Origin: Gammaproteobacteria bacterium
GTDB lineage: Bacteria > Pseudomonadota > Gammaproteobacteria > JASBUN01
Reading direction: 5' to 3'
Length of the DNA stretch: 64,000 nucleotides
Assembly: GCA_037385045.1 (NCBI GenBank)
Contig: JARRNJ010000017.1
Span: 1,797 to 65,796, forward strand
How positions within the stretch are numbered: the stretch's first letter is position 1; every line of letters begins with the position of its first letter. Position numbers and translations under genes: made by a program. Under the pieces are notes generated by a model. It saw only the letters and a program-made list of their open reading frames with translations, ran no database searches and had not been told where the DNA came from. Shown piece by piece: positions 1-64,000 of this stretch.

Positions 1-149
1 TCCGTGTTTTCGCAAGTGCCGTAGGGCGTGTTTGACGCCCCAGGCGGTAATCCACATGACTTCCGCTCGGTGTGTCGCTGCACCCGGCGTGCCTGCGGCG
101 GCCGGTCAGCCGGTTTCCGTCAGTGCGCCGCTCCCGCTGGCGTTCGCAT

Positions 150-980
150 TCATTGGTCGCCAGCCGCTATCGCGGCCACGCTCTCGATCCATGGCTCATC
201 GCTGCGTCCATAGGCAACGGTGACCTGGTAGGCGGGCAGCTTTATGCGCCCCGGGCGGTACGCCCAGCGCAGCCGAAACAGCTCGGGGTCGGACTTTCGC
301 AGTACGCCGTGAAATTGCCGCGGAACGTACACGGCGCCGGGCAGCAGTTCGGAAACGACGCCGAAGATCCTGTAGCCGGGACCGCCCCCGGTGCCCGCCC
401 CATATACGTAAGCCGACACCCTGGCTTTGGCGATGATGTAGCGGCTGCCGTCCGGGTAGCGCGTCCGCAGGACGGCCTGATCCGGTCCCACGTCCACCAG
501 CACCAGGCGCGACGCGGTCTTTTCAAACCGCGCGAAGGAGCGATTCAGGCGCTTGCGCTGCGTGTCACTGCCGGCCTTGGCAAGTTCCGTGGCCAGTTTT
601 TCCTGTCGGGCTCTCAACAGCCGCTTCCAGGCGCCGCCGTCGTATTCCAGCACGGCGTAGGCCTGGCGCGGCAGCAGCGTCTTGCGATGCGCGGGATCCG
701 TGTCCTGCAGCGCCCGGGAAATGTCGAAGCCCACGGATTCCAGCTTCGTCCGATCAAGGATCGCGCGAGCGCCGTCCGCACGCTGGCTCCAGCGGATACG
801 CAGGGACAGGCCGGTATTTTCGCTGCCAAAGCCGTGGTGCCAGGCAATGGGCAGTTCCCGCGCCGTCAGTGTCAGCCGCGCATGGGGGCTGCCGCTGCGA
901 TTGTAGGCAACGCCGCCGAGCACGACGAGATTGGTGGCCAGCACCAGGGCGATGCCGAGCAGATACCGCTTGTGTTTCAT
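150..980 (-). CDS. membrane-anchored protein, DUF4824-like (partner of DUF2157 protein)
   Basis: Tail of ORF 150..1091. Start taken at the internal ATG (MKHKRYLLGIALVLATNLVVLGGVAYNRSG, an N-terminal TM anchor). That ATG overlaps the upstream stop as ATGA. Family call is from memory of DUF4824 N-termini; no catalytic motif seen. Confidence 0.6.
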   Translation of the reverse strand: MKHKRYLLGIALVLATNLVVLGGVAYNRSGSPHARLTLTARELPIAWHHGFGSENTGLSLRIRWSQRADGARAILDRTKLESVGFDISRALQDTDPAHRKTLLPRQAYAVLEYDGGAWKRLLRARQEKLATELAKAGSDTQRKRLNRSFARFEKTASRLVLVDVGPDQAVLRTRYPDGSRYIIAKARVSAYVYGAGTGGGPGYRIFGVVSELLPGAVYVPRQFHGVLRKSDPELFRLRWAYRPGRIKLPAYQVTVAYGRSDEPWIESVAAIAAGDQ

Positions 981-2035
981 GCCGGTTGCTCCGTGGTGAC
1001 GGCCCGCAGGCGTTTGAGGATCAGGAGCACACCGACGGCGATCAATCCGAGCAGCAGGAAGAACAGGTACTTGGGCATCCATTCCCACCACCAGTCAAAC
1101 AACTTCGTATACAGATAGATGACGAAGAAGGCGCTGCCGAGATTGGCCAGCGCCGGCCAGTGGCGGCGGATCCCAAGCCAGATGGTGAGGCCGCTGCCGA
1201 TGAATCCCGCAGTCTGGTAGCCGCTCTCGATGGCATGGTTGGAGAACGGCAGATAACTGATGGCGCCCCAGTTGGACAGAATCAGAATGGCGATGAACAC
1301 CACCAGCAGGCCGTAGACCCGATAGATGCCGGGGAACGCCGGGCGCTGCCAGCGCTCGACCAGCCCGATAGCGAACAGCAGCAGGCCCGCCAGTATGAAG
1401 TTCTCGGGCCGCTGGCCGAAAGACAGCCAGTAGACGCCGCTCCAAGTGCCAACAGCGGCGGCCAAATAACCCATGAGGCTGGTGAGTCCCGCCACCAGGA
1501 CCAGCTTCAGCTCATAGCCGTAGGCGAGGATCAAGCCGTAGGCCGCCCACGCCAGGAACGCGTTCTCACTGGGGGCAATGTTGAAAATGTTGCCGAGCAC
1601 GCTCAGGTTGAGCACGAAGCAGGCGAAGGCGACCAGCGCCGCCAGCGACGTGAAATACAGGCTCCTGCCTTCGCGCCGGGCGATCCACTCCACGGCCACG
1701 GTCATCGACAGCGGTGCGGCAACCAGGATGGAGACCTGGGCGGCGGCGTTGAGATAGCCCCAGAAGCGGTAAAAGAAGAAAAAGACGGCGGCGGAAATCG
1801 ACAGCGCACCGAGAAACGAGGCGATACGCATGCCCCACGACAGACGTTTCTGGCCGTGGCTGGTGTCGACGTCGAACTGGCTGGAGATCGCCTGCAGGAG
1901 GTGCGCGTGATAGTCGTCGATGCGCGCCCGGGTTTCATCCGAGAGCACGAGCACGTCTTCATCGCGCAGCGTGTTCAACTCTTCCTGGAACGCGCGGATC
2001 CGGTCGGCGCGCCGCTGTGCCAGTTCCTTGTCCAT
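977..2035 (-). CDS. polytopic membrane protein, DUF2157-like
   Basis: ORF 977..2062 with start taken at MDKELAQRRADRIRAF. A soluble N-terminal helix is followed by about 10 hydrophobic helices. Its stop overlaps the next start (ATGA). Confidence 0.7.
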   Translation of the reverse strand: MDKELAQRRADRIRAFQEELNTLRDEDVLVLSDETRARIDDYHAHLLQAISSQFDVDTSHGQKRLSWGMRIASFLGALSISAAVFFFFYRFWGYLNAAAQVSILVAAPLSMTVAVEWIARREGRSLYFTSLAALVAFACFVLNLSVLGNIFNIAPSENAFLAWAAYGLILAYGYELKLVLVAGLTSLMGYLAAAVGTWSGVYWLSFGQRPENFILAGLLLFAIGLVERWQRPAFPGIYRVYGLLVVFIAILILSNWGAISYLPFSNHAIESGYQTAGFIGSGLTIWLGIRRHWPALANLGSAFFVIYLYTKLFDWWWEWMPKYLFFLLLGLIAVGVLLILKRLRAVTTEQPA

Positions 2036-2200
2036 GCCGGGCCTCCTGCAAGTGCTGGGCACAGTATAGCGGCTTCCAGGTGGTTTCGGCGCGGGAGAAA
2101 GCCGACATGGTGGCGCTGCCGGCCGTCAATGGGGCCGTCCGTCCCGTGCGGCGCAACACCTGTTTCCGGCGTGGGCAGACGAGCGGGGAATGGGCGCATG

Positions 2201-2974
2201 CTACCGGCACGCCGGTGGTGCCGGTATATCGGGCATGCCTCCGAACAGGCTCCAGTGTCGAGTTACTTCGATGGGAAACGTATACCGCTCAGGACGCGCC
2301 TGCAGGTTTGCGCGTCCGATACTGAATGCGTTGGTCAGCGGTTCGCAATGGATAGTGAGCTGTATGCTTCCCGGGTCGATTGCCACAAACCGGTGGTAGT
2401 GCAGGAAGCGGCCGCATTCCTGATTCCGGTCCACGCTTTCGCTTTGTCCCGCCAGCCGGTCCTGCCCCGGCGTTCCGCGGAAGACAATCGCATCACCTTG
2501 TACCGGCCAGCTCTTGCCGCTGCCACGGTCGAAGTAAGCGGACGTCTTCATCAGTTCATTGATGACGTCGAAGGCGTAGATGGATCCAAGACTGTGCGCC
2601 ACGACATAGCACGGTTGGCCGAGCTCGTAGGTTTCGAAAATGGGCTTTCGCAGCCCGGCGCGAATGGTGTTTGCCGTGCTGTCGTCGGCCAGGGCGACGA
2701 CCACGTCGCCGACCAGATCAAGCACCGCGCCGGCTACGGCGGCGTTCAAAGGTGTAGCGGCAATCAAACCGATGAGACGTTTGAATTTCGCCAACGCCCG
2801 GTCGTTGATGTTCTCATAACGGCAGAGGTCGACTTCGTACTGCAGGGGCAGTCCGCCCAGACGTGCCTCGATCCGGGCGGCGACCAGGCGGTCCTGGTCA
2901 AGGTCGACGTCGGTGCCGGACTGGACACCATGAACCACCAGCACCTTGCGCGGTTTGCCCGGGTCGACTGGCAT
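2201..2974 (-). CDS. alpha/beta-fold hydrolase (lipase/esterase-like)
   Basis: ORF 2201..3040 with start at MPVDPGKPRKVLVVHGV, preceded by a GGGAGGG RBS. Nucleophile elbow AHSLGS (GxSxG). Confidence 0.75.
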   Translation of the reverse strand: MPVDPGKPRKVLVVHGVQSGTDVDLDQDRLVAARIEARLGGLPLQYEVDLCRYENINDRALAKFKRLIGLIAATPLNAAVAGAVLDLVGDVVVALADDSTANTIRAGLRKPIFETYELGQPCYVVAHSLGSIYAFDVINELMKTSAYFDRGSGKSWPVQGDAIVFRGTPGQDRLAGQSESVDRNQECGRFLHYHRFVAIDPGSIQLTIHCEPLTNAFSIGRANLQARPERYTFPIEVTRHWSLFGGMPDIPAPPACR

Positions 2975-3163
2975 ATCGTGCCCTCCCTGGTATCGGCGAT
3001 TGCAGAACCTCTGCGCCACATACTGAATCCGTAGGCGCATTGTGGGTATTCAACCATGGTCGAGGAAAGTGCAAACCGGGCGTCCGGTCCAGCCGACAAC
3101 GTGACTCGCCCGCGTTCGAATCCGGCGCGGCCGTGAAGACCCCGCCGTGCCGTTCTGATCAAA

Positions 3164-3192
3164 CGAAACTAGGGAAACTACGGAAACTACGG
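3164..3192 (+). promoter_or_regulatory. three 9-bp direct repeats GAAACTA(G/C)G upstream of the MCP gene
   Basis: The sequence cgaaactagg gaaactacgg aaactacgg is read directly, about 235 nt upstream of the 3427 start. Function unknown. Confidence 0.3.
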
Positions 3193-3426
3193 ACTGCATT
3201 TCCGGGGCAAAGGCCGCCCGTTCCGAGTGCCAAGGCCATTCACTCGTTCTTCGGGCTCACAGCTGATTTCATCGGTGCGCAGCGCGCGGCCAGGGGCCCT
3301 CCGTTGGTTCGCCGGGCAACGGTTGGCGGATGGAAAATCAGCGGACGTTAAAGTATTTTGCGCAGCCGCCGAATGAACTGCGTTGAAGGGGGTGACACCC
3401 CATCGAAGCAATGAGGAGAAAAGGCT

Positions 3427-4680
3427 GTGCGGTCGAAACTCATGATCCCCGCCGAAACGCGAGCCCTGGCGCTTGCGCCGCTGGTCGCGACTACGGTGTT
3501 GGGCGTGCTGTTGTTTGCCGTTCACAGTCTGCTGCCATCCGGTTCAGAGGGTGGCCTGGTGATGTTTGTCGTCGCCGTCGTTCTGATCCCGGTTATCAGC
3601 TATTTCATCGGCCAGCGTCTGCTGGCCCGAATCCTCGGGTCCAACCTCGGCGCGATTGCGGCCTACGCCAAGTCAGCGGTGGCCGGCGAGCGTCACGACG
3701 CACCCGAGGTGAGCAGTGCTGGATCCATCGCCGGTTCGCTCGCGTCCCTGGCGGCCCAGGTCGAAAAAATGTCGACCAGCATCAAGGCGCACGTTGAAAG
3801 GATCAACTCCGAGGTCGAACAGCTTTCCGCCGGCAGCAACGAGATCCTGTTCACCACGCAGATGCAGGCGGCGGCCGCGAACGAAACGAAGCAGGTGATG
3901 AACGACATGTCGGAGCGTATCCAGGCCGTTTCCAGCCTGGCGCGTGACACCGAAGCGATCTCGAACAAAGCCACCAGTCTGTCCGCCGATGGCGAATCCG
4001 TGGTGCAGGATGCCGTCCGCGTCATGGAGCAGATATCCAGCGCCATGACGCTGGCCGCCGAGCAAATCAACGCCCTGACCAATCATGCGCACGATATCGA
4101 CAAGGTCGCTATCGTCATCCGCGACATCGCCGACCAGACCAACCTGCTGGCATTGAATGCCGCCATCGAAGCGGCGCGCGCGGGCGAGCAGGGGCGCGGC
4201 TTCGCCGTGGTAGCGGACGAGGTGAAGAAGCTGGCCGTGCGCACCGCGCAATCGACACAGGAAATCACCAGCACTATCCAGGTTATGCAGAATCAGACCA
4301 TGGAGGCGGTGGATGGCATTGGCCACGCGATGCCCTTGATGCAGCAGGGCGTGGAGAAGGCAGGCCGTGCCTCAGAGGTATTGAGAGACATTCGCCAGGA
4401 GTCTCAGAACACGCTGGACAAGATCAGCCAGCTGGCCGGCGAAATGGATGAGCAGTCGCAGATGGTGTCCAACGTCGTGGACAGCGTGGGCCAGATTCTG
4501 GATATGTCGTCGAGCACCGACAAGGTGGCCGAACGCACACTCCAGACTTCGGTCACCCTGTCGAACACCGCCATGGAGCTGCTGAACGATACACGGGTGG
4601 CGGAAGAGCAAACAGAAGACGAAAACGACACCGCAGACGGTACACCGGACGAACGGGCCGAGCCCGCGAAGACGAATTGA
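3427..4680 (+). CDS. methyl-accepting chemotaxis protein (TM hairpin, HAMP-like linker, no periplasmic sensor domain)
   Basis: Conserved MCP signalling tip [41 protein letters not shown] start 8 nt after a GAGGAG RBS. The two N-terminal TM helices are separated by only a few residues. Confidence 0.93.
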
Positions 4681-4705
4681 CACATTCGGAAGATAGGAGA
4701 CTGCA

Positions 4706-5113
4706 ATGCCCTTAATCACATGGTCCAATATGCTGTCCACCGGGATCGGCGAACAGGACAACCAGCACAAGAAACTCATCGACCTCATCAACGAACTCAA
4801 CGATGCAATGCAGGCCGGCAAGAGCGCGGGCGTCCTGGGTAAAGTGCTCTCGGAGCTGGTCAACTATACTGTGTTCCACTTCGGCTACGAAGAGAAGCTG
4901 ATGGGAGAGCACAAGTATTCAGACACCCCGGCGCACAAGGCCGAGCATATCAAGTTCGTCCAGACCGTCGGCGAGTTCAAAAAGAAGTTCGACGCCGGGA
5001 ACGCGGTGGTGTCGGTCGAGATCATGAACTTTCTGCGCAACTGGCTCACCGGCCACATCATGAAGACCGACAAGAAGATGGGGCAGGAGCTGGTTAAAGC
5101 CGGCGTAAAATGA
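4706..5113 (+). CDS. bacteriohemerythrin (hemerythrin-like metal-binding protein)
   Basis: 135 aa. Motifs IDxQHKxLIDLIN, HFxYEE, H-x3-H (AHKAEH) and NWLxxHIxxxDKK. AGGAG RBS. Lies 25 nt after the MCP stop. Confidence 0.9.
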   Translation: MPLITWSNMLSTGIGEQDNQHKKLIDLINELNDAMQAGKSAGVLGKVLSELVNYTVFHFGYEEKLMGEHKYSDTPAHKAEHIKFVQTVGEFKKKFDAGNAVVSVEIMNFLRNWLTGHIMKTDKKMGQELVKAGVK

Positions 5114-5151
5114 CAGGCTGAACCTGACGGGTTTGTCACCCCGGTCCGCTG

Positions 5152-5183
5152 CGCCGGTGCGGCGCGGCCAAACCGCACCGGCG
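5152..5183 (+). terminator. 11-bp perfect GC hairpin after the hemerythrin gene (candidate terminator, no U-tract)
   Basis: cgccggtgcgg / 10-nt loop / ccgcaccggcg, read directly. The following sequence is not T-rich. Confidence 0.45.
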
Positions 5184-5497
5184 CGCGAAAAGTATCACTG
5201 CCCCGCGGTTTCGTGTCGCACTGCGCGCGACGAGGGCAGACACCCCGCGCGGCGGTGACTTCTTCGCGCGCCGGAACACCCTCATCGTCCGTTTTGCTCC
5301 CGTTCCTACGCTCGCTCCAAGGCAACCTGGGGCATCCCGCGGCACCGTGCCAGGGCTTTCCGCCCCAGGCCGCCGTCCTTGTCTGCGCGGTGAACTGCAG
5401 TGGTATCGACGTCGTCGTTGATGCAGATCATTTCGCCGTTGTCACCGGGCTCATAATCTGTAAATCCGCTGTCGTTCCTTTTACCGAGGAGAACGTT

Positions 5498-5968
5498 ATG
5501 CGCCACCGTCCGAGCCCCCTCATCGGCGTCGTGATCGTCGCCGGTTTTGTGCCCGTCGCCGGGGCCCAAACTCCTGCCGTACCGCAGCCTCCCCCCGACC
5601 ACCGCCAACTGGTGGAAATGCCGCCCCAAACCCGCGCATTCATCCGCCAGGATATGCTGGATCATCTCACGGCAATCAACCAGATCGTCGCCGATCTGGG
5701 GAAAAACGACCTGAAGTCGGCTGCCGATGTTGCCGAACAGCAACTGGGCGTCTCTACCATGGGCAAATACCGAGGCAGCCCGTACGCGCCGGGCCGTTTC
5801 ATGCCGGCGGGCATGCGCAATATGGGCTCGACCATGCACAAGGCCGCCAGCGATTTCGCCAAGGTCGCCCGCGAGGGGGACGCGAAGCAGGCATACGTGG
5901 CGCTGGAGAAGGTCACCAGCAGCTGTATTGGTTGTCACTTCAGCTTCCGCACCAAGGCCCAGCAGTAG
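5498..5968 (+). CDS. class II c-type cytochrome (cytochrome c'-like four-helix bundle)
   Basis: Internal ATG of ORF 5213..5968, preceded by GAGGAG. Signal peptide ends ...VAGAQT. A single CxxCH (CIGCH) lies about 10 aa from the C-terminus, as in cytochrome c'. Confidence 0.75.
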   Translation: MRHRPSPLIGVVIVAGFVPVAGAQTPAVPQPPPDHRQLVEMPPQTRAFIRQDMLDHLTAINQIVADLGKNDLKSAADVAEQQLGVSTMGKYRGSPYAPGRFMPAGMRNMGSTMHKAASDFAKVAREGDAKQAYVALEKVTSSCIGCHFSFRTKAQQ

Positions 5969-6127
5969 GTCCAGACCTGGCCGGCGCCGGTCGACGGCTT
6001 TGCGGGCCCGATCACGTGGGCGTCGCGGGCGGGGGCGGGCCCCGGTTGGCGCCATTGCGGGACAACACGTCGTGGCGGCGCGGCCGCTCTCCAGGAGGGC
6101 GCGTGCCGCCGCCCCCTCCGCACCCGC

Positions 6128-6838
6128 TCAACGAAGCGCGAATACCATGTCGAAGGAAACCGGCATCGGCAGGCTGATCCCGGGTGGTGGCGGGGGCAGT
6201 GGCACGGCGTCGCGTACCGCCTTTGCGGCTTCCTTGCGCAACAGGTGCCGGGCCCCGGTCGCCTGCAGCTGCGCCACGTTTCCTCCGTCCAGCAGGCGAA
6301 AAGCCACATGGACCCGCCCTTCGATGCCGCGCCGCCGTGCCGCGCGGGGATAGCGCTTGTGGGCCTCGATGTGGGCCAGCAGCCGGACCAGGTAGGCTTG
6401 GCGCGCTTTCTGCACCAGCTGCGGGTCCTGCTTGGGGGCGGCGCCGGCTGCCGGCCCCGGCGGCGCGGCGGCGGGGCTCAGTTGCGGTGCCGAGGCTGCG
6501 TTCGGTTGTGGCGGAGGCGCCGGTTCGGGTGTGGGCTGCGGTGCCGGGGACGGCTTCGGCTTGGCCGGGCGCGCCGGCCGCGGCTTCAGTTCGGGCCGGG
6601 GCCCGGGCGGCGGGGGTTTTCCCGTGGGGTTCGGCTTGGAGACCGTTTGCGGTGCGGGCGTGCTCTTCGGTTGCGGGGTGCTGACCGGGAGGAAACTGAG
6701 ACGGGTCACCGACGGCCGTGGCCGCGCGGGCGGTGCGTCGGCGCCGAAACGGCTGCCGGTGTGAACGAACAAAGCCAGATGCAGCAGCAGTGAGCCGCCG
6801 CCGGCCAGCGCCCAGATGGCCGCGTCGCGCCGGTTCAT
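6128..6838 (-). CDS. tonB: energy transducer TonB
   Basis: N-terminal TM anchor, long Pro/Lys/Ala-rich spacer, and a C-terminal YPRAARRRGIEGRVHVAF TonB domain. Its start overlaps the exbD stop. Confidence 0.9.
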   Translation of the reverse strand: MNRRDAAIWALAGGGSLLLHLALFVHTGSRFGADAPPARPRPSVTRLSFLPVSTPQPKSTPAPQTVSKPNPTGKPPPPGPRPELKPRPARPAKPKPSPAPQPTPEPAPPPQPNAASAPQLSPAAAPPGPAAGAAPKQDPQLVQKARQAYLVRLLAHIEAHKRYPRAARRRGIEGRVHVAFRLLDGGNVAQLQATGARHLLRKEAAKAVRDAVPLPPPPPGISLPMPVSFDMVFALR

Positions 6839-7236
6839 TTGTGCTCGGTGACCAGATCGATACCCGACGCCCCGGCCTTGCGCGCCGCGTCCAGCACCGC
6901 AACGGCGCCGCCCAGGCTTGCCGCGCGATCGCCGCGGATGCGCACCACCTTGTCCTTGCGCGCGGCGAGTTCAGTGCGCAGTGCAGGCTCCAGCGATTCG
7001 AGGGTGACAATCCGGTCGTGCATCAGCACCCGCCCCCGGGCGTCGAGGATCAGTTCCAGCCGCGCGTCGGCTTCCACCGCTTCGCCCGACTCCGCTGTCG
7101 GAAGGTCAACGTTGATTGCCTCCTCGCGCACGAAGTGCGAGGTGAGCATGAAGAACACCAGCAGCAGGAACACCACGTCGATCAGCGGCGTCAGGTTCGG
7201 AGTGCCGCGGCCGCGACGGCGGCCCTCAAAATGCAT
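6835..7236 (-). CDS. exbD: biopolymer transport protein ExbD/TolR
   Basis: 133 aa with the signature NLTPLIDVVFLLLVFFM. Overlaps the exbB stop by 11 nt. Confidence 0.93.
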   Translation of the reverse strand: MHFEGRRRGRGTPNLTPLIDVVFLLLVFFMLTSHFVREEAINVDLPTAESGEAVEADARLELILDARGRVLMHDRIVTLESLEPALRTELAARKDKVVRIRGDRAASLGGAVAVLDAARKAGASGIDLVTEHK

Positions 7237-7900
7237 GTCCTTCCCCTGCGCGACGGTGCGTCACCGTCGACCCGTCGTCTTCCCGCGGTGGCGCTTCCTC
7301 GTCGTGGGGGAGCAGTTCCAGCGCCACCGAGGCGTAGGTGCGCATCGCCTGGGCGCGGCGATCGGCGACGCCCTCGAGGAAGTGGAGCGTCAACAGGACG
7401 GGAATCGAGACGGCCAGCCCGACGCCGGTGGTGATCATTGCCTCCCAGATACCACCCGCCAGGGCCTGGGCGTCGACCCGGCCGCCGGCCTGTTCGATGA
7501 CCATAAAGGCTTTGATCATACCTATGATGGTGCCGAACAGGCCGAGCAGCGGTGCGGTGTTGCCGAGCACTTCGAGGGTGCGGAAGCCGCGTTCCATCGA
7601 CTGCAGTTGCTGCGATCCGACGCGGGTGGCGACCCGGCCGAGGGCCCGGACATTCTGGGCCGCCGCTTCCACCAGGGCGCGCACCAGGGTTACCTCCGGG
7701 CCCTGCAGCGGCCCCAGCAACTCGCCGGCGGTGCCGGCGCGCAGCGCCCGGCGCAGCTGTGTCTCGAAGGCGCCGGGCGGTCGTGGCAGCAGCAGAAACC
7801 GCAGCAGCCGTTCGATGACGATCGCCAGCGCCACCACCGAGTACCCGGTCAGCACCCACACCACCGGTCCGCCTTTGTCGAAGATGTCGTATACCGTCAT
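7226..7900 (-). CDS. exbB: MotA/TolQ/ExbB proton-channel protein
   Basis: C-terminal 224 aa of ORF 7226..8908, starting at MTVYDIFDKGGPVVWVL. Contains the motif GNTAPLLGLFGTIIGMI. The upstream part of the long ORF is a GC shadow. Confidence 0.93.
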   Translation of the reverse strand: MTVYDIFDKGGPVVWVLTGYSVVALAIVIERLLRFLLLPRPPGAFETQLRRALRAGTAGELLGPLQGPEVTLVRALVEAAAQNVRALGRVATRVGSQQLQSMERGFRTLEVLGNTAPLLGLFGTIIGMIKAFMVIEQAGGRVDAQALAGGIWEAMITTGVGLAVSIPVLLTLHFLEGVADRRAQAMRTYASVALELLPHDEEAPPREDDGSTVTHRRAGEGHAF

Positions 7901-8577
7901 GGCCGAATCCAACCCATTGCCGTTGCGCCGCCCAAAACCATCAACCCCACGCCGGCGGCTCTTTCCACGACGCCGCCCCACCGTTGCAGTGCGGCGCGCA
8001 CCTGGAGGCCGAAGTGTGCCATCACCGCACCGAACACCAGGGCGGGCATGAGCACCGCCCCGACACCGAAGCCGAGGCCCAGCCACAGCCCGGACTGCCA
8101 GGCGGCGCTGGCGGCGGCCGCCACCAGGACCGTGGCGAGCGGCACACAGGGGTTGAGTCCCATCGAAGCGCCCATGGCGAACAGACCCAGAGGCATCGCT
8201 GCCGGGCGGCGCGGGTAGATCGTGGCGGTGACCTCGCCGCCGCGCGGCTGCGCGGCGCAGCGCCGCGAGGCACCGGCCCGCCGCCACAGCAACACGCCGA
8301 CGACGAGCGTCGCGCCGCCCAGCGCGATGGAGGCCGCGGCCGGGTCCAGCCAGGACGTCGCCGCGCGCCCGGCGGCGCCCGCCACGGCACCGAGTCCCGC
8401 GTAGGCGGCCAGCCGTCCGAGCGAGAAGGCCGCGATGGTTCGCCAGGCGCCGGGGTGGCTGCCGAGGAACACAGGTCCGAGGTAAGGCAGGCAAGTGACG
8501 TTGCACGGTCCGGCGCCGAACACGAGCCCCATCAACAGCGCGCTGGAGAAGGTGAGGGCGACGGGCTCCACGTTCAT
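7897..8577 (-). CDS. DsbD_2 / UreH-like transmembrane protein (putative inner-membrane metal permease or thiol-redox membrane protein)
   Basis: 226-aa tail of ORF 7897..8844, starting at MNVEPVALTF. About 6 TM helices carrying GPCNVTCLPYLGP and LNPCVPL motifs. ATGA overlaps on both sides. Confidence 0.75.
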   Translation of the reverse strand: MNVEPVALTFSSALLMGLVFGAGPCNVTCLPYLGPVFLGSHPGAWRTIAAFSLGRLAAYAGLGAVAGAAGRAATSWLDPAAASIALGGATLVVGVLLWRRAGASRRCAAQPRGGEVTATIYPRRPAAMPLGLFAMGASMGLNPCVPLATVLVAAAASAAWQSGLWLGLGFGVGAVLMPALVFGAVMAHFGLQVRAALQRWGGVVERAAGVGLMVLGGATAMGWIRP

Positions 8578-9605
8578 GGCTCCTGTTGACGGCGCTGCCG
8601 CCACCAGGCGAGCAGGTTGGCCTGCTCCCAGCGCCCCTGTTTCTGTTTGCGCCGCTTGAAGTAGACGGGGTCCGAGGCGAACAGGGGGAGCGTCGCGTAC
8701 TGGAGCTTGAGCGCGTCCTTGTCGGGACAGAATTCGACGCAGCGCCCGCATAGCGTGCAGTCGGCAAACACCACATCGCTTTTTTGCATTTCGGTGTGAA
8801 TTTCGCGGATGTCCATCGGACAGGCCTTGGCGCACAGTCCGCACTTTTCACAGCGCGGTTTTGCCCGCTTGACCAACCGCACCAGTCCCAGCTTGCGAAA
8901 GACCGCATGCAGCGCCAGCATCGGGCAGATGCGGCAGAAGGGCTGGCGTACGAACAATCCGAAGGCGGTCATCAGGCCGAACAGGAATACGGCAATGGTC
9001 GAAAGAATGAAATAGCCGGCGCTGGAGCCGTCCACCACCAGCTGCGAGGTATCGCCGCCGGCCAGGGTGGTGAGCAGACGGCTGGGACAGATGCTGCAGT
9101 AGGGGCTGCCCAGCGCGTGGGACGTGACGCCCAGCCCGGTAAGCAGCGGCAGGCCGAATACCAACGCCAGCAGTATCACCCACTTGAGCGGGCGCACCCG
9201 GTCAACCAGGGCCGCCGACAACGTTTCGTAGCGCCGCACTCCCAGCTTCTGGCCCGCCATGTGCAACACTTCCTGGAAGAATCCGAGCGGACAGACCCAG
9301 CCGCAGAACGCCTTGCTCAGCAGCACGAACAGCAGCAGGAAGGTTGCCAGGGTGATCAGGCTGGGAAGGAAAGCCGCGAGGAGGCTGCCGCCGGCGGTGA
9401 GGACGCCGCCGGCGCGGTGATCCATCTGGTGCTGGAACGGGATCAGCGCGCAGTAGTCGGCGGTGTGTCCGTCGTAGGCGCACGCCAGGGCCGGCAGCGC
9501 CCCGGAAAGCTTGTCGGCGGCGTAGAAGCCGACCACCGTGGAGCCGTAGACCAGAAACATGAAGGCCGCCAATTGCACCAGCTTGCGCGTCACCGACAGG
9601 TTCAT
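8574..9605 (-). CDS. membrane-bound polyferredoxin, NapH/MauN-like (2x CxxCP plus 2x 4Fe-4S CxxCxxCxxxCP)
   Basis: Start at MNLSVTRKLVQLAAFMF. Motifs CSICP, CRICP, CEKCGLCAKACP and CTLCGRCVEFCP. Start and stop both overlap the neighbouring genes. Confidence 0.85.
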   Translation of the reverse strand: MNLSVTRKLVQLAAFMFLVYGSTVVGFYAADKLSGALPALACAYDGHTADYCALIPFQHQMDHRAGGVLTAGGSLLAAFLPSLITLATFLLLFVLLSKAFCGWVCPLGFFQEVLHMAGQKLGVRRYETLSAALVDRVRPLKWVILLALVFGLPLLTGLGVTSHALGSPYCSICPSRLLTTLAGGDTSQLVVDGSSAGYFILSTIAVFLFGLMTAFGLFVRQPFCRICPMLALHAVFRKLGLVRLVKRAKPRCEKCGLCAKACPMDIREIHTEMQKSDVVFADCTLCGRCVEFCPDKDALKLQYATLPLFASDPVYFKRRKQKQGRWEQANLLAWWRQRRQQEP

Positions 9606-10387
9606 GCCGCACCTCCCGCGCGCCGCCGGCCGGCCGCGCGAAGCACGCCCAGGCCGGTGAAGAAGCCTGCCGCCAGCACGGCCGCCGCCGCGGCGTTCGA
9701 CTGCCAATGCCGGGGGTTGACGTAGTAGGGGGCGCTCAGCGTGGTGCGGTACACCTGGCGGCCGTCGCGGTACGTGGCAGCGAGCACCAGCTCGGCCGGC
9801 GGGTTTTTGCGGCGCCCGGGCGCCACCGAGGGGAAATCATCCGGCAGCTGGAACCGGACCCGGCCCCGGGCGTCGGTGCGCTGCTCGAGCCGGCTTCCGT
9901 GGCTGCTGGTCAGACGCACGGCGACGCCCGCCTGCGGGCGGCCTCGGTAGCGGAGCACGAAACGCGCACGCTGGCCGGTCTCGTAGTGCCAGTGCTCGCG
10001 CGGCAGCGGATCCGGCGCCAGCTCCAGCGCCGTTTTCACAGCGGCGGTCAATTCCGAGGGTGAATGCCCGGAGGGCTTGCCGAAGGCGAACAGGTAGCGC
10101 ACCGCGCTCTCATGCACGTTGCCAGTGCGGCGCCGGGCTACCAGCGCGTGGTAGTTGTTCGCGCCGCTCGGGCGCGGGGTGACGCGCCCGGCTTTCAGGG
10201 CCAGCGGCCTGCGCTGCAGGCTCGGCAGCCAATACTCGACGCGGCCGCCGCTGCCGTCGCGCAGTTGCAGCGGCTGTGTGCCTCGATGGCTGGTGCCTTG
10301 TGGCGTCGCGGGGGCCCAGACCAGCAGGGCCTGTGCCGGCGTGACCGCGGTGCACAGGAGCGCCGCCCAGATCGTCCTTCCCACCAT
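9602..10387 (-). CDS. periplasmic beta-sandwich protein, DUF4198-like, with C-terminal TM anchor
   Basis: Start at MVGRTIWAALLCTAVTPAQA (signal peptide), preceded by a GGGAGGGGAG RBS. The segment RFVLRYRGRPQAGVAVRL...RTDARGRVRFQLPD looks like a transthyretin-type fold. Family call is from memory. Confidence 0.6.
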   Translation of the reverse strand: MVGRTIWAALLCTAVTPAQALLVWAPATPQGTSHRGTQPLQLRDGSGGRVEYWLPSLQRRPLALKAGRVTPRPSGANNYHALVARRRTGNVHESAVRYLFAFGKPSGHSPSELTAAVKTALELAPDPLPREHWHYETGQRARFVLRYRGRPQAGVAVRLTSSHGSRLEQRTDARGRVRFQLPDDFPSVAPGRRKNPPAELVLAATYRDGRQVYRTTLSAPYYVNPRHWQSNAAAAAVLAAGFFTGLGVLRAAGRRRAGGAA

Positions 10388-10400
10388 CTCCCCTCCCGAT

Positions 10401-12566
10401 TCAAAAACGCGCGCTGACGCCCGCGGTGTAGGTGCGCCCCTGGTTGACGACGATGGACATATCTTCCGCGTTGTAGCGGCTGTCGCCGTTGGAGTCGTAA
10501 AACGCGCGCGCGGTGTTGTAGTAGAACTCGTCGAACAGGTTATCGACGCGGCCGAACACGGCCCAGTTGGCGCCGTGGGTTTTGCGCGCGTAGCTGGCCA
10601 GAAGATTGACAACCGTGTGGCCGCCCACCTTCAGGCGGTTGAGTTCATCGGCGTAGTAGTCGGTGCTGTAATCGGCCTCCGTGGTTACCATCCAACCGTC
10701 CGCAGGTTTTACGTAGACCTTGATGTTGAGGTGATGCCGCGGCACCCGCGGCACCCGGTTGCCGGTGTTGTCGTAGGTGGTTGTCAGATATTCGGGCGGA
10801 CAACTCGGGCCATGGCAGGCCGGATTGTAGGCAGGATTGGCTGTCATCAGCTGATAATTGGGGTACTGCGTGTAGCGGGCGTCGATGTAGGTGTAGGCCA
10901 GGTCCCACACGACCCGACGCGCCGGGTCGCTGCGCAGCGACAGTTCCAGGCCGCGGTTGCGGACTCCCCCGATGTTCTCGAATTGTCCCTGCCCCACGTA
11001 GAGTCCGTTGCTGGCGTCGATGTAGTCGCGGCGGTTGATCTGGAACAGAGACAGATCGGCGTCGTGGGCTACGCCGAACAGCCGCAGTTTCAGCCGAAGT
11101 CCCAGTTCCATGTTAAGGGCGCGTTCGGCCTTGAGGTCGGGGTTGCCGGCGGTGTCGCCCAGTGGGCTGTAGCGCCCGGTGAACAGTTCCTGGACGCTGG
11201 GCGCGCGGAATCCGGTGGAGGCGTTGCCGTACAGGTCGGCGTTGGCGGTCAGCGCATAGTTGAAACCCAGGCGGTAGGAGGGGACGCGGAAGGTGCGCGA
11301 GTTGCTGTCCGATGGGGTGGCGTAGTCGCTGTAGTCCAGTGCGATGTGGTCGAAACGGGCATTGGCGGTGAAAGTGAGCGGCGTGACTGGCCGGTATTTG
11401 ACCTCGCCGTAGACGGCCCGTACGTCTTCGTCAGTGCGGTTATCGCTGACCACATCCCCGGCGTTGACATGCTTCCAGGCGATGGGCACCAGCGCGGTGC
11501 TGCCGTTGTTGTAGCGGTTGGCGCGCAGATCCAGGCCTCCGAGCCAGGCCAGCGACTTGCCGCCGCGGCGCCATTCCATTTTCATGCCGCGCTGCACCTG
11601 GTCGTAGTCGTTGTGGTATTGATAGATATTCGGGTCCGCGTCGGTCGGCGCCGAAATGAAAGTGGTGTGGTCGGTGAACTGGTAAACGTTGGCAAGCAGG
11701 TTGCTTTGCCCGATGTCGCGCGAATACGACAGGAAGTATTTGCCCAGTTTGACGTCGAACTTGCGGGCGTAATCGTTGTACGCGGGGTTGGTACTCGTTG
11801 GGTCGTCTCTCGCGGCGGTGACGCCGTCGACGGTGCCGTGACTGTCCTTTTTTCGCCTGGCCGCCTCGAAGCCGAAGGTCAGGTCGCTATGGTCATCGAT
11901 GTAGTACTGCAGTTTGCCGTTGAGATAGTCAGCGCGGTAGCCGGAGTCCTGGTAGTAGCCGTCGGCCTCGCGGCGTGAAATCTGAACGTGGGCGTTGTAA
12001 TTGTCGGTCGCCCGGCCCAGCTGCGCGACTCCCTTCTTGTATCCGAAGCTGCCGAGTTCCGCATCCGCCTTTACGCCCTTGTGGCGTGCGCCCTTCTTCG
12101 TTGTGATGATCACGGCGCCGGCCAGGGCGTCGTTGCCGAACAGAAACGACGCCCCACCCTTGATCACTTTCACCGACTCGATGTTGTCGAGATCGATATT
12201 GACGCGGCCGGTGCGTTCGAATACGGGCACGCCGTCGATCACCACGGCGACGCCGGGATTTTCGCCCATGAACGTTTGGTTTTCCACGCCACGGATGTGG
12301 ATCTTTATGGAATCTCCACTCTGCACCTCCGTGGTGATGCCGGGGATGCTCTGCAGCAGCAGCTGCAGATTCTCGGCGTGACTCGCGTCCACCTGGCGAC
12401 CGCGGATCACGGCGATGCTCGAAGGTTCGCTGCGCTTGTTGTCAAAGCGATCAGCGATGGTGCTCGACTCGACGTGGATCACGCCGAGATCCTCGGCAGG
12501 GGCGGGCGGAAGGTACAGGCAGACAAGGCAGGCGGCGAACAGCAGCCTGGGGCCGGATTGGGACAT
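10401..12566 (-). CDS. TonB-dependent outer-membrane receptor
   Basis: About 720 aa with a signal peptide. Plug motifs IAVIRG and IKIHIRG. Beta-barrel ends in the C-terminal YTAGVSARF (terminal Phe). ATG at 12566; the ORF track uses TTG at 12569. Confidence 0.93.
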   Translation of the reverse strand: MSQSGPRLLFAACLVCLYLPPAPAEDLGVIHVESSTIADRFDNKRSEPSSIAVIRGRQVDASHAENLQLLLQSIPGITTEVQSGDSIKIHIRGVENQTFMGENPGVAVVIDGVPVFERTGRVNIDLDNIESVKVIKGGASFLFGNDALAGAVIITTKKGARHKGVKADAELGSFGYKKGVAQLGRATDNYNAHVQISRREADGYYQDSGYRADYLNGKLQYYIDDHSDLTFGFEAARRKKDSHGTVDGVTAARDDPTSTNPAYNDYARKFDVKLGKYFLSYSRDIGQSNLLANVYQFTDHTTFISAPTDADPNIYQYHNDYDQVQRGMKMEWRRGGKSLAWLGGLDLRANRYNNGSTALVPIAWKHVNAGDVVSDNRTDEDVRAVYGEVKYRPVTPLTFTANARFDHIALDYSDYATPSDSNSRTFRVPSYRLGFNYALTANADLYGNASTGFRAPSVQELFTGRYSPLGDTAGNPDLKAERALNMELGLRLKLRLFGVAHDADLSLFQINRRDYIDASNGLYVGQGQFENIGGVRNRGLELSLRSDPARRVVWDLAYTYIDARYTQYPNYQLMTANPAYNPACHGPSCPPEYLTTTYDNTGNRVPRVPRHHLNIKVYVKPADGWMVTTEADYSTDYYADELNRLKVGGHTVVNLLASYARKTHGANWAVFGRVDNLFDEFYYNTARAFYDSNGDSRYNAEDMSIVVNQGRTYTAGVSARF

Positions 12567-12905
12567 CAAAGACTACCCCCAATTTCTGCGTTATTGTCAT
12601 CGAGCCGAAGCTGTAAACGTCATCGGGCAATAAACCGTGCAGAGAGTGTGCCAATAGGTAAACGTATGAATGAAGGAGGAAGTTCTTCCGGATGGGCGGG
12701 GTGGATTGCGGCATTTGGCGCAGTTCGGCACGGCAAACGCCGCACCGCCGCCTGTCCTGGCAGGGACAGCGCGCCCGCAATTGTGGTACCCTCCCCATGC
12801 CCTGGGTCTGGCTGGCGAGGCATGGCCGCCGGACTTCGAAATGGACGTCACAGTGCCCTATGCCGGGGTGTTGCAGATGCCCATGCTCGACCTGCCGGGA
12901 TTGTA

Positions 12906-15377
12906 ATGAAAACGCGCAAGAAAGCCCTGCATATAGCCGGGTTGTACCTTCTGTTCGGTATCCTCTGGATTGCAGTTTCCGAAGCACTCGCCCATTACCT
13001 GGCGCCTACGTCCGCCGTTGGCGACTCCTGGAGCTGGCTCAACGGTTCGGTATTCGTCGCCGTTACCGCGGTGCTCCTCTACAAGGTGACCGAGCCGGTG
13101 CTGGCCCGTGCGCTGCGCAGCGCCAAGCGCGACGATGCGAAGACCGAGTTGGACTCGCTGTTCGACGCGCTGCCCAACGGTGTGCACGAATTGTCCCCGG
13201 ACGGCCGCATTGTCTACGTCAATGAGGCGTATGCCCGGATGGCCGGTGTCCCGTGCCGGCGATTGTTGGGCATGCCGGTGTGGGAGCTGGTTAACGACCC
13301 GGTGAGGCGCGACTGGCTGCGCGACGAGCACTTCCCGCAGCTGCGCGAAGAACAGCCGCAGCCCACTCCATTCTACGAACGGGTGCGGCGCCCCGACGGC
13401 AGTACCATCGAGGTGCGGCTTGACTGGGCCTACAAACGTGATGGTGACGGGCGCCTGACCGGTTTCATTGCAGTGGTGTCCGATATCACCGAATCCAAGC
13501 AGGCGGAGCAGGCACTGGTGGACAGCGAACGTCGCTTCCGTCAGCTGTTCGAGCACAACAAGGCGGTGGAGCTGCTTATCGACGCGGAAGACGGCCATAT
13601 CGTCGACGCCAACCGCGCCGCAGAACGCTATTACGGCTACAGCGGCGACCAGCTGCGCGAGATGACCATCTACCAAATCAACACCCTGTCGCGGGATGAG
13701 GTCAATGCGGAGATGCGGCGCGCAGCCGAGGAGCATCGCGACCATTTCTACTTTCGTCACCGCCTGGCAAACGGTGAGGTCCGGGACGTCGAGGTGCATT
13801 CCGGCCCGGTCACCATCGGCAAACAAACCATTCTCTATTCCATCGTTCACGACATTACGGAGCGGCGCCGCACCGAGGCGCGGTTGGTGGAGAGCGAGCA
13901 GCGTTTCCGTCATCTCTACGAAGGGGTGCCGATCGGTTACCAATCCCTCGGCGACGGTGCGCTACTGGCGGAAGTCAACCAGGCGTGGCTGGATCTGTTC
14001 AGTGTCACCCGGGAGCAGGCCATCGGGCGGCCGTTCGACGAATTCCTGGCACCGACGTCACGCGCGCGTTTCCGCGAGGCCTTCGACACCCAGCAGCGCA
14101 CGGGTTCCGTAAAACACGTGTTGCTCACGACGCGGCCGATCGGCGGTCGGCAATTGATCGTTTCCTATGCCGGGCGTTCGGAACGACGCGGTGGCGCAAA
14201 ACGGGGTCAGAACCACGGCATCCTCACCGACATCACCGCCCAGCAACACGCCTATGCATTGGTGCAGCGCAGCAATCGCGCGCTGCATACGCTGAGCCAC
14301 TGCAACGAAGCGATGATTCACGCCGTCAGCGAGGCTGACCTGCTCGAGGGTATCACCCGTTCCCTGGTGGCCACGGGCGGATACGCGGCCGCCTGGGTGG
14401 CTTTCGGCGACCAGCATGAGCTGCGTGTTGCCGAGGCCTATGCGCCTGATCCCGCGATCGCGAGTCGGATGAAGAACGAGTCGTCCGAGGCCCTGCTGGG
14501 TTGCGAGGAGGTGGCCAAGGCCGTGACCGCCGGGCGGCCGGTGCTGGCCCACTCCTGCAACGGTGCGCAGGTGTGCACCTGTTGGCGCGAGGTGATTGAG
14601 GACGTCGACGCATTCGCCATGGCGTTTCTGCCCTTGCGCGTCGCCGAAAACACCATCGGCGTGGTGGCTGTGTACGCCGCCGAACCGGAGGCATTCGATG
14701 CCGAGGAAACGGCTCTGCTGGGCGAGCTGGCCAATGATCTCGGCTACGGCATCAACATGCTGCGCACCCGTGATGAGCGCGACCAGATACGCGGTGCGCT
14801 CTCGAACGCACTGCTACAGACCGTCAAGGCGTTGTCGACCACGGTCGAAAAGCGCGACCCGTATACCGCCGGCCACCAGGAACGAGTATCGCGCCTGGCC
14901 GCCGCCATCGCCACGGCGATGGGCATGTCGCCCGAGCGGGTCGAGGGGGTTCGCTTGGGAGGCCTGATCCACGACATCGGCAAGATCTACATTCCCGCCG
15001 AGATCCTCAACCGGCCGGGTGCGCTCACCGAAACCGAGTTCGCCATTGTCCGCAGTCATTCCGAGGTGGGTTACGAGATCATGAAGGATGTGGATTTCCC
15101 GTGGCCGGTGGCGGAGATGATCCTGCAGCACCATGAGCGCATGGATGGCAGCGGCTATCCGCGCGGACTCAAGGGCGACGAAATCATGCTTGAGGCACGC
15201 ATTCTGGCGGTGGCTGATGCGGTCGAGTCGATCAGCGCCCACCGGCCCTACCGCGCCGCCCTCGGTTTCAAAGCGGCGGTCGACGAAATGGCCCGCGGCA
15301 AGGAGACATTGTACGATCCGGAGGTGGTCGATGTATGCATGCGCGTGATTCACGACCAGCATTTCCGCTGGAACTGA
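12906..15377 (+). CDS. membrane-anchored multi-PAS / GAF / HD-GYP c-di-GMP phosphodiesterase
   Basis: In-frame ATG inside ORF 11988..15377 (MKTRKKALHIAGLYLLFG). Several PAS/PAC repeats (DITESKQAE, DITERRRTE) and a GAF domain. HD-GYP motifs HDIGKI and HHERMDGSGYP. Confidence 0.93.
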   Translation: MKTRKKALHIAGLYLLFGILWIAVSEALAHYLAPTSAVGDSWSWLNGSVFVAVTAVLLYKVTEPVLARALRSAKRDDAKTELDSLFDALPNGVHELSPDGRIVYVNEAYARMAGVPCRRLLGMPVWELVNDPVRRDWLRDEHFPQLREEQPQPTPFYERVRRPDGSTIEVRLDWAYKRDGDGRLTGFIAVVSDITESKQAEQALVDSERRFRQLFEHNKAVELLIDAEDGHIVDANRAAERYYGYSGDQLREMTIYQINTLSRDEVNAEMRRAAEEHRDHFYFRHRLANGEVRDVEVHSGPVTIGKQTILYSIVHDITERRRTEARLVESEQRFRHLYEGVPIGYQSLGDGALLAEVNQAWLDLFSVTREQAIGRPFDEFLAPTSRARFREAFDTQQRTGSVKHVLLTTRPIGGRQLIVSYAGRSERRGGAKRGQNHGILTDITAQQHAYALVQRSNRALHTLSHCNEAMIHAVSEADLLEGITRSLVATGGYAAAWVAFGDQHELRVAEAYAPDPAIASRMKNESSEALLGCEEVAKAVTAGRPVLAHSCNGAQVCTCWREVIEDVDAFAMAFLPLRVAENTIGVVAVYAAEPEAFDAEETALLGELANDLGYGINMLRTRDERDQIRGALSNALLQTVKALSTTVEKRDPYTAGHQERVSRLAAAIATAMGMSPERVEGVRLGGLIHDIGKIYIPAEILNRPGALTETEFAIVRSHSEVGYEIMKDVDFPWPVAEMILQHHERMDGSGYPRGLKGDEIMLEARILAVADAVESISAHRPYRAALGFKAAVDEMARGKETLYDPEVVDVCMRVIHDQHFRWN

Positions 15378-15578
15378 CGGCCGCGGGGCCGCAACGGCTT
15401 TCGCGCCGACTGGCGGCTCAACCCGCGCAACGGCCCGGCCCCGCCGCACGCGCGGGCGCCGCTATGGAACCGGTCGGCAACGCCGCGCACCTCATGGGCG
15501 GAAAGCGGCCGGCAGTGCGTGGTGTGGGCGGCCGAGCTGCATTACACTACCGGAATTTGACGGTACCGGGCCGGCCTC

Positions 15579-16574
15579 ATGCCAATTCCTGTGGTGATCT
15601 GCGATGATTCGAGCTTTGCGCGGCAACAGATTGCGCGCTCCCTGCCGCGTGGCTGGGACGTCAGCGTAACCTTCGCTGCCTCGGGGCCGGAAGCGCTGGA
15701 CGCCATCCGCGCCGGCAAGGGCGATATCCTGTTTCTCGATCTCACGATGCCGGATATGGACGGCTTCGACGTGCTGGAGGTGATCCGGCGCGACGACCTG
15801 CCGGCGCTTGCGATTGTGGTTTCGGGCGACATTCAATCCGGGAGCCGCGCGCGCGTGGCCCAGCTAGGCGCCGTGGCGTTCCTGAAAAAACCGGTGGACC
15901 CGCAGGAATTGCGGCAAGTGCTCGACGAGTATGGTGTCCTCGGTGCGTTGACCGCGGCGCCCGTCGCGGCCGACTCACGCTTCGAGTTCGTCGACTGGTG
16001 CCAGGAGATTGCCAACGTGGCCATGGGCCGAGCGGTGAATCTGTTGGGCAAGGTCACCTCCGAGACGGCGGAGTTGTCCGTGCCGAAGGCGCACCTGCTG
16101 TCGCTCGCCGAGCTGCGCATGCTGGCATCCGGGCTCGCTGCCGAGGGTAGCTACTCCTACGTGTCCCAGGGGTTCATCGGTGCCGGTATTTCGGGCGAGA
16201 CGGTGATCGTGTTCTACGACGCGGACGCGGTGGCGCTGGCCCGGCTGCTCAAATATGGGCAAGCCAGTGAGCGGCCGGAGATGGGCGAGTTGCTCATGGA
16301 CATGAACAACCTGCTGGTCGGTGCTTTTCTCAAGAGTCTGTCGACGTTGCTCGACGTGAAATTCAGTCTCGGTCAACCGCGGCTGTGGACGCACGACGGC
16401 CGCTGGCCGGCGATGGTCAACGGCGAGGGGGACGCCGCGCGCAAGGTGCTCACCATTGAAATCGGCTATACGCTCGGGCCTGGACGTATCCGCTGCGATC
16501 AGCTGCTGATGATTACCGAGCAGTCGATCGCGTCGCTGCGGGAACGTGCCGCAATTGCCATGGAGGCGCCGTGA
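15579..16574 (+). CDS. response-regulator receiver fused to a CheC/CheX-like domain
   Basis: REC motifs VVICDDS, DLTMPDMDG and FLKKP. C-terminal half contains CQEIANVAMGRAVNLLG (CheC-like). Confidence 0.85.
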   Translation: MPIPVVICDDSSFARQQIARSLPRGWDVSVTFAASGPEALDAIRAGKGDILFLDLTMPDMDGFDVLEVIRRDDLPALAIVVSGDIQSGSRARVAQLGAVAFLKKPVDPQELRQVLDEYGVLGALTAAPVAADSRFEFVDWCQEIANVAMGRAVNLLGKVTSETAELSVPKAHLLSLAELRMLASGLAAEGSYSYVSQGFIGAGISGETVIVFYDADAVALARLLKYGQASERPEMGELLMDMNNLLVGAFLKSLSTLLDVKFSLGQPRLWTHDGRWPAMVNGEGDAARKVLTIEIGYTLGPGRIRCDQLLMITEQSIASLRERAAIAMEAP

Positions 16575-17539
16575 ACGAGCCCGGCTCTGAAGTCGCACAA
16601 CTGCACTGGCTGCTCGGCATCCTGCAGAACGTCGACGTAGGGCTTGTCGTCCTCGACCGCAATTGCCGGATCAAGCTGTGGAATGGATTTATGGAGAACC
16701 ACAGCGGCGTGTCTGCCGGCCACGCTATGGAACGGGATGTGTTCGAGTTGGTGCCGGAGCTCCCACGCGACTGGCTGCAGCGCAAAATGGCGTCGGTGTC
16801 GCTGCTCGAGACCAGCGCCTACTCCACCTGGCAGCAGCGCCCCTATCTGCTCAAGTTCCATAGTTATCGGCCGGTGACAGGTCGTTCACAATGGATGTAC
16901 CAGAACGTCACGCTATTTCCGCTGACGTCGCCACAGGGCCAGGTCGAACACGTGTGCATGATGCTGTACGACGTGACCGACATGGCCCTCGACGAGCAGG
17001 AACTGCTGCGTACCAACCAGGAGCTGGAGCGCCTCAGCCGCACCGATGGTCTCACGGGGCTCTATAACCGCCGCACCTGGGAAGACATGCTGCGAAGCGA
17101 ATTTCGCCGCCACCAACGCAGCCACCAGCCGGGCGCGTTGGTGATGTTTGATATCGATCACTTCAAACATATTAACGACACCTATGGGCATCCCGCCGGC
17201 GACGCCGTGTTGCAGCGGGTGGCGGAAGTGGTGCGCGATACAAAACGTGAAACGGACATCGCCGGGCGTTACGGCGGTGAAGAGTTTGCCATTATCCTGC
17301 TGGATACCGACGACCAAGGTGCAATGCGCTTCGCTGAACGTCTGCGCAAGGCCATAGCGGCGGCCACCGTCAGAACTGATGGCAAGGAAATCAGCTTCAC
17401 CATCAGCCTTGGCGTCGCCGGCATCGTCCATGTCGAAGGAGCGACGTACAGCCATTGGCTGAAAGCGGTCGACCAGGCCTTGTATCGTTCAAAAGAGGGC
17501 GGCCGTAACCGTACCACGGTGTACAGCGGGCCCACCTGA
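16571..17539 (+). CDS. PAS-GGDEF diguanylate cyclase
   Basis: GTG start overlaps the upstream stop (GTGA). Motifs GLYNRR and RYGGEEF, with the RxxD I-site region present. Confidence 0.93.
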   Translation: MNEPGSEVAQLHWLLGILQNVDVGLVVLDRNCRIKLWNGFMENHSGVSAGHAMERDVFELVPELPRDWLQRKMASVSLLETSAYSTWQQRPYLLKFHSYRPVTGRSQWMYQNVTLFPLTSPQGQVEHVCMMLYDVTDMALDEQELLRTNQELERLSRTDGLTGLYNRRTWEDMLRSEFRRHQRSHQPGALVMFDIDHFKHINDTYGHPAGDAVLQRVAEVVRDTKRETDIAGRYGGEEFAIILLDTDDQGAMRFAERLRKAIAAATVRTDGKEISFTISLGVAGIVHVEGATYSHWLKAVDQALYRSKEGGRNRTTVYSGPT

Positions 17540-17954
17540 GGCGCGACGGCCGCTTATCACTATTCGCCTCTGACGGCTGTGCCGAAACGGCAGCCCGCGC
17601 GCGGACCTTGGGACTTCGCCTGGCACTCGTGGCTCCGGGTCCGGACGTCAGATCCGGTCGTCATCATTGCAAAGCATCGCCGTGTCTCAGTGTCGGTTGA
17701 CGCTCTGGTCGTGGCGCGACAACTTTCCGCACGCCGCCGCAGCGGATTTTCTTCCGTGTTGACGCTACGAAATCCACTTCTGCCACAGGACCGGGCAGGT
17801 GCCCGGTCGCGTCATGTGCTTGGTGTTGCACGGCATCCGTACGCACGTCCTTTGATCGGGGCCTGGTAGGCCGTAGCGATAGCGGTTGACCGCGATGCAC
17901 CCGGGGTTTGGCGTGGTGCGGGTTATCGCCGCGGAATCAGCATAACGGTTTCGT

Positions 17955-18064
17955 TATATGGTGATGAATTCCTTCGCGCCAATCCGGCACGCGTGTCGCG
18001 TGGACCTGGGCCCCTCCGCGCGGTCAGCTTCCATAGGTTGTGCCAATAGGTGGTATATGGTGAT
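17955..18064. promoter_or_regulatory. AT-rich island with two copies of TATATGGTGAT, 99 bp apart, upstream of glcF
   Basis: 11-mers at 17955-17965 and 18054-18064, read directly. The local GC drop is obvious by eye. Confidence 0.25.
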
Positions 18065-18199
18065 AGCTATTTGTAATACCAATTGTCCTCGACTAATGTA
18101 ACAGTCGCGTTCGGTGGGGGTCGCGCCAATCGGAGTCGCCGGGCAGTGACGGTTTCGGCTGGTGATCGATGTGCGGGTGCTCTCGGTCGGAGTACTGAA

Positions 18200-19495
18200 A
18201 TGAAAGTCGAGTTGGCTGAAGCTTATCGGGATACGGAGCGCGGTCGAATGGCGCAGGAACTTCTGTCGCCCTGCGTTCAATGCGGCCAGTGCACATTCAG
18301 ATGTCCCACCTTCCGTCTTCTTGATGACGAGTGGGACGGACCGCGAGGCCGAATATTTCTGATCAAGCAGTTTCTCGAGGGCAGGGAGCCGACCCTGCAT
18401 TTGCTGCCACCCGCGTATACGTTGAAGACATTGCAGGGTCGGTCGCTAAGTGCCAATCTCCAGCTTCATCTCGACCGCTGCCTGACGTGCCGGTCCTGCG
18501 AAACCAGTTGTCCGGAAGGGGTGCGTTACGGCCGCCTGCTCGACATCGGCCGGGAGCTGGTGGAAAAAGTGGTGCACCGTCCGCTCAAGGAACGGATTGC
18601 GCGCCGTGTAGTGCGATCCGTTGTTTCGCACAGACGCAGGTTCACGGCCCTGTTGCGGACCGGCCAATTGCTGCGCAACCTCCTGCCCGGTGAGTTGCGC
18701 GCCAGGATTCCCGTCCGGCGCGGGGCGGGAGCATGGCCCGACGGCGCTCATACCAGGACCATGCTCGTATGGCAGGGGTGCGTCCAGCCGGCTCTGGCGC
18801 CCGATATCAATGCTGCGGCGGCGCGAGTGCTCGATCGCTTCGCGATTCGGCTCACGCCGGCGGCAGGCGGCTGCTGTGGCGCCATCAGCCAGCATATGGC
18901 GGCGGACCAGGAGGCGCACGCCATTATGCGCAAGACGATTGACGCGCTCTGGCCCGCGGTGGAGGGCGGTGTCGAAGCGATTGTAGTCACGGCGAGCGGG
19001 TGCGGCATGCATTTGCGCGATTACGGCCAACTGTTGGCTGACGACCCGCGCTACAGTGCGAAGGCGCGACGCATTTCCGCGTTGACCAAGGACATTGCCG
19101 AAGTGGTCGCCGAGGAATGGCGCGACGGCGTCGTTGGTGAACTCCCCGCGCCGCGGCGGCCGCACCGGATTGCCTTTCAATCCTCGTGCAGCCTGCAGCA
19201 CGGCGAGAAATTGAACGGCGTGGTGGAGAGGCTGCTGGAACGTGCCGGATTCAAATTGATGCCGGTTGCCTATCCGTTCATGTGCTGCGGCGCGGCCGGC
19301 ACATATTCAATCCTGCAGCGGGAACTGTCCTCCGGGTTGCGTGCGCGCAAGCTGGAGACATTGCTTCACGGCCGGCCGCGGATCATCGCCACGGCCAATA
19401 TCGGCTGCCTCGTTCATCTCGCGCAAGTTGCTCCCGTGCCCGTCCATCATTGGATCGAGCTGGTCGACGAAGCCTTCGCCGCCGCCGGCAGGTGA
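18200..19495 (+). CDS. glcF: glycolate oxidase iron-sulfur subunit GlcF-like (Fe-S)-binding protein
   Basis: Collinear with my recollection of E. coli GlcF: CVQCGQCTFRCPT, GPRGRIFLIKQ, LDRCLTCRSCETSCP, CCGA and ANIGC. Start at MKVELAE after a GGAG RBS. Confidence 0.88.
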   Translation: MKVELAEAYRDTERGRMAQELLSPCVQCGQCTFRCPTFRLLDDEWDGPRGRIFLIKQFLEGREPTLHLLPPAYTLKTLQGRSLSANLQLHLDRCLTCRSCETSCPEGVRYGRLLDIGRELVEKVVHRPLKERIARRVVRSVVSHRRRFTALLRTGQLLRNLLPGELRARIPVRRGAGAWPDGAHTRTMLVWQGCVQPALAPDINAAAARVLDRFAIRLTPAAGGCCGAISQHMAADQEAHAIMRKTIDALWPAVEGGVEAIVVTASGCGMHLRDYGQLLADDPRYSAKARRISALTKDIAEVVAEEWRDGVVGELPAPRRPHRIAFQSSCSLQHGEKLNGVVERLLERAGFKLMPVAYPFMCCGAAGTYSILQRELSSGLRARKLETLLHGRPRIIATANIGCLVHLAQVAPVPVHHWIELVDEAFAAAGR

Positions 19496-19685
19496 CGGCG
19501 CCCGGCGGCTCACACGCCTAACTCCGGCAGGATCCAGCCAACACTGTGCCGACAGCCATTCTCGCTCGTGGACCACAGCCGGTTCGGCTTTCGGGTTGGA
19601 GCCGGGGTGAGCACCTGCCGACGCAGGATCCGGTTTCCGAAAGATAGTCACCTCGTGCTTCGCGGTGTGAGAGCGGCAAACCAAT

Positions 19686-20633
19686 TCAGACGACGTAGTT
19701 CATGGTCTGTTGCGTGGATCTGTCCGTGGTCCATTCGGCTGCCATCGCCGCGAACGCCTGGCAGGCGGGGCTCTTGTAGGCGGTCTTGCGGCAGATCAGG
19801 CTCACCGCGTGGTGCGGCAGGTTCGGCAGCAAGGCAATCGAGCGCAGACCGTGCTGCGTGCGGGCAATGGTGCTCGGCAGTATAGTGGCGAGGCGCCCGA
19901 GGCGAACAATTTCGACAATCACGCTGAGTGAGGTGGCGTCAATCGCAACTGTGGGCTTGATGTCATGGTCGAGGCAATAAAGATCGATGTGGCGCCGCAG
20001 TGCGTAGTCGGTGTTGAACAGCACCAACGGTTCCTCCTCCAAGGCGTGTTTGTTCAACGGACCCTGGTGGTCGGCGAGTGGATGCTCGGCGCCGACGGTA
20101 AAGCTGAGCGGTTCAATGAACAGGATTTCGCTTTCCACTTCTTCGGAACTGCTCTCCGTTGAGACCGTGCTGCTGAAGGCGATGCCCAGATCGATTCGGT
20201 CCTCAACCAGTGCGCTCCTGATGCCGTCCTGGGGCATTTCCAACGTTGTCACGGTAATACCGGGATACCGCGAGTTGAATCTGTCCAGCAAAGACATCGT
20301 CAGATAGTCGGTGATCGGTGTCATCGCAAGCCGGATGGAACCGCGGCTCAGGTCGTTGAGTTCGTGCACGGCGCGTTTTGCGGCATCCAATTCGCCCAGG
20401 GCGCGACGCGCGTGGTACAGGTAGACCTCACCCGCTGCCGTCAGTCGCACCGTGCGTCCGGACCGGTCGAGCAACTGTACGTCCAGCAGCTCTTCCAATT
20501 GTTTTATTTGCTGCGAGAGCGTTGGCTGAGATACGTAAAGCGCTTCCGCTGCGCGCGTAAAGCTATGGCGTTCCGCGACCGCAAGCAAGTAACGGATCGA
20601 GCGGGGGAAGAGCGCTTTCGGTTCCATAGACAA
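19686..20633 (-). CDS. LysR-family transcriptional regulator (CynR-like by position)
   Basis: wHTH motif FTRAAEALYVSQPTLSQQIKQLE. Divergent from cynS. Confidence 0.92.
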   Translation of the reverse strand: MSMEPKALFPRSIRYLLAVAERHSFTRAAEALYVSQPTLSQQIKQLEELLDVQLLDRSGRTVRLTAAGEVYLYHARRALGELDAAKRAVHELNDLSRGSIRLAMTPITDYLTMSLLDRFNSRYPGITVTTLEMPQDGIRSALVEDRIDLGIAFSSTVSTESSSEEVESEILFIEPLSFTVGAEHPLADHQGPLNKHALEEEPLVLFNTDYALRRHIDLYCLDHDIKPTVAIDATSLSVIVEIVRLGRLATILPSTIARTQHGLRSIALLPNLPHHAVSLICRKTAYKSPACQAFAAMAAEWTTDRSTQQTMNYVV

Positions 20634-20800
20634 CTCCTATAGCGCGCATCGGTAATTAGTCTTGGAAAACGATATTTGCATAGTCCATAGTCGTCCGCAA
20701 TAGAAACTCATGACGGTATTGGCAAACGTAAATACATAGTCCCGGCCAGAACGAGAACAACAGAAATCAAGTATGTATGAATATTCGAATTTACTTCGAG
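20634..20800. promoter_or_regulatory. AT-rich divergent promoter/operator region between the LysR gene and the cynS leader
   Basis: Clear GC drop with TTGCAT and TATGAATATT-type hexamers. No site could be assigned with confidence. Confidence 0.4.
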
Positions 20801-21032
20801 CGGTGACCAGCTCGGGCTGGTGGCGCGCTGTTGCCGCACGCAAGGGTGCGGGACGGCGTGTGGCACCGCGCGTTGCGCCGTCCCGGATCTTCATTGCGGT
20901 GACCGCGCTGCTGACTTGCGGGTTTGCCCGTGGCGCGGGGGAACGGCTGCGACGCGTCCAGGGCAGGAGAGTATTTCGTGCGCGCTTCTGTCTACCGACG
21001 GCCTTGTCGGTGACGGGGCTTTCTCCGAGTGT
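20800..21032 (+). promoter_or_regulatory. GC-rich structured leader (candidate cis-regulatory RNA or sRNA) upstream of cynS
   Basis: Consecutive perfect stems: accagc/gctggt (20806-20821), ccgcac/gtgcgg (20834-20851) and gggacggcg/cgccgtccc (20850-20884). Followed by the terminator at 21033. The overlapping ORF has poor third-position GC. Confidence 0.35.
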
Positions 21033-21084
21033 GAGCCGGAGGCTTCTCTGTTGCTGAGAGAAGCCCACCCGGCTCTCTTTTTTT
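21033..21084 (+). terminator. intrinsic terminator (long hairpin plus U-tract) 80 nt upstream of the cynS start
   Basis: GAGCCGG-A-GGCTTCTCT gttgctg AGAGAAGCC-CA-CCGGCTC, followed by TCTTTTTTTC. Read directly. Confidence 0.75.
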
Positions 21085-21163
21085 CGGGTCCTGCGGGCTG
21101 TAGAGCGGACCTGAACGCACACGGTCGTATTTTGACTTGATCAACACGCAAGGAGCGTGCCCG

Positions 21164-21604
21164 ATGAATAAAGCGGACATGAAAGAAGCCATTCTTCAGG
21201 CCAAATCTGAAAAGAATCTGAGCTGGGAGGCGCTGGCGGAAGTTGCGGGTGTGGCGCCGGAATACCTGTGTTCGGCTTGTTTTGGAATGAATCATCTTGA
21301 GCAGCGGCACGCCGATGCGCTCGCCAAAGTGTTGGGCCTGGGCGGTGAAGTAGCGACTGCGCTGCAGCAATTTCCGCATAAGACGTGGAGCCAGACGGTT
21401 CCAACCGACCCTGTGATTTACCGTTTGTACGAAATCATGGGCGTCTATGGCGAGACCATCAAGGCGCTGATTCATGAGAAGTTCGGCGACGGCATCATGA
21501 GCGCCATTGATTTCAGCATGGCCGTCGCCAAGCAGGAAGACCCGAAGGGCGATCGGGTCGTGGTAACCATGAGCGGCAAGTTCCTGCCCTACAGGTCGTG
21601 GTAG
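21164..21604 (+). CDS. cynS: cyanate hydratase (cyanase)
   Basis: 146 aa. N-terminal HTH-like half (KEAILQAKSEKNLSWEALAE) and C-terminal cyanase signature ...GDGIMSAIDFSM...VVVTMSGKFLPY. AAGGAG RBS. Confidence 0.95.
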   Translation: MNKADMKEAILQAKSEKNLSWEALAEVAGVAPEYLCSACFGMNHLEQRHADALAKVLGLGGEVATALQQFPHKTWSQTVPTDPVIYRLYEIMGVYGETIKALIHEKFGDGIMSAIDFSMAVAKQEDPKGDRVVVTMSGKFLPYRSW

Positions 21605-21784
21605 CGCGATTGATGCGCGGCGCGGTTGGGCCCATCGCAGGCTTGGGGCGGGTTTGGCGGTGAGAGCAACGCGATGTCGATCGACCTGTCTTTTCATGCG
21701 TCAACCAACTGCGACGGATGGTCAGTCGGCTCGTCGACCGCGAAGCCCAAACCCTATTTTCAAACGTGACATGTAAGGTGAAGC

Positions 21785-22606
21785 ATGGTGGCTTCGGATC
21801 CTCATCGTTTCGTTAATCAACTTGACCAGGCGGCCCTGGAAGGGTTGATAGGCCGGCTGGAGGGCCGTGCCCAGGATGCCGTGTTTGCGAGGCTGTTGGA
21901 ACGATATGCGGGTCAGTTGCCATTGGACCGCTCGGCGCAGGTGCTGGAGGTTGGCTGCGGAACCGGCGCGACCCTGCGCGCCCTGGCGCGCCGGAATGAC
22001 TTCGTCGGCAAGGCGGTGGGGGTGGACCAGTGTCTTCCGTTCATAAACGCAGCCAACGCGTTTGCGCAAGCCGAGAATATCGACGACCGGATTACTTTCC
22101 TTGTCGGTGATGCCCACAACCTGGATTTTCCCGGCGGGAGTTTCGACGTGGTCATCGCCCATACCGTGATCAGTCATGTCACCGACCCGATGACGATGCT
22201 GAGCGAAATGGCGCGGGTCGTGCGGCCCGGCGGCACCGTTGTTATCCTGGATGGCGACTATGCTTCGTTGACCTACGCCTTTCCCGACCACAGCTTTGGT
22301 CACCAAATGGACGCCGCCCTCGCGACCGCCAGCTTCAACAATCCGCGAATTATGCGCGACCTGCCCCGGCTGTTGCCACAGTTTGGGCTGCGTCCCGAGC
22401 AAGCGTGGGGCGACGCCGTTGTGGAGATTGGTGCGAGCAGCTATTTCAAGTCATTTGCTGAAACCTACGCCCCATACGTTAAGAGAGCGGGCCTCCTGCC
22501 GGCGCAGGCGGTCGACGTTTGGCTGAAAGAACAGCTGCAGGCCATGGAGGACGGGACGTTTTTCGCCGCGTGTAACTACTATACGTACCTGTCATGTCCG
22601 CGCTAA
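21785..22606 (+). CDS. class I SAM-dependent methyltransferase
   Basis: Motif I VLEVGCGTGA, plus an acidic-loop/post-I pattern and FDVVIAHTVISHV. Confidence 0.88.
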   Translation: MVASDPHRFVNQLDQAALEGLIGRLEGRAQDAVFARLLERYAGQLPLDRSAQVLEVGCGTGATLRALARRNDFVGKAVGVDQCLPFINAANAFAQAENIDDRITFLVGDAHNLDFPGGSFDVVIAHTVISHVTDPMTMLSEMARVVRPGGTVVILDGDYASLTYAFPDHSFGHQMDAALATASFNNPRIMRDLPRLLPQFGLRPEQAWGDAVVEIGASSYFKSFAETYAPYVKRAGLLPAQAVDVWLKEQLQAMEDGTFFAACNYYTYLSCPR

Positions 22607-22740
22607 GGCGTTTCGGCGCATCCGGCGGCGCAGACGCTGACGGGTGCCGGACCCGTTTGCGTGACGCCGTGAGCGATAATCGCCGCCTATGGCGGCCATT
22701 GGAATTACATCTTGGATAATCAGGGGAATTTTGCCTAGAT

Positions 22741-23026
22741 TGGTGACACGTCCCACGTGCGGTTTCCCTGGTCCCGATCCTGCGGCATGGGCGTTCAAAC
22801 AACAAGGCCGCCGGCGACACCGCAGTGGGGCAGCACCGAGCGTGACACAGCGCCCGGACTGGCCAGAGCCGGTGGCGCTGAAGTGCAAATTGCCGCGGCC
22901 CGGCTCCAAACATAGTTCGGTACTTCGCGCAACGGCTGCACGGTGATCGGAGCCCGTATCGTGGTCGCCCAGCGGTACGCCGCACCTATCGGGCTTGTGA
23001 ACGCAATTGATGAGGTACAGATTGCG
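22741..23026 (+). pseudogene. scnB: frame-broken remnant of thiocyanate hydrolase beta subunit (scnB-like)
   Basis: Pieces in two frames resemble my recollection of T. thioparus ScnB. AAWAFKQQGRRRHR matches LAWRGVWTAEERRRKQN; GARIVVAQRYAAPIGLVNAIDEV matches AARILVDKQFVTLTELHNKIVEM. A TAG at 22913 separates them, and the total length is far short of about 157 aa. Confidence 0.4.
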
Positions 23027-23395
23027 ATGACTAACCATCAAGACGATGTCATACAAGACGCAAAAATGGCGATGAACACGGGTCGTGTGAACCACCCGCA
23101 CGGGCAGATCGGCGAGGCGAGGTTCAAGCAGGGTGATCACGTCCGAATCAGGGATTTGCGCGATGTCTTCCATTCGCGGGCGTTGGCCTACAAACCAGGC
23201 ACCGTCGGTACGGTGGCGGATGTGAAGCGAGAATCCGCCGCGGGAGCCGCCGCGGCGGCGCGGGGCGACGCACAAGTGGAGTGGTACTACAGCGTGATAT
23301 TCAAACAAAGGGATCTTTGGCCAGATGATGGCGACACGGGCAGGGATGACACCCTGGAGACCGAGCTTCCAGAGCGCTATCTCGAAGAGATGTAA
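23027..23395 (+). CDS. scnA: thiocyanate hydrolase alpha subunit-like (nitrile hydratase beta C-terminal-domain homologue)
   Basis: 122 aa from MTNHQDD. FKQGDHVRIRDL...VEWYYSVIFKQRDLWPDD...DTLETELPERYLEEM closely parallels remembered ScnA (...VEWFYSIVFAQKDLWPEY...DTLETEIPERYLE). Confidence 0.8.
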   Translation: MTNHQDDVIQDAKMAMNTGRVNHPHGQIGEARFKQGDHVRIRDLRDVFHSRALAYKPGTVGTVADVKRESAAGAAAAARGDAQVEWYYSVIFKQRDLWPDDGDTGRDDTLETELPERYLEEM

Positions 23396-23435
23396 TGCCG
23401 CTGACCGGCGTCGTGGCACGCGAGAGGAAATCGCG

Positions 23436-23786
23436 ATGTCAGAAAACCGGCATGAGCGGGCGCCGATGGTGGGTGAGGTCAGTGACCTTGAAGTTCGGGA
23501 GATGGCGGTGCGCTTTGTGGCGAAGGCCAGGCTGGATCCGGAGTTCGGTTTGCAGCTCCCTGCGGAGGTGGGGATACGGGTTGCGGACTCCAACCAGAAG
23601 ACCCGCTACATGGCGACGCCGGTGCGTCCCGAAGGTACGGAAGAGTAGACCGAGGACCAACTGGCGGTAATCGCAACCGGCGGCTGCCTGATCGGGGTCG
23701 CGGTGCCCAAGCCCGGTGTTACGTCCAACACCCGGCGGCCGGTGCGTAAAGCGATTCCTCCGGTGCAGCACGGCCACGGTCATTGA
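23436..23786 (+). pseudogene. scnC: thiocyanate hydrolase gamma (catalytic, NHase-alpha-like) subunit, internally deleted with an in-frame TAG
   Basis: The N-terminus APMVGEVSDLEVREMAVR joins directly to FVAKARLDPE, then to FGLQLPAEVGIRVADSNQKTRYMATPVRPEGTEE. A TAG follows at 23646-23648. The same frame then continues TEDQLAVIATGGCLIGVAVPKPGV... to a TGA at 23784-23786. There is no C(T/S)LCSC metal claw anywhere. Confidence 0.75.
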
Positions 23787-23812
23787 GCATGTCAGCTTGC
23801 GAGGAGTAAGCC

Positions 23813-24238
23813 ATGAGCAAATCGAAGATACTGGACAACAACGTCGACGACGATTGGCAGCCGGCGGACGTGAGGCCGATTGGCGTGCTTGAGGATGTAC
23901 GCACTCGCGGACGGACGTGGGAGGAGTTGGCTACGCAGTACGGCGTCACCAATCCCGATCCGCCGTGGCGTATCACATTGGATGCGACCTGCGATATGCT
24001 TGCGGCGGATTCGTGCGTCAAGCCCCATGAGGAGCGCGACGCGCAGGCGTGCGTTGTGCCGGTGCTCGAACGGCGGGCGGAGGAGGATGACCTGTCCGAG
24101 ACGATCTACGCCGACGTTCCTTTCCCGGAGCGGACGCTGCTGGCGCTGGCCCACTCTATGATTCGGCGCGGCCTGTTCGACGAGGAAGAACTGGCCCGCC
24201 GTATGGAAGACGTCAGCCACCGCTTGAACAGCGTCTGA
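23813..24238 (+). CDS. NHase-beta N-terminal-domain-like protein, probable SCNase/NHase activator (P15K/P14K-type)
   Basis: 141 aa. ADVPFPERTLLALAHSMIRRGLFDEEELARRMEDV parallels the WE..FA....L.WRG.W..EE.RR segment of ScnB/NHase beta. Size and position downstream of scnC fit an activator. Confidence 0.6.
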   Translation: MSKSKILDNNVDDDWQPADVRPIGVLEDVRTRGRTWEELATQYGVTNPDPPWRITLDATCDMLAADSCVKPHEERDAQACVVPVLERRAEEDDLSETIYADVPFPERTLLALAHSMIRRGLFDEEELARRMEDVSHRLNSV

Positions 24239-24633
24239 CAGGGGCGCGGCCCGCCCGGTACGGCATGCTGAACCGCCAGGGAAGGCGCGCGGCTACCCCC
24301 CGGCCGAGGTAGCGTAGATCCGAAATTGGTGCGCCGGCACGATACGCCAGCGCATTCCGACGCGCCTGCGGATTACCGGAATTTCCTCCCCGCCTGGCGA
24401 ACGAAGGTTCGCGGACCGGCCGTTCCGCCCGCCGGTGCGGTACGCCGCAACGGGGTCCAGTGCGCGCGGCTGCCTGTTTTGCAGCGCGTCTCGGCTCAAT
24501 CCCTCCGTCGGTTTCCGCCTGGCGCTGCGGCGCCAACGACTGTCGCGGTATTTACGTGCGTACGGTCCGGGCTCCAGGGGGGGCGGTGCCGCGGCGGACG
24601 TTGTCCCAGGCGGCCAGCCGATAGATGCAACAG

Positions 24634-25236
24634 TCAGGGCCGCCGATCCCGTCCGGCCGACGTGTCATTTGTCAGCCCGGCGCGGCCGAAGATCGAACCG
24701 AACACGTTGCTGCCGGTCAGCTGGTGTAACAACGCAAATCCGACATGACCAGCCCAGTAAACCCAAAGTGCGTCGGCGAAGAATTTGTGCGCCAGTACGT
24801 AGCGGGTGAAGGCAGCCGGGTCCTGTGGCGGCGCCGGCGGGCCCGAGGGAATCATGGCGTGGATGACCACGCCGGTGACGGCGCAGCCGCTGACGGCCAG
24901 GATGCCCAGGCCGTGCACGAAGCTCGACAATCCGGCCCGCCGCCCGGGGGGCGGCAGCCGGCGGCGCCACAGTCCAAGCACCTCGCTGGCGATTGCGCGA
25001 AAAGCGGCGCGATTCCAGGGAAACAGCAGTGCCAGGTCGTAGGCCGCGTAACTGTATAACCAGAACAGCAGCAGTACCAAACCAGTCACCAGGCCGATGT
25101 AGCGGTGGGGCGGGAAAAGAAACTGGGTACCCGGGTCGGACATGAACAGACCGGTGGCCTGCTGAAAGGTGATGGTCAGCACAATAGCCCAGTGCAGCAG
25201 CCGGCTCGCGGCGCTCCAGGTGGTTGTTTCCGTCAC
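24634..25236 (-). CDS. cytochrome b561-family membrane protein
   Basis: GTG start 5 nt after an AAGGAG RBS. SRLLHWAIVLTITFQQATG, 4 TM helices, conserved His pairs (HW.., HRY.., HGLG.., HVGFALLH). Confidence 0.8.
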   Translation of the reverse strand: MTETTTWSAASRLLHWAIVLTITFQQATGLFMSDPGTQFLFPPHRYIGLVTGLVLLLFWLYSYAAYDLALLFPWNRAAFRAIASEVLGLWRRRLPPPGRRAGLSSFVHGLGILAVSGCAVTGVVIHAMIPSGPPAPPQDPAAFTRYVLAHKFFADALWVYWAGHVGFALLHQLTGSNVFGSIFGRAGLTNDTSAGRDRRP

Positions 25237-25464
25237 GACGACTCCTTTGCGGGTGCCTGCAACAGGCGCTTGGGTAGCGCCCAAAGACCCTAATCCGGAA
25301 ACCTGCGCGGTCCAGTATCCACGGGCGCTGGGGAGCCAGCGATGACATCGATCAAATCTCCGGGTCGAAACCACCTGCTCGGCCGTTGGCACGGGGGCGC
25401 CCCGGTGCCCGCCGAGATGGTTTAGAATGGCGTCTCCGTGCAGTGAATCGGAGATTGGTTTCCC

Positions 25465-26595
25465 ATGTCCAGACGCATCACCGTAGTCGGCGCCGGCTTT
25501 GCCGCCCTTACCGCCGTGCGCACCCTGCGCGCCGGCAACCGGAACGTAGAGATCACCGTCGTCGCACCCAAGGCGGAATTGGTCTATCTCCCGAGCCTGA
25601 TCTGGATTCCGTCCGGGTTGCGGCAACCCGAAGAGCTGCGGATTCCTCTCGAGGCGTTCTTCCGGCGCACAAAGGTGCAATTCCACGCGGGTGAGGCCAC
25701 CGGCCTGTCCGGCGACAGCCGGACGCTGTTCACTACTGCGGGCGAGTTGGTCAACGACGGTCTGGTAATCGCCTCCGGCGGACGCTTCATCAAGAAGCTA
25801 CCCGGCATCGAGCACGCGATCACTCCGTGCGAAGGCATCGATGCGGCGGTGGCCATTCGCGACCGGCTGCAGGCCATGGAAGGCGGCACCATTGCCGTGG
25901 GCTTCGGCACCAACCCTAATGAGCCGGCAGCCATGCGCGGCGGCCCGATGTTCGAGTTCCTGTTCGGCATCGATACCCTCCTGCGCCGACAGCGCCGGCG
26001 CGAACGCTTCAAGCTGGTGTTCTTCAACGCGGCTGCGGAGCCGGGCAAACGCCTCGGCGAAAAGGCGGTGAAGGGGCTGCTGGGTGCCATGGCCGCCCGC
26101 GGCATCGAGACTCACCTGGGCCACAAGATCAGTGGTTTTGCGCCGGGCACGGTTATCACCGAGGGCGGCGAGATACCCGCCGAGTTGATCCTGTTCATGC
26201 CGGGGTTGACGGGCAACGCCTGGTTTGACAACACCAGCCTCGCCCGTTCCGAGGGCGGTATGCTCAAGGCCGATGCGATGTGCAGGGTGGGCGGAGCCGA
26301 GCGCGTCTATGTGGCGGGCGATTCCGGCAGCTTTCCCGGGCCCGGCTGGATGCCGAAGCAGGCGCACATGGCGGACCTGCAGGCCGAAGCGGCGGCGCGC
26401 AATCTGCTGGCCGAACTCGCCGGGCGCGAGCCCGAGCATACCTACAATGTCGAACTCATGTGTATCGTCGACAGTCTGGACAAGGGCATGCTGGTTACCC
26501 GGACCGAGCGCACGAACCGCATGATCCGTCCGCTGTCCGCATTGCACTGGACCAAGCGCGCCTTTGAGTGGAACTACCTGCGCAAGTACCGCTAG
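25465..26595 (+). CDS. FAD-dependent pyridine-nucleotide-disulfide oxidoreductase, sulfide:quinone oxidoreductase (SQR)-like
   Basis: Dinucleotide fold ITVVGAGFAALTA. SQR-like layout: LPSLIWIPSG, GGPMFEF, YVAGDSG, PKQAHMADLQA. Confidence 0.85.
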   Translation: MSRRITVVGAGFAALTAVRTLRAGNRNVEITVVAPKAELVYLPSLIWIPSGLRQPEELRIPLEAFFRRTKVQFHAGEATGLSGDSRTLFTTAGELVNDGLVIASGGRFIKKLPGIEHAITPCEGIDAAVAIRDRLQAMEGGTIAVGFGTNPNEPAAMRGGPMFEFLFGIDTLLRRQRRRERFKLVFFNAAAEPGKRLGEKAVKGLLGAMAARGIETHLGHKISGFAPGTVITEGGEIPAELILFMPGLTGNAWFDNTSLARSEGGMLKADAMCRVGGAERVYVAGDSGSFPGPGWMPKQAHMADLQAEAAARNLLAELAGREPEHTYNVELMCIVDSLDKGMLVTRTERTNRMIRPLSALHWTKRAFEWNYLRKYR

Positions 26596-26601
26596 CTGTG
26601 T

Positions 26602-26942
26602 AATCCCACCAGGTTGTTCGCACAATGGTCGCAGGAACGGTGGATGCGCTGCCCTTATCCACCCTACGTTTTTCGGGCGCGAGGATTATCGTAGGGTGGA
26701 TAAGCGCAGCGCATCCACCGCGCAACAACACGACCGGCGTCGCTGCCCGCCAGCGGCCTCGACCCGACCCGCAGCGCCTCAGGGGCGAATCGCCCCAGCG
26801 GCCGGGTGCATTTGGCACGCCGCACCGCAACTCAATTGCGCCCATAAGGCCATCTGCTTCATGCCAAACGCCGACTGCCGGGGCCGCTCACGCTTGCCTG
26901 TGTCCGATGCATCGCCCGGTGAACAACCTTGCGAGAAGGTGC
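26602..26942 (+). repeat. composite dispersed repeat, copy A (5' module, REP pair, spacer, 138-nt 3' module)
   Basis: The 5' module 26602-26674 and 3' module 26805-26942 match 36375-36447 and 36465-36602. The 3' module has 14 mismatches in 138 nt by hand alignment. It starts 7 nt after the SQR-like stop. Confidence 0.8.
26639..26719. repeat. inverted pair of REP-like units (GGTGGATGCGCTGC.CTTATCCACCCTACG)
   Basis: The unit at 26639-26668 has a reverse complement at 26690-26719. Each unit is itself an imperfect palindrome. It produces the CAALIHPT / VDKRSAST spurious ORF peptides. Confidence 0.8.
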
Positions 26943-27259
26943 AACTGGCCGTCCAGCCCCGGCACGTTGTTCATCAGGCGCCGGCCAGCCCGACGAGCAT
27001 GCCGAACGTGACCGCCGGGCTCGCGTTCTCCGTGCGCCTCCCGGCCGTTGAGGCACCCGTAGGGGGCGGTAACCCGGACAGGCCGGATGGAGTGAAACCT
27101 GATCCGGAACCCCGGGGCGGCTTCCGGATTCTGCGTTGCTCTATCCCGGCTGCTGCGATTACGGGTGGTGGGCCAGCGAAGCGCGCGCGCACGCCCAAAA
27201 CAAATCAATCTTCTCTGCGACCTTTGCGTCTCCGCGTCCTCCTCGTTATCGGCCCACGC

Positions 27260-27299
27260 ATGAAGCGAGCGCCGCTTCCCGGATTCCGCGTCGCTTCAT
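27260..27299. repeat. second REP-type hairpin (ATGAAGCGA..CCCGGATTCCGC..TCGCTTCAT)
   Basis: Imperfect palindrome read directly. It has the 'GGATGAAGCGACGCGGAATCCGGG' look of REP families in other proteobacteria. Only one copy in the window. Confidence 0.55.
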
Positions 27300-27368
27300 C
27301 CGGGCTGTTTCGAATGCGGCCGGCACATCCTACGGAGGGGTCACAGCCAGGCCTTCACCCCGAACGGA

Positions 27369-28625
27369 TCAGCCGGCATCGGCGCAGCGGATGCAATTGC
27401 CCCCGGCGGACTTGGCTCGATACATGGCTTTGTCCGCGTTGTGCATCAAGCGGTCGAGGTCGGCGCCGTCGGCGGGAAAAATGCCGATGCCGAGACTCGC
27501 GCCCAGCCTCTGGCCGCCGCCGGCGACGTTGATCGGCTGGTTGATGGCGTGCAGCAGCTTCTCGGCCAACGGCACCGCGGTCTCGCGATCGGCAATACCC
27601 GGCAGCAGCACCACGAATTCGTCCCCGCCCACCCTCGCTGCCGTGTCCGAATCGCGCATGCAGTCAAGCAGGCGGCGGGCGATCGTCTTCAATGCACGGT
27701 CCCCCGCATTGTGTCCCAGCGTGTCGTTGATCGATTTGAAGCCGTCCAGGTCCAGGTAGATCAGGGCAAAGCCGCCCTGTTGACGCCTTGCCGCCGCTAT
27801 TGCCTGGCGGGCACGGTCGGACAATAACAATCGATTGGGCAGACCCGTGACGTTGTCGTGCAGGGCCAGTTCGGTGACGCGCTGTTGGGCCTGCACCTGA
27901 GAGGTAACCTCGGAGAATGCGATAAGGCCCGCAGGGCGTCCTTCCCAGGTCACGGTCGAGGCGTGCACCCGCCAGACGACGGGAGAGCCGTCCTTGCGGG
28001 TCATGCGCAGGTCGTAACAGGCGGGCGCATCGTCACCCGCCATGCGCTGGCGATGGAGTTCGGCCAGCATGTCCCGGTCGGCCTCATCGACCATGGGCAA
28101 AAACGAGCGGCCGATCACTTCGTCACGGTCGTAGCTGATCATCTCCAGGCAGGCGGCATTGGCGTAGCGGACGACACCGTCCTGGGCGATCACCACGCCC
28201 AGCGGAAGATTTTCCAGGAAACCCCGGTGCTCAGCTTCGGACTTGCGCAGGGCTGCCTCCGAGCGCCGCAGGGCGGTGACATTGTTGCCCACCAGCAGTA
28301 GGTACGGCCCGCCGGCGGCTTCGATCTTCGCCCCACCCAACAGAAAGTCGACCGCGTCGCCCGCCTTGGTGAGGAACGTCACTTCCCAATCCCGTATATA
28401 TCCGCGCTCGTTGATCTGTTCGACGAGCCGCCCGCGGTCTCGTTCCATGTTCGTCCAGATCTCCAGTTCCCGCGCGGTGTGCCCGATGACCTCTTCGCGC
28501 GTGTAACCGAACACCCTCAGAAAGGCCGCGTTTACGTCCACGTAGCGGCCGTCCGCTAATCGCGACAGCGTCATCGGTTCGGGATTGATGTGGAAGATCG
28601 CTTCGAGGATTTCGCCGTGCAGCAT
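27369..28625 (-). CDS. PAS-PAS-GGDEF diguanylate cyclase
   Basis: Two PAS/PAC modules, GLPNRLLL, and RVGGDEF. Confidence 0.93.
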   Translation of the reverse strand: MLHGEILEAIFHINPEPMTLSRLADGRYVDVNAAFLRVFGYTREEVIGHTARELEIWTNMERDRGRLVEQINERGYIRDWEVTFLTKAGDAVDFLLGGAKIEAAGGPYLLLVGNNVTALRRSEAALRKSEAEHRGFLENLPLGVVIAQDGVVRYANAACLEMISYDRDEVIGRSFLPMVDEADRDMLAELHRQRMAGDDAPACYDLRMTRKDGSPVVWRVHASTVTWEGRPAGLIAFSEVTSQVQAQQRVTELALHDNVTGLPNRLLLSDRARQAIAAARRQQGGFALIYLDLDGFKSINDTLGHNAGDRALKTIARRLLDCMRDSDTAARVGGDEFVVLLPGIADRETAVPLAEKLLHAINQPINVAGGGQRLGASLGIGIFPADGADLDRLMHNADKAMYRAKSAGGNCIRCADAG

Positions 28626-28869
28626 CTCCCGCCCCCTCTCCCGTCATGCCGCGCAACCAACCGCCTGATGCAAGTATGCCAAAAGCGTGCGCGCAGACAA
28701 AATCGCAAAAATACTGGTGATGAGCTGCGCTGAGGTGCAATCGACCGCGCGCGGCGCTTTGTCCCCGGCGGACGCGGCCAGGATCGGTGCGCCGAAACAA
28801 TGGGTCCACGTGCAGGCGCTCACCGGTCCAATCGCCCGTTGCGGCTCGGGGCGCTGCTACAGTTGCCTA

Positions 28870-29622
28870 TTACCGGCCCGGAAATGGTGTGCGCCAGTCC
28901 GCCTCCAGCCAGTCCAGGATTCCCTGCCAGCAGTCGACATCCCGTTCATCCCGTTGGCGCGCCAACTCGTGTACACCAAGTCCGGTCTGGGCCGCCGCCA
29001 CGTAATTCTGGGTTTCCCGAACCTGGCCTACCAGGGGTATGTCCAAGGTGGCGATGAAGCGTCCGAGGGTCTCGAATGCGCGGGTGTTGCTCTTGACGCG
29101 ATTGGAAATGATACCGATGCGGATATTGCGGGCACGGAGCTTGCCGATCAGCAGCAGGTCGCGGATGAAGTCGGCCGTGGCGCCGATATCCATGGGCGAT
29201 GGAAGCACCGGTACGAGAATGACGTCCACGCCTTCGATGCGTTGCTGGATCTGCATGCGCTCCAGGCCGGCGGGAGTATCGTCGATGATGCGTTGGGTCC
29301 CGACCGGCATCCGCAGCTGCCAGCTGCGGGTAACACCGCTTTGCGGGCCGGCGTGTGCGGCAACGCCGTGTACAGGCGGCAGGCCGGCGCCGCGGAATCG
29401 CAGCCAGCGCATGCTGGCACCCAGCGGATCGTAGTCGAACAATGCAGGAGTCAGGCCGGCGACCGCGTAGCGGCTGGCCAGATTGGTCGCCACGGTGGTC
29501 TTGCCGCAGCCGCCCTTGGGGTTCATCACGGCAATCCGCCGCACGACGGCGGGCCGGGCCGGGGCGGGGGAGCCAGATTGAAGCGGTGCATGCATGCTTT
29601 GGTTATTCGTGAGCGATGACAT
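28870..29622 (-). CDS. ParA/MinD-family P-loop ATPase (orphan)
   Basis: Deviant Walker A NPKGGCGKTT, DTPAG (Walker A'), and VLVPVLPSPMD. No parB or parS seen nearby. Confidence 0.9.
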   Translation of the reverse strand: MSSLTNNQSMHAPLQSGSPAPARPAVVRRIAVMNPKGGCGKTTVATNLASRYAVAGLTPALFDYDPLGASMRWLRFRGAGLPPVHGVAAHAGPQSGVTRSWQLRMPVGTQRIIDDTPAGLERMQIQQRIEGVDVILVPVLPSPMDIGATADFIRDLLLIGKLRARNIRIGIISNRVKSNTRAFETLGRFIATLDIPLVGQVRETQNYVAAAQTGLGVHELARQRDERDVDCWQGILDWLEADWRTPFPGR

Positions 29623-29866
29623 GCGGCGTTCATTGCCGCGTTACCGCATGGTATAGAATAGTGCCGGCGCGCACATCAAGAGATGCCGATAACCGGGTTA
29701 ACGGCCCGTCCGCCGCCTTCCTGAAGACCGCCCGTTCCTACCGGGGACATGCGTCCGGCCAGGTTGGCCGGCGCCGCCGCACCGCGGCCGCGGCAAAAGC
29801 GAAACGGGTTCAGTCCCATGCAAGCGGTGAGGATCCACGGATCTCCACCGCCCGCCGATTTCAGTC

Positions 29867-31084
29867 TTAAGCCTCCGATGCCGTTTTCAGACCGTCGTCG
29901 TCGCCGTTATTGCGGGCGTCCTCGGCAAGCTCGCAACGGTCGCGCCCGGCGTGCTTGGCGCGGTAGAGCGCTGCGTCCGCGCGGCGCAGCAGGCTTTCGA
30001 TATCTTCATCCGGCTCGAGTTCGCCGACGCCGATGCTGACGGTGACGGCGAACGGCGCGTCGGCGGCGGATTGTCCGAGCGATTCCCGGGCAAATCCGGC
30101 GCGTACGCGCTCGGCCGCCATCAGCCCGTGTTCGGCCGAAGCGTCCGGCAGCAGAGCAACGAATTCCTCGCCGCCGAAGCGGCAGAACACGTCCTCGCGC
30201 CGCAACACTTTTCCGGCGACAGCGACAAACTGGCATAGCAGTGCGTCGCCGGCATCATGGCCAAGGCGGTCATTGACTTGCTTGAAGCGGTCGAGGTCCA
30301 TGACCAATACCGACAAAGGCCTGCCGTGACGTCGCGAACGCTGCATAGCCTGTTCCGCGATCAACGAAAACGAGCGGCGGTTGAGGGCGCCGGTCAGCGG
30401 GTCGCGATTGGCCTGACTGTCGAGGTCGGCCTGGAGTCGTTCGGCAGTCATCAACGCCATACCCAATGTCACGGCAATGGTCATGCCGAGCCACCAGAGC
30501 GGCACGAAGGGGGCGATTCCTTCAAGGTTCGCCGGCGACACCGCGTGGACGCCGTGATCGGCGGCGGTGATCAGGCGTACCAGAAAAACGCCCGCGTTGG
30601 CGGCGTAGGCCCATCCCGTGGCTCGCATGGCCAGCAGGTCGGGCTCGGGCGCGGCAAGCAACTCGCGTGCGATCAGTGCCGAGAGGATCGCGACCAGGAC
30701 GGCGTTGCCGCCCACCAGTACCTCCAACGACGCGTCGGCGCGTGACGCCACCAGCCAGCCCAACACTACCACGGCGATCGCCGCCAGTGCGCGAGTGGGC
30801 AGCGGCGGCCGGCCGATGAACCGCCGGAACCCGTCCCAGGCAAGGACCAGACCCGCCACGATCAATGCCTCGGCGAACGACAATGACACCAACCACGGAA
30901 TAGCGCCATGGGGGAGAATAAATGCCAGCGCGACGGTGCCGCAGGCTCCGGCCCATGCCCAACGGGCGAGTCCGGGGGTGGTAGGATGCATCCGCCAAAG
31001 CAGAACGCGCGCGGCCGTGCAAAATGCGCTCGCCAGCGCGACCGCCACCAGTAACGTGGGAATGTCCAGCGGCATGCTCCGCAA
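29867..31084 (-). CDS. membrane-bound GGDEF diguanylate cyclase (about 7 TM N-terminal sensor)
   Basis: GALNRRSF and RFGGEEF motifs. Hydrophobic N-terminal half. Confidence 0.9.
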   Translation of the reverse strand: MRSMPLDIPTLLVAVALASAFCTAARVLLWRMHPTTPGLARWAWAGACGTVALAFILPHGAIPWLVSLSFAEALIVAGLVLAWDGFRRFIGRPPLPTRALAAIAVVVLGWLVASRADASLEVLVGGNAVLVAILSALIARELLAAPEPDLLAMRATGWAYAANAGVFLVRLITAADHGVHAVSPANLEGIAPFVPLWWLGMTIAVTLGMALMTAERLQADLDSQANRDPLTGALNRRSFSLIAEQAMQRSRRHGRPLSVLVMDLDRFKQVNDRLGHDAGDALLCQFVAVAGKVLRREDVFCRFGGEEFVALLPDASAEHGLMAAERVRAGFARESLGQSAADAPFAVTVSIGVGELEPDEDIESLLRRADAALYRAKHAGRDRCELAEDARNNGDDDGLKTASEA

Positions 31085-31539
31085 GCCCTCCGTGTGCCGT
31101 TTCCGGGGTCCGTTGGTCTTGTGTTTCCGCGAGGTCCGGCAAGAGTGGATTGGCTTATACTACGCTAATTCCGGTCGCCGGACCGCGGCCGCGCGGCTTC
31201 TTGATATATCGCGTGATCAGTTAGGCAAATCGCGGAACGGCCCCGGGTCGGGTGTCGGAGTTCGGCCTGCTGTGCGCCGGTGACGGCGGTTCGGCGTATC
31301 CGAGCCGTTACCGGCGGCCCACGTCGGGCGTGCCGGCCGGCGTTCGATCCGCTCGGCCCGGCGTTCCGGAACGGCCGCTCCGCCGCTTCCACCATTGCCA
31401 CGGACGGTTCGTCGGCGGGGGCTGGTCGCGCGGCGCGCTGATGCCCGCGCTGAGCATCCGGGCTGCGGCCGTGGCCGGCGAACATGTCACCAGTTGTGGT
31501 TCGGAGCAAAGGGTGCGGCAGGGGCCGGCATCGGGTGGG

Positions 31540-31893
31540 TCAATCGCCGGCCGCCTGCTCCCCGGACCGGTCTCGCTTCCAGCCACAATGCATTCCGGTT
31601 CGAAACTGTTCCCGTTCCTCCGGCGTCATCGCATTGCAGCGCGCCTCCATGCGCCGGCGCCAATGCGAGTCGGGGCGGTGGCGGCCACGCAACCCGCCGA
31701 AGAGCAGGCGCGTCAGCACCAGGAGGCCCAGGGCCTGGAGGAAGTGAATTTCGGGCCAGCCGAACAGCGCCGGCGCCAGCCAGTTCCATAGCAGCATCAC
31801 GATCAGCCCGGCGGCAGCGATGCCCGCCAATGCCAGGAGCACGAACCTGAACCAGTGTTTTGCGCAGTGAGTGGGCATGTCGGGTGACCTCAT
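31540..31893 (-). CDS. small membrane protein co-translated with the ECF sigma factor (possible anti-sigma/partner)
   Basis: ATGA overlap with the sigma stop. Two TM helices (FVLLALAGIAAAGLIVMLLW; ALGLLVLTRLLFGG), then a basic tail containing MTPEEREQF. No zf-HC2 motif. Confidence 0.55.
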   Translation of the reverse strand: MRSPDMPTHCAKHWFRFVLLALAGIAAAGLIVMLLWNWLAPALFGWPEIHFLQALGLLVLTRLLFGGLRGRHRPDSHWRRRMEARCNAMTPEEREQFRTGMHCGWKRDRSGEQAAGD

Positions 31894-32447
31894 CTGTCGG
31901 TGAATTCGTCGCGGATCGCCTGCAGGCGCCGGCGCAGGTGCAGCACGGCGTAGCGCTTGCGCGCCAGCAGCGTGTTTACTCCAACGCCGCTTTCCGCAGC
32001 CAGTTCTTTGAAACTTCTTCCTTCCAGTTCGTGGGCCACGAATACCCGCCGCTGCTCCCGCGGGAGTTCAGCCAAAGCTGACTCCAACTGCTCCAGCATC
32101 ACGGCCCGCGCATACGCCGCCTCCGGCCCGGCGTCCGCTGCCGGCAGCAGCGCCTCCAGCCGGGGCGCGGACCGTTCGTGCTCCTGCGTTACGGCTTCGG
32201 CCAGGGCCTGCTCAGGTCTGCGGCGCCGGAATCGGTCAACAATGCGGTTGCGCGCCACTCGGAACAGCCATGCCCCGATCTGTTCGATGGGCTCCGGCAG
32301 TCGATACGCCTCGAGCAGGTCGAAAAACACGTCCTGGAGCACGTCCTCGGCATCCGCAGGCGTCGGTACCCGCCGGCGGATGAAGGTGAGCAAACGGCCG
32401 CGTTCGCGGACGACGGCCTCGGTAATCCTCTGGTCACGATCAGTCAT
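31890..32447 (-). CDS. ECF (sigma-70 family group 4) RNA polymerase sigma factor
   Basis: Region 2 DAEDVLQDVFFDLLE...AWLFRVARNRIVD. Region 4 LPREQRRVFVAHELEGRSFKELAAESGVGVNTLLARKRYA. Start could also be 32477 (MHTTLTH). Confidence 0.88.
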   Translation of the reverse strand: MTDRDQRITEAVVRERGRLLTFIRRRVPTPADAEDVLQDVFFDLLEAYRLPEPIEQIGAWLFRVARNRIVDRFRRRRPEQALAEAVTQEHERSAPRLEALLPAADAGPEAAYARAVMLEQLESALAELPREQRRVFVAHELEGRSFKELAAESGVGVNTLLARKRYAVLHLRRRLQAIRDEFTDR

Positions 32448-32770
32448 CGTCGCCGCGTGTGTCAGTGTGGTGTGCATGTGGATGAAGACGTTTCCGGGCC
32501 GGAAATATTGTACACGGGCGCGGGAGCACAACCGGACCGGAGAGGCCATCCGGCATCGGCTGTCTTCCGCCTGGCAGGCGCTTGGTGATTTCGCCCGGCG
32601 GCCGCAGCGAGCGGCAACGAACGTCGTGGGGCGGCGAAATCCACCGGCCGGGCGCTTGACGCGGCAGGCCAAATCATATCACCAGTCGTACCCCGCCCCG
32701 GTATGCGCGTGCCCCTGTTCAACCCTGCTTCATGTGCAATTTTTGTCATTGCCCGCACTTCGTATACTGG

Positions 32771-32827
32771 GGCCTGCTAGCGCTGCCGAAGCGCCGGCGG
32801 TAGGTGCCTCGGTAGCGTTAGCAGGCC
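32771..32827 (+). other. 57-nt extended hairpin in the 5' region of the 32889 gene
   Basis: ggcctgctagcgctgccgaagcgcc / ggcggta / ggtgcctcggtagcgttagcaggcc, with a few mismatches or wobbles. It lies directly after a TATACT hexamer. Confidence 0.4.
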
Positions 32828-32888
32828 CAAAAGCCGTGCCAGCTCCCGGGCCAGGGGCTTTCCACAACACCGCAACCGGAAACAAGCG

Positions 32889-33233
32889 ATGATTCTTTCC
32901 GCCATACTGCTGTTCGGGTTGGCCGTTGCCTTCGGCCTGTCGCTGATCGTCCTGGGCGTGCGCTATCACCGCGGTTCCCCGGCGCTGGGGTTGAGCCACG
33001 CCGGGATTGCCTCGCTGGCGTTGTCCCTGCTGGTGATACAGATCTTCCGCGACCACACGCGCCTGCTGTACAACGACGCGGCGCTGTTGTTTTTCCTTGC
33101 GCTGGCGGGCGGTATCGTTCTGCTGGCGGTGCGCGAAGGGCGCAAGCCGCCACCGATGGTGGTGGTCGGCATGCACGCGGCCATGGCGCTGGTGGCGTTT
33201 TTCCTATTGGTGAAGGGTTACGCGTTGGGCTGA
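32889..33233 (+). CDS. small 4-TM membrane protein, unknown function
   Basis: 114 aa, four hydrophobic helices, good third-position GC. No recognisable family. Confidence 0.55.
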   Translation: MILSAILLFGLAVAFGLSLIVLGVRYHRGSPALGLSHAGIASLALSLLVIQIFRDHTRLLYNDAALLFFLALAGGIVLLAVREGRKPPPMVVVGMHAAMALVAFFLLVKGYALG

Positions 33234-33472
33234 GCCGCCGACGCCGGGTGGGTGGCAGCGCCGCGCAGAGGGCTTCTCCCGCTCGGCGCGGTGAGACGAT
33301 CCCGCGCCACCGGAATCGACGCACCGACAAGCGGTCGTCGCAGCCCCGGTCCCCGTGCGGAGAGCCCCGTGGCCGAAGCCGATCGTCCGCCAGGCAGCAT
33401 TCCGGCCCGCAACGCGCAAATTTCGCCGTAACTGCTAGAGTCACATGGAATCCACTTGGCGGAGGCGCGTCG

Positions 33473-34054
33473 ATGGCCTTGTTCGTCGTCGGACTGACCC
33501 TGTTTTTCGCCGCGCACTCGGTGTCCATCGTTGCCGGGCCGTGGCGCGACCGTATGGTTGCGCGCCTCGGCGCGACGCGCTGGCAGGGTCTGTATTCGCT
33601 GGTGGCGGCCGCCGGCTTTGTGCTCATTGTGCAGGGTTACGGCGCCGCGCGTGAATCCGCGGCGATCGTCTACCAGCCGCCCTCCTGGGCGCACCACATC
33701 ACGTTCCTGTTCATGTTGCCGGTATTTCCGCTGCTGATCGCCGCCTATTTGCCGGGCCGCATCCGCGCGTTGACGCGGCACCCAATGCTGTTGGCGGTCA
33801 TTTTCTGGTCTGCGGGTCACCTGGCCGCCAACGGAACCGTGGCGGACGTGCTGTTGTTCGGAGTATTTCTGGTCTGGGCGGTGGCAGACCGCATCTCCAT
33901 GGCCTGCCGTACGCCGCGTGCGATCCCCGGTCTTCCGCCCGGCGTTCTGAATGATGTGATAGCGGTGGTGGCCGGCCTGGTTGTCTATCTGGCGTTTGTT
34001 TTCCGGGTCCATGTCTGGTTGTTCGGCGTTTCGCCGCTGGCGGCGATGGGCTAG
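33473..34054 (+). CDS. NnrU-family membrane protein
   Basis: Internal ATG after a GGAGG RBS. MALFVVGLTLFFAAHSV...RHPMLLAVIFWSAGHLAANG is the typical NnrU signature. Confidence 0.8.
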   Translation: MALFVVGLTLFFAAHSVSIVAGPWRDRMVARLGATRWQGLYSLVAAAGFVLIVQGYGAARESAAIVYQPPSWAHHITFLFMLPVFPLLIAAYLPGRIRALTRHPMLLAVIFWSAGHLAANGTVADVLLFGVFLVWAVADRISMACRTPRAIPGLPPGVLNDVIAVVAGLVVYLAFVFRVHVWLFGVSPLAAMG

Positions 34055-34063
34055 AGCGTCACC

Positions 34064-34495
34064 ATGGCCAGAAGAACGTTTCCCCTGTCCAAGGTTTGCG
34101 GTCTGCTGGAGCCGGGACCGGTGGTGCTGGTCACCACGGCCGACAACGGCCGGCGCAACGTCATGACCCTGTCGTGGCAGACCATGCTGGACTTCGAGCC
34201 GCCGCTCCTCGCTTGCGTGGTGAGCGATCGCGGCATCGACAAGTTCGCGCAGTTCGGACTCACCCCCGTCGCGGCTTCCAAGGTCAGTGCCCCATTGATC
34301 GCCGAATGCTACGCGAACCTGGAGTGTCGGGTGACCGACACACGCATGGTCCGCCGATACAACCTGTTCGTGCTGCAAGTGCTCCAGGCCTGGATGGATC
34401 GGACGGTCAAGGATCCGCGCACCCTGCATCACCGCGGGTACGGAGCGTTCATGGTGGCGGGCGGGAACATCGAGCTGCGGTCGAAAATGAGATGA
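34064..34495 (+). CDS. flavin reductase-like (FMN-binding split barrel) protein, apparently with an internal in-frame deletion
   Basis: LLEPGPVVLVTT, NVMTLSWQTM and HHRGYGAFMVAG match the family. ACVVSDR joins directly to GIDKFAQFGLT, where remembered homologues have about 36-40 more residues. 143 aa against about 185-190. Confidence 0.75.
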   Translation: MARRTFPLSKVCGLLEPGPVVLVTTADNGRRNVMTLSWQTMLDFEPPLLACVVSDRGIDKFAQFGLTPVAASKVSAPLIAECYANLECRVTDTRMVRRYNLFVLQVLQAWMDRTVKDPRTLHHRGYGAFMVAGGNIELRSKMR

Positions 34496-34640
34496 CTGCG
34501 CTTTTCAAATGGGCCTCCGAGGTATTGCCATCCGGCTGTCCCGCAACTCCGGGCCGTTTCTGTCCGGGTTCCGTTTCCGGGCTGATGCCTCGCGTCCGAC
34601 TGGGCTATGCTTGAGGGATTATCGCCGGATAGATCTTCTC

Positions 34641-35438
34641 ATGTGGCTACAAACCAGTTGTGACCTGGCGTTCGAAATCTCCGTGCCGACGCCCTTTGTG
34701 CTGATGCTGAGGCCGCGCAGTGGCGTCCACCAGTGGATCGCACGCGAGGAATACAGGCTGGATCCCAGCGTGCCGGTGTTCGAGTTCACGGATTCCTACG
34801 GCAACCTGTGCCAGCGTTTGATCGGGCCGCCCGGGCCGTTCACGATCCGGACGGCCGCTGAGGTTACGGTCGTCGATCGCATGGATGAAGCGCCGGGAGC
34901 GCCGTTCATCGAGGTTCAGAACCTGCCGGATGGTGTGCTCGCTTACCTGTTGCCCAGCCGCTATTGTGAGTCGGACCGTTTTGGTCAAATGGCGGCCGAA
35001 ATTGCCGCGGCCAGCGCGCCCGGGTACGATCAGGTGGCCGCCATTGCGGCCTGGGTGCGCGACAGCGTCCGCTATCAACCCGGCAGCAGCGAAATTCCCT
35101 TGTCTGCAGTGGAGGTCAATGCCCGGCGCGTGGGTGTCTGCCGGGACCTGGCGCACCTGGGAATTTCCTTGTGCCGCGGCCTGAGCATTCCTGCGCGGCT
35201 GGTCGTGGGTTATCTGTACGGCCTCGAGCCCATGGACCTGCATGCATGGTTCGAGGCCTACGTCGGGGGATGCTGGTACACGTTCGACGCGACTCAGCCG
35301 GAGCTGACGGGTGGCTACGTCGCGATCGGCTATGGGCGGGACGCAGCCGACGTGGCGGTCTACAACCAATTCGGGCCGGCAGTCTATCCGACGGATCAAC
35401 AGGTGCGCGTGGAACGCATAGAGCGCGACGACGGCTGA
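34641..35438 (+). CDS. transglutaminase-like cysteine peptidase family protein
   Basis: N-terminus CDLAFEISVPTPFVLMLRPRSG. Catalytic-type core VGVCRDLAHL ... HAWFEAY ... FDAT. Confidence 0.88.
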   Translation: MWLQTSCDLAFEISVPTPFVLMLRPRSGVHQWIAREEYRLDPSVPVFEFTDSYGNLCQRLIGPPGPFTIRTAAEVTVVDRMDEAPGAPFIEVQNLPDGVLAYLLPSRYCESDRFGQMAAEIAAASAPGYDQVAAIAAWVRDSVRYQPGSSEIPLSAVEVNARRVGVCRDLAHLGISLCRGLSIPARLVVGYLYGLEPMDLHAWFEAYVGGCWYTFDATQPELTGGYVAIGYGRDAADVAVYNQFGPAVYPTDQQVRVERIERDDG

Positions 35439-35598
35439 CCGGGCGTCGATGGCCGCGCCCTGTGTGGCGGCTCGTGACCGACCGCGGTCGTGTTGCGGTG
35501 CCGCGGGCCCGTTTGCGTGAACATATGACACGCGCTGGCGCCGTGTGCCGCAGGGAGTGCGTGTGCTTCCGGTAGACTGACCGCGAGGAGACACCATC

Positions 35599-36111
35599 AT
35601 GAATACCAACGGGCTGCGGGGTATGCAGGCCCCTCTCAAGGAGCGTTATCGCCAGACGCCGGAGGACGCCTTGGTCACCCTTCATGCGCGTGGCCGTCTC
35701 GGCGAAGGCGTGACCTGCAGCGTCGAAACGGGCAGGGCGCTGGAGGTGGCCGGCCTGCACCCCGCAACCGGCGGCAGTGGTTTGCACGCCTGTTCCGGCG
35801 ACATGCTGTTGGAAGCCCTGGTTGCATGCGCCGGTGTTACCCTGAACGCGGTGGCCACTGCGTTGGGCATCCAGCTTCGCGATGCAACGTTGTACGCAGA
35901 GGGCGATCTCGATTTCCGCGGTACGCTCGGAGTGGCCAAGGATGTTCCGGTGGGGTTTCAGAATATCCGCCTGCGGCTTGATCTCGACACGGACGCCGAC
36001 GAGGAGCAGCTCTCCACACTGCTGCGCCTGACCGAGCGTTACTGCGTCGTCTACCAGACGCTCGCCTGTCCGCCGGTGTTGACGGTCACCCATAAAGCGG
36101 CGCGGACGTGA
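35599..36111 (+). CDS. OsmC/Ohr-family peroxiredoxin-like protein
   Basis: Two conserved Cys contexts (HACSGDMLLEALVAC and TERYCVVYQTL). GAGGAG RBS. Confidence 0.88.
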   Translation: MNTNGLRGMQAPLKERYRQTPEDALVTLHARGRLGEGVTCSVETGRALEVAGLHPATGGSGLHACSGDMLLEALVACAGVTLNAVATALGIQLRDATLYAEGDLDFRGTLGVAKDVPVGFQNIRLRLDLDTDADEEQLSTLLRLTERYCVVYQTLACPPVLTVTHKAART

Positions 36112-36203
36112 CGTGCCCGGGTCGGATCAGAGCTGCCCGCCTACGATTGTCATGTAATTCCGATATCCATCGGGTCGTGTGCCGGGTTCCCATTGAAAAT
36201 CCG

Positions 36204-36404
36204 ATGGACATGGACGAAAGCGAACGAATACGCACCTCCATCGACGCCCCTTACCGGTCCGAGTCAAGGCGTGTTTTTGCCGCGCTGATCCGTCTATTGG
36301 GTGACCTCCATGTTGATCACCGGGAGCGATGCAGGCGCGGAACAGTGAACCGCGCCCGAGCCGGCCAGGTGGGCAATCCCACCAGGTTGTTCACAGGAGG
36401 GTAG
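36204..36404 (+). pseudogene. 5' fragment of an ECF-type sigma factor (SigJ/DUF6596 class) running into the repeat element
   Basis: IDAPYRSESRRVFAALIRLLGD parallels the family N-terminus I(E/D)A.(W/Y)R.ES.R(L/V).A.L.R..(R/G)D. Similarity is lost about 30 aa in, and repeat copy B starts at 36375. Confidence 0.35.
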
Positions 36405-36602
36405 TGAAAACGGCGGATGCGCTGCGCTTATCCACCCTACGTTTTTCAGACTCGCCAGCGGCCTGGTGCGTTTGGCGCGCCGCACCGCAACTCAATTGCG
36501 CCCGTAGGGCCATCTGTTTCATGCCAAACGCCGACTTCCGGGGCCGCTCACACTTGCCTGTGTCCGGTGAATTGCCCGGCGAACAACCTTCCGAGAAATT
36601 GC
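36375..36602 (+). repeat. composite dispersed repeat, copy B (5' module, single REP unit, 138-nt 3' module)
   Basis: See copy A. It ends 2 nt before the stop codon (36605-36607) of the convergent SHOCT-domain gene. Confidence 0.8.
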
Positions 36603-36604
36603 GG

Positions 36605-37285
36605 CTAGTCGACGCCGTGGTATTGCAGAATGCGCGCCTTGACGGCTTCGTATTCGTCGGCGCCGAGCACCCCTTCGTCTTTCAATCTCCGGTGTTCGCG
36701 CAGTTCGGCGGCCAGCAGTGCCCGGCTGCTTGGGTAGCGTTGTTCTCTGGCCTGGCGGATACGGTGTATCAGATCCTGGACGAACTCGCGGAATTCGTGT
36801 CTTGCCGGCTTGTCGTTCAGGAATTCCACCAGCGGGGCGCGGCCGTGTTGGCTGTGAAACAGCAGCTTGTCGCAAGAGCGGTGCAAAGCCCACAACATAA
36901 CCACTGCGGAACCGGCCCCGCTCAGGATCACCAAGGCGATCCACGGGGCGGTCAGCTCGGTGTTGGGCGCAAAATGGACATAGACGACCGGCAACGTGGC
37001 GGCAATCAACAACGCAAGCGCTACACCGACCCAGCGCCAGGCGATGACCCGGCGGCGGAGCGGATCCGGATCCAGGAAGGCAAGATCGAGCACGTAGCGG
37101 CGGGATTGCGAACGCCAGCTTCGGGACCGGATTTCCATGTAATGGCCGTTGAAAATTTCGTAAGCCGCGCGGTGGCCCTTGAATTCGCTGGCCTGGGCAA
37201 ACCTGCGCTCGGTGGTGCGCGGCGCCGTGCCGGGCTCGTCGTCGGAAGCCAGTAAAATATGTTCGATGTCCTGCTCGCCATTCAT
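36605..37285 (-). CDS. membrane protein with C-terminal SHOCT domain
   Basis: Start taken at MNGEQDIEHILLASDD. Two TM helices. C-terminus LREHRRLKDEGVLGADEYEAVKARIL is SHOCT-like. Confidence 0.65.
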   Translation of the reverse strand: MNGEQDIEHILLASDDEPGTAPRTTERRFAQASEFKGHRAAYEIFNGHYMEIRSRSWRSQSRRYVLDLAFLDPDPLRRRVIAWRWVGVALALLIAATLPVVYVHFAPNTELTAPWIALVILSGAGSAVVMLWALHRSCDKLLFHSQHGRAPLVEFLNDKPARHEFREFVQDLIHRIRQAREQRYPSSRALLAAELREHRRLKDEGVLGADEYEAVKARILQYHGVD

Positions 37286-37398
37286 GGTTCTTGTGATTTT
37301 TGCGCGCTTGCCCAGTGACTTCCGTTCACGGTGCGATGATGCCGCATCCCCCGAAAGCCTAGGAAACCCGCTTTGCAACGCCGGGTCCGTGACTGGCG

Positions 37399-37860
37399 TC
37401 ACAACGAACCGGGTTGGTGCAGGTCGTAGCCGACGCGGGCGTTGCCCACCAGTCCCATTTCCGTCAACGCTTGTTCCAGAGGTGTGTGAGGCACTGCATT
37501 GCCGAGCGTTTGCCGCAGTTTCCGGTCATCAAGGCTGACCTCCCGGTACCAGAGATAGCGCATTTCGAGCAGGCCGCGGAACAGCACCGAGAACGGTGCC
37601 ATGAGGCGTACGGCCCACCAGGGAAATTGTTTTACTTTGACAGGCTGGCCGCTGACCGTGCGCAGCGTTTCGGCGATGGCGTTGAAGCTCAGGCGCTGAC
37701 CGCCAAAGTGAAACACGCTCCACGCTGGGAGTTCGCGCCTGCGCTCCACAAAGTCCACCGCCAGGAGGTCGGCGCGCTGCTGCCGCCACCACCCGTGTCC
37801 AGCCCCTCGAACCCCTGGCCAGCCCCTGGAACCCCTGGCCGATAGACTCGCCGGCGTCAT
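37399..37860 (-). pseudogene. C-terminal fragment of an NAD-dependent epimerase/dehydratase (SDR) gene
   Basis: ELPAWSVFHFGGQRLSFNAIAETLRTVSGQPVKVKQFPWWAVRLMAPFSVLFRGLLEMRYLW...LDDRKLRQTLG is a typical C-terminal half. No Rossmann N-terminus is found in frame upstream. A 20-bp tandem duplication sits at the break. Confidence 0.6.
37801..37840. repeat. 20-bp tandem duplication (agcccctcgaacccctggcc / agcccctggaacccctggcc)
   Basis: Read directly, 1 mismatch. The length is not a multiple of 3, so it shifts the frame of the SDR gene. Confidence 0.9.
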
Positions 37861-38563
37861 GTGCCGGAGCGGGAATTTGTGGGCCTGTACGCCCTGTGTG
37901 AAGAGCAGGCGTTATGTCGAGGACCGGCAGATTAACGGCCTCGTAATCGCCAGCGCCAGCGTGACGCACGAGCTGATCAAGGATGGAGCGGCCACCTTGA
38001 GCTTTTGATGAGCAGTGCGGAAGGACTCGACCATCATCATGTACCGTGGACTGAGGCGGTGGTATCGGGCAGTGGTGGTGTTGCCCGGCGTCGGCCTTGC
38101 CAACGGGTTCGAGGCCTTCTGCGCTGCCGTCGTATTGAGCGTCATCGAGGCTATTCACTTCCGCCTTCGAGGGGCAGCCTTGCCGCTTTCCCCGGGTAGA
38201 TGCGGATGACATATACGTCAATGCTCGCTCTGCTTCCTTGGCTGGCGCTGAACGTCTTGTTCTGGCCGGCGACCATAGGCACTGCCGTGCCGCCCGCTAC
38301 CTGTCGCTGCTGCCCGGGAACCGTACCGAGGCGACGTCGTTGGACCTGATCTGGCGTACCTTCCTGTCGGCTCCGGTCAAGGGCAACGTCATGCAGGGCC
38401 TGCCGCCGGCGCGTTAACGAGCGCCATGGCGCGCGCCTGTCTGCGAACATTTCTCATCCGACTGCGATCTCATTTGAGCTTTTTATTCATGGTTTTTGAA
38501 CTATAGTCTCAAGACGGGCTCCCGGGCAGCGCTTCCGGGGCCGCCATTCGAAGGAAATCCGAC

Positions 38564-39532
38564 ATGCCGCGCACCATTCTTGCGGGTGTGGCTCTGCTCG
38601 GGGCCGCGACCGGCGCCGTCGCGCACGATGTCGTCGTGCCCGCCGTTATCGGCGAGCTGCCGGCGGAGCATCTCACCAAACGCATCTACGTCATCCATGG
38701 TCCCCAGGCGCTGCCGTCGCCAGCAACCCATGCCTTCATGAACAACCCGGGATTCGTCGTGACCTCCAAAGGGGTGGTGGTGATCGACCCGGGCAGCAGC
38801 CTCCGGGTCGGTCAGGGGGTGCTGGACAAGATCGCCGAAATCACTCATCAGCCTGTGGTGGCGGTGTTCAATACGCATGTCCACGGTGACCATTGGCTGG
38901 GCAACCAGGCGGTGCACGAGCGCTTTCCCAAAGCGGTGATCTATGCCCACGAACGTATGATCGAGCGGGCCCGGAACGGCGAGGGCGAGTATTGGATCGG
39001 GCTGTTCCAGAAAATGACCGACGGCGCCCTGGACGGAACGGTTGCAGTGGTTCCCACTGTCGGGCTGAAGGGCGGCGAGGAGCTCGATTTCGGCGATACG
39101 CGCCTGCGCATTCTGCACACGGGCAAGGCACATACCGATCACGACCTGATGATCGAGGTCATTCAGGACAAGAGCATGTTCACCGGCGACGTGGTCACCA
39201 ACCACCGCGTGCCCTCGTCCGACGTGCCCCAGGATGCCGACTTCAAAGGGCAGATACACGCGATCGAGATGTTGTTGGCGACCTCGGACGAGGTGTTTAT
39301 TCCCGGACATGGCCGCAGCGGCGGGCGCGAAGTGCCACAAGCGTCGTTGCGGTTCCTGAAGACGCTGTATTCCTCGGTGCGCAAGTACTATCAGCAGGGC
39401 CTCGCCGATTATGAGATGAGGAAGTACGTGGCGGCCGATCTCGCCGAGTTCAAGGACTGGCAGAACTTCGACCAGTTGGGCCGGGTCATCAGCTTTGTAT
39501 ATCTGCAGGTCGAGCGGGAGGCGTTTGAGTGA
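38564..39532 (+). CDS. periplasmic MBL-fold metallo-hydrolase
   Basis: Signal peptide ...GAATGAVAHD. HxHxDH motif (NTHVHGDHW), with later H and D ligands (HTGKAHTDHD, PGHG). Confidence 0.88.
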   Translation: MPRTILAGVALLGAATGAVAHDVVVPAVIGELPAEHLTKRIYVIHGPQALPSPATHAFMNNPGFVVTSKGVVVIDPGSSLRVGQGVLDKIAEITHQPVVAVFNTHVHGDHWLGNQAVHERFPKAVIYAHERMIERARNGEGEYWIGLFQKMTDGALDGTVAVVPTVGLKGGEELDFGDTRLRILHTGKAHTDHDLMIEVIQDKSMFTGDVVTNHRVPSSDVPQDADFKGQIHAIEMLLATSDEVFIPGHGRSGGREVPQASLRFLKTLYSSVRKYYQQGLADYEMRKYVAADLAEFKDWQNFDQLGRVISFVYLQVEREAFE

Positions 39533-39589
39533 GCCCCGCGGGTGCGTGGCGCCCGGGGCAGAAGACCCAACCATGAGGGGCACCCTGTT

Positions 39590-40525
39590 ATGACCCAAGT
39601 TGCCGTTGTGCAACAACCGCCCGTATTCCTGGACAAGCAACGCACGTTGGAGCGGGCCGAGGCCCTGGTCGCCGAGGCGGCCGCGGCCGGTGCGGATTTG
39701 ATTGTGTTTCCGGAAGCATTCATCCCCGGTTACCCTGCGTGGATCTGGCGCCTGCGCCCGGGCGGTGACTGGGCGCTGGTCGAGACGATCCATGCGCGCC
39801 TTCTGGAGAACGCGGTCAACCTCGACAGCGATGATCTCGCGCCACTTTACAGTGCTGCGAGGAATCATCGAGTAACCATCGTATGCGGCATGGACGAGCG
39901 CGAAGGCCGGCTCAGCCAGGCGACTCTCTACAATACCGTGGTGGTTATCGGTGCCGACGGCAGACTGATGAATCGGCACCGCAAGGTGATGCCCACCAAT
40001 CCAGAACGGATGGTGTGGGGTTTCGGCGACGCGTCCGGCCTCAAGGTTATCGACACCCCGGCCGGCAGAGTCGGCACCCTCATCTGCTGGGAGAATTATA
40101 TGCCCTTGGCGCGCTACGCGCTTTACGCCCAAGGGGTGGAAATCTATATCGCGCCCACCTACGACAGCGGCGACGGCTGGATCGGCACCTTGCAGCATAT
40201 TGCGCGCGAGGGCGGGTGCTGGGTCGTGGGCAGCGGCAATGCGCTGAAGGCCGGCGACATACCCGAGGACTTTCCCGACAAATCGTCCCTATACCCGGAC
40301 CCGGGTGAGTGGGTCAATCCGGGGGATTCCGTGGTCGTTGCTCCCGGCGGCGAAATCGTTGCCGGTCCCCTGCGCAACGAGCTCGCCATTCTGTACTGCG
40401 AGGTGGACCCGCGCCGGGTTGGCCTTGCACGCCGCACGCTCGACGTTGTCGGGCATTACGCGCGTCCCGACCTGTTCCAGTTGCACGTCAATACCCAGGC
40501 GCAAAGTCCAGTCAAATTCGAATGA
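39590..40525 (+). CDS. nitrilase / cyanide hydratase-family carbon-nitrogen hydrolase
   Basis: Glu-Lys-Cys triad contexts FPEAFIPGYP, HRKVMPT and LICWENYMPLAR. Start at MTQVAVVQQPPVF after a GAGGGG RBS. Confidence 0.92.
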   Translation: MTQVAVVQQPPVFLDKQRTLERAEALVAEAAAAGADLIVFPEAFIPGYPAWIWRLRPGGDWALVETIHARLLENAVNLDSDDLAPLYSAARNHRVTIVCGMDEREGRLSQATLYNTVVVIGADGRLMNRHRKVMPTNPERMVWGFGDASGLKVIDTPAGRVGTLICWENYMPLARYALYAQGVEIYIAPTYDSGDGWIGTLQHIAREGGCWVVGSGNALKAGDIPEDFPDKSSLYPDPGEWVNPGDSVVVAPGGEIVAGPLRNELAILYCEVDPRRVGLARRTLDVVGHYARPDLFQLHVNTQAQSPVKFE

Positions 40526-40660
40526 AAGCATTTGACGAATGTTGGCCGCCTCGCCCCGTGCGGCCGGGCGGGGCCCTCTGTCGTGCACTCCTGCGGCACG
40601 GCTCGCCCCTGCTGACGTGGTGGGTTCTTTCCCGCGACCGCCTGGCGGCAAAAAAGCGGC

Positions 40661-41492
40661 CTAGGCGTTCAGGATGTGCTGCGCCTGTTCCAGGAAATCG
40701 AGCAACTCCGGATCATCGGGGATACTGCCATGCCGCGCGAGGCCAAGCTTGCGCAGCGCGGGCACCCGGCTGTGGTCGACGCCCATGGGCGCCGGTCCCA
40801 ACTCGTGACCCGCGTAGAGTTCCGCCGCAATAACCAGGTCGACCAGAGTGGGTTGTGCGTCTCCGGTACGGTAGACATCTTCGTGTTCATTGGCCACATC
40901 GATGAATTGGCTGCCGAAGTTCCAGGCCTTGAGCACCGTGGCGCCAATGTCGGTATGGTGTCTGCGCAGCAGCGATTGCAGCGCCGCCGCGTCGTCCATG
41001 AGGTGCTTCTGTTTCGCCGCATGTTGCAGAATCGGCAGATAGCCGATGTCGTGGATCATGCCGGCGAGCATGGCCTCGTCCGGACTGAGCCGCGTATAGC
41101 GCGCCGCCAGGGCGTATGACCAGATGGCAACGGCCAGTGAGTGGGCAAAGACCTGTTGCAGGTATTTTGCCCCTAACCCCTGGGTCGGGCGCATCACCTG
41201 GACGATGGACAGATTGACGATCAGGGTGCGCACCAATGACAGACCCAGCCGGGTCACTGCGGTGCCCACGTCCTCTATCGCCGCCCCGGTCCGCCGATAC
41301 AGCGGGCTGTTGGCGCGTGGTCGCGTCGGCGTCCTCGACGACGTGCCGCACCTTCTGCGCCACATCGGGCAGAGACGGCAGCACCAGGCGATTTGCCTCG
41401 ATATCCCGGCGCAGCCCATCGATGAACTGGCCGTCGAAATCGCTGCCGTTCGGCGGCGTTCTGCATGTGGTCGTGTCGGGCACCGGGTACAT
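40661..41492 (-). pseudogene. HDOD-domain signalling protein with frameshift plus short internal deletion
   Basis: The N-terminus ...LPSLPDVAQKVRHVVEDADATTR is in the frame of ORF 40887..41492. The continuation ANSPLYRRTGAAIEDVGTAVTRLGLSLVR...GMIHDIGYLP is in the frame of ORF 40661..41419. The junction is near 41312-41320. The usual ~20 aa (DPALSARLL type) between these segments is missing. Confidence 0.7.
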
Positions 41493-41710
41493 TGCGGCTC
41501 CTGGCCGTTTGTCGGTGGATTACCCCGTCAGGCATCCTTTCTCGGGTATCGGCATGATCGATTGAAAACTTTAGCGATTCCACGGGCTTCCGCTGCCGCG
41601 ATGGAGATGGGGGCGACGGCCGGGTGGCACCAAACGGGACCGTGCGGTGTGGCCGCATACCGGGCCGGCTGCGCCGGGAGGCGGGAAAGTGTCCCGTGTT
41701 GCGGCGGTAA

Positions 41711-41899
41711 GGCTTTGAAAATTGGTCCAAAGTGCCGGCGGCCGTCCCGACCGGTGACCTCCACCTCCCGGTGGCCCAGGACCACTCCCGGCGCATCGGC
41801 TATCAGGACGCGAACGCCTTCCGCGGGCTGTTCAGGCGATACACCGACCTGTCGCCGCGCGGTTGCCGGCAGCGAGTCGGCGCGCATCGCAACAATTGA
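41711..41899 (+). pseudogene. 3' remnant of an AraC/GlxA-type regulator (last ~45 aa of the HTH domain)
   Basis: The frame reads ...TGDLHLPVAQDHSRRIGYQDANAFRGLFRRYTDLSPRGCRQRVG, matching the AraC C-terminal consensus (VGYxDxxxFRRxFRRxTGxSPxxYRxRF). A stop lies immediately upstream and no N-terminal part is present. Confidence 0.6.
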
Positions 41900-42005
41900 A
41901 CCACGTGCCCCGGCATTTCGGATAACGGCGGCGCGAAACAGCACCCCGATTTCGTGGTTATGCGCGCTTCAAGTAACATAGGGCGAGCTGAGTAATCACC
42001 ACCGC

Positions 42006-43847
42006 ATGGACGACCGAGCCCTCCACATTCTGCGTACCGTCTTCGGCTACCAGCAGTTCCGTTCGCCCCAGGACGAAGTCATCGACACGTTGCTGGCGGG
42101 CGGAGATGCCCTGGTGGTGATGCCCACCGGCGGCGGCAAGTCGCTTTGTTACCAGATTCCGGCCATCGTGCGCCCCGGCGTCGGTGTCGTTGTCTCGCCG
42201 CTGATCGCCCTGATGCACGACCAGGTGGCCGCGCTGCGTCAGGCGGGCGTGCGGGCGGCCTGCCTCAATTCCACTCTGGCGCCCCACGAGGCGCGTGCGG
42301 TGGAATCGCAGCTTGCCGGCGGCGAGCTCGATTTGCTCTATGTGGCGCCGGAGCGTCTGGTCCTGGAGCGCACCCTGTCCCTGCTGCAGTCTGCGCGCCT
42401 GGCGCTGTTCGCCATTGACGAGGCCCACTGTGTTTCCCAATGGGGGCACGATTTCCGGCCCGAGTACCTACGGCTCGATGTGTTGCGCCAGCAGTTTCCC
42501 GAGGTGCCGCGGGTGGCGCTTACCGCCACCGCGGACGCGCCCACACGTCGCGACATCATCACCCGCCTGGCGCTGGAGAAGGCGCGGACGTTCGTCAGCG
42601 GATTCGACCGGCCCAATATCCGCTACCGCATCAGCCAGGGCGGTGCCGGGGCAAGGGAGCAACTACTGCGCTTCATCAACGCCGAACACCCGGGCGAGGC
42701 CGGCATCGTTTACTGCCTGTCGAGGCGCCGGGTTGACGAAGTGGCGCAATGGCTGGCGGCGCGCGGCCTCGCCGCATTGCCTTATCACGCCGGCCTCGGC
42801 GCCGAGGAGCGCGCCCGCAACCAGGCTCGGTTCCTCAATGAAGAAGGCGTGGTCATGGTGGCGACCATCGCCTTCGGCATGGGGATCGACAAACCGAACG
42901 TGCGTTTCGTCGCGCACCTGAACCTGCCCAGGAGCATCGAGGCCTACTACCAGGAAACCGGCCGCGCCGGGCGCGACGGTTTGCCCGCCGACGCCTGGAT
43001 GCACTACGGCCTGCAGGACGTGATCCTGCTGCGCCAGATGCTCGAGTCCTCGGACGCCGACGACGAGCACAAGCGCGTCGAGCGCCACAAGCTGGACGCG
43101 ATGCTGGGTCTGTGCGAGCTCACCACCTGCCGCCGCCAGGCGCTGCTGGCCTACTTCGGCGACGTGATGCCGGAACCGTGCGGCAATTGCGATACCTGCC
43201 TCGAGCCGCCGCAAACGTGGGATGCCACCGTGCCGGCACAGAAGGCGCTGTCCTGCGTGCACCGCACCGGCCAGCGCTTCGGCGTCAACTATCTCATCGA
43301 CGTGTTGCTGGGAAAGGACGGTGAGCGCCTGCGCCGCTTCGGCCATGACCGGCTCAGCACCTTCGGTATCGGCGCTGAACTCAATGCCCGGGAGTGGCGC
43401 GGCCTGTTCCGGCAGCTCATTGCCCGCGGACTGCTGTCGGTCGACCTGGAGGGGCACGGCGGCCTGCGTCTGACCGAGCGCTGCCGCGCCGTGCTGCGCG
43501 GGGAGCAGCCGCTGATGCTGCGGCGCGAGAGCAAGCCGCAGCGGACCAGAAAGGCCAAAGCCGCACCGCCCGCGCTCAGCCGTGAACCGGACCGCCAGCT
43601 GTGGGAGGCGCTGCGTGCGCGCCGCCGTGAACTGGCTACCGAGCAGGGCGTGCCGCCCTACGTGGTGTTTCACGACGCCACGCTGATGGAAATGGTCGAG
43701 CGCCGTCCCCAGAGCCTCGCCGAGTTGGCGCAGGTCTCCGGCGTCGGCGAGCGCAAGCTGGCGGCCTACGGGGCGGAATTTCTCCACGTGATCCGCGCTG
43801 ACGGCGACGCGCCCGATGCGAACGCGAAAGTTCGCCCTATCGACTAG
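42006..43847 (+). CDS. recQ: ATP-dependent DNA helicase RecQ
   Basis: 613 aa. Motifs [35 protein letters not shown], Zn-finger [11 protein letters not shown]...CGNCDTC, and a C-terminal HRDC domain. Confidence 0.96.
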
Positions 43848-44004
43848 CTGCTTGGCCGACGGCCGCACAATCGGCACTGCTGCGCACCGGTTGCATCGAG
43901 CTGCGCTGAACGGCGATCATTTGATGTCTCCGGTTCAGGCGTCTCGGTTCTCACGGGGACCGGGGAACGACGGCCTCCCGCAAATCCGTTGAGAGGGTCA
44001 GCTA

Positions 44005-44325
44005 ATGACACAAGCAAAATTGACCGGCAGTTGCCTTTGCGGTTCGGTTCAATACGAGATCACCGGCGAGCCCAAACGCTTCTACCATTGCCACTGTTCG
44101 CGCTGCCGGAAGGCCAGCGGCACCGGGCACGCATCGAATCTGATCGTGGAGTTGGGCGCGGTTCGCTGGACGGCCGGCGAAGAGTTGATCGGCGGCTACA
44201 AAGTGCCGGAGGCCGAGCGCTTGCCGCTGGCGCCCCAGGCGCGTATCTTCTGGGACTCGCGCGTGTCCTGGTCGTGCAGCGGAGATGATTTGCCGGTGTT
44301 TGCGGAATATCCGCCCGCTCAGTAA
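44005..44325 (+). CDS. GFA (glutathione-dependent formaldehyde-activating/CENP-V) family protein, apparently internally deleted
   Basis: GSCLCGSVQYE and CHCSRCRKASG are present. The third Zn-ligand pair (FCxxCGS) expected after ...PEAER is absent. 106 aa against about 135 in remembered homologues. Confidence 0.7.
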   Translation: MTQAKLTGSCLCGSVQYEITGEPKRFYHCHCSRCRKASGTGHASNLIVELGAVRWTAGEELIGGYKVPEAERLPLAPQARIFWDSRVSWSCSGDDLPVFAEYPPAQ

Positions 44326-44536
44326 CCGCGCTGTTCGAACAGGGCTGGTTCGGGTGCCAGCGAGCATTTGAAGCGTGGAGCGGTGACCCACACGAAACCG
44401 TCGTTGGGCGTTGGTTTCGGGAGGGCTGGGCGACTTGCGTACGCACCTACGGCTCCGCGCATTGACGCTGTCTGAAGCGCGTTCTTCGGATCGCGTGCCG
44501 AACCGATCGAATCGACCAGTTATAGGAGGACGACCC

Positions 44537-45004
44537 ATGCTACAAGCCGGACAGGCAGCACCGGATTTCGTCATATCCGACACCGACGGTACCGATGTGA
44601 CACTGTCGGCCTTCAGGGGCGACAAGAACGTGGTGGTGTATTTCTATCCAAAGGACGACACGCCCGGTTGCACCATCGAAGCCAAGAATTTCACCGCGCT
44701 GAGGGATCGCTTCGACGCCGCGGATACCGTGGTGCTGGGGGTGAGCCGCGACGACTGCGCCAGTCATGCGGCGTTTCGTGACAAGTACGGGTTGAACGTG
44801 CGGCTGCTGGCGGACGACGACGGCCGGGTCAGCAACCAGTATGGTGTATGGCAGGAGCGGGACAAAGGCGGCGAGAAACGCATGGGTATCGTGCGTTCCA
44901 CGTTCATCATCGACAAGACTGGCACGATCCGTCATGCGCTGTACGGGGTGAAGGCCGACGGCCATGCCGCCCACGTGTTGGAGCTCGTGAGGGACCTCGG
45001 CTAA
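44537..45004 (+). CDS. bcp: thioredoxin-dependent thiol peroxidase (Bcp, peroxiredoxin)
   Basis: APDFVISDTDG...VVVYFYPKDDTPGCT...RSTFIIDKTG. AGGAGG RBS. Confidence 0.93.
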   Translation: MLQAGQAAPDFVISDTDGTDVTLSAFRGDKNVVVYFYPKDDTPGCTIEAKNFTALRDRFDAADTVVLGVSRDDCASHAAFRDKYGLNVRLLADDDGRVSNQYGVWQERDKGGEKRMGIVRSTFIIDKTGTIRHALYGVKADGHAAHVLELVRDLG

Positions 45005-45170
45005 GCTCCATGTCGGAGCGCGGCGCGGCTCCGGGGTGCGGCCGCGTTTTGCGTCATCTCCGCGCCGGTCGTTGCCGGTGTTCAATCAAGGCCGGGAATT
45101 TGATTGACGAAACCGATTCAGCGACGTCACTCGCCGGTGTTAGTATGCGTGGGTGACAGACGAAGGGCGT

Positions 45171-45797
45171 ATGCACGAGTCATCCGACAATGCTGGAGCG
45201 CCGGTACAGGAGCGGCTCGTCCAAGCCGCCCTGGCGTGTTTCCTCGACGACGACTACCACGAAGTCACGACGCGCCAGCTGGCCGCCGCGGCGGACGCGA
45301 ATATATCCATGATCCGCTACTATTTCGGCAGCAAGGAAGGTCTGTACGAAGAGATGATCCGCCAGACGCTGCAGCCGCTGCTGGATGTGCTCGATGGCCC
45401 CTTGCTCGCCTCCACCGCCGGTTTCGGCGACTATTTCCGGCTCTACTACCGGACCATGCAGGCCAACCCGCGATTCCCGGCGCTGATCCTGAAAGTGCTG
45501 GCTCTGAACCAGGGGCCGGGCAAGCGTTTCATTCATCAGTTGCTCGAACGGGGGCGTAGCAAAGCCCGCGACAAGGTTGATGCGCTCAAGCGGCAGCGTC
45601 TGGTGGACGAACATCTCGACCCCGACATGGTCCGTATCGCCTTCGTCAGTCTGGCCATGATGCCCATGCTGCTGAAGGACGTGTTCGAGCAGCAGCTGGG
45701 GCGTGAGATGGACGTCGACTTTCTCGATGAGCTGGCGGGCCTGAGCGGCCGCCTGTTTGCCGCCGGCCTGGCGCCGTCGCCGTCACGTGATGGTTAG
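45171..45797 (+). CDS. TetR/AcrR-family transcriptional regulator
   Basis: HTH segment YHEVTTRQLAAAADANISMIRYYFGSKEGLY. ATG preferred over the GTG at 45153 because of an AAGGG RBS. Confidence 0.88.
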   Translation: MHESSDNAGAPVQERLVQAALACFLDDDYHEVTTRQLAAAADANISMIRYYFGSKEGLYEEMIRQTLQPLLDVLDGPLLASTAGFGDYFRLYYRTMQANPRFPALILKVLALNQGPGKRFIHQLLERGRSKARDKVDALKRQRLVDEHLDPDMVRIAFVSLAMMPMLLKDVFEQQLGREMDVDFLDELAGLSGRLFAAGLAPSPSRDG

Positions 45798-45861
45798 GCG
45801 CAACGGTGGGCCGCCGGCATCGGCAGCCCGCGCGTACGCCAAAGCATGAGGGTCATGGGTC

Positions 45862-46980
45862 ATGGCAGGCCTGCAACGAAACAAGTTCAGAGTCGCGCTC
45901 TACCAGGGTCTGCTGAGGCTGGCCAATCGGTTGGCGGCGCTTCCCAATCGCCTCACTCCGCCGCCGTTTCGGTTGATACAGATCGGCTCGGCGTTCTGGC
46001 AGTCGCGGGCGTTGTATACGGCGGCGGAGCTGGGCGTGGCGGACGAACTGGGTGACGGCGAGATGAGCACCAGCGCGCTCGCCGCCCGCCTGCAAGTGCA
46101 CGAGGACCACCTGTACCGCCTGCTGCGGATGCTCGCCTCCATCGGCGTGTTCATCGAAACCGGCCACCGCATGTTCCGCAATTCGAAGTTGTCCATGCCC
46201 CTGCGCAAGGACGACCCACACAGCGTGCGCGCCATGATCCTGATGCACAACGGCGAAGTGATGACCAGGCCCTGGACCGAGTTCCTCCCTGCGTGCATTC
46301 GCAACGGATCGATCGCGTTCGAGCAGGCCAACGGGTCCGGACTGTACGATTACCTGGACGCCCATCCCGCGTTCGACCGCCTGTTCTCCCAGGCCATGGA
46401 CGAAGTGGAGGCGCTGACCGGGGCCGATTATCTCCGCGATTTCGACTGGAGCCGGTTCGATCGCATCATCGATGTCGGCGGTTCCCAGGGGGGCAAGTCG
46501 CTGTCGATCCTGCGGTCCTGTCCTCACCTTCGCGCTGTCGTATTCGACCGGCCCCAGGTCATTGGTGACGCCGCCGCCCGCTGGCAGGGGAATGTCGAGC
46601 CGGAAATTCTCCAGCGTCTGGAGTTCGTCGGCGGCGACATGTTCGAGTCCGTCCCCGGCGCGCTTTCGGACCGTGACCTGTTCCTGTTCGTTGCAGTGTT
46701 CCACGGCCTGGGAGACGACGACGCGCAACGCGTACTTGCCAACCTGAGGCGGGCATTCGGCGAACACAAACCTTCGGTTTTGGTGGTCGATACGGTGGCC
46801 GCGGACACGGGAATCGACCCCACCGTGGCGGCGTTCGACATGCAGATGCTGGTCAACACCGAAGGGCGCGAACGTACCGTCGACGAGTGGCGGGGGCTGT
46901 TTGCGCAGGCGGGGTTCGGTATCCGGGAAATCATCGACGTACGCACGTTCGCCAAATTCATCTTGGTGCAGCTCTCGTAA
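45862..46980 (+). CDS. family-2 O-methyltransferase (dimerisation domain plus SAM-binding domain)
   Basis: N-terminal winged-helix/dimerisation segment LGVADELGDGEMSTSALAARL. SAM motif IIDVGGSQG, then RLEFVGGDMFE. Confidence 0.88.
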   Translation: MAGLQRNKFRVALYQGLLRLANRLAALPNRLTPPPFRLIQIGSAFWQSRALYTAAELGVADELGDGEMSTSALAARLQVHEDHLYRLLRMLASIGVFIETGHRMFRNSKLSMPLRKDDPHSVRAMILMHNGEVMTRPWTEFLPACIRNGSIAFEQANGSGLYDYLDAHPAFDRLFSQAMDEVEALTGADYLRDFDWSRFDRIIDVGGSQGGKSLSILRSCPHLRAVVFDRPQVIGDAAARWQGNVEPEILQRLEFVGGDMFESVPGALSDRDLFLFVAVFHGLGDDDAQRVLANLRRAFGEHKPSVLVVDTVAADTGIDPTVAAFDMQMLVNTEGRERTVDEWRGLFAQAGFGIREIIDVRTFAKFILVQLS

Positions 46981-47171
46981 CCGGCAGCCTCGGGGCGCAG
47001 CCGCAGGTGGCCGGGCGCAGGCGTTTGAACGCCCATCGCGATTCGGCCAACCGCCGACCGGATCCTGTTAGAATTCGACTACCGGCTGTCCGCGGCGGCG
47101 TATATGGCCGCGCTCCGGGCGCGCGCCCGGTTGTTCGGAGGGCGGTCGGCGAATGCGTGGCGGGAGTCGGC

Positions 47172-47660
47172 ATGAACGCGAGCGGGACAGCGTTGCGCCC
47201 GGCAACGGCGGGCGATCTCGATGCGCTCAACGGCGTCATCGAACGGGCGGTCATGACCTGGGACCTGCCGGAGCGGGTCAAGCGCCTGTCGCTGCCCAGC
47301 TACCGCTACAGTCCCTTGGATCTCGATCATCTGCAGGTGGTGGTGGCCGAGCAGGCGCCGTACGGTATCGTGGGTGCGGCAGGGTGGGAGCCGGCGGCAG
47401 CGGGCGACGCGCCAACCGGGCAGCGGGCGCTGCTGCTGCACGGCCTGTACGTGGATCCGGCGCAACAGCGCCGCGGCATCGGCACGCGGCTGCTCCAGAC
47501 CGCGGAGCAGGCGGCGCGCCACGCGTCCCTGGATGGACTGGTGGTCAAAGCCCAGCGCGGCGCGGAAAGCTTTTTCATTGCCAACGGGTTCGTGGCGTTG
47601 CCCGTGGACGACGCGGCGCGGGATTATCCGCACCGGCTTTGGAAACCGGTCGGCGGCTGA
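47172..47660 (+). CDS. GNAT-family N-acetyltransferase
   Basis: Internal ATG of ORF 46887..47660. Motif A LYVDPAQQRRGIGTRLL. Confidence 0.8.
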   Translation: MNASGTALRPATAGDLDALNGVIERAVMTWDLPERVKRLSLPSYRYSPLDLDHLQVVVAEQAPYGIVGAAGWEPAAAGDAPTGQRALLLHGLYVDPAQQRRGIGTRLLQTAEQAARHASLDGLVVKAQRGAESFFIANGFVALPVDDAARDYPHRLWKPVGG

Positions 47661-47710
47661 GCGGGCAGGGACGAGGGCATCGGTCGGGGCAGGTATCGGC
47701 GGCTCAGACA

Positions 47711-48256
47711 GTGGATCACGTCAGTAACGAATACGCATCGAGCACCCTGCAGCAGGCTGCGGTGCTGGTTCCGGTGTGTCGGCGCGAGGACGGCGACTTG
47801 CGGGTCGTGGTGGTGCGGCGCGGCAGCCGCGGCATGCATGGCGGGCAGCTGGGATTTCCGGGCGGCAAGGCCGAGCCCGGGGACACGTCGCTGTTGGAGA
47901 CCGCCTTGCGCGAGACCCGCGAGGAGGTCGGCCTCGCACCTGAGGACATCGAGATCCTTGAGCACCTGCCGGTGGTGGATATCGTCAGGACCGGCTTTCG
48001 TATCCAGCCGTTCCTGGGGCGCGTAGTGGCGCCAGCGGTGTGGCGCTATCGCAAAGGCGAGATCGCCGGCGTGCTGGAGCCGAAGATTGCGGATCTGGTG
48101 GCCGCACGCGGCCACGATTGGGTCATGTTTCCCGAGGAAGCCACTCCCCGGCGGATCGAATTTTTCCGCGTCGGGGACGAGCGTCTGTGGGGGGCCAGCT
48201 ACCGTATGCTGTCCCCGCTGCTGGAGCGGCTGCTCGCGGGCGCTTGGCCGATCTGA
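47711..48256 (+). CDS. NUDIX hydrolase (CoA pyrophosphatase-like)
   Basis: Nudix box GFPGGKAEPGDTSLLETALRETREEVGL. GTG start inferred; the N-terminal boundary is uncertain. Confidence 0.8.
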   Translation: MDHVSNEYASSTLQQAAVLVPVCRREDGDLRVVVVRRGSRGMHGGQLGFPGGKAEPGDTSLLETALRETREEVGLAPEDIEILEHLPVVDIVRTGFRIQPFLGRVVAPAVWRYRKGEIAGVLEPKIADLVAARGHDWVMFPEEATPRRIEFFRVGDERLWGASYRMLSPLLERLLAGAWPI

Positions 48257-48281
48257 GTCCGATCACTCCGCTGTGGCGTGT

Positions 48282-48307
48282 GCCGGCGACGCTCCGGCGT
48301 CGCCGGC
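48282..48307. terminator. perfect 11-bp GC hairpin between convergent NUDIX and porin genes (candidate bidirectional terminator)
   Basis: gccggcgacgc tccg gcgtcgccggc, read directly. No clear U-tract on either side. Confidence 0.5.
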
Positions 48308-48316
48308 AAGCTGCGC

Positions 48317-49048
48317 TCACAGGCTCTTCGACACGCTGAAAACCAGCCGCCCGTCACACAGGTCCGAACCGCCGAAGCAATCGCTCTTGTTCAGATTGGT
48401 ATCGGTGTAGTGCAGCCCGAAGCCGAATCCGGCATAGTCGGCCGACACACCGATACGATAGTCCGTGTAGTCGGGCGTGCCGTAGGCGTTGTTGTCGTCG
48501 ATGTTCTGGCGGCCGATGTGGGCGCCGACCTTGAACTGTTTGCCGACGGGCACCTCGACCTCGCCGTAATAGTAGGCGGCATTGCCGCTGGAGGCGAAAA
48601 AGTCGTTGGAGTAATTCATGCCCACGGTCGCCGCCGCGGGCCCGAAGTCATAGCTGAGCTTGCCGTACACCTCGGTGAAGTTGTAGTTGCGTCCGCTGCC
48701 GGCGCCGGGATAGCTGTAGTAAATGACGCCGACATCGTAACCGAGCCGGTTGACCAGCTTGTTGGCGAAGCCCGCATACAGGTCCAGTTCCATTTGTGCC
48801 CGGCGGCCGAGCCCGTCGCTGGTGTCTTCGCCGAAATCCACATTGGATCCCCAGACGCCCGCGTACAAGCCGCTCGCGTGGCTGTAATCGAATCCGCCCT
48901 GGATCGCCGGCTGCTCGTCGGTCTGCGAGATGCCGCGGAACACATAATCCGAGGTCAGGGCGACGTTGGCGCTGAACTCCGCCTGCGCCGTATTGGTGGC
49001 GCTCAACGACAGCGCCACGGCGATTGCGTTGATTATCACGCGTTTCAT
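48317..49048 (-). CDS. TorF-family putative outer-membrane porin
   Basis: Signal peptide ...TAQAEF. Family signature NVALTSDYVFRGISQTDEQPAIQGGFDY, alternating beta-strand pattern, Tyr/Gly-rich. Confidence 0.85.
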   Translation of the reverse strand: MKRVIINAIAVALSLSATNTAQAEFSANVALTSDYVFRGISQTDEQPAIQGGFDYSHASGLYAGVWGSNVDFGEDTSDGLGRRAQMELDLYAGFANKLVNRLGYDVGVIYYSYPGAGSGRNYNFTEVYGKLSYDFGPAAATVGMNYSNDFFASSGNAAYYYGEVEVPVGKQFKVGAHIGRQNIDDNNAYGTPDYTDYRIGVSADYAGFGFGLHYTDTNLNKSDCFGGSDLCDGRLVFSVSKSL

Positions 49049-49292
49049 TGCTGCTTACTCCCCTGCAGGATTGAGCGGCCGTTCCCACACCCGGAAACGC
49101 CCCACGGCGGTGGCCGCCGCCTGGAGGCCGCTGTCCCGTTGGTCGGGTGGATGGACGATCAGAGGATGAGGTCATCCCCTGCATTACCGCCAGGAAAAGT
49201 AAGGATAGAGACGCCAGGGTTTATTGCCAGTGCTGGCCTGGCGGGACACTGAAGCTGACCGGCTGGCGCAGCCGATGGTCGCGCGGACTGCG

Positions 49293-51104
49293 TCAGCTGC
49301 GTCGACGCTCCGGCACCGGTGGCCGGGCCGGGTGATCGGTCGGTGCCGGATTCACGACGCGGTGATGCGCGCCCAGCGCCGCCTGCACCCAGCTCACCGC
49401 CCGCTCGCGCAGGGCACCGGCCGCGGCCGCCGCAAGTAGCAGCGCCGCGAGGCTGATACCGAGACTGCGCACGCGGCGGCCGCGCTTGCCACGCTTCGGT
49501 TGGGGAGTCGACGGTTGGGGTTCGTCGCCCGCTTCCGGCCCGGTGGTGGTGGCGTCTTCGTCAGGGCGCAGCTGCAGGGACAATGCGGCATCATCGTTAT
49601 CGTCCGCCGGCCGGGTGGCCACCAGCACACCCAGTTCGGCCAGCGCTACGTCGGTGTCGTCTTTGGCGTCGACCGGCCACGGTTCGTCCGCCGCGGCGAT
49701 CTCATCGATTACCGGCACCTCATCGTCACCGCCCGGCGCGGCCGGCGCGTGGTGCTCCGCCGCCGGCGGTGGTTGCCGGTCGAGCACCACGGCCTGCGTA
49801 TCCCCGGGTTCGGCGTGCAAGGGCGCTGTCTGCGCCTGGCCCGAGGCTGGGTCGCCCGCCGCCGCGGGCGGCTCCTTCGCCCCGCTGCGGGCGTCGGCCA
49901 GGGCGCGCTCCAGATCGCTCACCTGGCCGTGGGCCTGCTCCAGTTCATCCTCGAGTCGCGCCACGGTGGCCTGCATCTGCGCCTGCATGTCGGCGTGGCG
50001 CTGTTCACCATCGGCCAGCTGCTGCCGGGCCGTCCGTTCCTCGACCAGCGCGGTTTCAGCGTCGTGCAACCGGGCACGGGTTTGTGCCAATTCGTTTTGC
50101 AGGTGGCGCGTTGCCGCGCGCAGTTCTTCCAGTTGCGCGCGCGTCTCCGTTTCATTATTCGCCGCCTCGGCCAGTTGCTGTCGGGCGTCGCGTTCGCCGG
50201 CCAGCGCCGTCTCGGTTTCGCGCAGCCGGTTGCGTGCTTCGGCCAGCTCACCCCGCAGGTTGCGGGCGCTGGCCTGCAGCTGTTCCAGTTCCTGTTCGGC
50301 GCGGGTCCGTCCGCGTTGTGCGTCGTGCAAGTCCTGCTCGCCGCTGCGTGCCGCCGCCAATGCCGATTCCGCGCCCCGGAGACGCTCGCGGGCCTGCTCG
50401 AGTTCGCCGTGCAGCCGGTCGTTGGCGGTGCGCAATTGTTCGAGCTCGGCCTCAAGTGCCGCGCCCTCCGGTTGCCCTTCGCCCGGCCGTTGAGCGCTGG
50501 AAAGGGCCGTGGCAAGTGCGGCTTCAGTATCCCGCAGCTGACCGCGAACGTCCTCGAGTTCGCGCTCCAGCTCCGCGGCTGCGGTGTGCGCCCGTTCCAA
50601 CTCCGTCTCCGCCGCCACCCGGCTTTCTTCCGCGGCGGTCAGACGCTGGCGCAGCCGCTGGATGTCCTCGTGCAGCGCGGCGGACCCAGGCGCGCCGGTC
50701 GGGCTCGCGTGCGGTACGTCGGACGTCAGTGTGGGCGGTTGTGGCGCGTGTTCGGCCAGCAGCATTTCAATCAGCGGTGCGTCGATGCGCAGCAACCGCA
50801 CCTTGGTCCGTGCCCAGCCCCACAGCTGGCGCGGCTGCTCCGGGGCCAGGGCCGAACGTGACGCTGCCGACCCGGCGGCGACCGTGGCGACAATGCGATT
50901 GTCGGATAACAACGCCACCTGGCCGTCAAGCAGGTAGAGGGACTCGTGTTCCCGCAGCCCGGGCTTGAAGATCAGCCGGCCCGGGGGAATCTCTTCCACG
51001 GTGCTGTTGGCCGCCAGGCGTTCGAGCGCCTCCGGCGGCAATTCATTCAGTGGCGCGAAGCGGGTGAGAAGCTGTTTGCTGGGGTGCTGTTTGAGGGTGA
51101 CCAT
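49293..51104 (-). CDS. cyclic-nucleotide-binding-domain protein with long repetitive coiled coil and C-terminal TM anchor
   Basis: N-terminal cNMP-type beta-barrel (FAPLNELPPEALERLAANSTVEEIPPGRLIFKPG...LYLLDGQV). At least 4 divergent repeats of the type EL(E/A)Q(A/T)R.RL...E.AL...R...QQLA. C-terminal segment SLGISLAALLLAAAAAGAL. Confidence 0.75.
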   Translation of the reverse strand: MVTLKQHPSKQLLTRFAPLNELPPEALERLAANSTVEEIPPGRLIFKPGLREHESLYLLDGQVALLSDNRIVATVAAGSAASRSALAPEQPRQLWGWARTKVRLLRIDAPLIEMLLAEHAPQPPTLTSDVPHASPTGAPGSAALHEDIQRLRQRLTAAEESRVAAETELERAHTAAAELERELEDVRGQLRDTEAALATALSSAQRPGEGQPEGAALEAELEQLRTANDRLHGELEQARERLRGAESALAAARSGEQDLHDAQRGRTRAEQELEQLQASARNLRGELAEARNRLRETETALAGERDARQQLAEAANNETETRAQLEELRAATRHLQNELAQTRARLHDAETALVEERTARQQLADGEQRHADMQAQMQATVARLEDELEQAHGQVSDLERALADARSGAKEPPAAAGDPASGQAQTAPLHAEPGDTQAVVLDRQPPPAAEHHAPAAPGGDDEVPVIDEIAAADEPWPVDAKDDTDVALAELGVLVATRPADDNDDAALSLQLRPDEDATTTGPEAGDEPQPSTPQPKRGKRGRRVRSLGISLAALLLAAAAAGALRERAVSWVQAALGAHHRVVNPAPTDHPARPPVPERRRS

Positions 51105-51514
51105 GGTGATCGGTTGCTATGGACGTCATCTACGGCGCCGAAGCCGCCGTTCGCCGCCGCCGCTGGTCATCCATGCTCCGGGCGGTCCGCTCTTCGGCCA
51201 GGCCTCGGCACAACCCGGGCGCTTCCCAGCCGCCGGCCGGGCGGGCGGGAAAGCCCCATTCGGAACCTCCAACAGTACTCGTGAACCGTGTCCGATGCAA
51301 AGCCCGCACTGCGCTCGCCGGACGTTGCCGCCCGGCAGTGGCGTGGGGTTGTGATCAGGGCCGTCACGGCGAACGGAGCGGCGCTCGCTGGCTGCCGGCT
51401 GGGGGACAGGGCGACTCGGCGGTTGTTCCCGGCGGCGAACGGGTGCACGGGGGCAGGGAGGGGCGCGACGGGTAGCCGGCTGTCTCCCGTCGCACGCCCG
51501 GCCTGCCAGGCGGG

Positions 51515-52069
51515 CTAATCGTCCCAGCGGCCGTAGCCCGGGATTCGGACGCCGTGCTCGCTGAAACGTCCCCGTGCCGCATCGGTATGGCAGGCTGCGC
51601 AGTTGCTGAATGAACGCACCTGGTCATTGCCGCTGACCATCCGGTCGGAGATCTCGCGGTGCTCGCGCCGGAACCAGCGCCGTTCGCTGATGCGCAGGGG
51701 GCCCGCGTCCGAGCCGTCGTAGCGGGTGGCGAAATCCCGTGCGCGTGGGCGCGCGTGTGCGAGCAGATAGCGGGTGAGTTCGTCGCGTACCGCCGGCGCC
51801 AGCTCGGCATTGTCGCCGAAATGGTCATCCAGCCGGTTCATGAGCGCGCGCCAGGTGGCGGCCGGCAGCAGGCGCGGCGGGTAGGCCATGTGGCATGACC
51901 CGCACTCGGCCTGGTATTTCCCGGCCGACGCGGAGACGGGCGCCGAGGTTGGCGCGGCGGCCATGACGGTATGTTCCCGCTCTTCCTCGCCCTCGCTCAG
52001 ACTGGCCATGAGCAGCGCGGTCGCGGGTATCCCCAGTACCAGTAGCACGAACATAATTTTTGATTTCAT
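51515..52069 (-). CDS. dihaem cytochrome c (DHC family)
   Basis: Signal/anchor sequence. Two CxxCH motifs (CGSCH, CAACH) in the DHC pattern ...CH.AY.P.LLPA..W..L...L..HFG.NA. GGAGG RBS. Confidence 0.85.
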   Translation of the reverse strand: MKSKIMFVLLVLGIPATALLMASLSEGEEEREHTVMAAAPTSAPVSASAGKYQAECGSCHMAYPPRLLPAATWRALMNRLDDHFGDNAELAPAVRDELTRYLLAHARPRARDFATRYDGSDAGPLRISERRWFRREHREISDRMVSGNDQVRSFSNCAACHTDAARGRFSEHGVRIPGYGRWDD

Positions 52070-52090
52070 GATTGACCTCCGGCCAGCGCA

Positions 52091-52489
52091 CTACTGGCTG
52101 TTGATGAAACTCAGCACATCGCCTTTTTCCTGCGCGGTGCACGGGCGCCCCAGTGTCCATTTGCAGTTGCGGGTGAACCACTTTTCCACCTTGGCCGGGT
52201 CCGTGAGGCGCTTGGGGTTGACCGACGGCGCCATGGGCTTGATGGCCTTGCCGGTGCGTACGTGCTTGCCCGGTTGCTTGAGGTCGGCGCTGTGACAGGT
52301 GGTGCAACTGCGGGGCCGGCCGCGGCCGTCATGTTGGCTGGTCCACAACGTCTTGCCGGCGGCGGCGTCGAACGGCCCTGCGCCGGCAGCGCGGTAGCGC
52401 GCCTGCAGTTGGGTGACGGTATCGGCGGCCTGGACCGCGGGAACGGCCCATGCCAGTGCGGCGGCGCATACGAGCGCGACGGTTTTCAT
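52091..52489 (-). CDS. DUF1924 monohaem c-type cytochrome (SHP-like)
   Basis: 132 aa with a signal peptide. A single CTTCH, and the conserved tail KWFTRNCKWTLGRPCTAQEKGDVLSF. Confidence 0.85.
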   Translation of the reverse strand: MKTVALVCAAALAWAVPAVQAADTVTQLQARYRAAGAGPFDAAAGKTLWTSQHDGRGRPRSCTTCHSADLKQPGKHVRTGKAIKPMAPSVNPKRLTDPAKVEKWFTRNCKWTLGRPCTAQEKGDVLSFINSQ

Positions 52490-53682
52490 GATCCAGTCTC
52501 CTTCGCTAACGGTGGTGATGGTGGGTTGGCCGCCGCGTGCCTGCCCGGCGGTGACGCCGCGGGTACGCGCATGGCGCCGTCGCGGAATGTCCCGGGGCCC
52601 GCGTCACGGTGGCAGGCGGCGCAATCGCTCCTGCCGTGAACATTGGCTTGGGACCACACGGCCGTGCCCAGGGCCGCATGCTTGCGGCGCCAATAGACGG
52701 TATCGGTGATGCGCATCGGCGCCGCCGACGGCGGTATGGTGTGGACGATATTCCAGGCCGCCTCGGTAGCCTGGTGGTCGGCGGCGTTGGCGGTGGCGAA
52801 CGCCGCCAGCGCACGCAGGGTGGCGCGATCCAGTGCCAGATCCTCGCCGAAGTGGTCGTGCTGGCTATCCAGCAGGCGTCGCCATGAACGGGCGGGCAGC
52901 AGGTTTGGGTGGTAGGCCAGGTGACAGGCGCCGCATTCTTCGCTCCAGGTGGTGTTGCGGGCCAGCTGGGGCCCCTGGTAGGGACGGTAGGGTGTGCCTG
53001 CAGGCGCGGTGAGTGCGCTGCGAAAATAGATCAGTGCGCCCAGTCCGATGGCGCCGATCACCATGGCGGCGACGCCGATGCGCGCTGGCACGTCGGCTTC
53101 CCCGACGGTCCGTTTGCGGCCGGTGACCATGCCGCCCGCCAGGTTTTCCCGGTGGGCGAGACTGCTGACGACGACGCCCAACAGGTGCAGCCCTACCACC
53201 GCGGTCAACGCCCACGCCAGGGTTTCGTGTACGCCGTGGAACCGATCGCCGGCCGCGAATCCGAGCCAGCCGGCCAGCGGCCCGGCCTGCTCCTGGCCGG
53301 CGAGGGTCAACAGGCCCGTGGCCGTCACCCCCGCCGCCAGCGCCAGCATGGCGAACACGGCCCAGGCCCCGGCCGGGTTGTGTCCGTTGTAATGGGCTGC
53401 GCGGCGGCCCGGCAGCGATCGAAGGTAGTGCCAGGCCTGTGCCGGGCCGTAGGCGAAGCGGGTGAAACGGGCATGGCCGCCGCCGACGAGCCCCCATGCC
53501 AGACGGAACAGCAGCAGGCCCCCGAAGCCGTAGCCGGCGAAGACGTGAATATGGAGATAGGCGTCGCCGGTGCTCAGCCAGGCGCCGGCGAATGCAAGCA
53601 CGAACAGCCAATGGAACATCCGCACGGGAGCATCCCAGATACGGGCTCGGGGGATCGTTCGACGATGGTGTGACGGCTGCAT
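52486..53682 (-). CDS. cytochrome b (PF01292-type, 4 TM) fused to a C-terminal dihaem cytochrome c (DHC) domain
   Basis: N-terminus RIWDAPVRMFHWLFVLAFAGAW... with His pairs. The C-terminal half repeats the DHC pattern (CGACHLAYHPNLLPARSW...HFGEDLAL...CAACH). Its stop overlaps the next start. Confidence 0.85.
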   Translation of the reverse strand: MQPSHHRRTIPRARIWDAPVRMFHWLFVLAFAGAWLSTGDAYLHIHVFAGYGFGGLLLFRLAWGLVGGGHARFTRFAYGPAQAWHYLRSLPGRRAAHYNGHNPAGAWAVFAMLALAAGVTATGLLTLAGQEQAGPLAGWLGFAAGDRFHGVHETLAWALTAVVGLHLLGVVVSSLAHRENLAGGMVTGRKRTVGEADVPARIGVAAMVIGAIGLGALIYFRSALTAPAGTPYRPYQGPQLARNTTWSEECGACHLAYHPNLLPARSWRRLLDSQHDHFGEDLALDRATLRALAAFATANAADHQATEAAWNIVHTIPPSAAPMRITDTVYWRRKHAALGTAVWSQANVHGRSDCAACHRDAGPGTFRDGAMRVPAASPPGRHAAANPPSPPLAKETGS

Positions 53683-53843
53683 ACGGACCTCGGCCAACGA
53701 CGGTGGAACGGCTGCGGCACCGCGCCACCACGGGGCGCACGTTAGCAAGCCAAACTGAATTGAGGCTTAATCGTTGGCGCTGGAATTGCAGCACGGGGCC
53801 ACGCGGGCGCGCGCTGTCCTTGGGTGCCGTAGCTGGCGTCGCC

Positions 53844-54545
53844 TCAGTCGGGATCGCTGTTGGCGGTGCCGGTCGGCGCGGGGCCGCGGGCGAAGTGGAT
53901 GTGCTCGGGCGCCACCGCGCCGCCGGAGATAATGAAGGTCATGGCCTCGTCGATGGTCCAGTCGGTGGACGCCAGCCGCTCCACTGGCACCAGTTCCAGA
54001 TAGCCGGAGGTGGGGTTGGGGGTGGTGGGCACGTAGACCGCCGCCAGCTCGCGCCCGGTCTCGTGGTCCTTCACTACGCGGGTCACGAATCCGACCGCCT
54101 TCATTTCCGGGGACGGGAACTCGATCAACACCACCCGCTGCAGTTTCTCCGGCTTTTGCTGCAAAGCGGCCACCAGCTTGCGGGTGCCGCCGTAAATGGT
54201 CTGCACCAGTGGAATGCGCTCGATGAGGCTTTCGAACGCCTGCAGCAGCTTGCGGCCGATGACGCGGGTGGCGGCCCAGCCCAGCAGATACATCAGCAGC
54301 AAGGTCAGCAGTACCGCCAGGGCCGGCTGAAACCACGGCTCCAACAGCCATCCGGCCACCGCGGGCACATGATCACGGAGGGCCTCCGCCAGGGCGCGGA
54401 CCCAGGGCATGCCCACCTGCGACAACTGCGACAGCAGCAGTTTGAACACCAGCCAGGTGATCCACAGGGGCACGGCCGTCAATACGCCGGCAATGAGATA
54501 GCGCTGGGTGTAGGAAAAGAATCCCTTGCGGTCTTTGGCGGTCAT
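53844..54545 (-). CDS. DUF502-domain membrane protein
   Basis: GVLTAVPLWITWLVF..., IPLVQTIYGGTRKL, and VPTTPNPTSGYL are typical DUF502 signatures. Confidence 0.85.
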   Translation of the reverse strand: MTAKDRKGFFSYTQRYLIAGVLTAVPLWITWLVFKLLLSQLSQVGMPWVRALAEALRDHVPAVAGWLLEPWFQPALAVLLTLLLMYLLGWAATRVIGRKLLQAFESLIERIPLVQTIYGGTRKLVAALQQKPEKLQRVVLIEFPSPEMKAVGFVTRVVKDHETGRELAAVYVPTTPNPTSGYLELVPVERLASTDWTIDEAMTFIISGGAVAPEHIHFARGPAPTGTANSDPD

Positions 54546-54720
54546 TTCAGCGGCTCCGAGGACGGGTTGCACCAGAAGCCAAGTTCTAGCATTCCCGCTG
54601 TTGGCGGACAATTGGCCAGCGCCCGGCCGCGCCGCCCCGGGTGGAATAAACGCGGCGGCGGCGGCGTCCTATCCAGGAACAGATCACAATTTTGCAAACC
54701 CCCTGAGGAGGAAGGCACCC

Positions 54721-55170
54721 ATGCGTTTATCCATTAGTAATGCCCTCGGCCTTGCGGCCGTGCTGCTGGGCACCGTGCTGGCCGGTCCGGCCCAGGCCGG
54801 AGATTCCCATCCCTTTGCCACCGCCCACTACGTGATCCAGGTGAGCGAGGCGGACCCGGCGCGCTGGAACCTGGCCATGAACAATGCCCAGAACCTGCAA
54901 AACGCCTACGGCCCGGACAAGGTGGAAGTGGTTATCGTTGCCTACGGCCCGGGCCTCAAGATGTTGCTGAAAAAGGCCAAGACCGCCAAGCGGGTGGAGA
55001 GCCTGTCCATGGGCGGCGTGGAGTTCGATGCCTGCCACAACACCATGAAGCACATGGCCAAAAAGCTCGGTCATATGCCGGCCATGAATCGGGCGGCCAA
55101 GGTCGTTCCCGGCGGGGTCGTGCGCATCGGCGAACTGGAGCAGAAGGGCTACTCGTACATCAAGCCGTAA
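54721..55170 (+). CDS. DsrE/DsrF-like family protein with signal peptide
   Basis: Start after a GAGGAGGAAGG RBS. Signal peptide ...LAGPAQA/GD. DsrE-like fold pattern (VIQVSEADPARWNLAMNNAQN...VVIVAYGPGL...FDACHNTM). Confidence 0.7.
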   Translation: MRLSISNALGLAAVLLGTVLAGPAQAGDSHPFATAHYVIQVSEADPARWNLAMNNAQNLQNAYGPDKVEVVIVAYGPGLKMLLKKAKTAKRVESLSMGGVEFDACHNTMKHMAKKLGHMPAMNRAAKVVPGGVVRIGELEQKGYSYIKP

Positions 55171-55222
55171 CTCACTCGGTCACGGGGCTGCGGTGTTCAT
55201 CGTGGCTCTGTGGCCGGGCTTC

Positions 55223-55879
55223 TCAAGGCGGCGCCACGCCGTGCAAAAAGATCTCCACCGCATGGCGCACCACCCGCCGCCGTTCCTTGGCCGGAATGCG
55301 CAACTCCTCGCCCAGGAGTCCACGCATGTAGTAGTTGCCTTTGACCATTTCCAGAAACTGCACCGCCGCCAAGTGACAGTCGTCCACCGCCAGCCGGCCG
55401 GCCTCGGTCTGCTCCCTCAGATAGTCGGCTAGCGCGCCGTAGATCCGCAGCGGCGCTGTGGCCAGGAAGATCTCCCGCAGCTGTGGGTTGCGGGCACCCT
55501 CTGCGATCAGCAGCCGGTGCACTCCGAATGCGTCCCTGGACAGGATCAGATCCAGCAGGCGGGTCCCCAGGTCGAACAGAACATCCCCGGGTTCACGTCC
55601 CGCCAGCGCGGGCACGCTCACCTCGCCGAACGCGGTGGCGGCCTTGCGTTCGATGACCGCCCGGAACAGGCCGTCCTTGTTGCCGAACAGCCGGTAGAGG
55701 GTCGCCAGCGAACCGCCGGCGCGGGCAACGATTTCCTGCAGGCTGGCCGCCTCGAAGCCGTGCTGCAGAAACACCTCGGTGGCGACATCCAGGAATCGGT
55801 CGCGGCGCTTCAGGCCGCGTTCACGCGGCTCGTAGTCCGGGTCCGCCGCCTTGAATGGTCTGTTGTGCTCATCGCTCAT
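55223..55879 (-). CDS. TetR-family repressor, divergent from the efflux operon
   Basis: HTH segment FEAASLQEIVARAGGSLATLYRLFGNKDGLF. GAGGAG RBS. Confidence 0.9.
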   Translation of the reverse strand: MSDEHNRPFKAADPDYEPRERGLKRRDRFLDVATEVFLQHGFEAASLQEIVARAGGSLATLYRLFGNKDGLFRAVIERKAATAFGEVSVPALAGREPGDVLFDLGTRLLDLILSRDAFGVHRLLIAEGARNPQLREIFLATAPLRIYGALADYLREQTEAGRLAVDDCHLAAVQFLEMVKGNYYMRGLLGEELRIPAKERRRVVRHAVEIFLHGVAPP

Positions 55880-56009
55880 CGGTACGCGCTGCTCCTCAGT
55901 TCGGGTGTGCCTGCTGTGCCGGGCTCGCCCGGCCCTTGACATGGAGAAATTGTAGTGTAAGATTCGTTACATTCTCAAGCGTAATGTTAATTACACTACG
56001 GAGGGAGCC

Positions 56010-57116
56010 ATGAAGGCCATCAACAAGCGTGCGGCGATTTTGGCCCTGGTCGCGACCGTCGTCAGTGGCGGCGGCTGGTTCGCCTGGCAGTGGTATGCCG
56101 CCAATCGCTACCTCGAGACCACTGATGACGCCTACGTGCGGGCCGACACGGTGGACGTGCGGCCGGAGGTGTCCGGGCGGATCGTTGCCGTATCGGTGCG
56201 GGAGAATCAGATCGTGCACAAGGGGCAGCCGCTGGTGAAGATCGATCCGGGAGATTTCCGCGCCCGGTACCGCCAGCAGCAGGCCCGCCTGGACGTCGCC
56301 TGGGCGTCGCTGGCGGACGTCTCCGAGCAGATCGGATTGCAGCAGAAGAAGGTGGACCAGGCGCGGGCCGGCGTCGAAGGCGCCCGCGCCGAGCTGCGGC
56401 GCGCGACCCTGGAATTGCGCCGGGCGAGGGCCCTGGAGCGCAAATCCTACGGCTCCAAGCAGCGGCTGCAGAACGCCCGCGCCGCGTACCAAGTCGCCAA
56501 GGCCGGACTGCGCAAGGCCCAGGCGGAACTCGCCGCCGCCCGGCAGATGCGGGCCGTGCTGCGCGCTCAACGCTCGCGGGCCAAAGCCGGTGTCGAGTCT
56601 GACAAGGCGGCCCTGGCCTACGCCAAGCGCCAGCTGACCAAGACTACCATTCGTGCGCCGAGCGACGGCGTGGTCGGGGATCTGGGGGCACGCCGGGGGG
56701 CGATGGCACAGCCGCAGGTGACGCTGTTGCGCCTGGTCCCCATTCACAATGTTTATGTCACGGCCAATTACAAGGAAACGCAGATTGCCCGCATGTCCAT
56801 CGGTCAGCCGGTGACCCTGCACGTGGACGCCCTCCCGGATGTCACCTTCCACGGCGTGGTCGAGTCCCTGGCGCCGGCCACCGGGACGCAGTTCAGCCTG
56901 CTGCCGACGGACAACGCCACCGGCAATTTCAACAAGATCGTGCAGCGGGTGCCGGTGCGGATCCGGGTGACCGGGCCCAAGGCCAGCCTGGCGCGCCTGC
57001 GCCCCGGGCTGTCGGTGGTGCCCGCGGTGGACACGCGGCGGTTCCACACGCAGCTGTCGTACCTCGCCGACTCTCAGTCGGTCGCGGAGCGCAGCCGCGC
57101 AGCCGCGCGCCATTGA
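56010..57116 (+). CDS. HlyD/EmrA-family membrane-fusion protein
   Basis: N-terminal TM, TDDAYVRAD, long coiled-coil hairpin, IRAPSDGVVG, and VQRVPVRI. Confidence 0.92.
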   Translation: MKAINKRAAILALVATVVSGGGWFAWQWYAANRYLETTDDAYVRADTVDVRPEVSGRIVAVSVRENQIVHKGQPLVKIDPGDFRARYRQQQARLDVAWASLADVSEQIGLQQKKVDQARAGVEGARAELRRATLELRRARALERKSYGSKQRLQNARAAYQVAKAGLRKAQAELAAARQMRAVLRAQRSRAKAGVESDKAALAYAKRQLTKTTIRAPSDGVVGDLGARRGAMAQPQVTLLRLVPIHNVYVTANYKETQIARMSIGQPVTLHVDALPDVTFHGVVESLAPATGTQFSLLPTDNATGNFNKIVQRVPVRIRVTGPKASLARLRPGLSVVPAVDTRRFHTQLSYLADSQSVAERSRAAARH

Positions 57117-57141
57117 GTCCGACCCGGCGGAGACACCGACC

Positions 57142-58686
57142 ATGCCGCACACTGACACTCTGCCGCCGATCCGCCAGCGCATTGGTTTTGTCGCGGCCCT
57201 GATCGGCATGTTCATGGCGATTCTCGACATTCAGATCGTCGCCAGTTCACTGAACGAAATTCAGGCCGGGGTATCGGCGACCCCGGACGAGATTTCCTGG
57301 ATTCAGACCGCTTACCTGATCGCCGAAGTAATCATGATCCCGCTGTCGGGCATGTTGACACGGGTGTTGTCCACCCGCGGCGCCTTCGTCGTGTCGTGCC
57401 TCGGTTTCACCCTGGCCAGTCTCGGCTGCGCCCTGGCCCATTCTCTGGGCACGCTGGTGGCACTGCGGGCAGTGCAGGGGTTCATCGGCGGGGCCATGAT
57501 CCCGATCGCCTACGCGGTCAGCTTCGGCATTTTCCCCAAGCGGGTGATGGGCATCGTGCAGGCGGTGATGGGTCTGACCGCCACGGTCGCCCCGTCGATC
57601 GGCCCCACGCTCGGCGGCTACATCACCGAACATGCCAGCTGGCACTGGTTGTTCCTCGTGAACCTGCTACCCGGTCTGGTGGCGGCCGCCGGCGTGTGGT
57701 TCTTTCTCGATCTCGACAGGGCCGACCGGAAAGCTTTGCGCCGCATCGACTTCGTTGGCCTGGCGTTAATGGGGATTTTCCTCGGGGCGCTCGAGTATGC
57801 GCTGGAGGAAGGGCCGCGCGACGACTGGTTCAGCAGCCGCACGATCACCCTCACCGCCGCCGCCAGTGTCTTGGCCGCAGTCCTGTTCCTGGTGCGCACC
57901 CTGCGGGCGAAACACCCGATCGTGGACCTGTATGCGTTCCGGAACCGGAACTTCGCCCTCGGGTCGGCGCTCGGCATGCTCGTGGGTGTGGCGTTGTATG
58001 GGCTCGTCTACCTGATGCCGCTGTATTTCGGCGAGGTGCGCCACTTCAACAGCCTGCAGATCGGCGAGGTCATGTTCGTCACCGGCGCCGCCATGTTCCT
58101 CACCGCGCCCGTCGCCGGACGGGCGTCGGACAAGGTCGACCCGCGCATCCTGCTGACCATCGGCCTGACACTGGTCGGGGCCGGTTCGCTGCTCAACGCC
58201 AACCTGACGGCACAGTCGGGCTACTGGCAATTCTTCTGGCCCCAGGTGGTGCGCGGCGCCGGCCTGGTGTTGTGCATGATTCCCATCACCCGCATTGCGC
58301 TGGGGACCCTGCCGGCCGACGAGCTCAGCAACGCCAGCGGCCTGTTCAATGTGTTGCGCAACCTGGGCGGGGCGTTCGGCCTGGCGATGATGGACACTTT
58401 TCGGGACGCGCGCTTCGACTACCACTGGTCGCAGTTGATCCCGTCGGTCGATACCGCCCGCCCGGTGGTGGCCCACCAGCTTCACCACATCCAGGCGCTG
58501 CTTGCCGGTGCGGTGCCCGACCCGGCCGCGGCCGCGGTCAAGGTGCTGGGCCAACGGGTCGCGGTTCAGGCGCAGACGCTGGCGTTCAACGACATTTTTC
58601 TGTGGCTGGGCGCCGCCTATCTGGCGGCGGTGCCGCTGATGTTGTGGATGCGCAAACCCGCCGGTGCGGCCGTGGCTGCGCATTGA
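57142..58686 (+). CDS. MFS drug efflux transporter, DHA2 (EmrB/QacA, 14-TMS) family
   Basis: 514 aa. LDIQIVASSL, motif A-like GMLTRVLSTRG, motif C-like region, 14 hydrophobic segments. Confidence 0.93.
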   Translation: MPHTDTLPPIRQRIGFVAALIGMFMAILDIQIVASSLNEIQAGVSATPDEISWIQTAYLIAEVIMIPLSGMLTRVLSTRGAFVVSCLGFTLASLGCALAHSLGTLVALRAVQGFIGGAMIPIAYAVSFGIFPKRVMGIVQAVMGLTATVAPSIGPTLGGYITEHASWHWLFLVNLLPGLVAAAGVWFFLDLDRADRKALRRIDFVGLALMGIFLGALEYALEEGPRDDWFSSRTITLTAAASVLAAVLFLVRTLRAKHPIVDLYAFRNRNFALGSALGMLVGVALYGLVYLMPLYFGEVRHFNSLQIGEVMFVTGAAMFLTAPVAGRASDKVDPRILLTIGLTLVGAGSLLNANLTAQSGYWQFFWPQVVRGAGLVLCMIPITRIALGTLPADELSNASGLFNVLRNLGGAFGLAMMDTFRDARFDYHWSQLIPSVDTARPVVAHQLHHIQALLAGAVPDPAAAAVKVLGQRVAVQAQTLAFNDIFLWLGAAYLAAVPLMLWMRKPAGAAVAAH

Positions 58687-58739
58687 TCCGATCCTTGCAC
58701 GACCCGACGGTCTGACCGCCTTTGCAACAGGAGCATCCC

Positions 58740-60008
58740 ATGAAACGCTTGCTGGTGATTTCGCTTTGTCTACTGACGCCTTTGGCCGCCGCTGCCGGGC
58801 CCATGCACAATCTGGCCGCGGCCGCCGCAATCGCGCTGCGGCACGACCCGCGGATCGCCCGCGCCGGGGCGCGCTTGCAGCAGCAGCGCGCCGGGCGCGA
58901 TCAGGCGCTTTCAGGTTACCGGCCCGACGTGTCGCTGGTCGCCTCCGCCGGACGGGCCCGCTACGACGCCAATCGTTATGACGACCCGGCCCGTGCGCCG
59001 AAGATGCTGGAGTTGAGCGTCGATCAGCCGGTGTATGACTTCGGCCGCACCTCGGCCGACGTGCGGGCCGCGGAAGCGGACGTACTGGCCGCTGGTGCGG
59101 GCCGCTCCGCTGCCGTCATCGACGTCATCCGCGACGCGGCCATTGACGCCCTGGGCGTGGACCTGGCGCACCGCCGGCTGGCCACGGAAACGCACAACCT
59201 TCGCGTGCTGGGGCGGCGGTTGGCGTACACCCGGGCCAAGTTCAAGGCCGGCGACTTCACCGGCACCGATGTGGCCCAGGCCCGCGCCCGTTATGCGCAC
59301 GCCCGGGCCCGCCGCCGGCGGGCATCTGCGGCCGTCTTGCAGGCGCGAGCGCGGCTGCAGCGCCTCACCGGGTCGCCGGTCGACGTCAGGCTTGCGCGGC
59401 AGCCGGCGATCCGGGTTCCGGATACGCTGGGTGAGGCGCTGGCGGACCTGGATTCCCACCCGGCGGTGACCGCGGCCAGGCAATCGCTTTTGGCCGCGCG
59501 GCAGTCGCTGGCCCGGGCCCGCGCGCAACTGCGGCCTCGAATTGACCTGATTGCCGCCGTGGGGCGCGACGAGCAGACGCGCTTTTCGGACACGGCGACC
59601 GGCTACTGGCAGGCGCGTTTGCAACTGCGGGTGCCGTTGTACGCCCAAGGCTGGAACCGGGCCGCCGTCCGCCGCGCTCAAGGCCGGTTGAGCGAAGCCG
59701 AGACGCAGCTGACCTCGGTGCGCCGTCGGCTGAAGGAGCGCGTGCGCCGGGCCTGGTCCGCACGCGCGGCCGCCGCCGACGAACTCTCGGCGGCCCGGGC
59801 GCAACAACGGGCCGCGACCGTGGCGTTGGCGGGGGTGGAATCGGAGTTGGCGCTCGGTTCCAGGACCGTCGTTGACCTGCTCAACGCCCAGCAGGAACTG
59901 CGCGATGCCAGGTTGGCGGTGCTGGGCGCGCGCTACCGCCGGGCGGTCAGCGGCTTGCGTCTGCTGGCGGCAACGGGGCGGCTGCGACTGGCGAGTCTGC
60001 GCCGCTGA
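58740..60008 (+). CDS. TolC-family outer-membrane efflux protein
   Basis: Signal peptide, then two repeats of the TolC alpha/beta pattern (...YRPDVSLVAS..., ...LRPRIDLIAAVG...). AGGAG RBS. Confidence 0.9.
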   Translation: MKRLLVISLCLLTPLAAAAGPMHNLAAAAAIALRHDPRIARAGARLQQQRAGRDQALSGYRPDVSLVASAGRARYDANRYDDPARAPKMLELSVDQPVYDFGRTSADVRAAEADVLAAGAGRSAAVIDVIRDAAIDALGVDLAHRRLATETHNLRVLGRRLAYTRAKFKAGDFTGTDVAQARARYAHARARRRRASAAVLQARARLQRLTGSPVDVRLARQPAIRVPDTLGEALADLDSHPAVTAARQSLLAARQSLARARAQLRPRIDLIAAVGRDEQTRFSDTATGYWQARLQLRVPLYAQGWNRAAVRRAQGRLSEAETQLTSVRRRLKERVRRAWSARAAAADELSAARAQQRAATVALAGVESELALGSRTVVDLLNAQQELRDARLAVLGARYRRAVSGLRLLAATGRLRLASLRR

Positions 60009-61005
60009 CCGGCGCCGGTTCGCGCCCGGCTCCGGCAATGCCGCTGCTGTGCTCGTTCAGGTGAACGACCAACGACACGCGGCGATTGCGGGCCCGGCCC
60101 GCGGCGGTGTCATTGCCGGCCCGGGGCCGGGTGTCGGCGTAGCCGATGGCGCGCAGCCGGTCGGCGCTTACACCACACTGGATCAGGAACCGCGTGACGT
60201 TGGTGGCGCGGGCGGCGGAAAGCTCCCAGTTGGACGGATAGCGGGCCGTGTGGATGGGCCGGTTGTCGGTATGGCCCTCCACCGACACTGGGTAGGCGCT
60301 TTGCTTTAGCAGTTCGGCCACGCGCTCGAGGACCTGCCGCCCGGCGGGTTTGAGGTCGGCACTGCCCGCATCGAACAATACGTCGTCCTTGATCACCAGG
60401 TTGACCTTGGTTGCCGTGCGGGCGACCTCCACCTGATCGCGGATATCCGCCGGGACCACGAAGGCTGTCGCGGTAGCCGGCGAGGCGAGGTGGGCCGCCG
60501 GCGCAGCTGACGCCGGTTGCGCGGTGGGCCTGGCTTCGGGTTTCGCGGGCGAAGCCCCGCTGCGTACAGCGGCCGCCACTGTCAGGTCGATCGGGTTGAA
60601 CAGGGCGTTGCGCAGCTGTTGCCCGAAATCGGCGGAAGGGCCCGGGGCATGGCGCCTGGGCGTGGCCGTAGCGGTGCTGTTCGACGTGTGGCCGACGGGC
60701 TTGCGGGCATTGGCGGCGGCCGGCGTCGGCGCATGCCGCGGCGCCACCGGGCTGCCAGTCGGTTCGGTTTTACTGGATGGTGTGGAAACATGGGCCACGA
60801 CCGACGCCGGGTCGGGTTTTGTCGGATCAGGTGTTCGCTGCACCACCAGCAACACCACGAACAGGGTCAACAGCAGCATGAGGATGTCGACGAAACTGAC
60901 CATCCAGCCGTCGCTCTCGGGCGGCGGATCGACATCCGCCGGCGCCGCGGCGAAGTCGTAGCGTACCGGGTGGACAGGCGCCGGAATGGGGCCGGTGGGC
61001 CGCAT
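59947..61005 (-). CDS. MotB/OmpA-family stator protein with long Pro/Ala/Thr linker
   Basis: TM with the conserved Asp (WMVSFVDILMLLLTLF). C-terminal OmpA-like domain VEGHTDNRPI...SNWELSAARA...NRRVSLVV. Confidence 0.88.
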   Translation of the reverse strand: MRPTGPIPAPVHPVRYDFAAAPADVDPPPESDGWMVSFVDILMLLLTLFVVLLVVQRTPDPTKPDPASVVAHVSTPSSKTEPTGSPVAPRHAPTPAAANARKPVGHTSNSTATATPRRHAPGPSADFGQQLRNALFNPIDLTVAAAVRSGASPAKPEARPTAQPASAAPAAHLASPATATAFVVPADIRDQVEVARTATKVNLVIKDDVLFDAGSADLKPAGRQVLERVAELLKQSAYPVSVEGHTDNRPIHTARYPSNWELSAARATNVTRFLIQCGVSADRLRAIGYADTRPRAGNDTAAGRARNRRVSLVVHLNEHSSGIAGAGREPAPVSGADSPVAAAPLPPADASR

Positions 61006-61011
61006 CGCCGT

Positions 61012-61824
61012 TCAGGCCGCCTTGAGCATGGACGGCGCGGCCGGGGCGGCGTCGTGCTGCTGCAGGACGTAGGTCGTCAACGCCTCCTTGATCACGGTCG
61101 GGTGGCGGCGTTGATAGAGCAGGACGATGCCCTCGACGATCATGTTCATGACCATCACCCGGTGCTGTATCCGCCGCTCCATCTTCATGGCCAGGGGCTT
61201 GAACACCATGTTGGCGAGCACCAGGCCGTAGAGGGTGGTGATCAGGGCAAAAGACATGGTCTGGCCGATCACCGGCAGGGCGGCGTGGCCCAGATTGCCA
61301 AGCATCTGGATGAGGCCGAACAGCGTGCCCAGCATGCCGAATGCCGGAGCAAAGGTGGCGAGGGTGCGCAGTATATGCGCGTCGCCCTGCTCCTTGGCGC
61401 GCACTGCGGCGATGCGCCATTGCATGACCTTGACGATGTCGTCCAGCGGTTCGCGGTCGATGACCAACTGCGCGCCGGTGCGCAGCAACGGATCGCCGAC
61501 CTGGTCGAGCGCCTGTTCGGCGGCGGCGATATTGCCGGCGCGGTGCCAATGGGCCACGTTCAACAGCTGGTTGAGTTCATCGTCGATGCTCACGTCGTGG
61601 TCGTGAAGCAGCGTGCGCAGGGATTTCAGCACCCGCAGCACGTCGGCGGCCGGCCGGCTCACCAGGGTGGCAGCCAGGGTCCCGCCCAGGACCATGAGCA
61701 GCCCGGGGAGATTGAACAGGGTGGCCAGGTGCTCGTGGGAGACCGTGGCGGTCACAGTCAGGATCATCAGCCCGCCCAGCAGGCCGATGAGGGTCGATTT
61801 GCGCGTCGCGGTCATTCGGTGCAT
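61012..61824 (-). CDS. MotA/PomA-family proton-channel stator protein
   Basis: Start after an AAGGAGG RBS. 4 TM helices. FAPAFGMLGTLFGLIQML and ALITTLYGLVLANMVFKP. Confidence 0.88.
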   Translation of the reverse strand: MHRMTATRKSTLIGLLGGLMILTVTATVSHEHLATLFNLPGLLMVLGGTLAATLVSRPAADVLRVLKSLRTLLHDHDVSIDDELNQLLNVAHWHRAGNIAAAEQALDQVGDPLLRTGAQLVIDREPLDDIVKVMQWRIAAVRAKEQGDAHILRTLATFAPAFGMLGTLFGLIQMLGNLGHAALPVIGQTMSFALITTLYGLVLANMVFKPLAMKMERRIQHRVMVMNMIVEGIVLLYQRRHPTVIKEALTTYVLQQHDAAPAAPSMLKAA

Positions 61825-62133
61825 GGCTGCCCTCCTTAATGACCCTGACCTCAGCAAGTTTCGTACCCGTGCTACAACGTGCGCCGGGTTGACGAACCAA
61901 TGCATTGAATTACGGTCGGAAATTGAATCGTTGCGTGCTGCTGGCGGCAATGTCGGCATGACGCCGACGGGGCGGGGCGGCAAATGATTGCCTCCCGACG
62001 CGGCAAGCGGGTGCGCACGATCCCATACCCGCTCCGGGGTTGGTGGCCGGCCGTGCGCGGCGGGGGCGAAGCGGCCATAATGAAGGGTCGGGGACCGGCC
62101 GAGCCGGCACCCGGAGCGACTCAGGAGACTGGC

Positions 62134-62286
62134 ATGGCAGATACTTCAACAGGCTGGACCCGCAACCAGGTCATCGGTCTGTCCGTGTTTGTTGCCGCCG
62201 TGATCGCATCGGCGGTCATGATCGGCATGGGCGTCAACGGCATCCCATTACCCCGCTGGCTGGTGGCTCTGGCAGGCATACTGTGA
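62134..62286 (+). CDS. possible 50-aa single/double-TM peptide
   Basis: AGGAG RBS 6 nt upstream. MADTSTGWTRNQVIGLSVFVAAVIASAVMIGMGVNGIPLPRWLVALAGIL. No homology recognised, so it could be spurious. Confidence 0.35.
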   Translation: MADTSTGWTRNQVIGLSVFVAAVIASAVMIGMGVNGIPLPRWLVALAGIL

Positions 62287-62337
62287 CGTTCCTGCGGGGC
62301 TGCCCCGGGTGCGGTTGGCCGATGGCGCCGCCGCGCG

Positions 62338-64000
62338 TTACTCCAGCGGCCGGTAGCGCTCAAGAAAGCGTTTGAATTGCTTCCGCAACCCGTGCTCATA
62401 GCCGAACCGGTCGCCGTCCTCGCGGCTGATACCGGTGTGCGTATTGGCTGCGGCACCGCTGGCGCAATCGTAGTACTGGTAATCCACGTAACGGGATTGC
62501 TGGCCGCCCGGATTGGATGCCGCCCCGCCGACGATGACGCGTTCGGCGCCGGTTTCCTTGCACAGGGCCTTGGCGGCGGTATGGTCGCTGCCGTCGTAGA
62601 CCAGCGCCCGTACCGATGCACCTGAGCGCACGGCGCGGATACGTGCGCCCGGAATCGCTTTGATCGTGCGGCGCATCAGGCCGGCGAAGTTTTCCGAAAA
62701 GCTCGCCACCGTATCCGATTCGGGGTCGCCAAGATCGTAGGATCCCGGTTCGGCCCAGGCGGCGATGGCCACCGAGTAGCGCGCCCGGCGTGGAGCCGCG
62801 GCCGCGGTCGGTTGGGCCGCCGGGTGGCGCTGGTGCTCCGCGCGCTGCAGGAACTGGCTCACCGGCCCCAGCGCCAGGGCGAAGTTCACCCCCTGGGCGC
62901 CGACATACCCCATGCTGTTGACGCCGATGACCTTGCCGCTTGCCAGGTGAATCAATGGCCCGCCGCTGTTGCCGGGATTGAGCGCGGCATCGGTCTGGAT
63001 CACCGGCGTGCCGTCCATGTCGCGCAGGGAGCTGATGATGCCCTTGGAGACCGAGTCCTCCAGGCCCACCGCCAACGGCGAGCCGATGGCGATGACTTCG
63101 TCGCCCACCTGGTAGGCGCTGAACTTGGGATCGATCTGCAGATGCGGCGCGTGTTTCAGCGGCACCTGCAGCAACGCCAGGTCGGCCCAGTCATCGCGGT
63201 AGATCACCGTCGGTGTATATTCCTTGCCGTCCGGCAGTTTGACTTTCAGGGATTCCGCGCCCCGCACCACGTGGGCGTTGGTGAGAATCAGTCCGTCATC
63301 GCTGATGAAGAATCCTGAACCGTGCCCATCGCCGGGCGCCTCGCCGCTGCCGACCACCCAGGGATTGCGGCTGCGTTTCTTGGCCTTGAAGATGATGGTG
63401 ACCACGGCGTCGGTGAAACGGGAATAGCGCGAACGCATCGCCGGCTTCAGTTCGCCGGTCACCCGGACCTGGGCGTCGGTCACACCCCGGCGCAGCAGGG
63501 CCAATGCCTGCGGGTCGGAAAGAATCTGCTGGACGATGTCGTGGAACGCCTTCTTGTAGGCATTCTCCAGGGCCACCTGGTCGTTGACCATGCCGGAGCT
63601 GGCGCTGCCGGTGGCTTCCCAATGCCCGAAGGGCTGGCCGTTTCCGTAGACGATATCGGTGCTCACGTGAGCTTTGTAAGTGCCCCAGTATGTATCCACC
63701 GAAGCCTGCGAGCGTACCCGGATGGTGAAGTGGGGATCGCGGATCTCGCCGCGCATGGCGACCTTGCGGAACACCTTGGAGAACAACGCCACTGCGGTTT
63801 TCTTGATGGCGGCGCCGTCGTCCAGCGCCCATGCCCGGACCTGGATCTTGCGGCGGCCTTCCCCGACCGGCACGGCGATCTCGGCCCGGGCATCGATGGG
63901 CAATGAAACCGCCTGGGTTGGTTTGACCTGAAGATCCTTGACGTTGATCGGTGTGGCCGTGCAGCCGGCAAGCAACGCCGCAACCGTGATCAAGACCAGC
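62338..64000 (-). CDS. S1C (DegP/trypsin-like) serine protease lipoprotein, 5' end outside the window
   Basis: Lipobox LLAGC lies at the window edge. Catalytic contexts LTNAHVV, DLALLQV and GNSGGPL. Large unassigned N-terminal (~210 aa) and C-terminal (~170 aa) domains, no PDZ recognised. Confidence 0.85.
   Translation of the reverse strand, partial: LVLITVAALLAGCTATPINVKDLQVKPTQAVSLPIDARAEIAVPVGEGRRKIQVRAWALDDGAAIKKTAVALFSKVFRKVAMRGEIRDPHFTIRVRSQASVDTYWGTYKAHVSTDIVYGNGQPFGHWEATGSASSGMVNDQVALENAYKKAFHDIVQQILSDPQALALLRRGVTDAQVRVTGELKPAMRSRYSRFTDAVVTIIFKAKKRSRNPWVVGSGEAPGDGHGSGFFISDDGLILTNAHVVRGAESLKVKLPDGKEYTPTVIYRDDWADLALLQVPLKHAPHLQIDPKFSAYQVGDEVIAIGSPLAVGLEDSVSKGIISSLRDMDGTPVIQTDAALNPGNSGGPLIHLASGKVIGVNSMGYVGAQGVNFALALGPVSQFLQRAEHQRHPAAQPTAAAAPRRARYSVAIAAWAEPGSYDLGDPESDTVASFSENFAGLMRRTIKAIPGARIRAVRSGASVRALVYDGSDHTAAKALCKETGAERVIVGGAASNPGGQQSRYVDYQYYDCASGAAANTHTGISREDGDRFGYEHGLRKQFKRFLERYRPLE

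Follow-up and report, generated by a model that had tools for sequence, protein, structure and literature searches.

What does a TonB-energised uptake operon import when a membrane iron–sulfur protein is built into it? The window analysed here, a 64,000-nucleotide (nt) stretch of gammaproteobacterial DNA, carries seven ORFs on its minus strand (6128–12566). These encode, in order, a TonB-dependent outer-membrane receptor (TBDR; 10401..12566, 721 aa), a DUF4198-like periplasmic protein with a two-beta-sandwich fold (9602..10387, 261 aa), a NapH-like polyferredoxin with four transmembrane (TM) helices (8574..9605, 343 aa), a six-TM membrane protein of the DsbD_2/UreH family (7897..8577, 226 aa), ExbB (7226..7900), ExbD (6835..7236) and TonB, with a Pro-rich spacer and C-terminal domain (6128..6838). 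Neighbouring genes overlap by ATGA (9602–9605, 8574–8577, 7897–7900 and 6835–6838) or, at exbB/exbD, by 11 nt (7226–7236), and the TBDR and DUF4198-like genes stand 13 nt apart (10388–10400), so that the ORF coordinates bear out the gene order, span and junctions of a first-pass annotation made from the sequence. Its family assignments were recovered by Pfam for the TBDR (Plug, 71 bits; TonB_dep_Rec_b-barrel, 176 bits), the polyferredoxin (Fer4_5, 43.5 bits, and several 4Fe-4S dicluster families), the DsbD_2 protein (71.6 bits, cut-off 24.9), ExbB (MotA_ExbB, 87 bits), ExbD (104 bits) and TonB (TonB_C, 45 bits; TIGR01352). For the DUF4198-like protein the sequence score fell short (22.3 bits, cut-off 34), but the fold agreed: a confident AlphaFold (AF2) model (pLDDT 92.6) found Zcp of Neisseria gonorrhoeae (E 4e-9) and the Ni-bound Ideonella IsDUF4198 (1e-5) as its best PDB matches in Foldseek, with a DUF4198 fold match of probability 1.0 and TM-score ~0.5.

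This gene arrangement is far from a chance one. Across 80 loci, the polyferredoxin gene is present in all 80, the DUF4198-like gene in 78–79 and the DsbD_2 gene in 76; wherever the contig permits, these three are neighbours in the same orientation, and the four-gene core is contiguous in essentially all loci, confirming that the combination is conserved. All seven genes occur in the window's order in 25 of the 46 loci with sufficient flank on both sides. Relatives of the polyferredoxin are encoded in more than 500 species, and the carriers of the module are mostly sulfur and iron oxidisers, with Fe(II)-oxidising Zetaproteobacteria commonly among them. Copper is scarce in sulfidic habitats.

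Our analysis, which is wholly computational, leans towards a sigma-54-controlled, TonB-energised copper acquisition module for cuproenzymes, whose clients would be heme-copper oxidases, via Sco1/PCuAC, and possibly N2O reductase. Two earlier proposals stand within this reading: that the operon is a dedicated TonB-energised metal uptake system and that the membrane Fe–S protein built into it implies a redox step at the inner membrane, acting on the substrate taken up.

The regulatory region carries a 16-bp palindrome, TGYGTSATATSACRCA, at fixed spacing upstream of the operon's sigma-54 promoter. The main copy, TGCGCCAAATGCCGCA (12707..12722, minus strand; PWM score 14.9), is presumed to be the binding site for the operon's regulator. 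A weaker copy, TGCGGCGTTTGCCGTG (12729..12744, minus strand; PWM score 5.9), lies upstream with its centre 22 bp from the main palindrome, and orthologous loci also show tandem copies ~19–22 bp apart. The predicted −24/−12 promoter, TGGCACactctCTGCA (12638..12653, minus strand), matches 10 of 12 consensus positions; 53 bp separate it from the palindrome on its upstream side, and the ATG of the TBDR gene follows ~70 nt downstream. A search of 5900–13000 gave no sigma-70-like promoter. In 42 of 53 orthologous TBDR upstream regions the palindrome motif scores higher than 99% of shuffles, and 29 of the 53 have a sigma-54 site scoring at least 9 (12 of 265 shuffles); the gap between the two is 49–54 or 70–75 bp in 26 of these 29. 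Palindrome matches scoring at least 12 number just 21 in the whole 3.48-Mb genome. The palindrome's absence from the Zetaproteobacteria and Neptuniibacter copies of the module counts against the copper reading.

The other genes that carry this element, or lie beside the module, are copper genes. Among 373 sigma-54-like sites in this genome, the two with the best upstream palindromes are that of this operon and one at C21:29399, which precedes an operon for a 155-aa protein, SCO1/SenC (134 bits) and PCuAC (141 bits). Palindrome and sigma-54 promoter are common to this operon and an X–Sco1–PCuAC copper-chaperone operon of the same genome. Counting against this link, the coincidence at the Sco operon has a chance probability no lower than ~0.05 when this genome is taken alone. 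A further intergenic copy, without a sigma-54 promoter, is found upstream of ccoN. Of the 18 PCuAC loci that scored best in a search of 20 genomes, 10 have a palindrome scoring at least 15 ahead of the PCuAC operon (chance expectation, as an upper bound, ~0.06 per locus). In two Chromatiaceae MAGs it precedes a coxB operon and a second heme-copper oxidase-looking operon paired with ctaA, genes that were named from N-terminal sequences read by eye rather than by family search. Additional TBDRs are also preceded by the palindrome, and those in loci L034 and L073 are OprC-like (OprC matches the former with 296 bits, E 8e-87; the latter is 47% identical to OprC).

Physical linkage gives a similar picture, with a Sco1 or PCuAC gene within or next to the cluster in 6 of 80 loci and an OprC-like receptor at four (L034, L073, L004 and L005). 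The order in L034 is TBDR–DUF–polyFd–DsbD2–OprC-like–X–Sco1–PCuAC; in L004 and L005 the polyferredoxin gene is followed, ~2.4 kb further downstream, by an OprC-like gene and then PCuAC; in L017 tonB is followed immediately by PCuAC; and PCuAC is close by in L010, as is Sco1 in L027. The positive context thus all points to copper. The signal for the shared regulon could instead be oxygen or the redox state, and the tie to respiration would then be looser.

How might the seven proteins move copper? The TBDR carries a signal peptide, with a TonB box near GVIHVES, and would use its own ExbB–ExbD–TonB complex to bring copper across the outer membrane as Cu(II) or a small Cu chelate. This is the role proposed for the OprC/NosA copper receptors, but the window's TBDR belongs to a different lineage, without conserved Cys or the OprC-type CxxxM-HxM site. 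OprC is not among its matches listed up to E = 1, and a search of this genome for OprC homologues gave none at E below 1e-10. The closest solved relatives of the window's TBDR are PqqU/YncD (125 bits), and its match to CrtA (9rvq) is only 27 bits and confined to the plug. A receptor outside the OprC/NosA and CrtA families, and closest among solved proteins to the PQQ transporter PqqU, counts against copper, as does the binding of Zn or Ni by characterised DUF4198 proteins. The DUF4198-fold protein here has a signal peptide, a C-terminal TM anchor (231–259) and conserved residues N78-Y79-H80, R130-E131-H132, D184, Y221 and W228; it would capture copper in the periplasm near the inner membrane, probably through the conserved His, Glu and Asp. 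It resembles Zcp (Zn) and IsDUF4198 (Ni) in fold, periplasmic location and TBDR association, and differs from them in its sub-Pfam-threshold sequence, its conserved residues (NYH, REH) and its membrane anchor.

The polyferredoxin contains a CX3CP (C101/C105) and a CX2CP (C224/C227) motif, two CX2CX2CX3CP [4Fe-4S] motifs (C252–C262 and C283–C293) and, on the predicted periplasmic side, C42, C52, H59, H63, H163 and C170xxC173, invariant in 22 homologues. The topology was assigned from hydropathy and charge, and the helices of a low-confidence model agree with it. Electrons from the cytoplasmic side would pass through the two [4Fe-4S] clusters and the CX3CP/CX2CP motifs to the periplasmic Cys/His cluster, where Cu(II) may be reduced to Cu(I) or copper freed from its chelate. 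The best sequence matches are the quinol-linked membrane ferredoxins NapH, NosH and the C-terminal half of NosR, which share the four TM helices, the cysteine motifs after TM2 and TM4 and the two [4Fe-4S] clusters; NosR is the sole paralogue that tblastn finds in this genome. In contrast to that group, CX2CP takes the place of CX3CP as the second motif, the score against TIGR02163 (NapH/MauN) is 74 bits for a cut-off of 213, and the partner genes encode transport rather than a reductase. To our knowledge, NapH has no equivalent periplasmic cysteines. Assignment as CcoG was rejected, which also weighs against the copper reading: TIGR02745 gives no match to the polyferredoxin while finding the genome's real CcoG (470 bits, C33), which aligns with it only locally at the ferredoxin motifs.

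TM1 of the DsbD_2 protein carries C25xxxC29, TM4 has M139 and P-C144, and C107 sits in the cytoplasmic loop; these Cys and Met residues are 94–100% conserved in 77 orthologues. As soft ligands, the CxxxC, PC and Met of this protein and the periplasmic CxxC of the polyferredoxin would be suited to Cu(I), and with its four conserved Cys and Met the DsbD_2 protein may import Cu(I) or pass reducing equivalents outward.

Other cargoes have to be weighed against copper. The first-pass annotation favoured Ni/Co. On such a reading the TBDR would import, the DUF4198 protein bind and the UreH-like DsbD_2 protein act as permease, with hydrogenase, urease or Co enzymes such as SCNase as possible clients. 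The DsbD_2 match is solid (71.6 bits) and falls in PF13386, which we take to be the family named for the UreH nickel permease. The fold match to the Ni-binding DUF4198 protein is also real; that characterised protein binds Ni with nM affinity through an N-terminal histidine, and TonB receptors and NikR are encoded close to DUF4198 genes (PMC12537917). The window's protein, however, lacks this N-terminal His brace, and its N-terminus is not conserved. A check for NikR, Fur, Zur or B12 control came out negative: the 53 orthologous upstream regions show no enrichment of NikR, Fur, Zur or CueR consensus sites, boxes for NikR, Fur and Zur were not found, and searches for cobalamin and NiCo riboswitches found none. 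Moreover, the genes conserved around the module in the 80 loci include no hydrogenase, urease or Ni/Co gene, the linked or co-regulated genes are all copper genes, and neither Ni nor Co uptake requires a reductase. We consider the Ni/Co assignment very improbable, and a link to cobalt supply for SCNase speculative. Reductive iron uptake, in which the TBDR imports a ferric chelate, the polyferredoxin reduces Fe(III) and the DsbD_2 protein passes Fe(II), seems unlikely. Siderophore pathways with membrane reductases are well known, and the analogues include PepSY_TM ferrisiderophore reductases and the FtrABCD iron system, whose FtrD is another membrane polyferredoxin precedent in metal uptake; the best subfamily models for the TBDR are those of siderophore and heme receptors, with scores below their cut-offs, and the literature ties PepSY/DUF4198 clusters to Fur and iron (PMC8238504). 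Yet Fur boxes are not enriched, the promoter is of the sigma-54 type, and the cis-element is common to Sco1/PCuAC and OprC-like genes, not iron genes. The module is also common in Fe(II)-oxidising Zetaproteobacteria, which are expected to be iron-replete, and the Cys-rich TM motifs would be atypical of Fe(II) permeases.

A different division of labour, to which we give a small but real chance, is a CcdA-style thiol–disulfide relay in which electrons leave through the polyferredoxin and DsbD_2 protein, so as to maintain in reduced form either a partner in the periplasm or an organic substrate that has been imported. Candidates would be a chalkophore with a disulfide, a quinone cofactor brought in by the PqqU-like TBDR, or CuA-site cysteines, and any copper would remain in the periplasm. 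The DsbD_2 protein retains Cys in TM1 and TM4, the redox-active positions of CcdA/DsbD; the polyferredoxin has four invariant periplasmic cysteines; PQQ is imported by the TBDR's nearest solved relative; and Sco1/PCuAC clients need reduced cysteines (PMC13038864). The module nevertheless encodes no thioredoxin-fold partner, the extra CxxxC, Met139 and cytoplasmic-loop Cys107 resemble a metal path more, and the TBDR scores 158 bits against the PqqU equivalog model, for a cut-off of 1200. This scheme overlaps with copper uptake, as copper may still be the cargo, and the sole difference is what crosses the inner membrane.

Reductive copper uptake of the kind we favour has partial counterparts. 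We found no published description of this route, and its protein families are unlike those of CrtA–CrpH and CcoG, although the function is analogous. In the cruR–crtA–crpH operon of Bordetella pertussis, the copper TBDT CrtA is encoded with CrpH, a putative membrane reductase, and the system serves heme-copper oxidases (PMC12914433, PMC13038864). The window's module resembles it in joining a TonB-dependent importer to a redox protein of the inner membrane whose proposed task is copper reduction, and in its probable service to heme-copper oxidases; Sco1 and PCuAC are found in some orthologous operons. However, CrpH is a heme-binding PepSY_TM protein rather than an Fe–S NapH-like one, DUF4198-like and DsbD_2 proteins and a dedicated Ton complex are missing from the Bordetella operon, and that operon is regulated by a copper-sensing upstream ORF rather than by sigma-54 and a palindrome. 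The earlier view that a polyferredoxin lies outside the standard picture of metal uptake needs qualifying, since CcoG, a membrane cupric reductase with two [4Fe-4S] clusters and proven Cu(II)-to-Cu(I) activity (Marckmann 2019, reviewed in PMC7558416), is already a published precedent. CcoG/FixG is likewise polytopic, with a Fer4_5-type CX3CP and two [4Fe-4S] clusters, and serves a heme-copper oxidase (cbb3 assembly). It acts on cytoplasmic copper and has its own C-terminal periplasmic Ig-like domain, whereas in the window an anchored protein of its own provides the Ig-like/DUF4198 domain and the extra conserved Cys/His are periplasmic. By role alone, the module can also be likened to Caulobacter TccA and Bradyrhizobium PcuB, TBDRs tied to copper supply of aa3/cbb3 oxidases; reductase or permease partners are not described for them (PMC12617631), and TBDRs devoted to supplying respiratory oxidases with copper are an emerging theme.

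The operon (6128–12566) consists of seven co-oriented open reading frames on the minus strand, and its junctions are as the first-pass annotation described them, namely one gap of 13 nt, an overlap of 11 nt between exbB and exbD, and ATGA overlaps at the other four. In order, the genes encode a TonB-dependent receptor (TBDR, 10401–12566), a DUF4198-like protein of 261 aa that is exported and anchored in the membrane by its C-terminus (9602–10387), a polytopic polyferredoxin of 343 aa (8574–9605), a six-transmembrane (TM) DsbD_2 protein of 226 aa (7897–8577), ExbB (7226–7900), ExbD (6835–7236) and TonB (6128–6838); Pfam matches back all of these calls except that of the DUF4198-like protein. 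The Plug, 22-strand barrel, ExbB, ExbD and TonB C-terminal domain models all score above their gathering thresholds. A domain search of the families claimed earlier confirmed the TBDR, Fer4_5/4Fe–4S polyferredoxin, DsbD_2, ExbB, ExbD and TonB_C assignments, but not DUF4198, whose sequence score fell short. Neither neighbour is related to the operon: on one side a cytochrome c′ gene is convergent with it, and on the other a PAS/GAF/HD-GYP gene is divergent. We tentatively propose, at slightly less than even confidence, that the first four genes (hereafter, the core) constitute a widespread, so far uncharacterised pathway of high-affinity copper import, with a new periplasm-facing Fe–S cupric reductase, a new inner-membrane family of Cu(I) permeases and, as its control, a sigma-54/palindrome regulon not described before. 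In sulfur-oxidising Gammaproteobacteria, this regulon would also take in Sco1/PCuAC, OprC-type receptors and operons for heme-copper oxidases. All evidence for this joint reading is computational.

The gene combination is kept in other genomes. With each species represented by a single genome, more than 508 genomes proved to have a relative of the polyferredoxin, whose identity to homologues in many genomes is 57–90%. The 80 best loci belong to Thiohalomonadaceae, Sedimenticolaceae, Candidatus Thiodiazotropha symbionts, Halothiobacillus, Methylophaga, Zetaproteobacteria, Neptuniibacter and Marinobacterium. Throughout these 80 loci, the DUF4198-like, polyferredoxin and DsbD_2 genes lie side by side in one orientation wherever the contig permits; a TBDR gene precedes them in 66, and exbB, exbD and tonB lie downstream of the core in most. 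The receptors are of two types, one with 48–58% and the other with only about 25% identity to the window's TBDR. Where the flank was sufficient on both sides (46 loci), all seven genes follow the window's order in 25 and the four-gene core stands alone in 12. No extra conserved partner or regulator gene was found within 8 kb on either side of the 80 loci, where the neighbours are housekeeping genes.

Both [4Fe–4S] motifs (CX2CX2CX3CP) are present and invariant in the polyferredoxin, as are C101-X3-C105-P after TM2 (CX3CP) and C224-X2-C227-P after TM4 (CX2CP, not CX3CP). Further invariant residues, C42, C52, H59, H63, H163 and C170-X2-C173-P, fall in two loops predicted to be periplasmic from hydropathy and the positive-inside rule. 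The nearest NCBIfam model, NapH/MauN (TIGR02163), reaches 74 bits where the cut-off is 213, which leaves the protein outside that family, marked by two CX3CP motifs besides its two [4Fe–4S] motifs. It is not CcoG/FixG either: a genome-wide TIGR02745 search finds the true CcoG on contig C33 and a second sequence on contig C64, not the polyferredoxin gene; a BLASTP comparison with this true CcoG finds local matches at the ferredoxin motifs only, and Pfam detects no C-terminal, Ig-like FixG_C domain in the polyferredoxin. Its sole paralogue found in the genome is NosR. An AlphaFold model from a 22-sequence alignment reached a pLDDT of 47, too low to be usable. The second ccoG-like sequence (C64:1682–2913) matches TIGR02745 in three pieces in different frames and is a frameshifted pseudogene unless the assembly is in error there; the ccoG on C33 is intact.

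The DsbD_2 protein matches the DsbD_2/UreH-like family (PF13386) over residues 13–208 of 226; its score of 71.6 bits is well above the cut-off (24.9). In CcdA and DsbD, the redox-active cysteines sit in TM1 and TM4. Conserved in the window's protein are C25-X3-C29 in TM1, C107 in a basic loop, M139 and P-C144 in TM4, and these TM1 and TM4 cysteines and the additional Cys and Met would also provide soft ligands suited to Cu(I).

For the DUF4198-like protein, the sequence match to PF10670 covers residues 110–182 only and reaches 22.3 bits against a cut-off of 34. Single-sequence and profile searches of the PDB gave nothing useful, and a profile of 58 orthologues matched neither of the solved DUF4198 structures compared, Zcp (9mhi–9mhn) and IsDUF4198 from Ideonella (9gcb). 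Only the fold search gave matches: an AF2 model (pLDDT 92.6) has the DUF4198 fold, with Zcp as its best PDB match (E 4e-9, TM 0.5) and IsDUF4198 matching at E 1e-5. In 79% of the DUF4198 family, signal-peptide cleavage leaves an N-terminal His, which is the Ni ligand of the characterised member (PMC12537917). Here the predicted mature N-terminus (after AQA) is not conserved, and no invariant His precedes H80; the conserved positions are NYH (78–80), REH (130–132), D184, Y221 and W228.

The closest solved relatives of the window's TBDR are PqqU/YncD (125 bits). Several His and one Met are conserved in the receptor, whereas OprC/NosA is marked by a CxxxM–HxM copper site and the window's TBDR has no conserved Cys among 22 orthologues of its own type. 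We rejected an OprC/NosA identity, OprC being absent among the PDB matches listed to E = 1, as well as membership of the CrtA family, since CrtA (9rvq) matches with 27 bits in the plug region only and not over the full length.

De novo inspection revealed a 16-bp palindrome, TGYGTSATATSACRCA. In 42 of the 53 upstream regions of orthologous loci it outscores more than 99% of shuffles, and it often occurs in tandem, with copies about 19–22 bp apart; by motif score, the window holds a copy at 12707–12722 and a weak one at 12729–12744, both on the minus strand. Closer to the TBDR gene lies a predicted sigma-54 promoter, TGGCACactctCTGCA (12638–12653, minus strand), which matches the consensus at 10 of 12 positions. 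The prediction was judged by GG-N10-GC in a TGGCAC/TTGC context, an upstream activator site and conservation in orthologues, and the operon shows all three. Sites with at least 9 of 12 matches occur in 29 of the 53 regions compared with 12 of 265 shuffles (4.5%), and in 26 of those 29 the promoter lies 49–54 or 70–75 bp downstream of the best palindrome. Because this layout is conserved and no sigma-70-like promoter was found in the operon's region, sigma-54 and a regulator that binds upstream most likely control the operon; sigma-54 activator domains number 19 in the genome. Control by NikR, Fur, Zur or B12, which the first-pass annotation had raised, found no footing: Fur, Zur, NikR and CueR consensus sequences fit the 53 upstream regions no better than shuffles, and an Rfam scan of the whole window gave no match and hence no B12 or NiCo riboswitch.

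The palindrome, GCGNC-N4-GNCGC, shares similar half-sites with what we take to be the RegA/PrrA/RoxR site, GCGNC-N5-GNCGC, and differs in spacing; a literature search with its sequence gave no relevant match. Between palindrome and sigma-54 promoter, several loci (L003, L021, L022, L024 and L050) carry an IHF-like WATCAANNNNTTR element, with ATCAATAAGTTG or a similar sequence, in a position consistent with DNA looping. A second sigma-54-like element, GGTACCACAATTGC (12777–12790, minus strand), lies upstream of the window's palindromes, in the intergenic stretch that separates the operon from the divergent HD-GYP gene.

Across the 3.48-Mb genome, the motif scores at least 12 in only 21 places, and among 373 sigma-54-like sites the best upstream palindromes are those of the operon and of a site at C21:29399. 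The latter drives genes for a 155-aa protein (X), SCO1/SenC (134 bits) and PCuAC (141 bits); this X-Sco1-PCuAC operon (C21:27115–29491, outside the window) has the sigma-54 promoter CTGGCACGACAATTGC with two palindrome copies ahead of it. X is exported, has conserved Cys residues and no Pfam match, and is encoded first in the operon in other genomes too. The coincidence of palindrome and sigma-54 site is modest in one genome alone (P ~0.05). In a search of 20 genomes, a palindrome scoring at least 15 stands upstream of the X-Sco1-PCuAC operon at 10 of the 18 best-scoring PCuAC loci, against a background of at most about 0.06 per locus. A sigma-54 promoter at the expected distance is absent at the PCuAC operons of the other genomes, where promoters look sigma-70-like, so the palindrome-binding protein may act not only through sigma-54. 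REP-like repeats at C21:29838–30212, between the control region of the Sco operon and a divergent porin-like gene, translate as GWWMRFAYPPYEDA twice.

Further copies stand next to oxidase and receptor genes. The copy TACGTCAAATCCCACA (score 18.2, C35:2181) is intergenic between a gene for an FNR-like regulator and ccoN of the cbb3 oxidase. Two Chromatiaceae MAGs carry the palindrome ahead of a coxB (aa3 oxidase) operon and of a second operon that resembles a heme-copper oxidase and is paired with ctaA, the genes of both operons being named from reading of N-terminal sequence, not from a family search. Within the 80 loci, most other palindromes precede additional TBDR genes, one of which, at L034, scores 296 bits to Pseudomonas OprC, a known copper receptor; that at L073 is 47% identical to it. 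At L034, the order is TBDR-DUF-polyFd-DsbD2-OprC-like-X-Sco1-PCuAC; at L004 and L005 an OprC-like gene followed by PCuAC lies some 2.4 kb downstream of the gene for the polyferredoxin, at L017 PCuAC comes immediately 3′ of tonB, and PCuAC or Sco1 lies nearby at L010 and L027, respectively. In a Chromatiaceae MAG (L120, G013:C3:226000–237200), X-Sco1-PCuAC directly follows what appears by inspection to be nosD-nosG-nosH-nosF-nosL-nosY, which suggests that the Sco1/PCuAC chaperones may serve N2O reductase as well; nosR-nosZ of the window's own genome is on contig C39. Taken as predicted from sequence, the associations of this regulon point to copper.

In the proposed pathway, the TBDR would import Cu(II) or a small Cu chelate across the outer membrane, and the anchored DUF4198-fold protein would capture copper at the inner membrane. 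The polyferredoxin would pass electrons to its periplasmic Cys/His site, where copper would be reduced or released, and the DsbD_2 protein would move Cu(I) inward or relay reductant outward. There are precedents for this logic, although the module lies outside their families: CcoG, a membrane protein with two [4Fe–4S] clusters, is a proven cupric reductase in cbb3 assembly (PMC7558416), Bordetella cruR-crtA-crpH serves heme-copper oxidases with a copper TBDT and a putative reductase of copper in the membrane (PMC12914433, PMC13038864), and the Caulobacter TBDR TccA is required for aa3 oxidase (PMC12617631). As a kind of system, TonB-dependent copper acquisition with a reductase is known; the components and the regulon appear to be new, and full-text literature searches found no published account of this gene combination.

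Nickel or cobalt uptake, the earlier interpretation of the operon, takes its case from what the families are called and from another DUF4198 protein that binds Ni, but it lacks contextual support of any kind: neither urease nor NikR is among the conserved neighbours at the 80 loci, as might have given context to a UreH-type Ni permease, NikR sites are not enriched, and the DUF4198-like protein is without the Ni-type N-terminal His. The lack of Fur boxes counts against reductive iron uptake, as do the associations with copper genes. It is possible that the module is purely a reductant relay, with copper staying in the periplasm or an organic cargo entering through the PqqU-like TBDR, and the main difference from copper import is what crosses the inner membrane. 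The shared regulon, for its part, could respond to oxygen or redox state, not copper.

To our knowledge, copper acquisition and its inner-membrane passage to respiratory oxidases and N2O reductase are poorly known in bacteria, and the characterised players known to us are only a few TBDRs (OprC/NosA, CrtA, TccA and MbnT), CcoA, which is an MFS importer, and CcoG, a reductase. If copper import is the correct reading, the module would represent a complete outer-to-inner-membrane copper route in more than 500 species, along with candidates for a Cu(I) permease and for an Fe–S reductase that faces the periplasm. Many of its carriers are sulfur oxidisers, iron oxidisers or chemosynthetic symbionts of environmental importance. 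In sulfidic sediments, N2O reduction and aerobic respiration depend on a limiting supply of copper, which would give the system biogeochemical relevance. The defined cis-element would offer a direct handle for tracing a copper or redox regulator.

Some copies of the motif were set aside. High-scoring palindromes within msbA and other coding regions were treated as coding coincidence, and a third sigma-54 site, whose palindrome is weak and which drives a gene for a 109-aa lipoprotein on contig C5, was judged unrelated. The msbA palindrome (C78:10257, and L108 and L114) is conserved across genomes, is most likely a coincidence of the coding sequence and makes a handy false-positive control for the motif.

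Follow-up and report, generated by a model that had tools for sequence, protein, structure and literature searches.

A probable relic of a thiocyanate hydrolase cluster, with its activator gene still conserved, in an uncultured gammaproteobacterium

Introduction

The natural comparison for the locus described here is the thiocyanate hydrolase (SCNase) operon scnB-scnA-scnC-P15K of Thiobacillus thioparus (THI115 / DSM 505; Katayama 1998; Kataoka 2006; Arakawa 2007; Kantor 2015, as cited in PMC5458468). A 'conserved operon' context is reported there for Thiobacillus genomes of SCN- bioreactors. The last gene of the operon encodes an activator with counterparts among the activators, or self-subunit-swapping chaperones, of Co-type nitrile hydratases (NHases), namely P14K, NhlE and NhhG (PMC3511329). 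Like these, P15K is small (~15 kDa), is encoded directly 3' of an alpha/gamma subunit gene and is weakly homologous to the N-terminal domain of the beta subunit. To our knowledge, the only role of activators of the P15K type is the maturation of the neighbouring metal-binding subunit.

We analysed a 64-kb stretch of DNA from an uncultured gammaproteobacterium, hereafter the window, in which an initial annotation made from the sequence had seen a decayed SCNase locus beside a cyanase gene. The comparisons below largely bear this out. The region is very probably a relic of a T. thioparus-type SCNase cluster, in which scnB is nearly gone and scnC has lost its metal site and gained a stop, while the rest of the cluster is not dead.

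Results

Identity of the locus

Positions 22686-24238 of the window are the orthologue of part of the T. thioparus cluster cynS-methyltransferase-scnB-scnA-scnC-P15K, with the catalytic part destroyed. The features of the region are as follows.

19686..20633, reverse strand: cynR, LysR-type regulator, divergent from cynS
20636..20691, forward strand: promoter/operator-like element P1, beside cynR
21164..21604, forward strand: cynS, cyanase, intact
21785..22606, forward strand: SAM-dependent methyltransferase gene, a conserved cluster member
22686..22741, forward strand: promoter/operator-like element P2 of the scn operon
22742..22943, forward strand: presumed 5' leader
22944..23020, forward strand: scnB pseudogene
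23027..23395, forward strand: scnA', intact ORF of 122 codons encoding a strongly diverged ScnA (NHase beta C-terminal domain)
23436..23786, forward strand: scnC pseudogene
23813..24238, forward strand: intact, strongly conserved orthologue of P15K (SCNase activator / NHase-type maturation chaperone)

Synteny with T. thioparus DSM 505 is gene-for-gene: the remnants keep the order and orientation of scnB-scnA-scnC-P15K, cynS and the methyltransferase gene lie upstream, and a promoter-like motif is found ~200 nt before scnB in both. Identity to the DSM 505 proteins is 73% for P15K, 70% for the methyltransferase, 68% for CynS and 75% over the C-terminal 79 residues of ScnC. In contrast with the T. 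thioparus operon, only ~24 codons of scnB remain in the window, scnC lacks 120 codons (those for the CTLCSC claw included) and carries a stop, and identity in ScnA falls to 45%, with 18 of 49 invariant residues gone. The clusters also differ 3' of P15K, where T. thioparus has ABC-transporter genes and the window a cytochrome b561 gene and an SQR-like gene. For comparison we used 80 related genome loci, fetched by ScnA match (the canonical loci). Every one of them contains scnA together with scnC; scnB is missing from one and P15K from four, mostly where a contig end truncates the locus.

The cyanate genes and the methyltransferase

CynR scores 376 bits with the NCBIfam CynR equivalog NF008416 (cut-off 277) and is 60% identical to CynR of one Thiobacillus locus (L019). 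The initial annotation placed cynS upstream of the scn locus, and the gene indeed exceeds the NCBIfam cut-offs (TIGR00673, 159.5 bits against 113.3; NF002773) and matches Pfam Cyanate_lyase. The methyltransferase matches Pfam Methyltransf_11/25, and more than 20 canonical loci have the same gene 5' of scnB. A LysR-type cynR divergent from the cyanase gene, both above curated NCBIfam cut-offs, recalls the E. coli cynR/cynTSX-type module. The fetched context of the window differs from it in that cynT and cynX are both missing and that the methyltransferase gene and the scn relic come after cynS. Within the clade dN/dS is 0.03-0.09 for cynS, 0.03-0.05 for the methyltransferase and 0.03-0.09 for these two and cynR together; judged by these ratios, all three genes are under strong purifying selection, which fits the earlier suggestion that the clade keeps its cyanate handling. 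A gene for a CbiM-like cobalt transporter occurs in the flanking DNA of 21 of the 80 canonical loci, lying between cynR and cynS in L019; nothing significant was found when a remnant of it was sought between cynR and cynS of the window.

Promoter-like elements

P2 comprises a -35-like TTGGAT (22712-22717), an 18-nt spacer and a -10-like TAGATT (22736-22741). The motif YGRAATT-N5-CTTGG matches only once in the 64-kb window, and 22 of its 35 occurrences in canonical loci lie 192-243 nt upstream of the scnB start. Across lineage A, to which the window belongs, two of its relatives (B and C, see below) and the canonical loci, P2 is the best-conserved intergenic block, standing above the intergenic background. 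P1, read from the sequence as CCTAT-N8-ATCGGTAATT-N4-CTTGGAA, an 18-nt spacer and CATAGT, shares its architecture with P2 and with the element that, in canonical loci, precedes scnB and lies next to cynR. We infer that P1 and P2 act as promoter/operator elements. A scan for the sigma-70 consensus gave no site at its threshold, and a sigma-54 -24/-12 promoter was rejected by eye as an explanation of the conserved motif, the spacing being off by one and the GC of the -12 element missing. Rfam yielded no match at E<=1 over 21500-24700. The presumed leader downstream of P2 has no coding signal and ends at the scar of the scnB deletion; its length fits the ~200 nt that separate the motif from the scnB start in canonical loci. 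In lineage C, window positions 22862-22980 are missing.

Remnants of scnB and scnC

The scnB pseudogene consists of the last ~24 codons only, directly upstream of scnA' and in its frame. By blastn it matches the 3' end of intact scnB in four loci (L017, L070, L049 and L018; best E=4e-5), and an HMM of 78 ScnB sequences matches it at positions 115-139 of 141, with i-E values of 0.07-0.2 in lineages A and B. In the three forward frames of 22600-23050, phmmer against the PDB and Pfam NHase_beta_N detected nothing of ScnB, the HMM of 78 ScnB detected these terminal codons only, and the 64-kb window contains no ScnB match beyond them. ScnB, the N-terminal half of an NHase beta subunit, is accordingly missing from the locus. 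The initial annotation had described scnB-like fragments in two frames, with a stop between them; one such piece, 22944-23020, is real, but 22741-22943 has no similarity to ScnB and, judged by position, is promoter and 5' leader of the operon.

Similarity to ScnC is highly significant. From an ATG at 23436, where an ORF with a ScnC-like beginning had been noticed, the remnant matches PDB 2dd4_C with E=3.5e-40, in one frame and three stretches: residues 4-29 correspond to ScnC 13-38, residues 24-36 to ~64-76 and residues 33-114 to 162-243. The family HMM for ScnC covers positions 2-23 and 149-228 only, and the best NCBIfam model, that for thiocyanate hydrolase gamma (TIGR03887), scores 85 bits against a cut-off of 291. 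Two in-frame deletions, flanked by microhomology in the form of short direct repeats, explain this pattern. The first removed about 31 codons (T. thioparus DSM 505 codons ~35-65; junction GCGGTGCGC, 23505-23513) and the second about 89 (DSM 505 ~77-165; junction GGAGTTC, 23540-23546), the latter taking the cobalt-binding claw with it. These sizes are close to the ~30 and ~85 residues, claw included, that the initial annotation had estimated. Where the window has a single GGAGTTC, lineage C has two, at a distance of 266 nt. As also proposed at the outset, a TAG at 23646-23648 replaces a ScnC tryptophan codon, which is TGG in T. thioparus and in lineage C, and the frame beyond it stays open and ScnC-like as far as a TGA at 23784-23786. 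The ScnC of the window is therefore neither full length nor in possession of the Co-binding C-T-L-C-S-C claw. Between lineages A and C the remnant has a dN/dS of 0.43, compared with a baseline of 0.13 in intact operons (5-95% range 0.05-0.24), and differences are nearly flat by codon position (10, 11 and 17 per 82 sites).

As read from its genes, no SCNase can be made at this locus. With the metal site and ScnB missing, hydrolysis of SCN- to COS and NH3 is predicted to be absent.

Lesions in other assemblies and in sister lineages

The segment 22500-24400 recurs without any indel in four other assemblies at 99.8-100% identity, one of them being 100% identical and three having 2-3 mismatches over 1.7-1.9 kb. 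They come from separate sources (an NCBI MAG contig, Logan SRR21285585, ENA ERZ27251509 and JGI 3300032133), and all reproduce the scnC lesions; none of the 0-3 SNPs lies inside scnA, scnC or P15K. One near-identical contig derives from a MAG labelled 'Acidihalobacter sp.', the source MAGs being labelled 'Gammaproteobacteria bacterium' (NCBI).

Three related lineages (B, C and D) could be compared with the window's own (A), and their scnC lesions are all different. In B the gene is deleted except for its last 18 codons. In C the claw is kept, but the first ~57 codons are missing and there are three frameshifts. Lineage D has TGA at the tryptophan codon where the window has TAG. Invariant ScnC columns are kept at 52 of the 61 covered in A and at 93 of 109 in C. 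Among the roughly 50 covered in common, no change is found in all of A, C and D. None is common to A and C, while D has a single substitution in common with either of them, apart from its stop at Trp199. Since the lesions differ by lineage, they speak for decay rather than for a selected short form, and their independence suggests that selection on the catalytic subunit was lifted in the clade and that the gene is eroding lineage by lineage. This, together with the dN/dS of the remnant, supports the initial view of a lineage losing a COS/hydrolase route for SCN- that it once had. The deletion of scnB is demonstrably common only to A and B. Differences in dS from gene to gene and conflicting nearest-neighbour relations among A, B and C point to recombination, which blurs the order of events.

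A scan of representative genome contigs, a set without the window's species, with the ScnA of the window alone gave no relative. Scanning metagenomes with the clade's ScnA' alignment, through N-terminal patterns of poor quality, returned only the lineage-A contig and one unrelated match of 36%.

A diverged but open scnA'

The reading of 23027-23395 as an intact scnA-like ORF holds in that the frame is open and the product matches PDB 2dd4_A with E=4e-29 and Pfam NHase_beta_C with E=4e-17; the protein is, however, highly atypical. Its identity to the 80 canonical ScnA sequences is at most 53% (mean 46%), where the minimum for canonical pairs is 57%. Of the 49 invariant columns it retains 31, whereas canonical proteins have 44-49. 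The NCBI annotation is 'nitrile hydratase subunit beta'. The changes at invariant residues are common to all three lineages for which scnA is available (A, B and C), identical replacements being Y50H, D76A, E77A and N81D, and should therefore be older than the decay of scnC. Some Thiobacillus loci carry orphan ScnB'/ScnA' paralogue pairs, but an origin of ScnA' from these was rejected because the paralogues keep the GDPQC, YTRG and EDEA motifs, which ScnA' lacks.

In A, B and C the ORF is open, with indels of 3 and 6 nt only, and the probability of its being stop-free in all three under neutrality is 0.002-0.06. Within-clade dN/dS of 0.17-0.30 lies inside the range of functional ScnA. The C-terminal 82 codons, the domain core, have 0.11-0.18, while the N-terminal 40 evolve almost neutrally (0.23-0.73). 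The gene is thus probably still under selection, although less securely so than P15K. Should the loss of scnC fall no earlier than the last quarter to third of the divergence between A and C, the dN of scnA' would fit recent neutrality, and by our own calculation the test of ORF intactness would weaken to about p=0.06-0.1.

A constrained P15K

The activator-like gene downstream had been called intact, and it proves to be a P15K orthologue (family HMM E=6e-64). It retains 33 of 34 family-invariant columns in lineages A-D, without a stop or frameshift. Its dN/dS in the clade is 0.05-0.11 versus 0.21 in intact operons, and the three codon positions differ at 0.04/0.05/0.25. Towards its C-terminus the protein is similar to the N-terminal domain of NHase beta and to ScnB (Pfam E=0.002; tblastn 1.5e-5). 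Pfam and NCBIfam hold no model for the P15K family, the T. thioparus protein likewise being without an NCBIfam match. Among the 615 homologues found, none falls at 76-90% identity, which leaves the clade without a close intact sister in the database.

P15K does not stand next to a functional alpha/gamma subunit gene, the adjacent scnC being a pseudogene, and no other NHase alpha or ScnC is present within the 64-kb window. On the evidence of its substitutions, then, P15K is still strongly selected without its client subunit at the locus, and is as constrained as in functional operons, or more so. Here it departs from P14K, NhlE and NhhG, which act on the adjacent alpha subunit, since it is conserved although the neighbouring scnC is a pseudogene and, in lineage B, absent. 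Continued selection on P15K, and probably on scnA, goes beyond what the initial annotation had noticed.

Discussion

The strict conservation of P15K while the catalytic genes are broken suggests that P15K has another job. Our preferred explanation is that selection on the catalytic gamma subunit was lifted, after which each lineage would have eroded scnC in its own way. The remnant operon may still be transcribed from its CynR-type promoter and would yield a diverged ScnA' and a canonical P15K, the latter perhaps serving another NHase-family alpha/gamma subunit encoded elsewhere or having an SCNase-independent role. A second intact scnBAC, or another NHase, elsewhere in the genome would make the conservation of P15K ordinary.

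A rival that we regard as possible, if doubtful, is that scnA' and P15K have taken on a new role as a module of two proteins without ScnB and ScnC, for instance as a beta-like heterodimer that serves another enzyme as a cobalt or maturation chaperone. The 18 invariant positions of ScnA were lost on the stem of the clade, whereas the ScnC remnants show no substitution common to A, C and D, and scnA' was afterwards constrained in its domain core. Because the C-terminal part of P15K is ScnB-like, P15K and ScnA' would together have the form of an NHase beta subunit split in two. Wherever that part of the locus is available, the two genes have survived, unlike scnB and scnC. One might tentatively suppose, then, that ScnA' and P15K are kept as an SCNase-independent pair expressed from a cyanate-responsive promoter of the CynR type, and that the burst of substitutions in ScnA, at a time when ScnC was still canonical, marks the change of function. 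Against this, any interaction or activity of the pair is putative, a trans-encoded client is a simpler account of P15K conservation, the N-terminal 40 codons of scnA' are almost neutral, and the known lineages are only four and recombining.

It is improbable that the entire scn remnant is dead, scnA and P15K included, with low dN/dS merely a memory of the working enzyme. The scnC lesions are lineage-specific and hence possibly recent, and scnA, besides its lost invariant residues, has a dN of 0.11-0.18, similar to the 0.13 of the scnC remnant. Yet had P15K been neutral for as long as scnC, it should have gained an estimated 0.09-0.11 of extra dN (~30-35 replacements), and the observed total is 0.046. 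Nor does such a reading sit well with the P15K columns retained in four lineages, with scnA indels that are all multiples of three and a stop-free frame evolving at functional rates in three lineages, or with a promoter block conserved above the intergenic background.

Compared with wholesale death of the remnant, it is far less probable that the short ScnC, of 70 residues to the TAG or 116 with readthrough, is a new protein under selection. Both deletions are in frame, the ORF comes with an ATG and a ribosome-binding site of the GAGAGG type, and gene callers predict the 70-residue product. The form is found in no relative, however: B has the gene deleted, C has other deletions and frameshifts, and D an independent TGA. 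Moreover, the metal site is absent, and the A-C dN/dS and near-flat codon positions of the remnant are those described above. Least credible of all is an assembly or sequencing artefact, a collapsed scnC with an erroneous TAG in a genome that really has an intact scnBAC: the window does come from a metagenome-assembled genome, and public assemblies often contain frameshifted scnC calls (L010, L011 and L012), but four other assemblies have the identical structure, and functional scnB and scnC are missing, through different lesions, from the diverged sister lineages as well.

Returning to the preferred explanation, in which scnC erodes while P15K is retained, the relic has consequences for genome surveys, which count matches to 'scnA' or 'nitrile hydratase beta' as evidence of thiocyanate degradation. 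Such scnA matches can sit in a locus unable to make SCNase, and the ScnC claw and ScnB need to be checked. The clade also shows cleanly, in nature, how a gene can decay in parallel while the cluster around it is maintained: one catalytic gene has been eroded in four lineages by deletions at microhomologies, by frameshifts and by nonsense mutations that differ from each other at a single tryptophan codon. Finally, a tightly selected activator without its neighbour subunit argues that it either acts in trans on another enzyme of the NHase family or has a second function as yet unrecognised.

Identity of the cluster

The region from cynR to P15K is an orthologue of the thiocyanate hydrolase (SCNase) cluster of Thiobacillus thioparus. 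The window presents, in the canonical order, cynR (minus strand), cynS, a methyltransferase gene, remnants of the scn genes and the gene for P15K. P15K was published as the activator of SCNase by Kataoka et al. 2006, and the SCNase genes and structure by Katayama et al. 1998 and Arakawa et al. 2007 (as cited in PMC5458468 and PMC3511329). The same synteny is common to lineage A, comprising the window and near-identical assemblies, and to three related lineages, B (loci L005, L006 and L094), C (L007, L008 and L009) and D (L093), the neighbouring genes sharing 84-95% protein identity across these sister lineages.

Features of the cluster and its 3' flank
19686-20633, minus strand: cynR, divergent from cynS
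21164-21604, plus strand: cynS, in the same order as in canonical clusters
21785-22606, plus strand: methyltransferase gene, directly before the scn remnants
23027-23395, plus strand: scnA ORF, 122 aa, matching PDB 2dd4_A
23436 (ATG) to 23784-23786 (TGA), plus strand: scnC remnant with TAG inside at 23646-23648, matching 2dd4_C
23813-24238, plus strand: P15K ORF, 141 aa, 73% identical to the gene product after scnC in T. thioparus DSM 505
24634-25239, minus strand: cytochrome b561-family gene, 3' of P15K, conserved in lineage C
25465-26595, plus strand: FAD-dependent SQR-like oxidoreductase gene (Pyr_redox_2; weak type III sulfide:quinone reductase match), conserved in lineage C

A scan of one genome per species gave 454 loci with ScnA relatives, 80 of which were fetched as canonical loci. 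All 80 contain scnA and scnC; scnB is absent from one and P15K from four, mostly through contig-end cut-offs, and the order scnB, scnA, scnC, P15K is invariable. Immediately upstream, in the same orientation, more than 20 of the 80 carry cynS and a gene for a 273-aa methyltransferase, T. thioparus DSM 505 (L023) among them. After P15K, T. thioparus has ABC-transporter genes, whereas the window has the cytochrome b561-family and SQR-like genes. Within the clade, dN/dS is 0.03-0.09 for cynS and the methyltransferase gene, both of which are thus still under selection.

The SAM-dependent methyltransferase is strongly constrained (dN/dS 0.03-0.05), tightly linked to scn/cyn clusters and 70% identical to its T. 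thioparus counterpart; no specific NCBIfam model passed. A CbiM-like cobalt-transporter gene lies in the flanking DNA of 21 of the 80 canonical loci, in one Thiobacillus locus (L019) between cynR and cynS. No remnant of such a gene was detected at 20692-21163, only a 530-nt spacer separating cynR from cynS; this is consistent with, but not proof of, loss of the cobalt-supply gene along with the cobalt enzyme.

Loss of scnB and scnC

The scn lesions are not an artefact. The window's P15K protein is also found on contigs of an NCBI MAG, a Logan assembly, an ENA assembly and a JGI metagenome, all of which reproduce 22500-24400 without a gap and with 99.84-100% identity, differing only at 22769, 22776 and 24363, outside genes. 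The source MAGs are named 'Gammaproteobacteria bacterium' at NCBI; an 'Acidihalobacter sp.' MAG has partial scnA' (the diverged scnA of the window) and methyltransferase genes in the window's 90%-identity protein clusters.

The initial annotation had read the ORF after scnA as ScnC-like, lacking two blocks that include the cobalt-binding CTLCSC claw, and interrupted by TAG at a Trp codon beyond which the frame continues; all of this was borne out. The remnant matches ScnC, the gamma subunit (2dd4_C, E=3.5e-40), in three co-linear stretches, aa 4-29 corresponding to ScnC 13-38, aa 24-36 to ~64-76 and aa 33-114 to 162-243. It covers only positions 2-23 and 149-228 of an ScnC HMM built from 78 intact sequences, and its top NCBIfam model, 'thiocyanate hydrolase subunit gamma', scores 85 bits against a cut-off of 291. 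Lesions were mapped by aligning the remnant with T. thioparus scnC and with a sister lineage that retains the middle of the gene. The first deletion removed codons ~35-65, with its junction within GCGGTGCGC at 23505-23513; in the ancestral gene, GCGGTGCGC-like and GCGGCGCGC-like copies flank it on either side. The second removed codons ~77-165, C-T-L-C-S-C included, and its junction is a lone GGAGTTC (23540-23546), of which lineage C has two copies 266 nt apart. Neither deletion shifts the frame and each is bordered by short direct repeats, from which we infer that slippage or a microhomology-mediated process produced them. The TAG (23646-23648) replaces the Trp codon of G-T-E-G-W-T-E-D, which is TGG in lineage C and T. 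thioparus, and ScnC-like sequence then runs on to the TGA.

The survival of scnB (beta subunit) in several pieces, also proposed initially, was not upheld. Searches of all frames of 22600-23050 (PDB, Pfam NHase_beta_N and our own ScnB HMM) yielded a single piece, at 22949-23020, matching profile positions 116-139 of 141 with i-E 0.21 (0.07-0.08 at the homologous spot in lineage B). The DNA of 22944-23016 aligns with the 3' end of intact scnB, at 73% over 73 nt (E=4e-5) in locus L017 and also in L070, L049 and L018. Together, the HMM and DNA matches indicate that the last ~24 scnB codons survive, directly upstream of scnA and in its frame, ~115 having gone. The deletion boundaries are identical in lineages A and B. 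The gap in lineage C is larger (window 22862-22980) and spans the A/B junction, so that a single ancestral deletion cannot be proven.

Independent decay in sister lineages

A short ScnC maintained by selection is argued against by the relatives, each of which has a different scnC state. Lineage B has lost everything from ~25 nt past the scnA stop to the last 18 scnC codons. In lineage C, ~57 codons are missing at the start and three frameshifts are present, but CTLCSC and the TGG are retained. In lineage D, the Trp codon that became TAG in the window reads TGA, an independent hit. At ScnC columns at least 95% conserved among the 78 intact proteins, the window keeps 52 of the 61 covered and lineage C 93 of 109. 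No substitution at these columns is common to A, C and D, and A and C share none; D shares R210G with A and P190R with C. Across 81 surviving codons, A and C differ at 10 first, 11 second and 17 third positions, and their dN/dS is 0.43, compared with 0.13 in intact operons (5-95% range 0.05-0.24). The differing lesions, unshared substitutions and raised dN/dS show that there is no conserved short ScnC, and that a gene still canonical in the common ancestor is now decaying independently; the initial reading of the locus as decayed was right and the finding is real. The excess dN of the remnant leads us to estimate that the neutral phase of scnC makes up about one quarter to one third of the A-C divergence.

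The closest pairs vary by gene, being B-C for CynS and the methyltransferase (protein identity), A-B for scnA and A-C for P15K (dS). The A-C dS halves across scnC, being ~0.85 to its left and ~0.43 to its right. This points to homologous recombination among the lineages, with a breakpoint in or near the pseudogene, and their history can be put in order only in part.

Remodelled ScnA' and conserved P15K

The scnA-like and activator ORFs are both intact, as originally described. ScnA' matches the T. thioparus alpha subunit (2dd4_A) over its full length (E=4e-29), the next best match being nitrile hydratase (NHase) beta at E~1e-6. Its identity to the 80 canonical ScnA proteins is at most 53% (mean 46%), compared with 57% for the lowest canonical pair and a far higher 77% typical of loci with P15K this similar. 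Of 49 invariant columns, A keeps 31, B 29 and C 27; canonical proteins keep 44-49. The same positions are lost in A, B and C (His11/12, the GxGDPQCF motif, Tyr50, Arg58, Val68/Tyr69, Pro72, Glu75-Asp76-Glu77, Asn81 and Tyr102) and four replacements, Y50H, D76A, E77A and N81D, are identical, so these changes arose on the clade stem, at a time when ScnC had kept its canonical form. For scnA within the clade, dN/dS is 0.17-0.30 and is lower in the C-terminal 82 codons (0.11-0.18) than in the first 40 (0.23-0.73), indels are of 3 and 6 nt only and no lineage has a stop; in neutral simulations the probability of three lineages staying stop-free was 0.002-0.06. This fits a changed constraint followed by continued selection, though scnA may have been relaxed recently.

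For the P15K ORF, no PDB, Pfam or NCBIfam family was found; it matches an HMM of 70 proteins encoded after scnC with E=6e-64. Its dN/dS is 0.05-0.11 (median in intact operons 0.21), differences by codon position are 0.04/0.05/0.25, and 33 of 34 family-invariant columns are kept in all four lineages (31-34 in canonical proteins). By calculation, neutrality for as long as scnC would have produced ~30 more replacements than observed. This deficit, the retained columns and the low dN/dS indicate that P15K is still selected though its sole known client is gone. Its C-terminal part resembles ScnB and the N-terminal domain of NHase beta (tblastn 1.5e-5, Pfam E=0.002, ScnB HMM i-E 6e-4), in agreement with known self-subunit-swapping chaperones (PMC3511329). 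A search for a closer intact relative through P15K in a collection of 5.8 billion proteins found none, identity jumping from 90% (the clade itself) to at most 76%.

A promoter-like element

The ~200 nt before the scnB remnant are not coding debris. The motif YGRAATT-N5-CTTGG has one match in the 64-kb window, at 22700, and 35 in canonical loci, all on the operon strand and 22 of them 192-243 nt upstream of the scnB start codon. Joined to it is a hexamer, CATAGT or TAGATT, which follows TTGGAA or TTGGAT after 18 nt, and the whole resembles a -35/-10 promoter preceded by an operator; as a generic sigma-70 scan left the element below threshold, we can only infer this. Beside cynR, the window has a near-copy (20636-20691) and L019 likewise has the motif, so that promoters of this type, controlled by CynR, probably serve the cluster as a whole.

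In full, the element is CCTAT-N8-ATCGRAATT-N5-CTTGGAA, an 18-nt spacer and CATAGT/TAGATT (window 20636-20691 and 22686-22741, L023 4243-4300, L019 ~1256-1320). It is nearly fixed ~200-220 nt before scnB in 22 canonical loci and occurs also in the cynR-divergent intergenic region (L019, window). In canonical loci the ~170-nt scnB leader closes with a conserved inverted repeat, TTACG-GCAAGCCGACTTGTT-CGTAA (alignment columns ~245-300, e.g. L023 ~4440-4480), which lies shortly before the ribosome-binding site AGGAG and could be a regulatory hairpin. This repeat is not recognisable in the window, and Rfam gave no match in the scn leader region.

Other scn variants

Besides the main copies, some Thiobacillus and other genomes have a paralogous ScnB'-ScnA' pair with 51-62% identity to them (L025 685-1537; L016, L029, L052, L059, L088). 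The L025 pair, ~3.5 kb upstream of the main operon, has no adjacent gamma/alpha gene and is followed by genes for a small Cys-rich protein and a ThDP enzyme. Such pairs are NHase-family members of the beta-only type. In a Methylotetracoccus sp. MAG (JALORT010000376.1; L021 2934-3479, protein P0004), an otherwise intact cynS-methyltransferase-scnB-scnA-scnC-P15K cluster has an in-frame 45-46-codon scnC deletion that takes out CTLCSC (…CIEDGVEAS|NPILGQSPEWY…). Either the claw was lost here a second time, naturally and independently, or the 3.9-kb contig is misassembled. ORFs of ~80 aa starting near VLAEFGLQLP, common in public assemblies, are the scnC C-terminus past a +1 frameshift after the claw (L010/L011 5500-6243; L012 5544-6243; P0006, P0035, P0038, P0039, P0047 and others). 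The frameshift position differs between L010 and L012 and is identical in two separate runs (L010, L011); sequencing error or recurrent pseudogenisation may be responsible.

Implications

With ScnB and the metal claw absent and the gamma subunit truncated, the locus cannot encode an SCNase; the cyanase module, P15K and the promoter-like block are conserved. The remnant operon is presumably still transcribed from the CynR-type promoter, yielding ScnA' and P15K, and P15K would either serve a subunit of the NHase family whose gene lies elsewhere or have taken on a new role, perhaps with ScnA'. Since its C-terminal part is ScnB-like, one may speculate that P15K and ScnA' formally resemble a split beta subunit. 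A pseudogenised operon is as such an ordinary kind of event; interest is added here by the parallel, independent erosion in four lineages, by an activator that is orphaned yet strictly conserved, and by a ScnA that was remodelled early.
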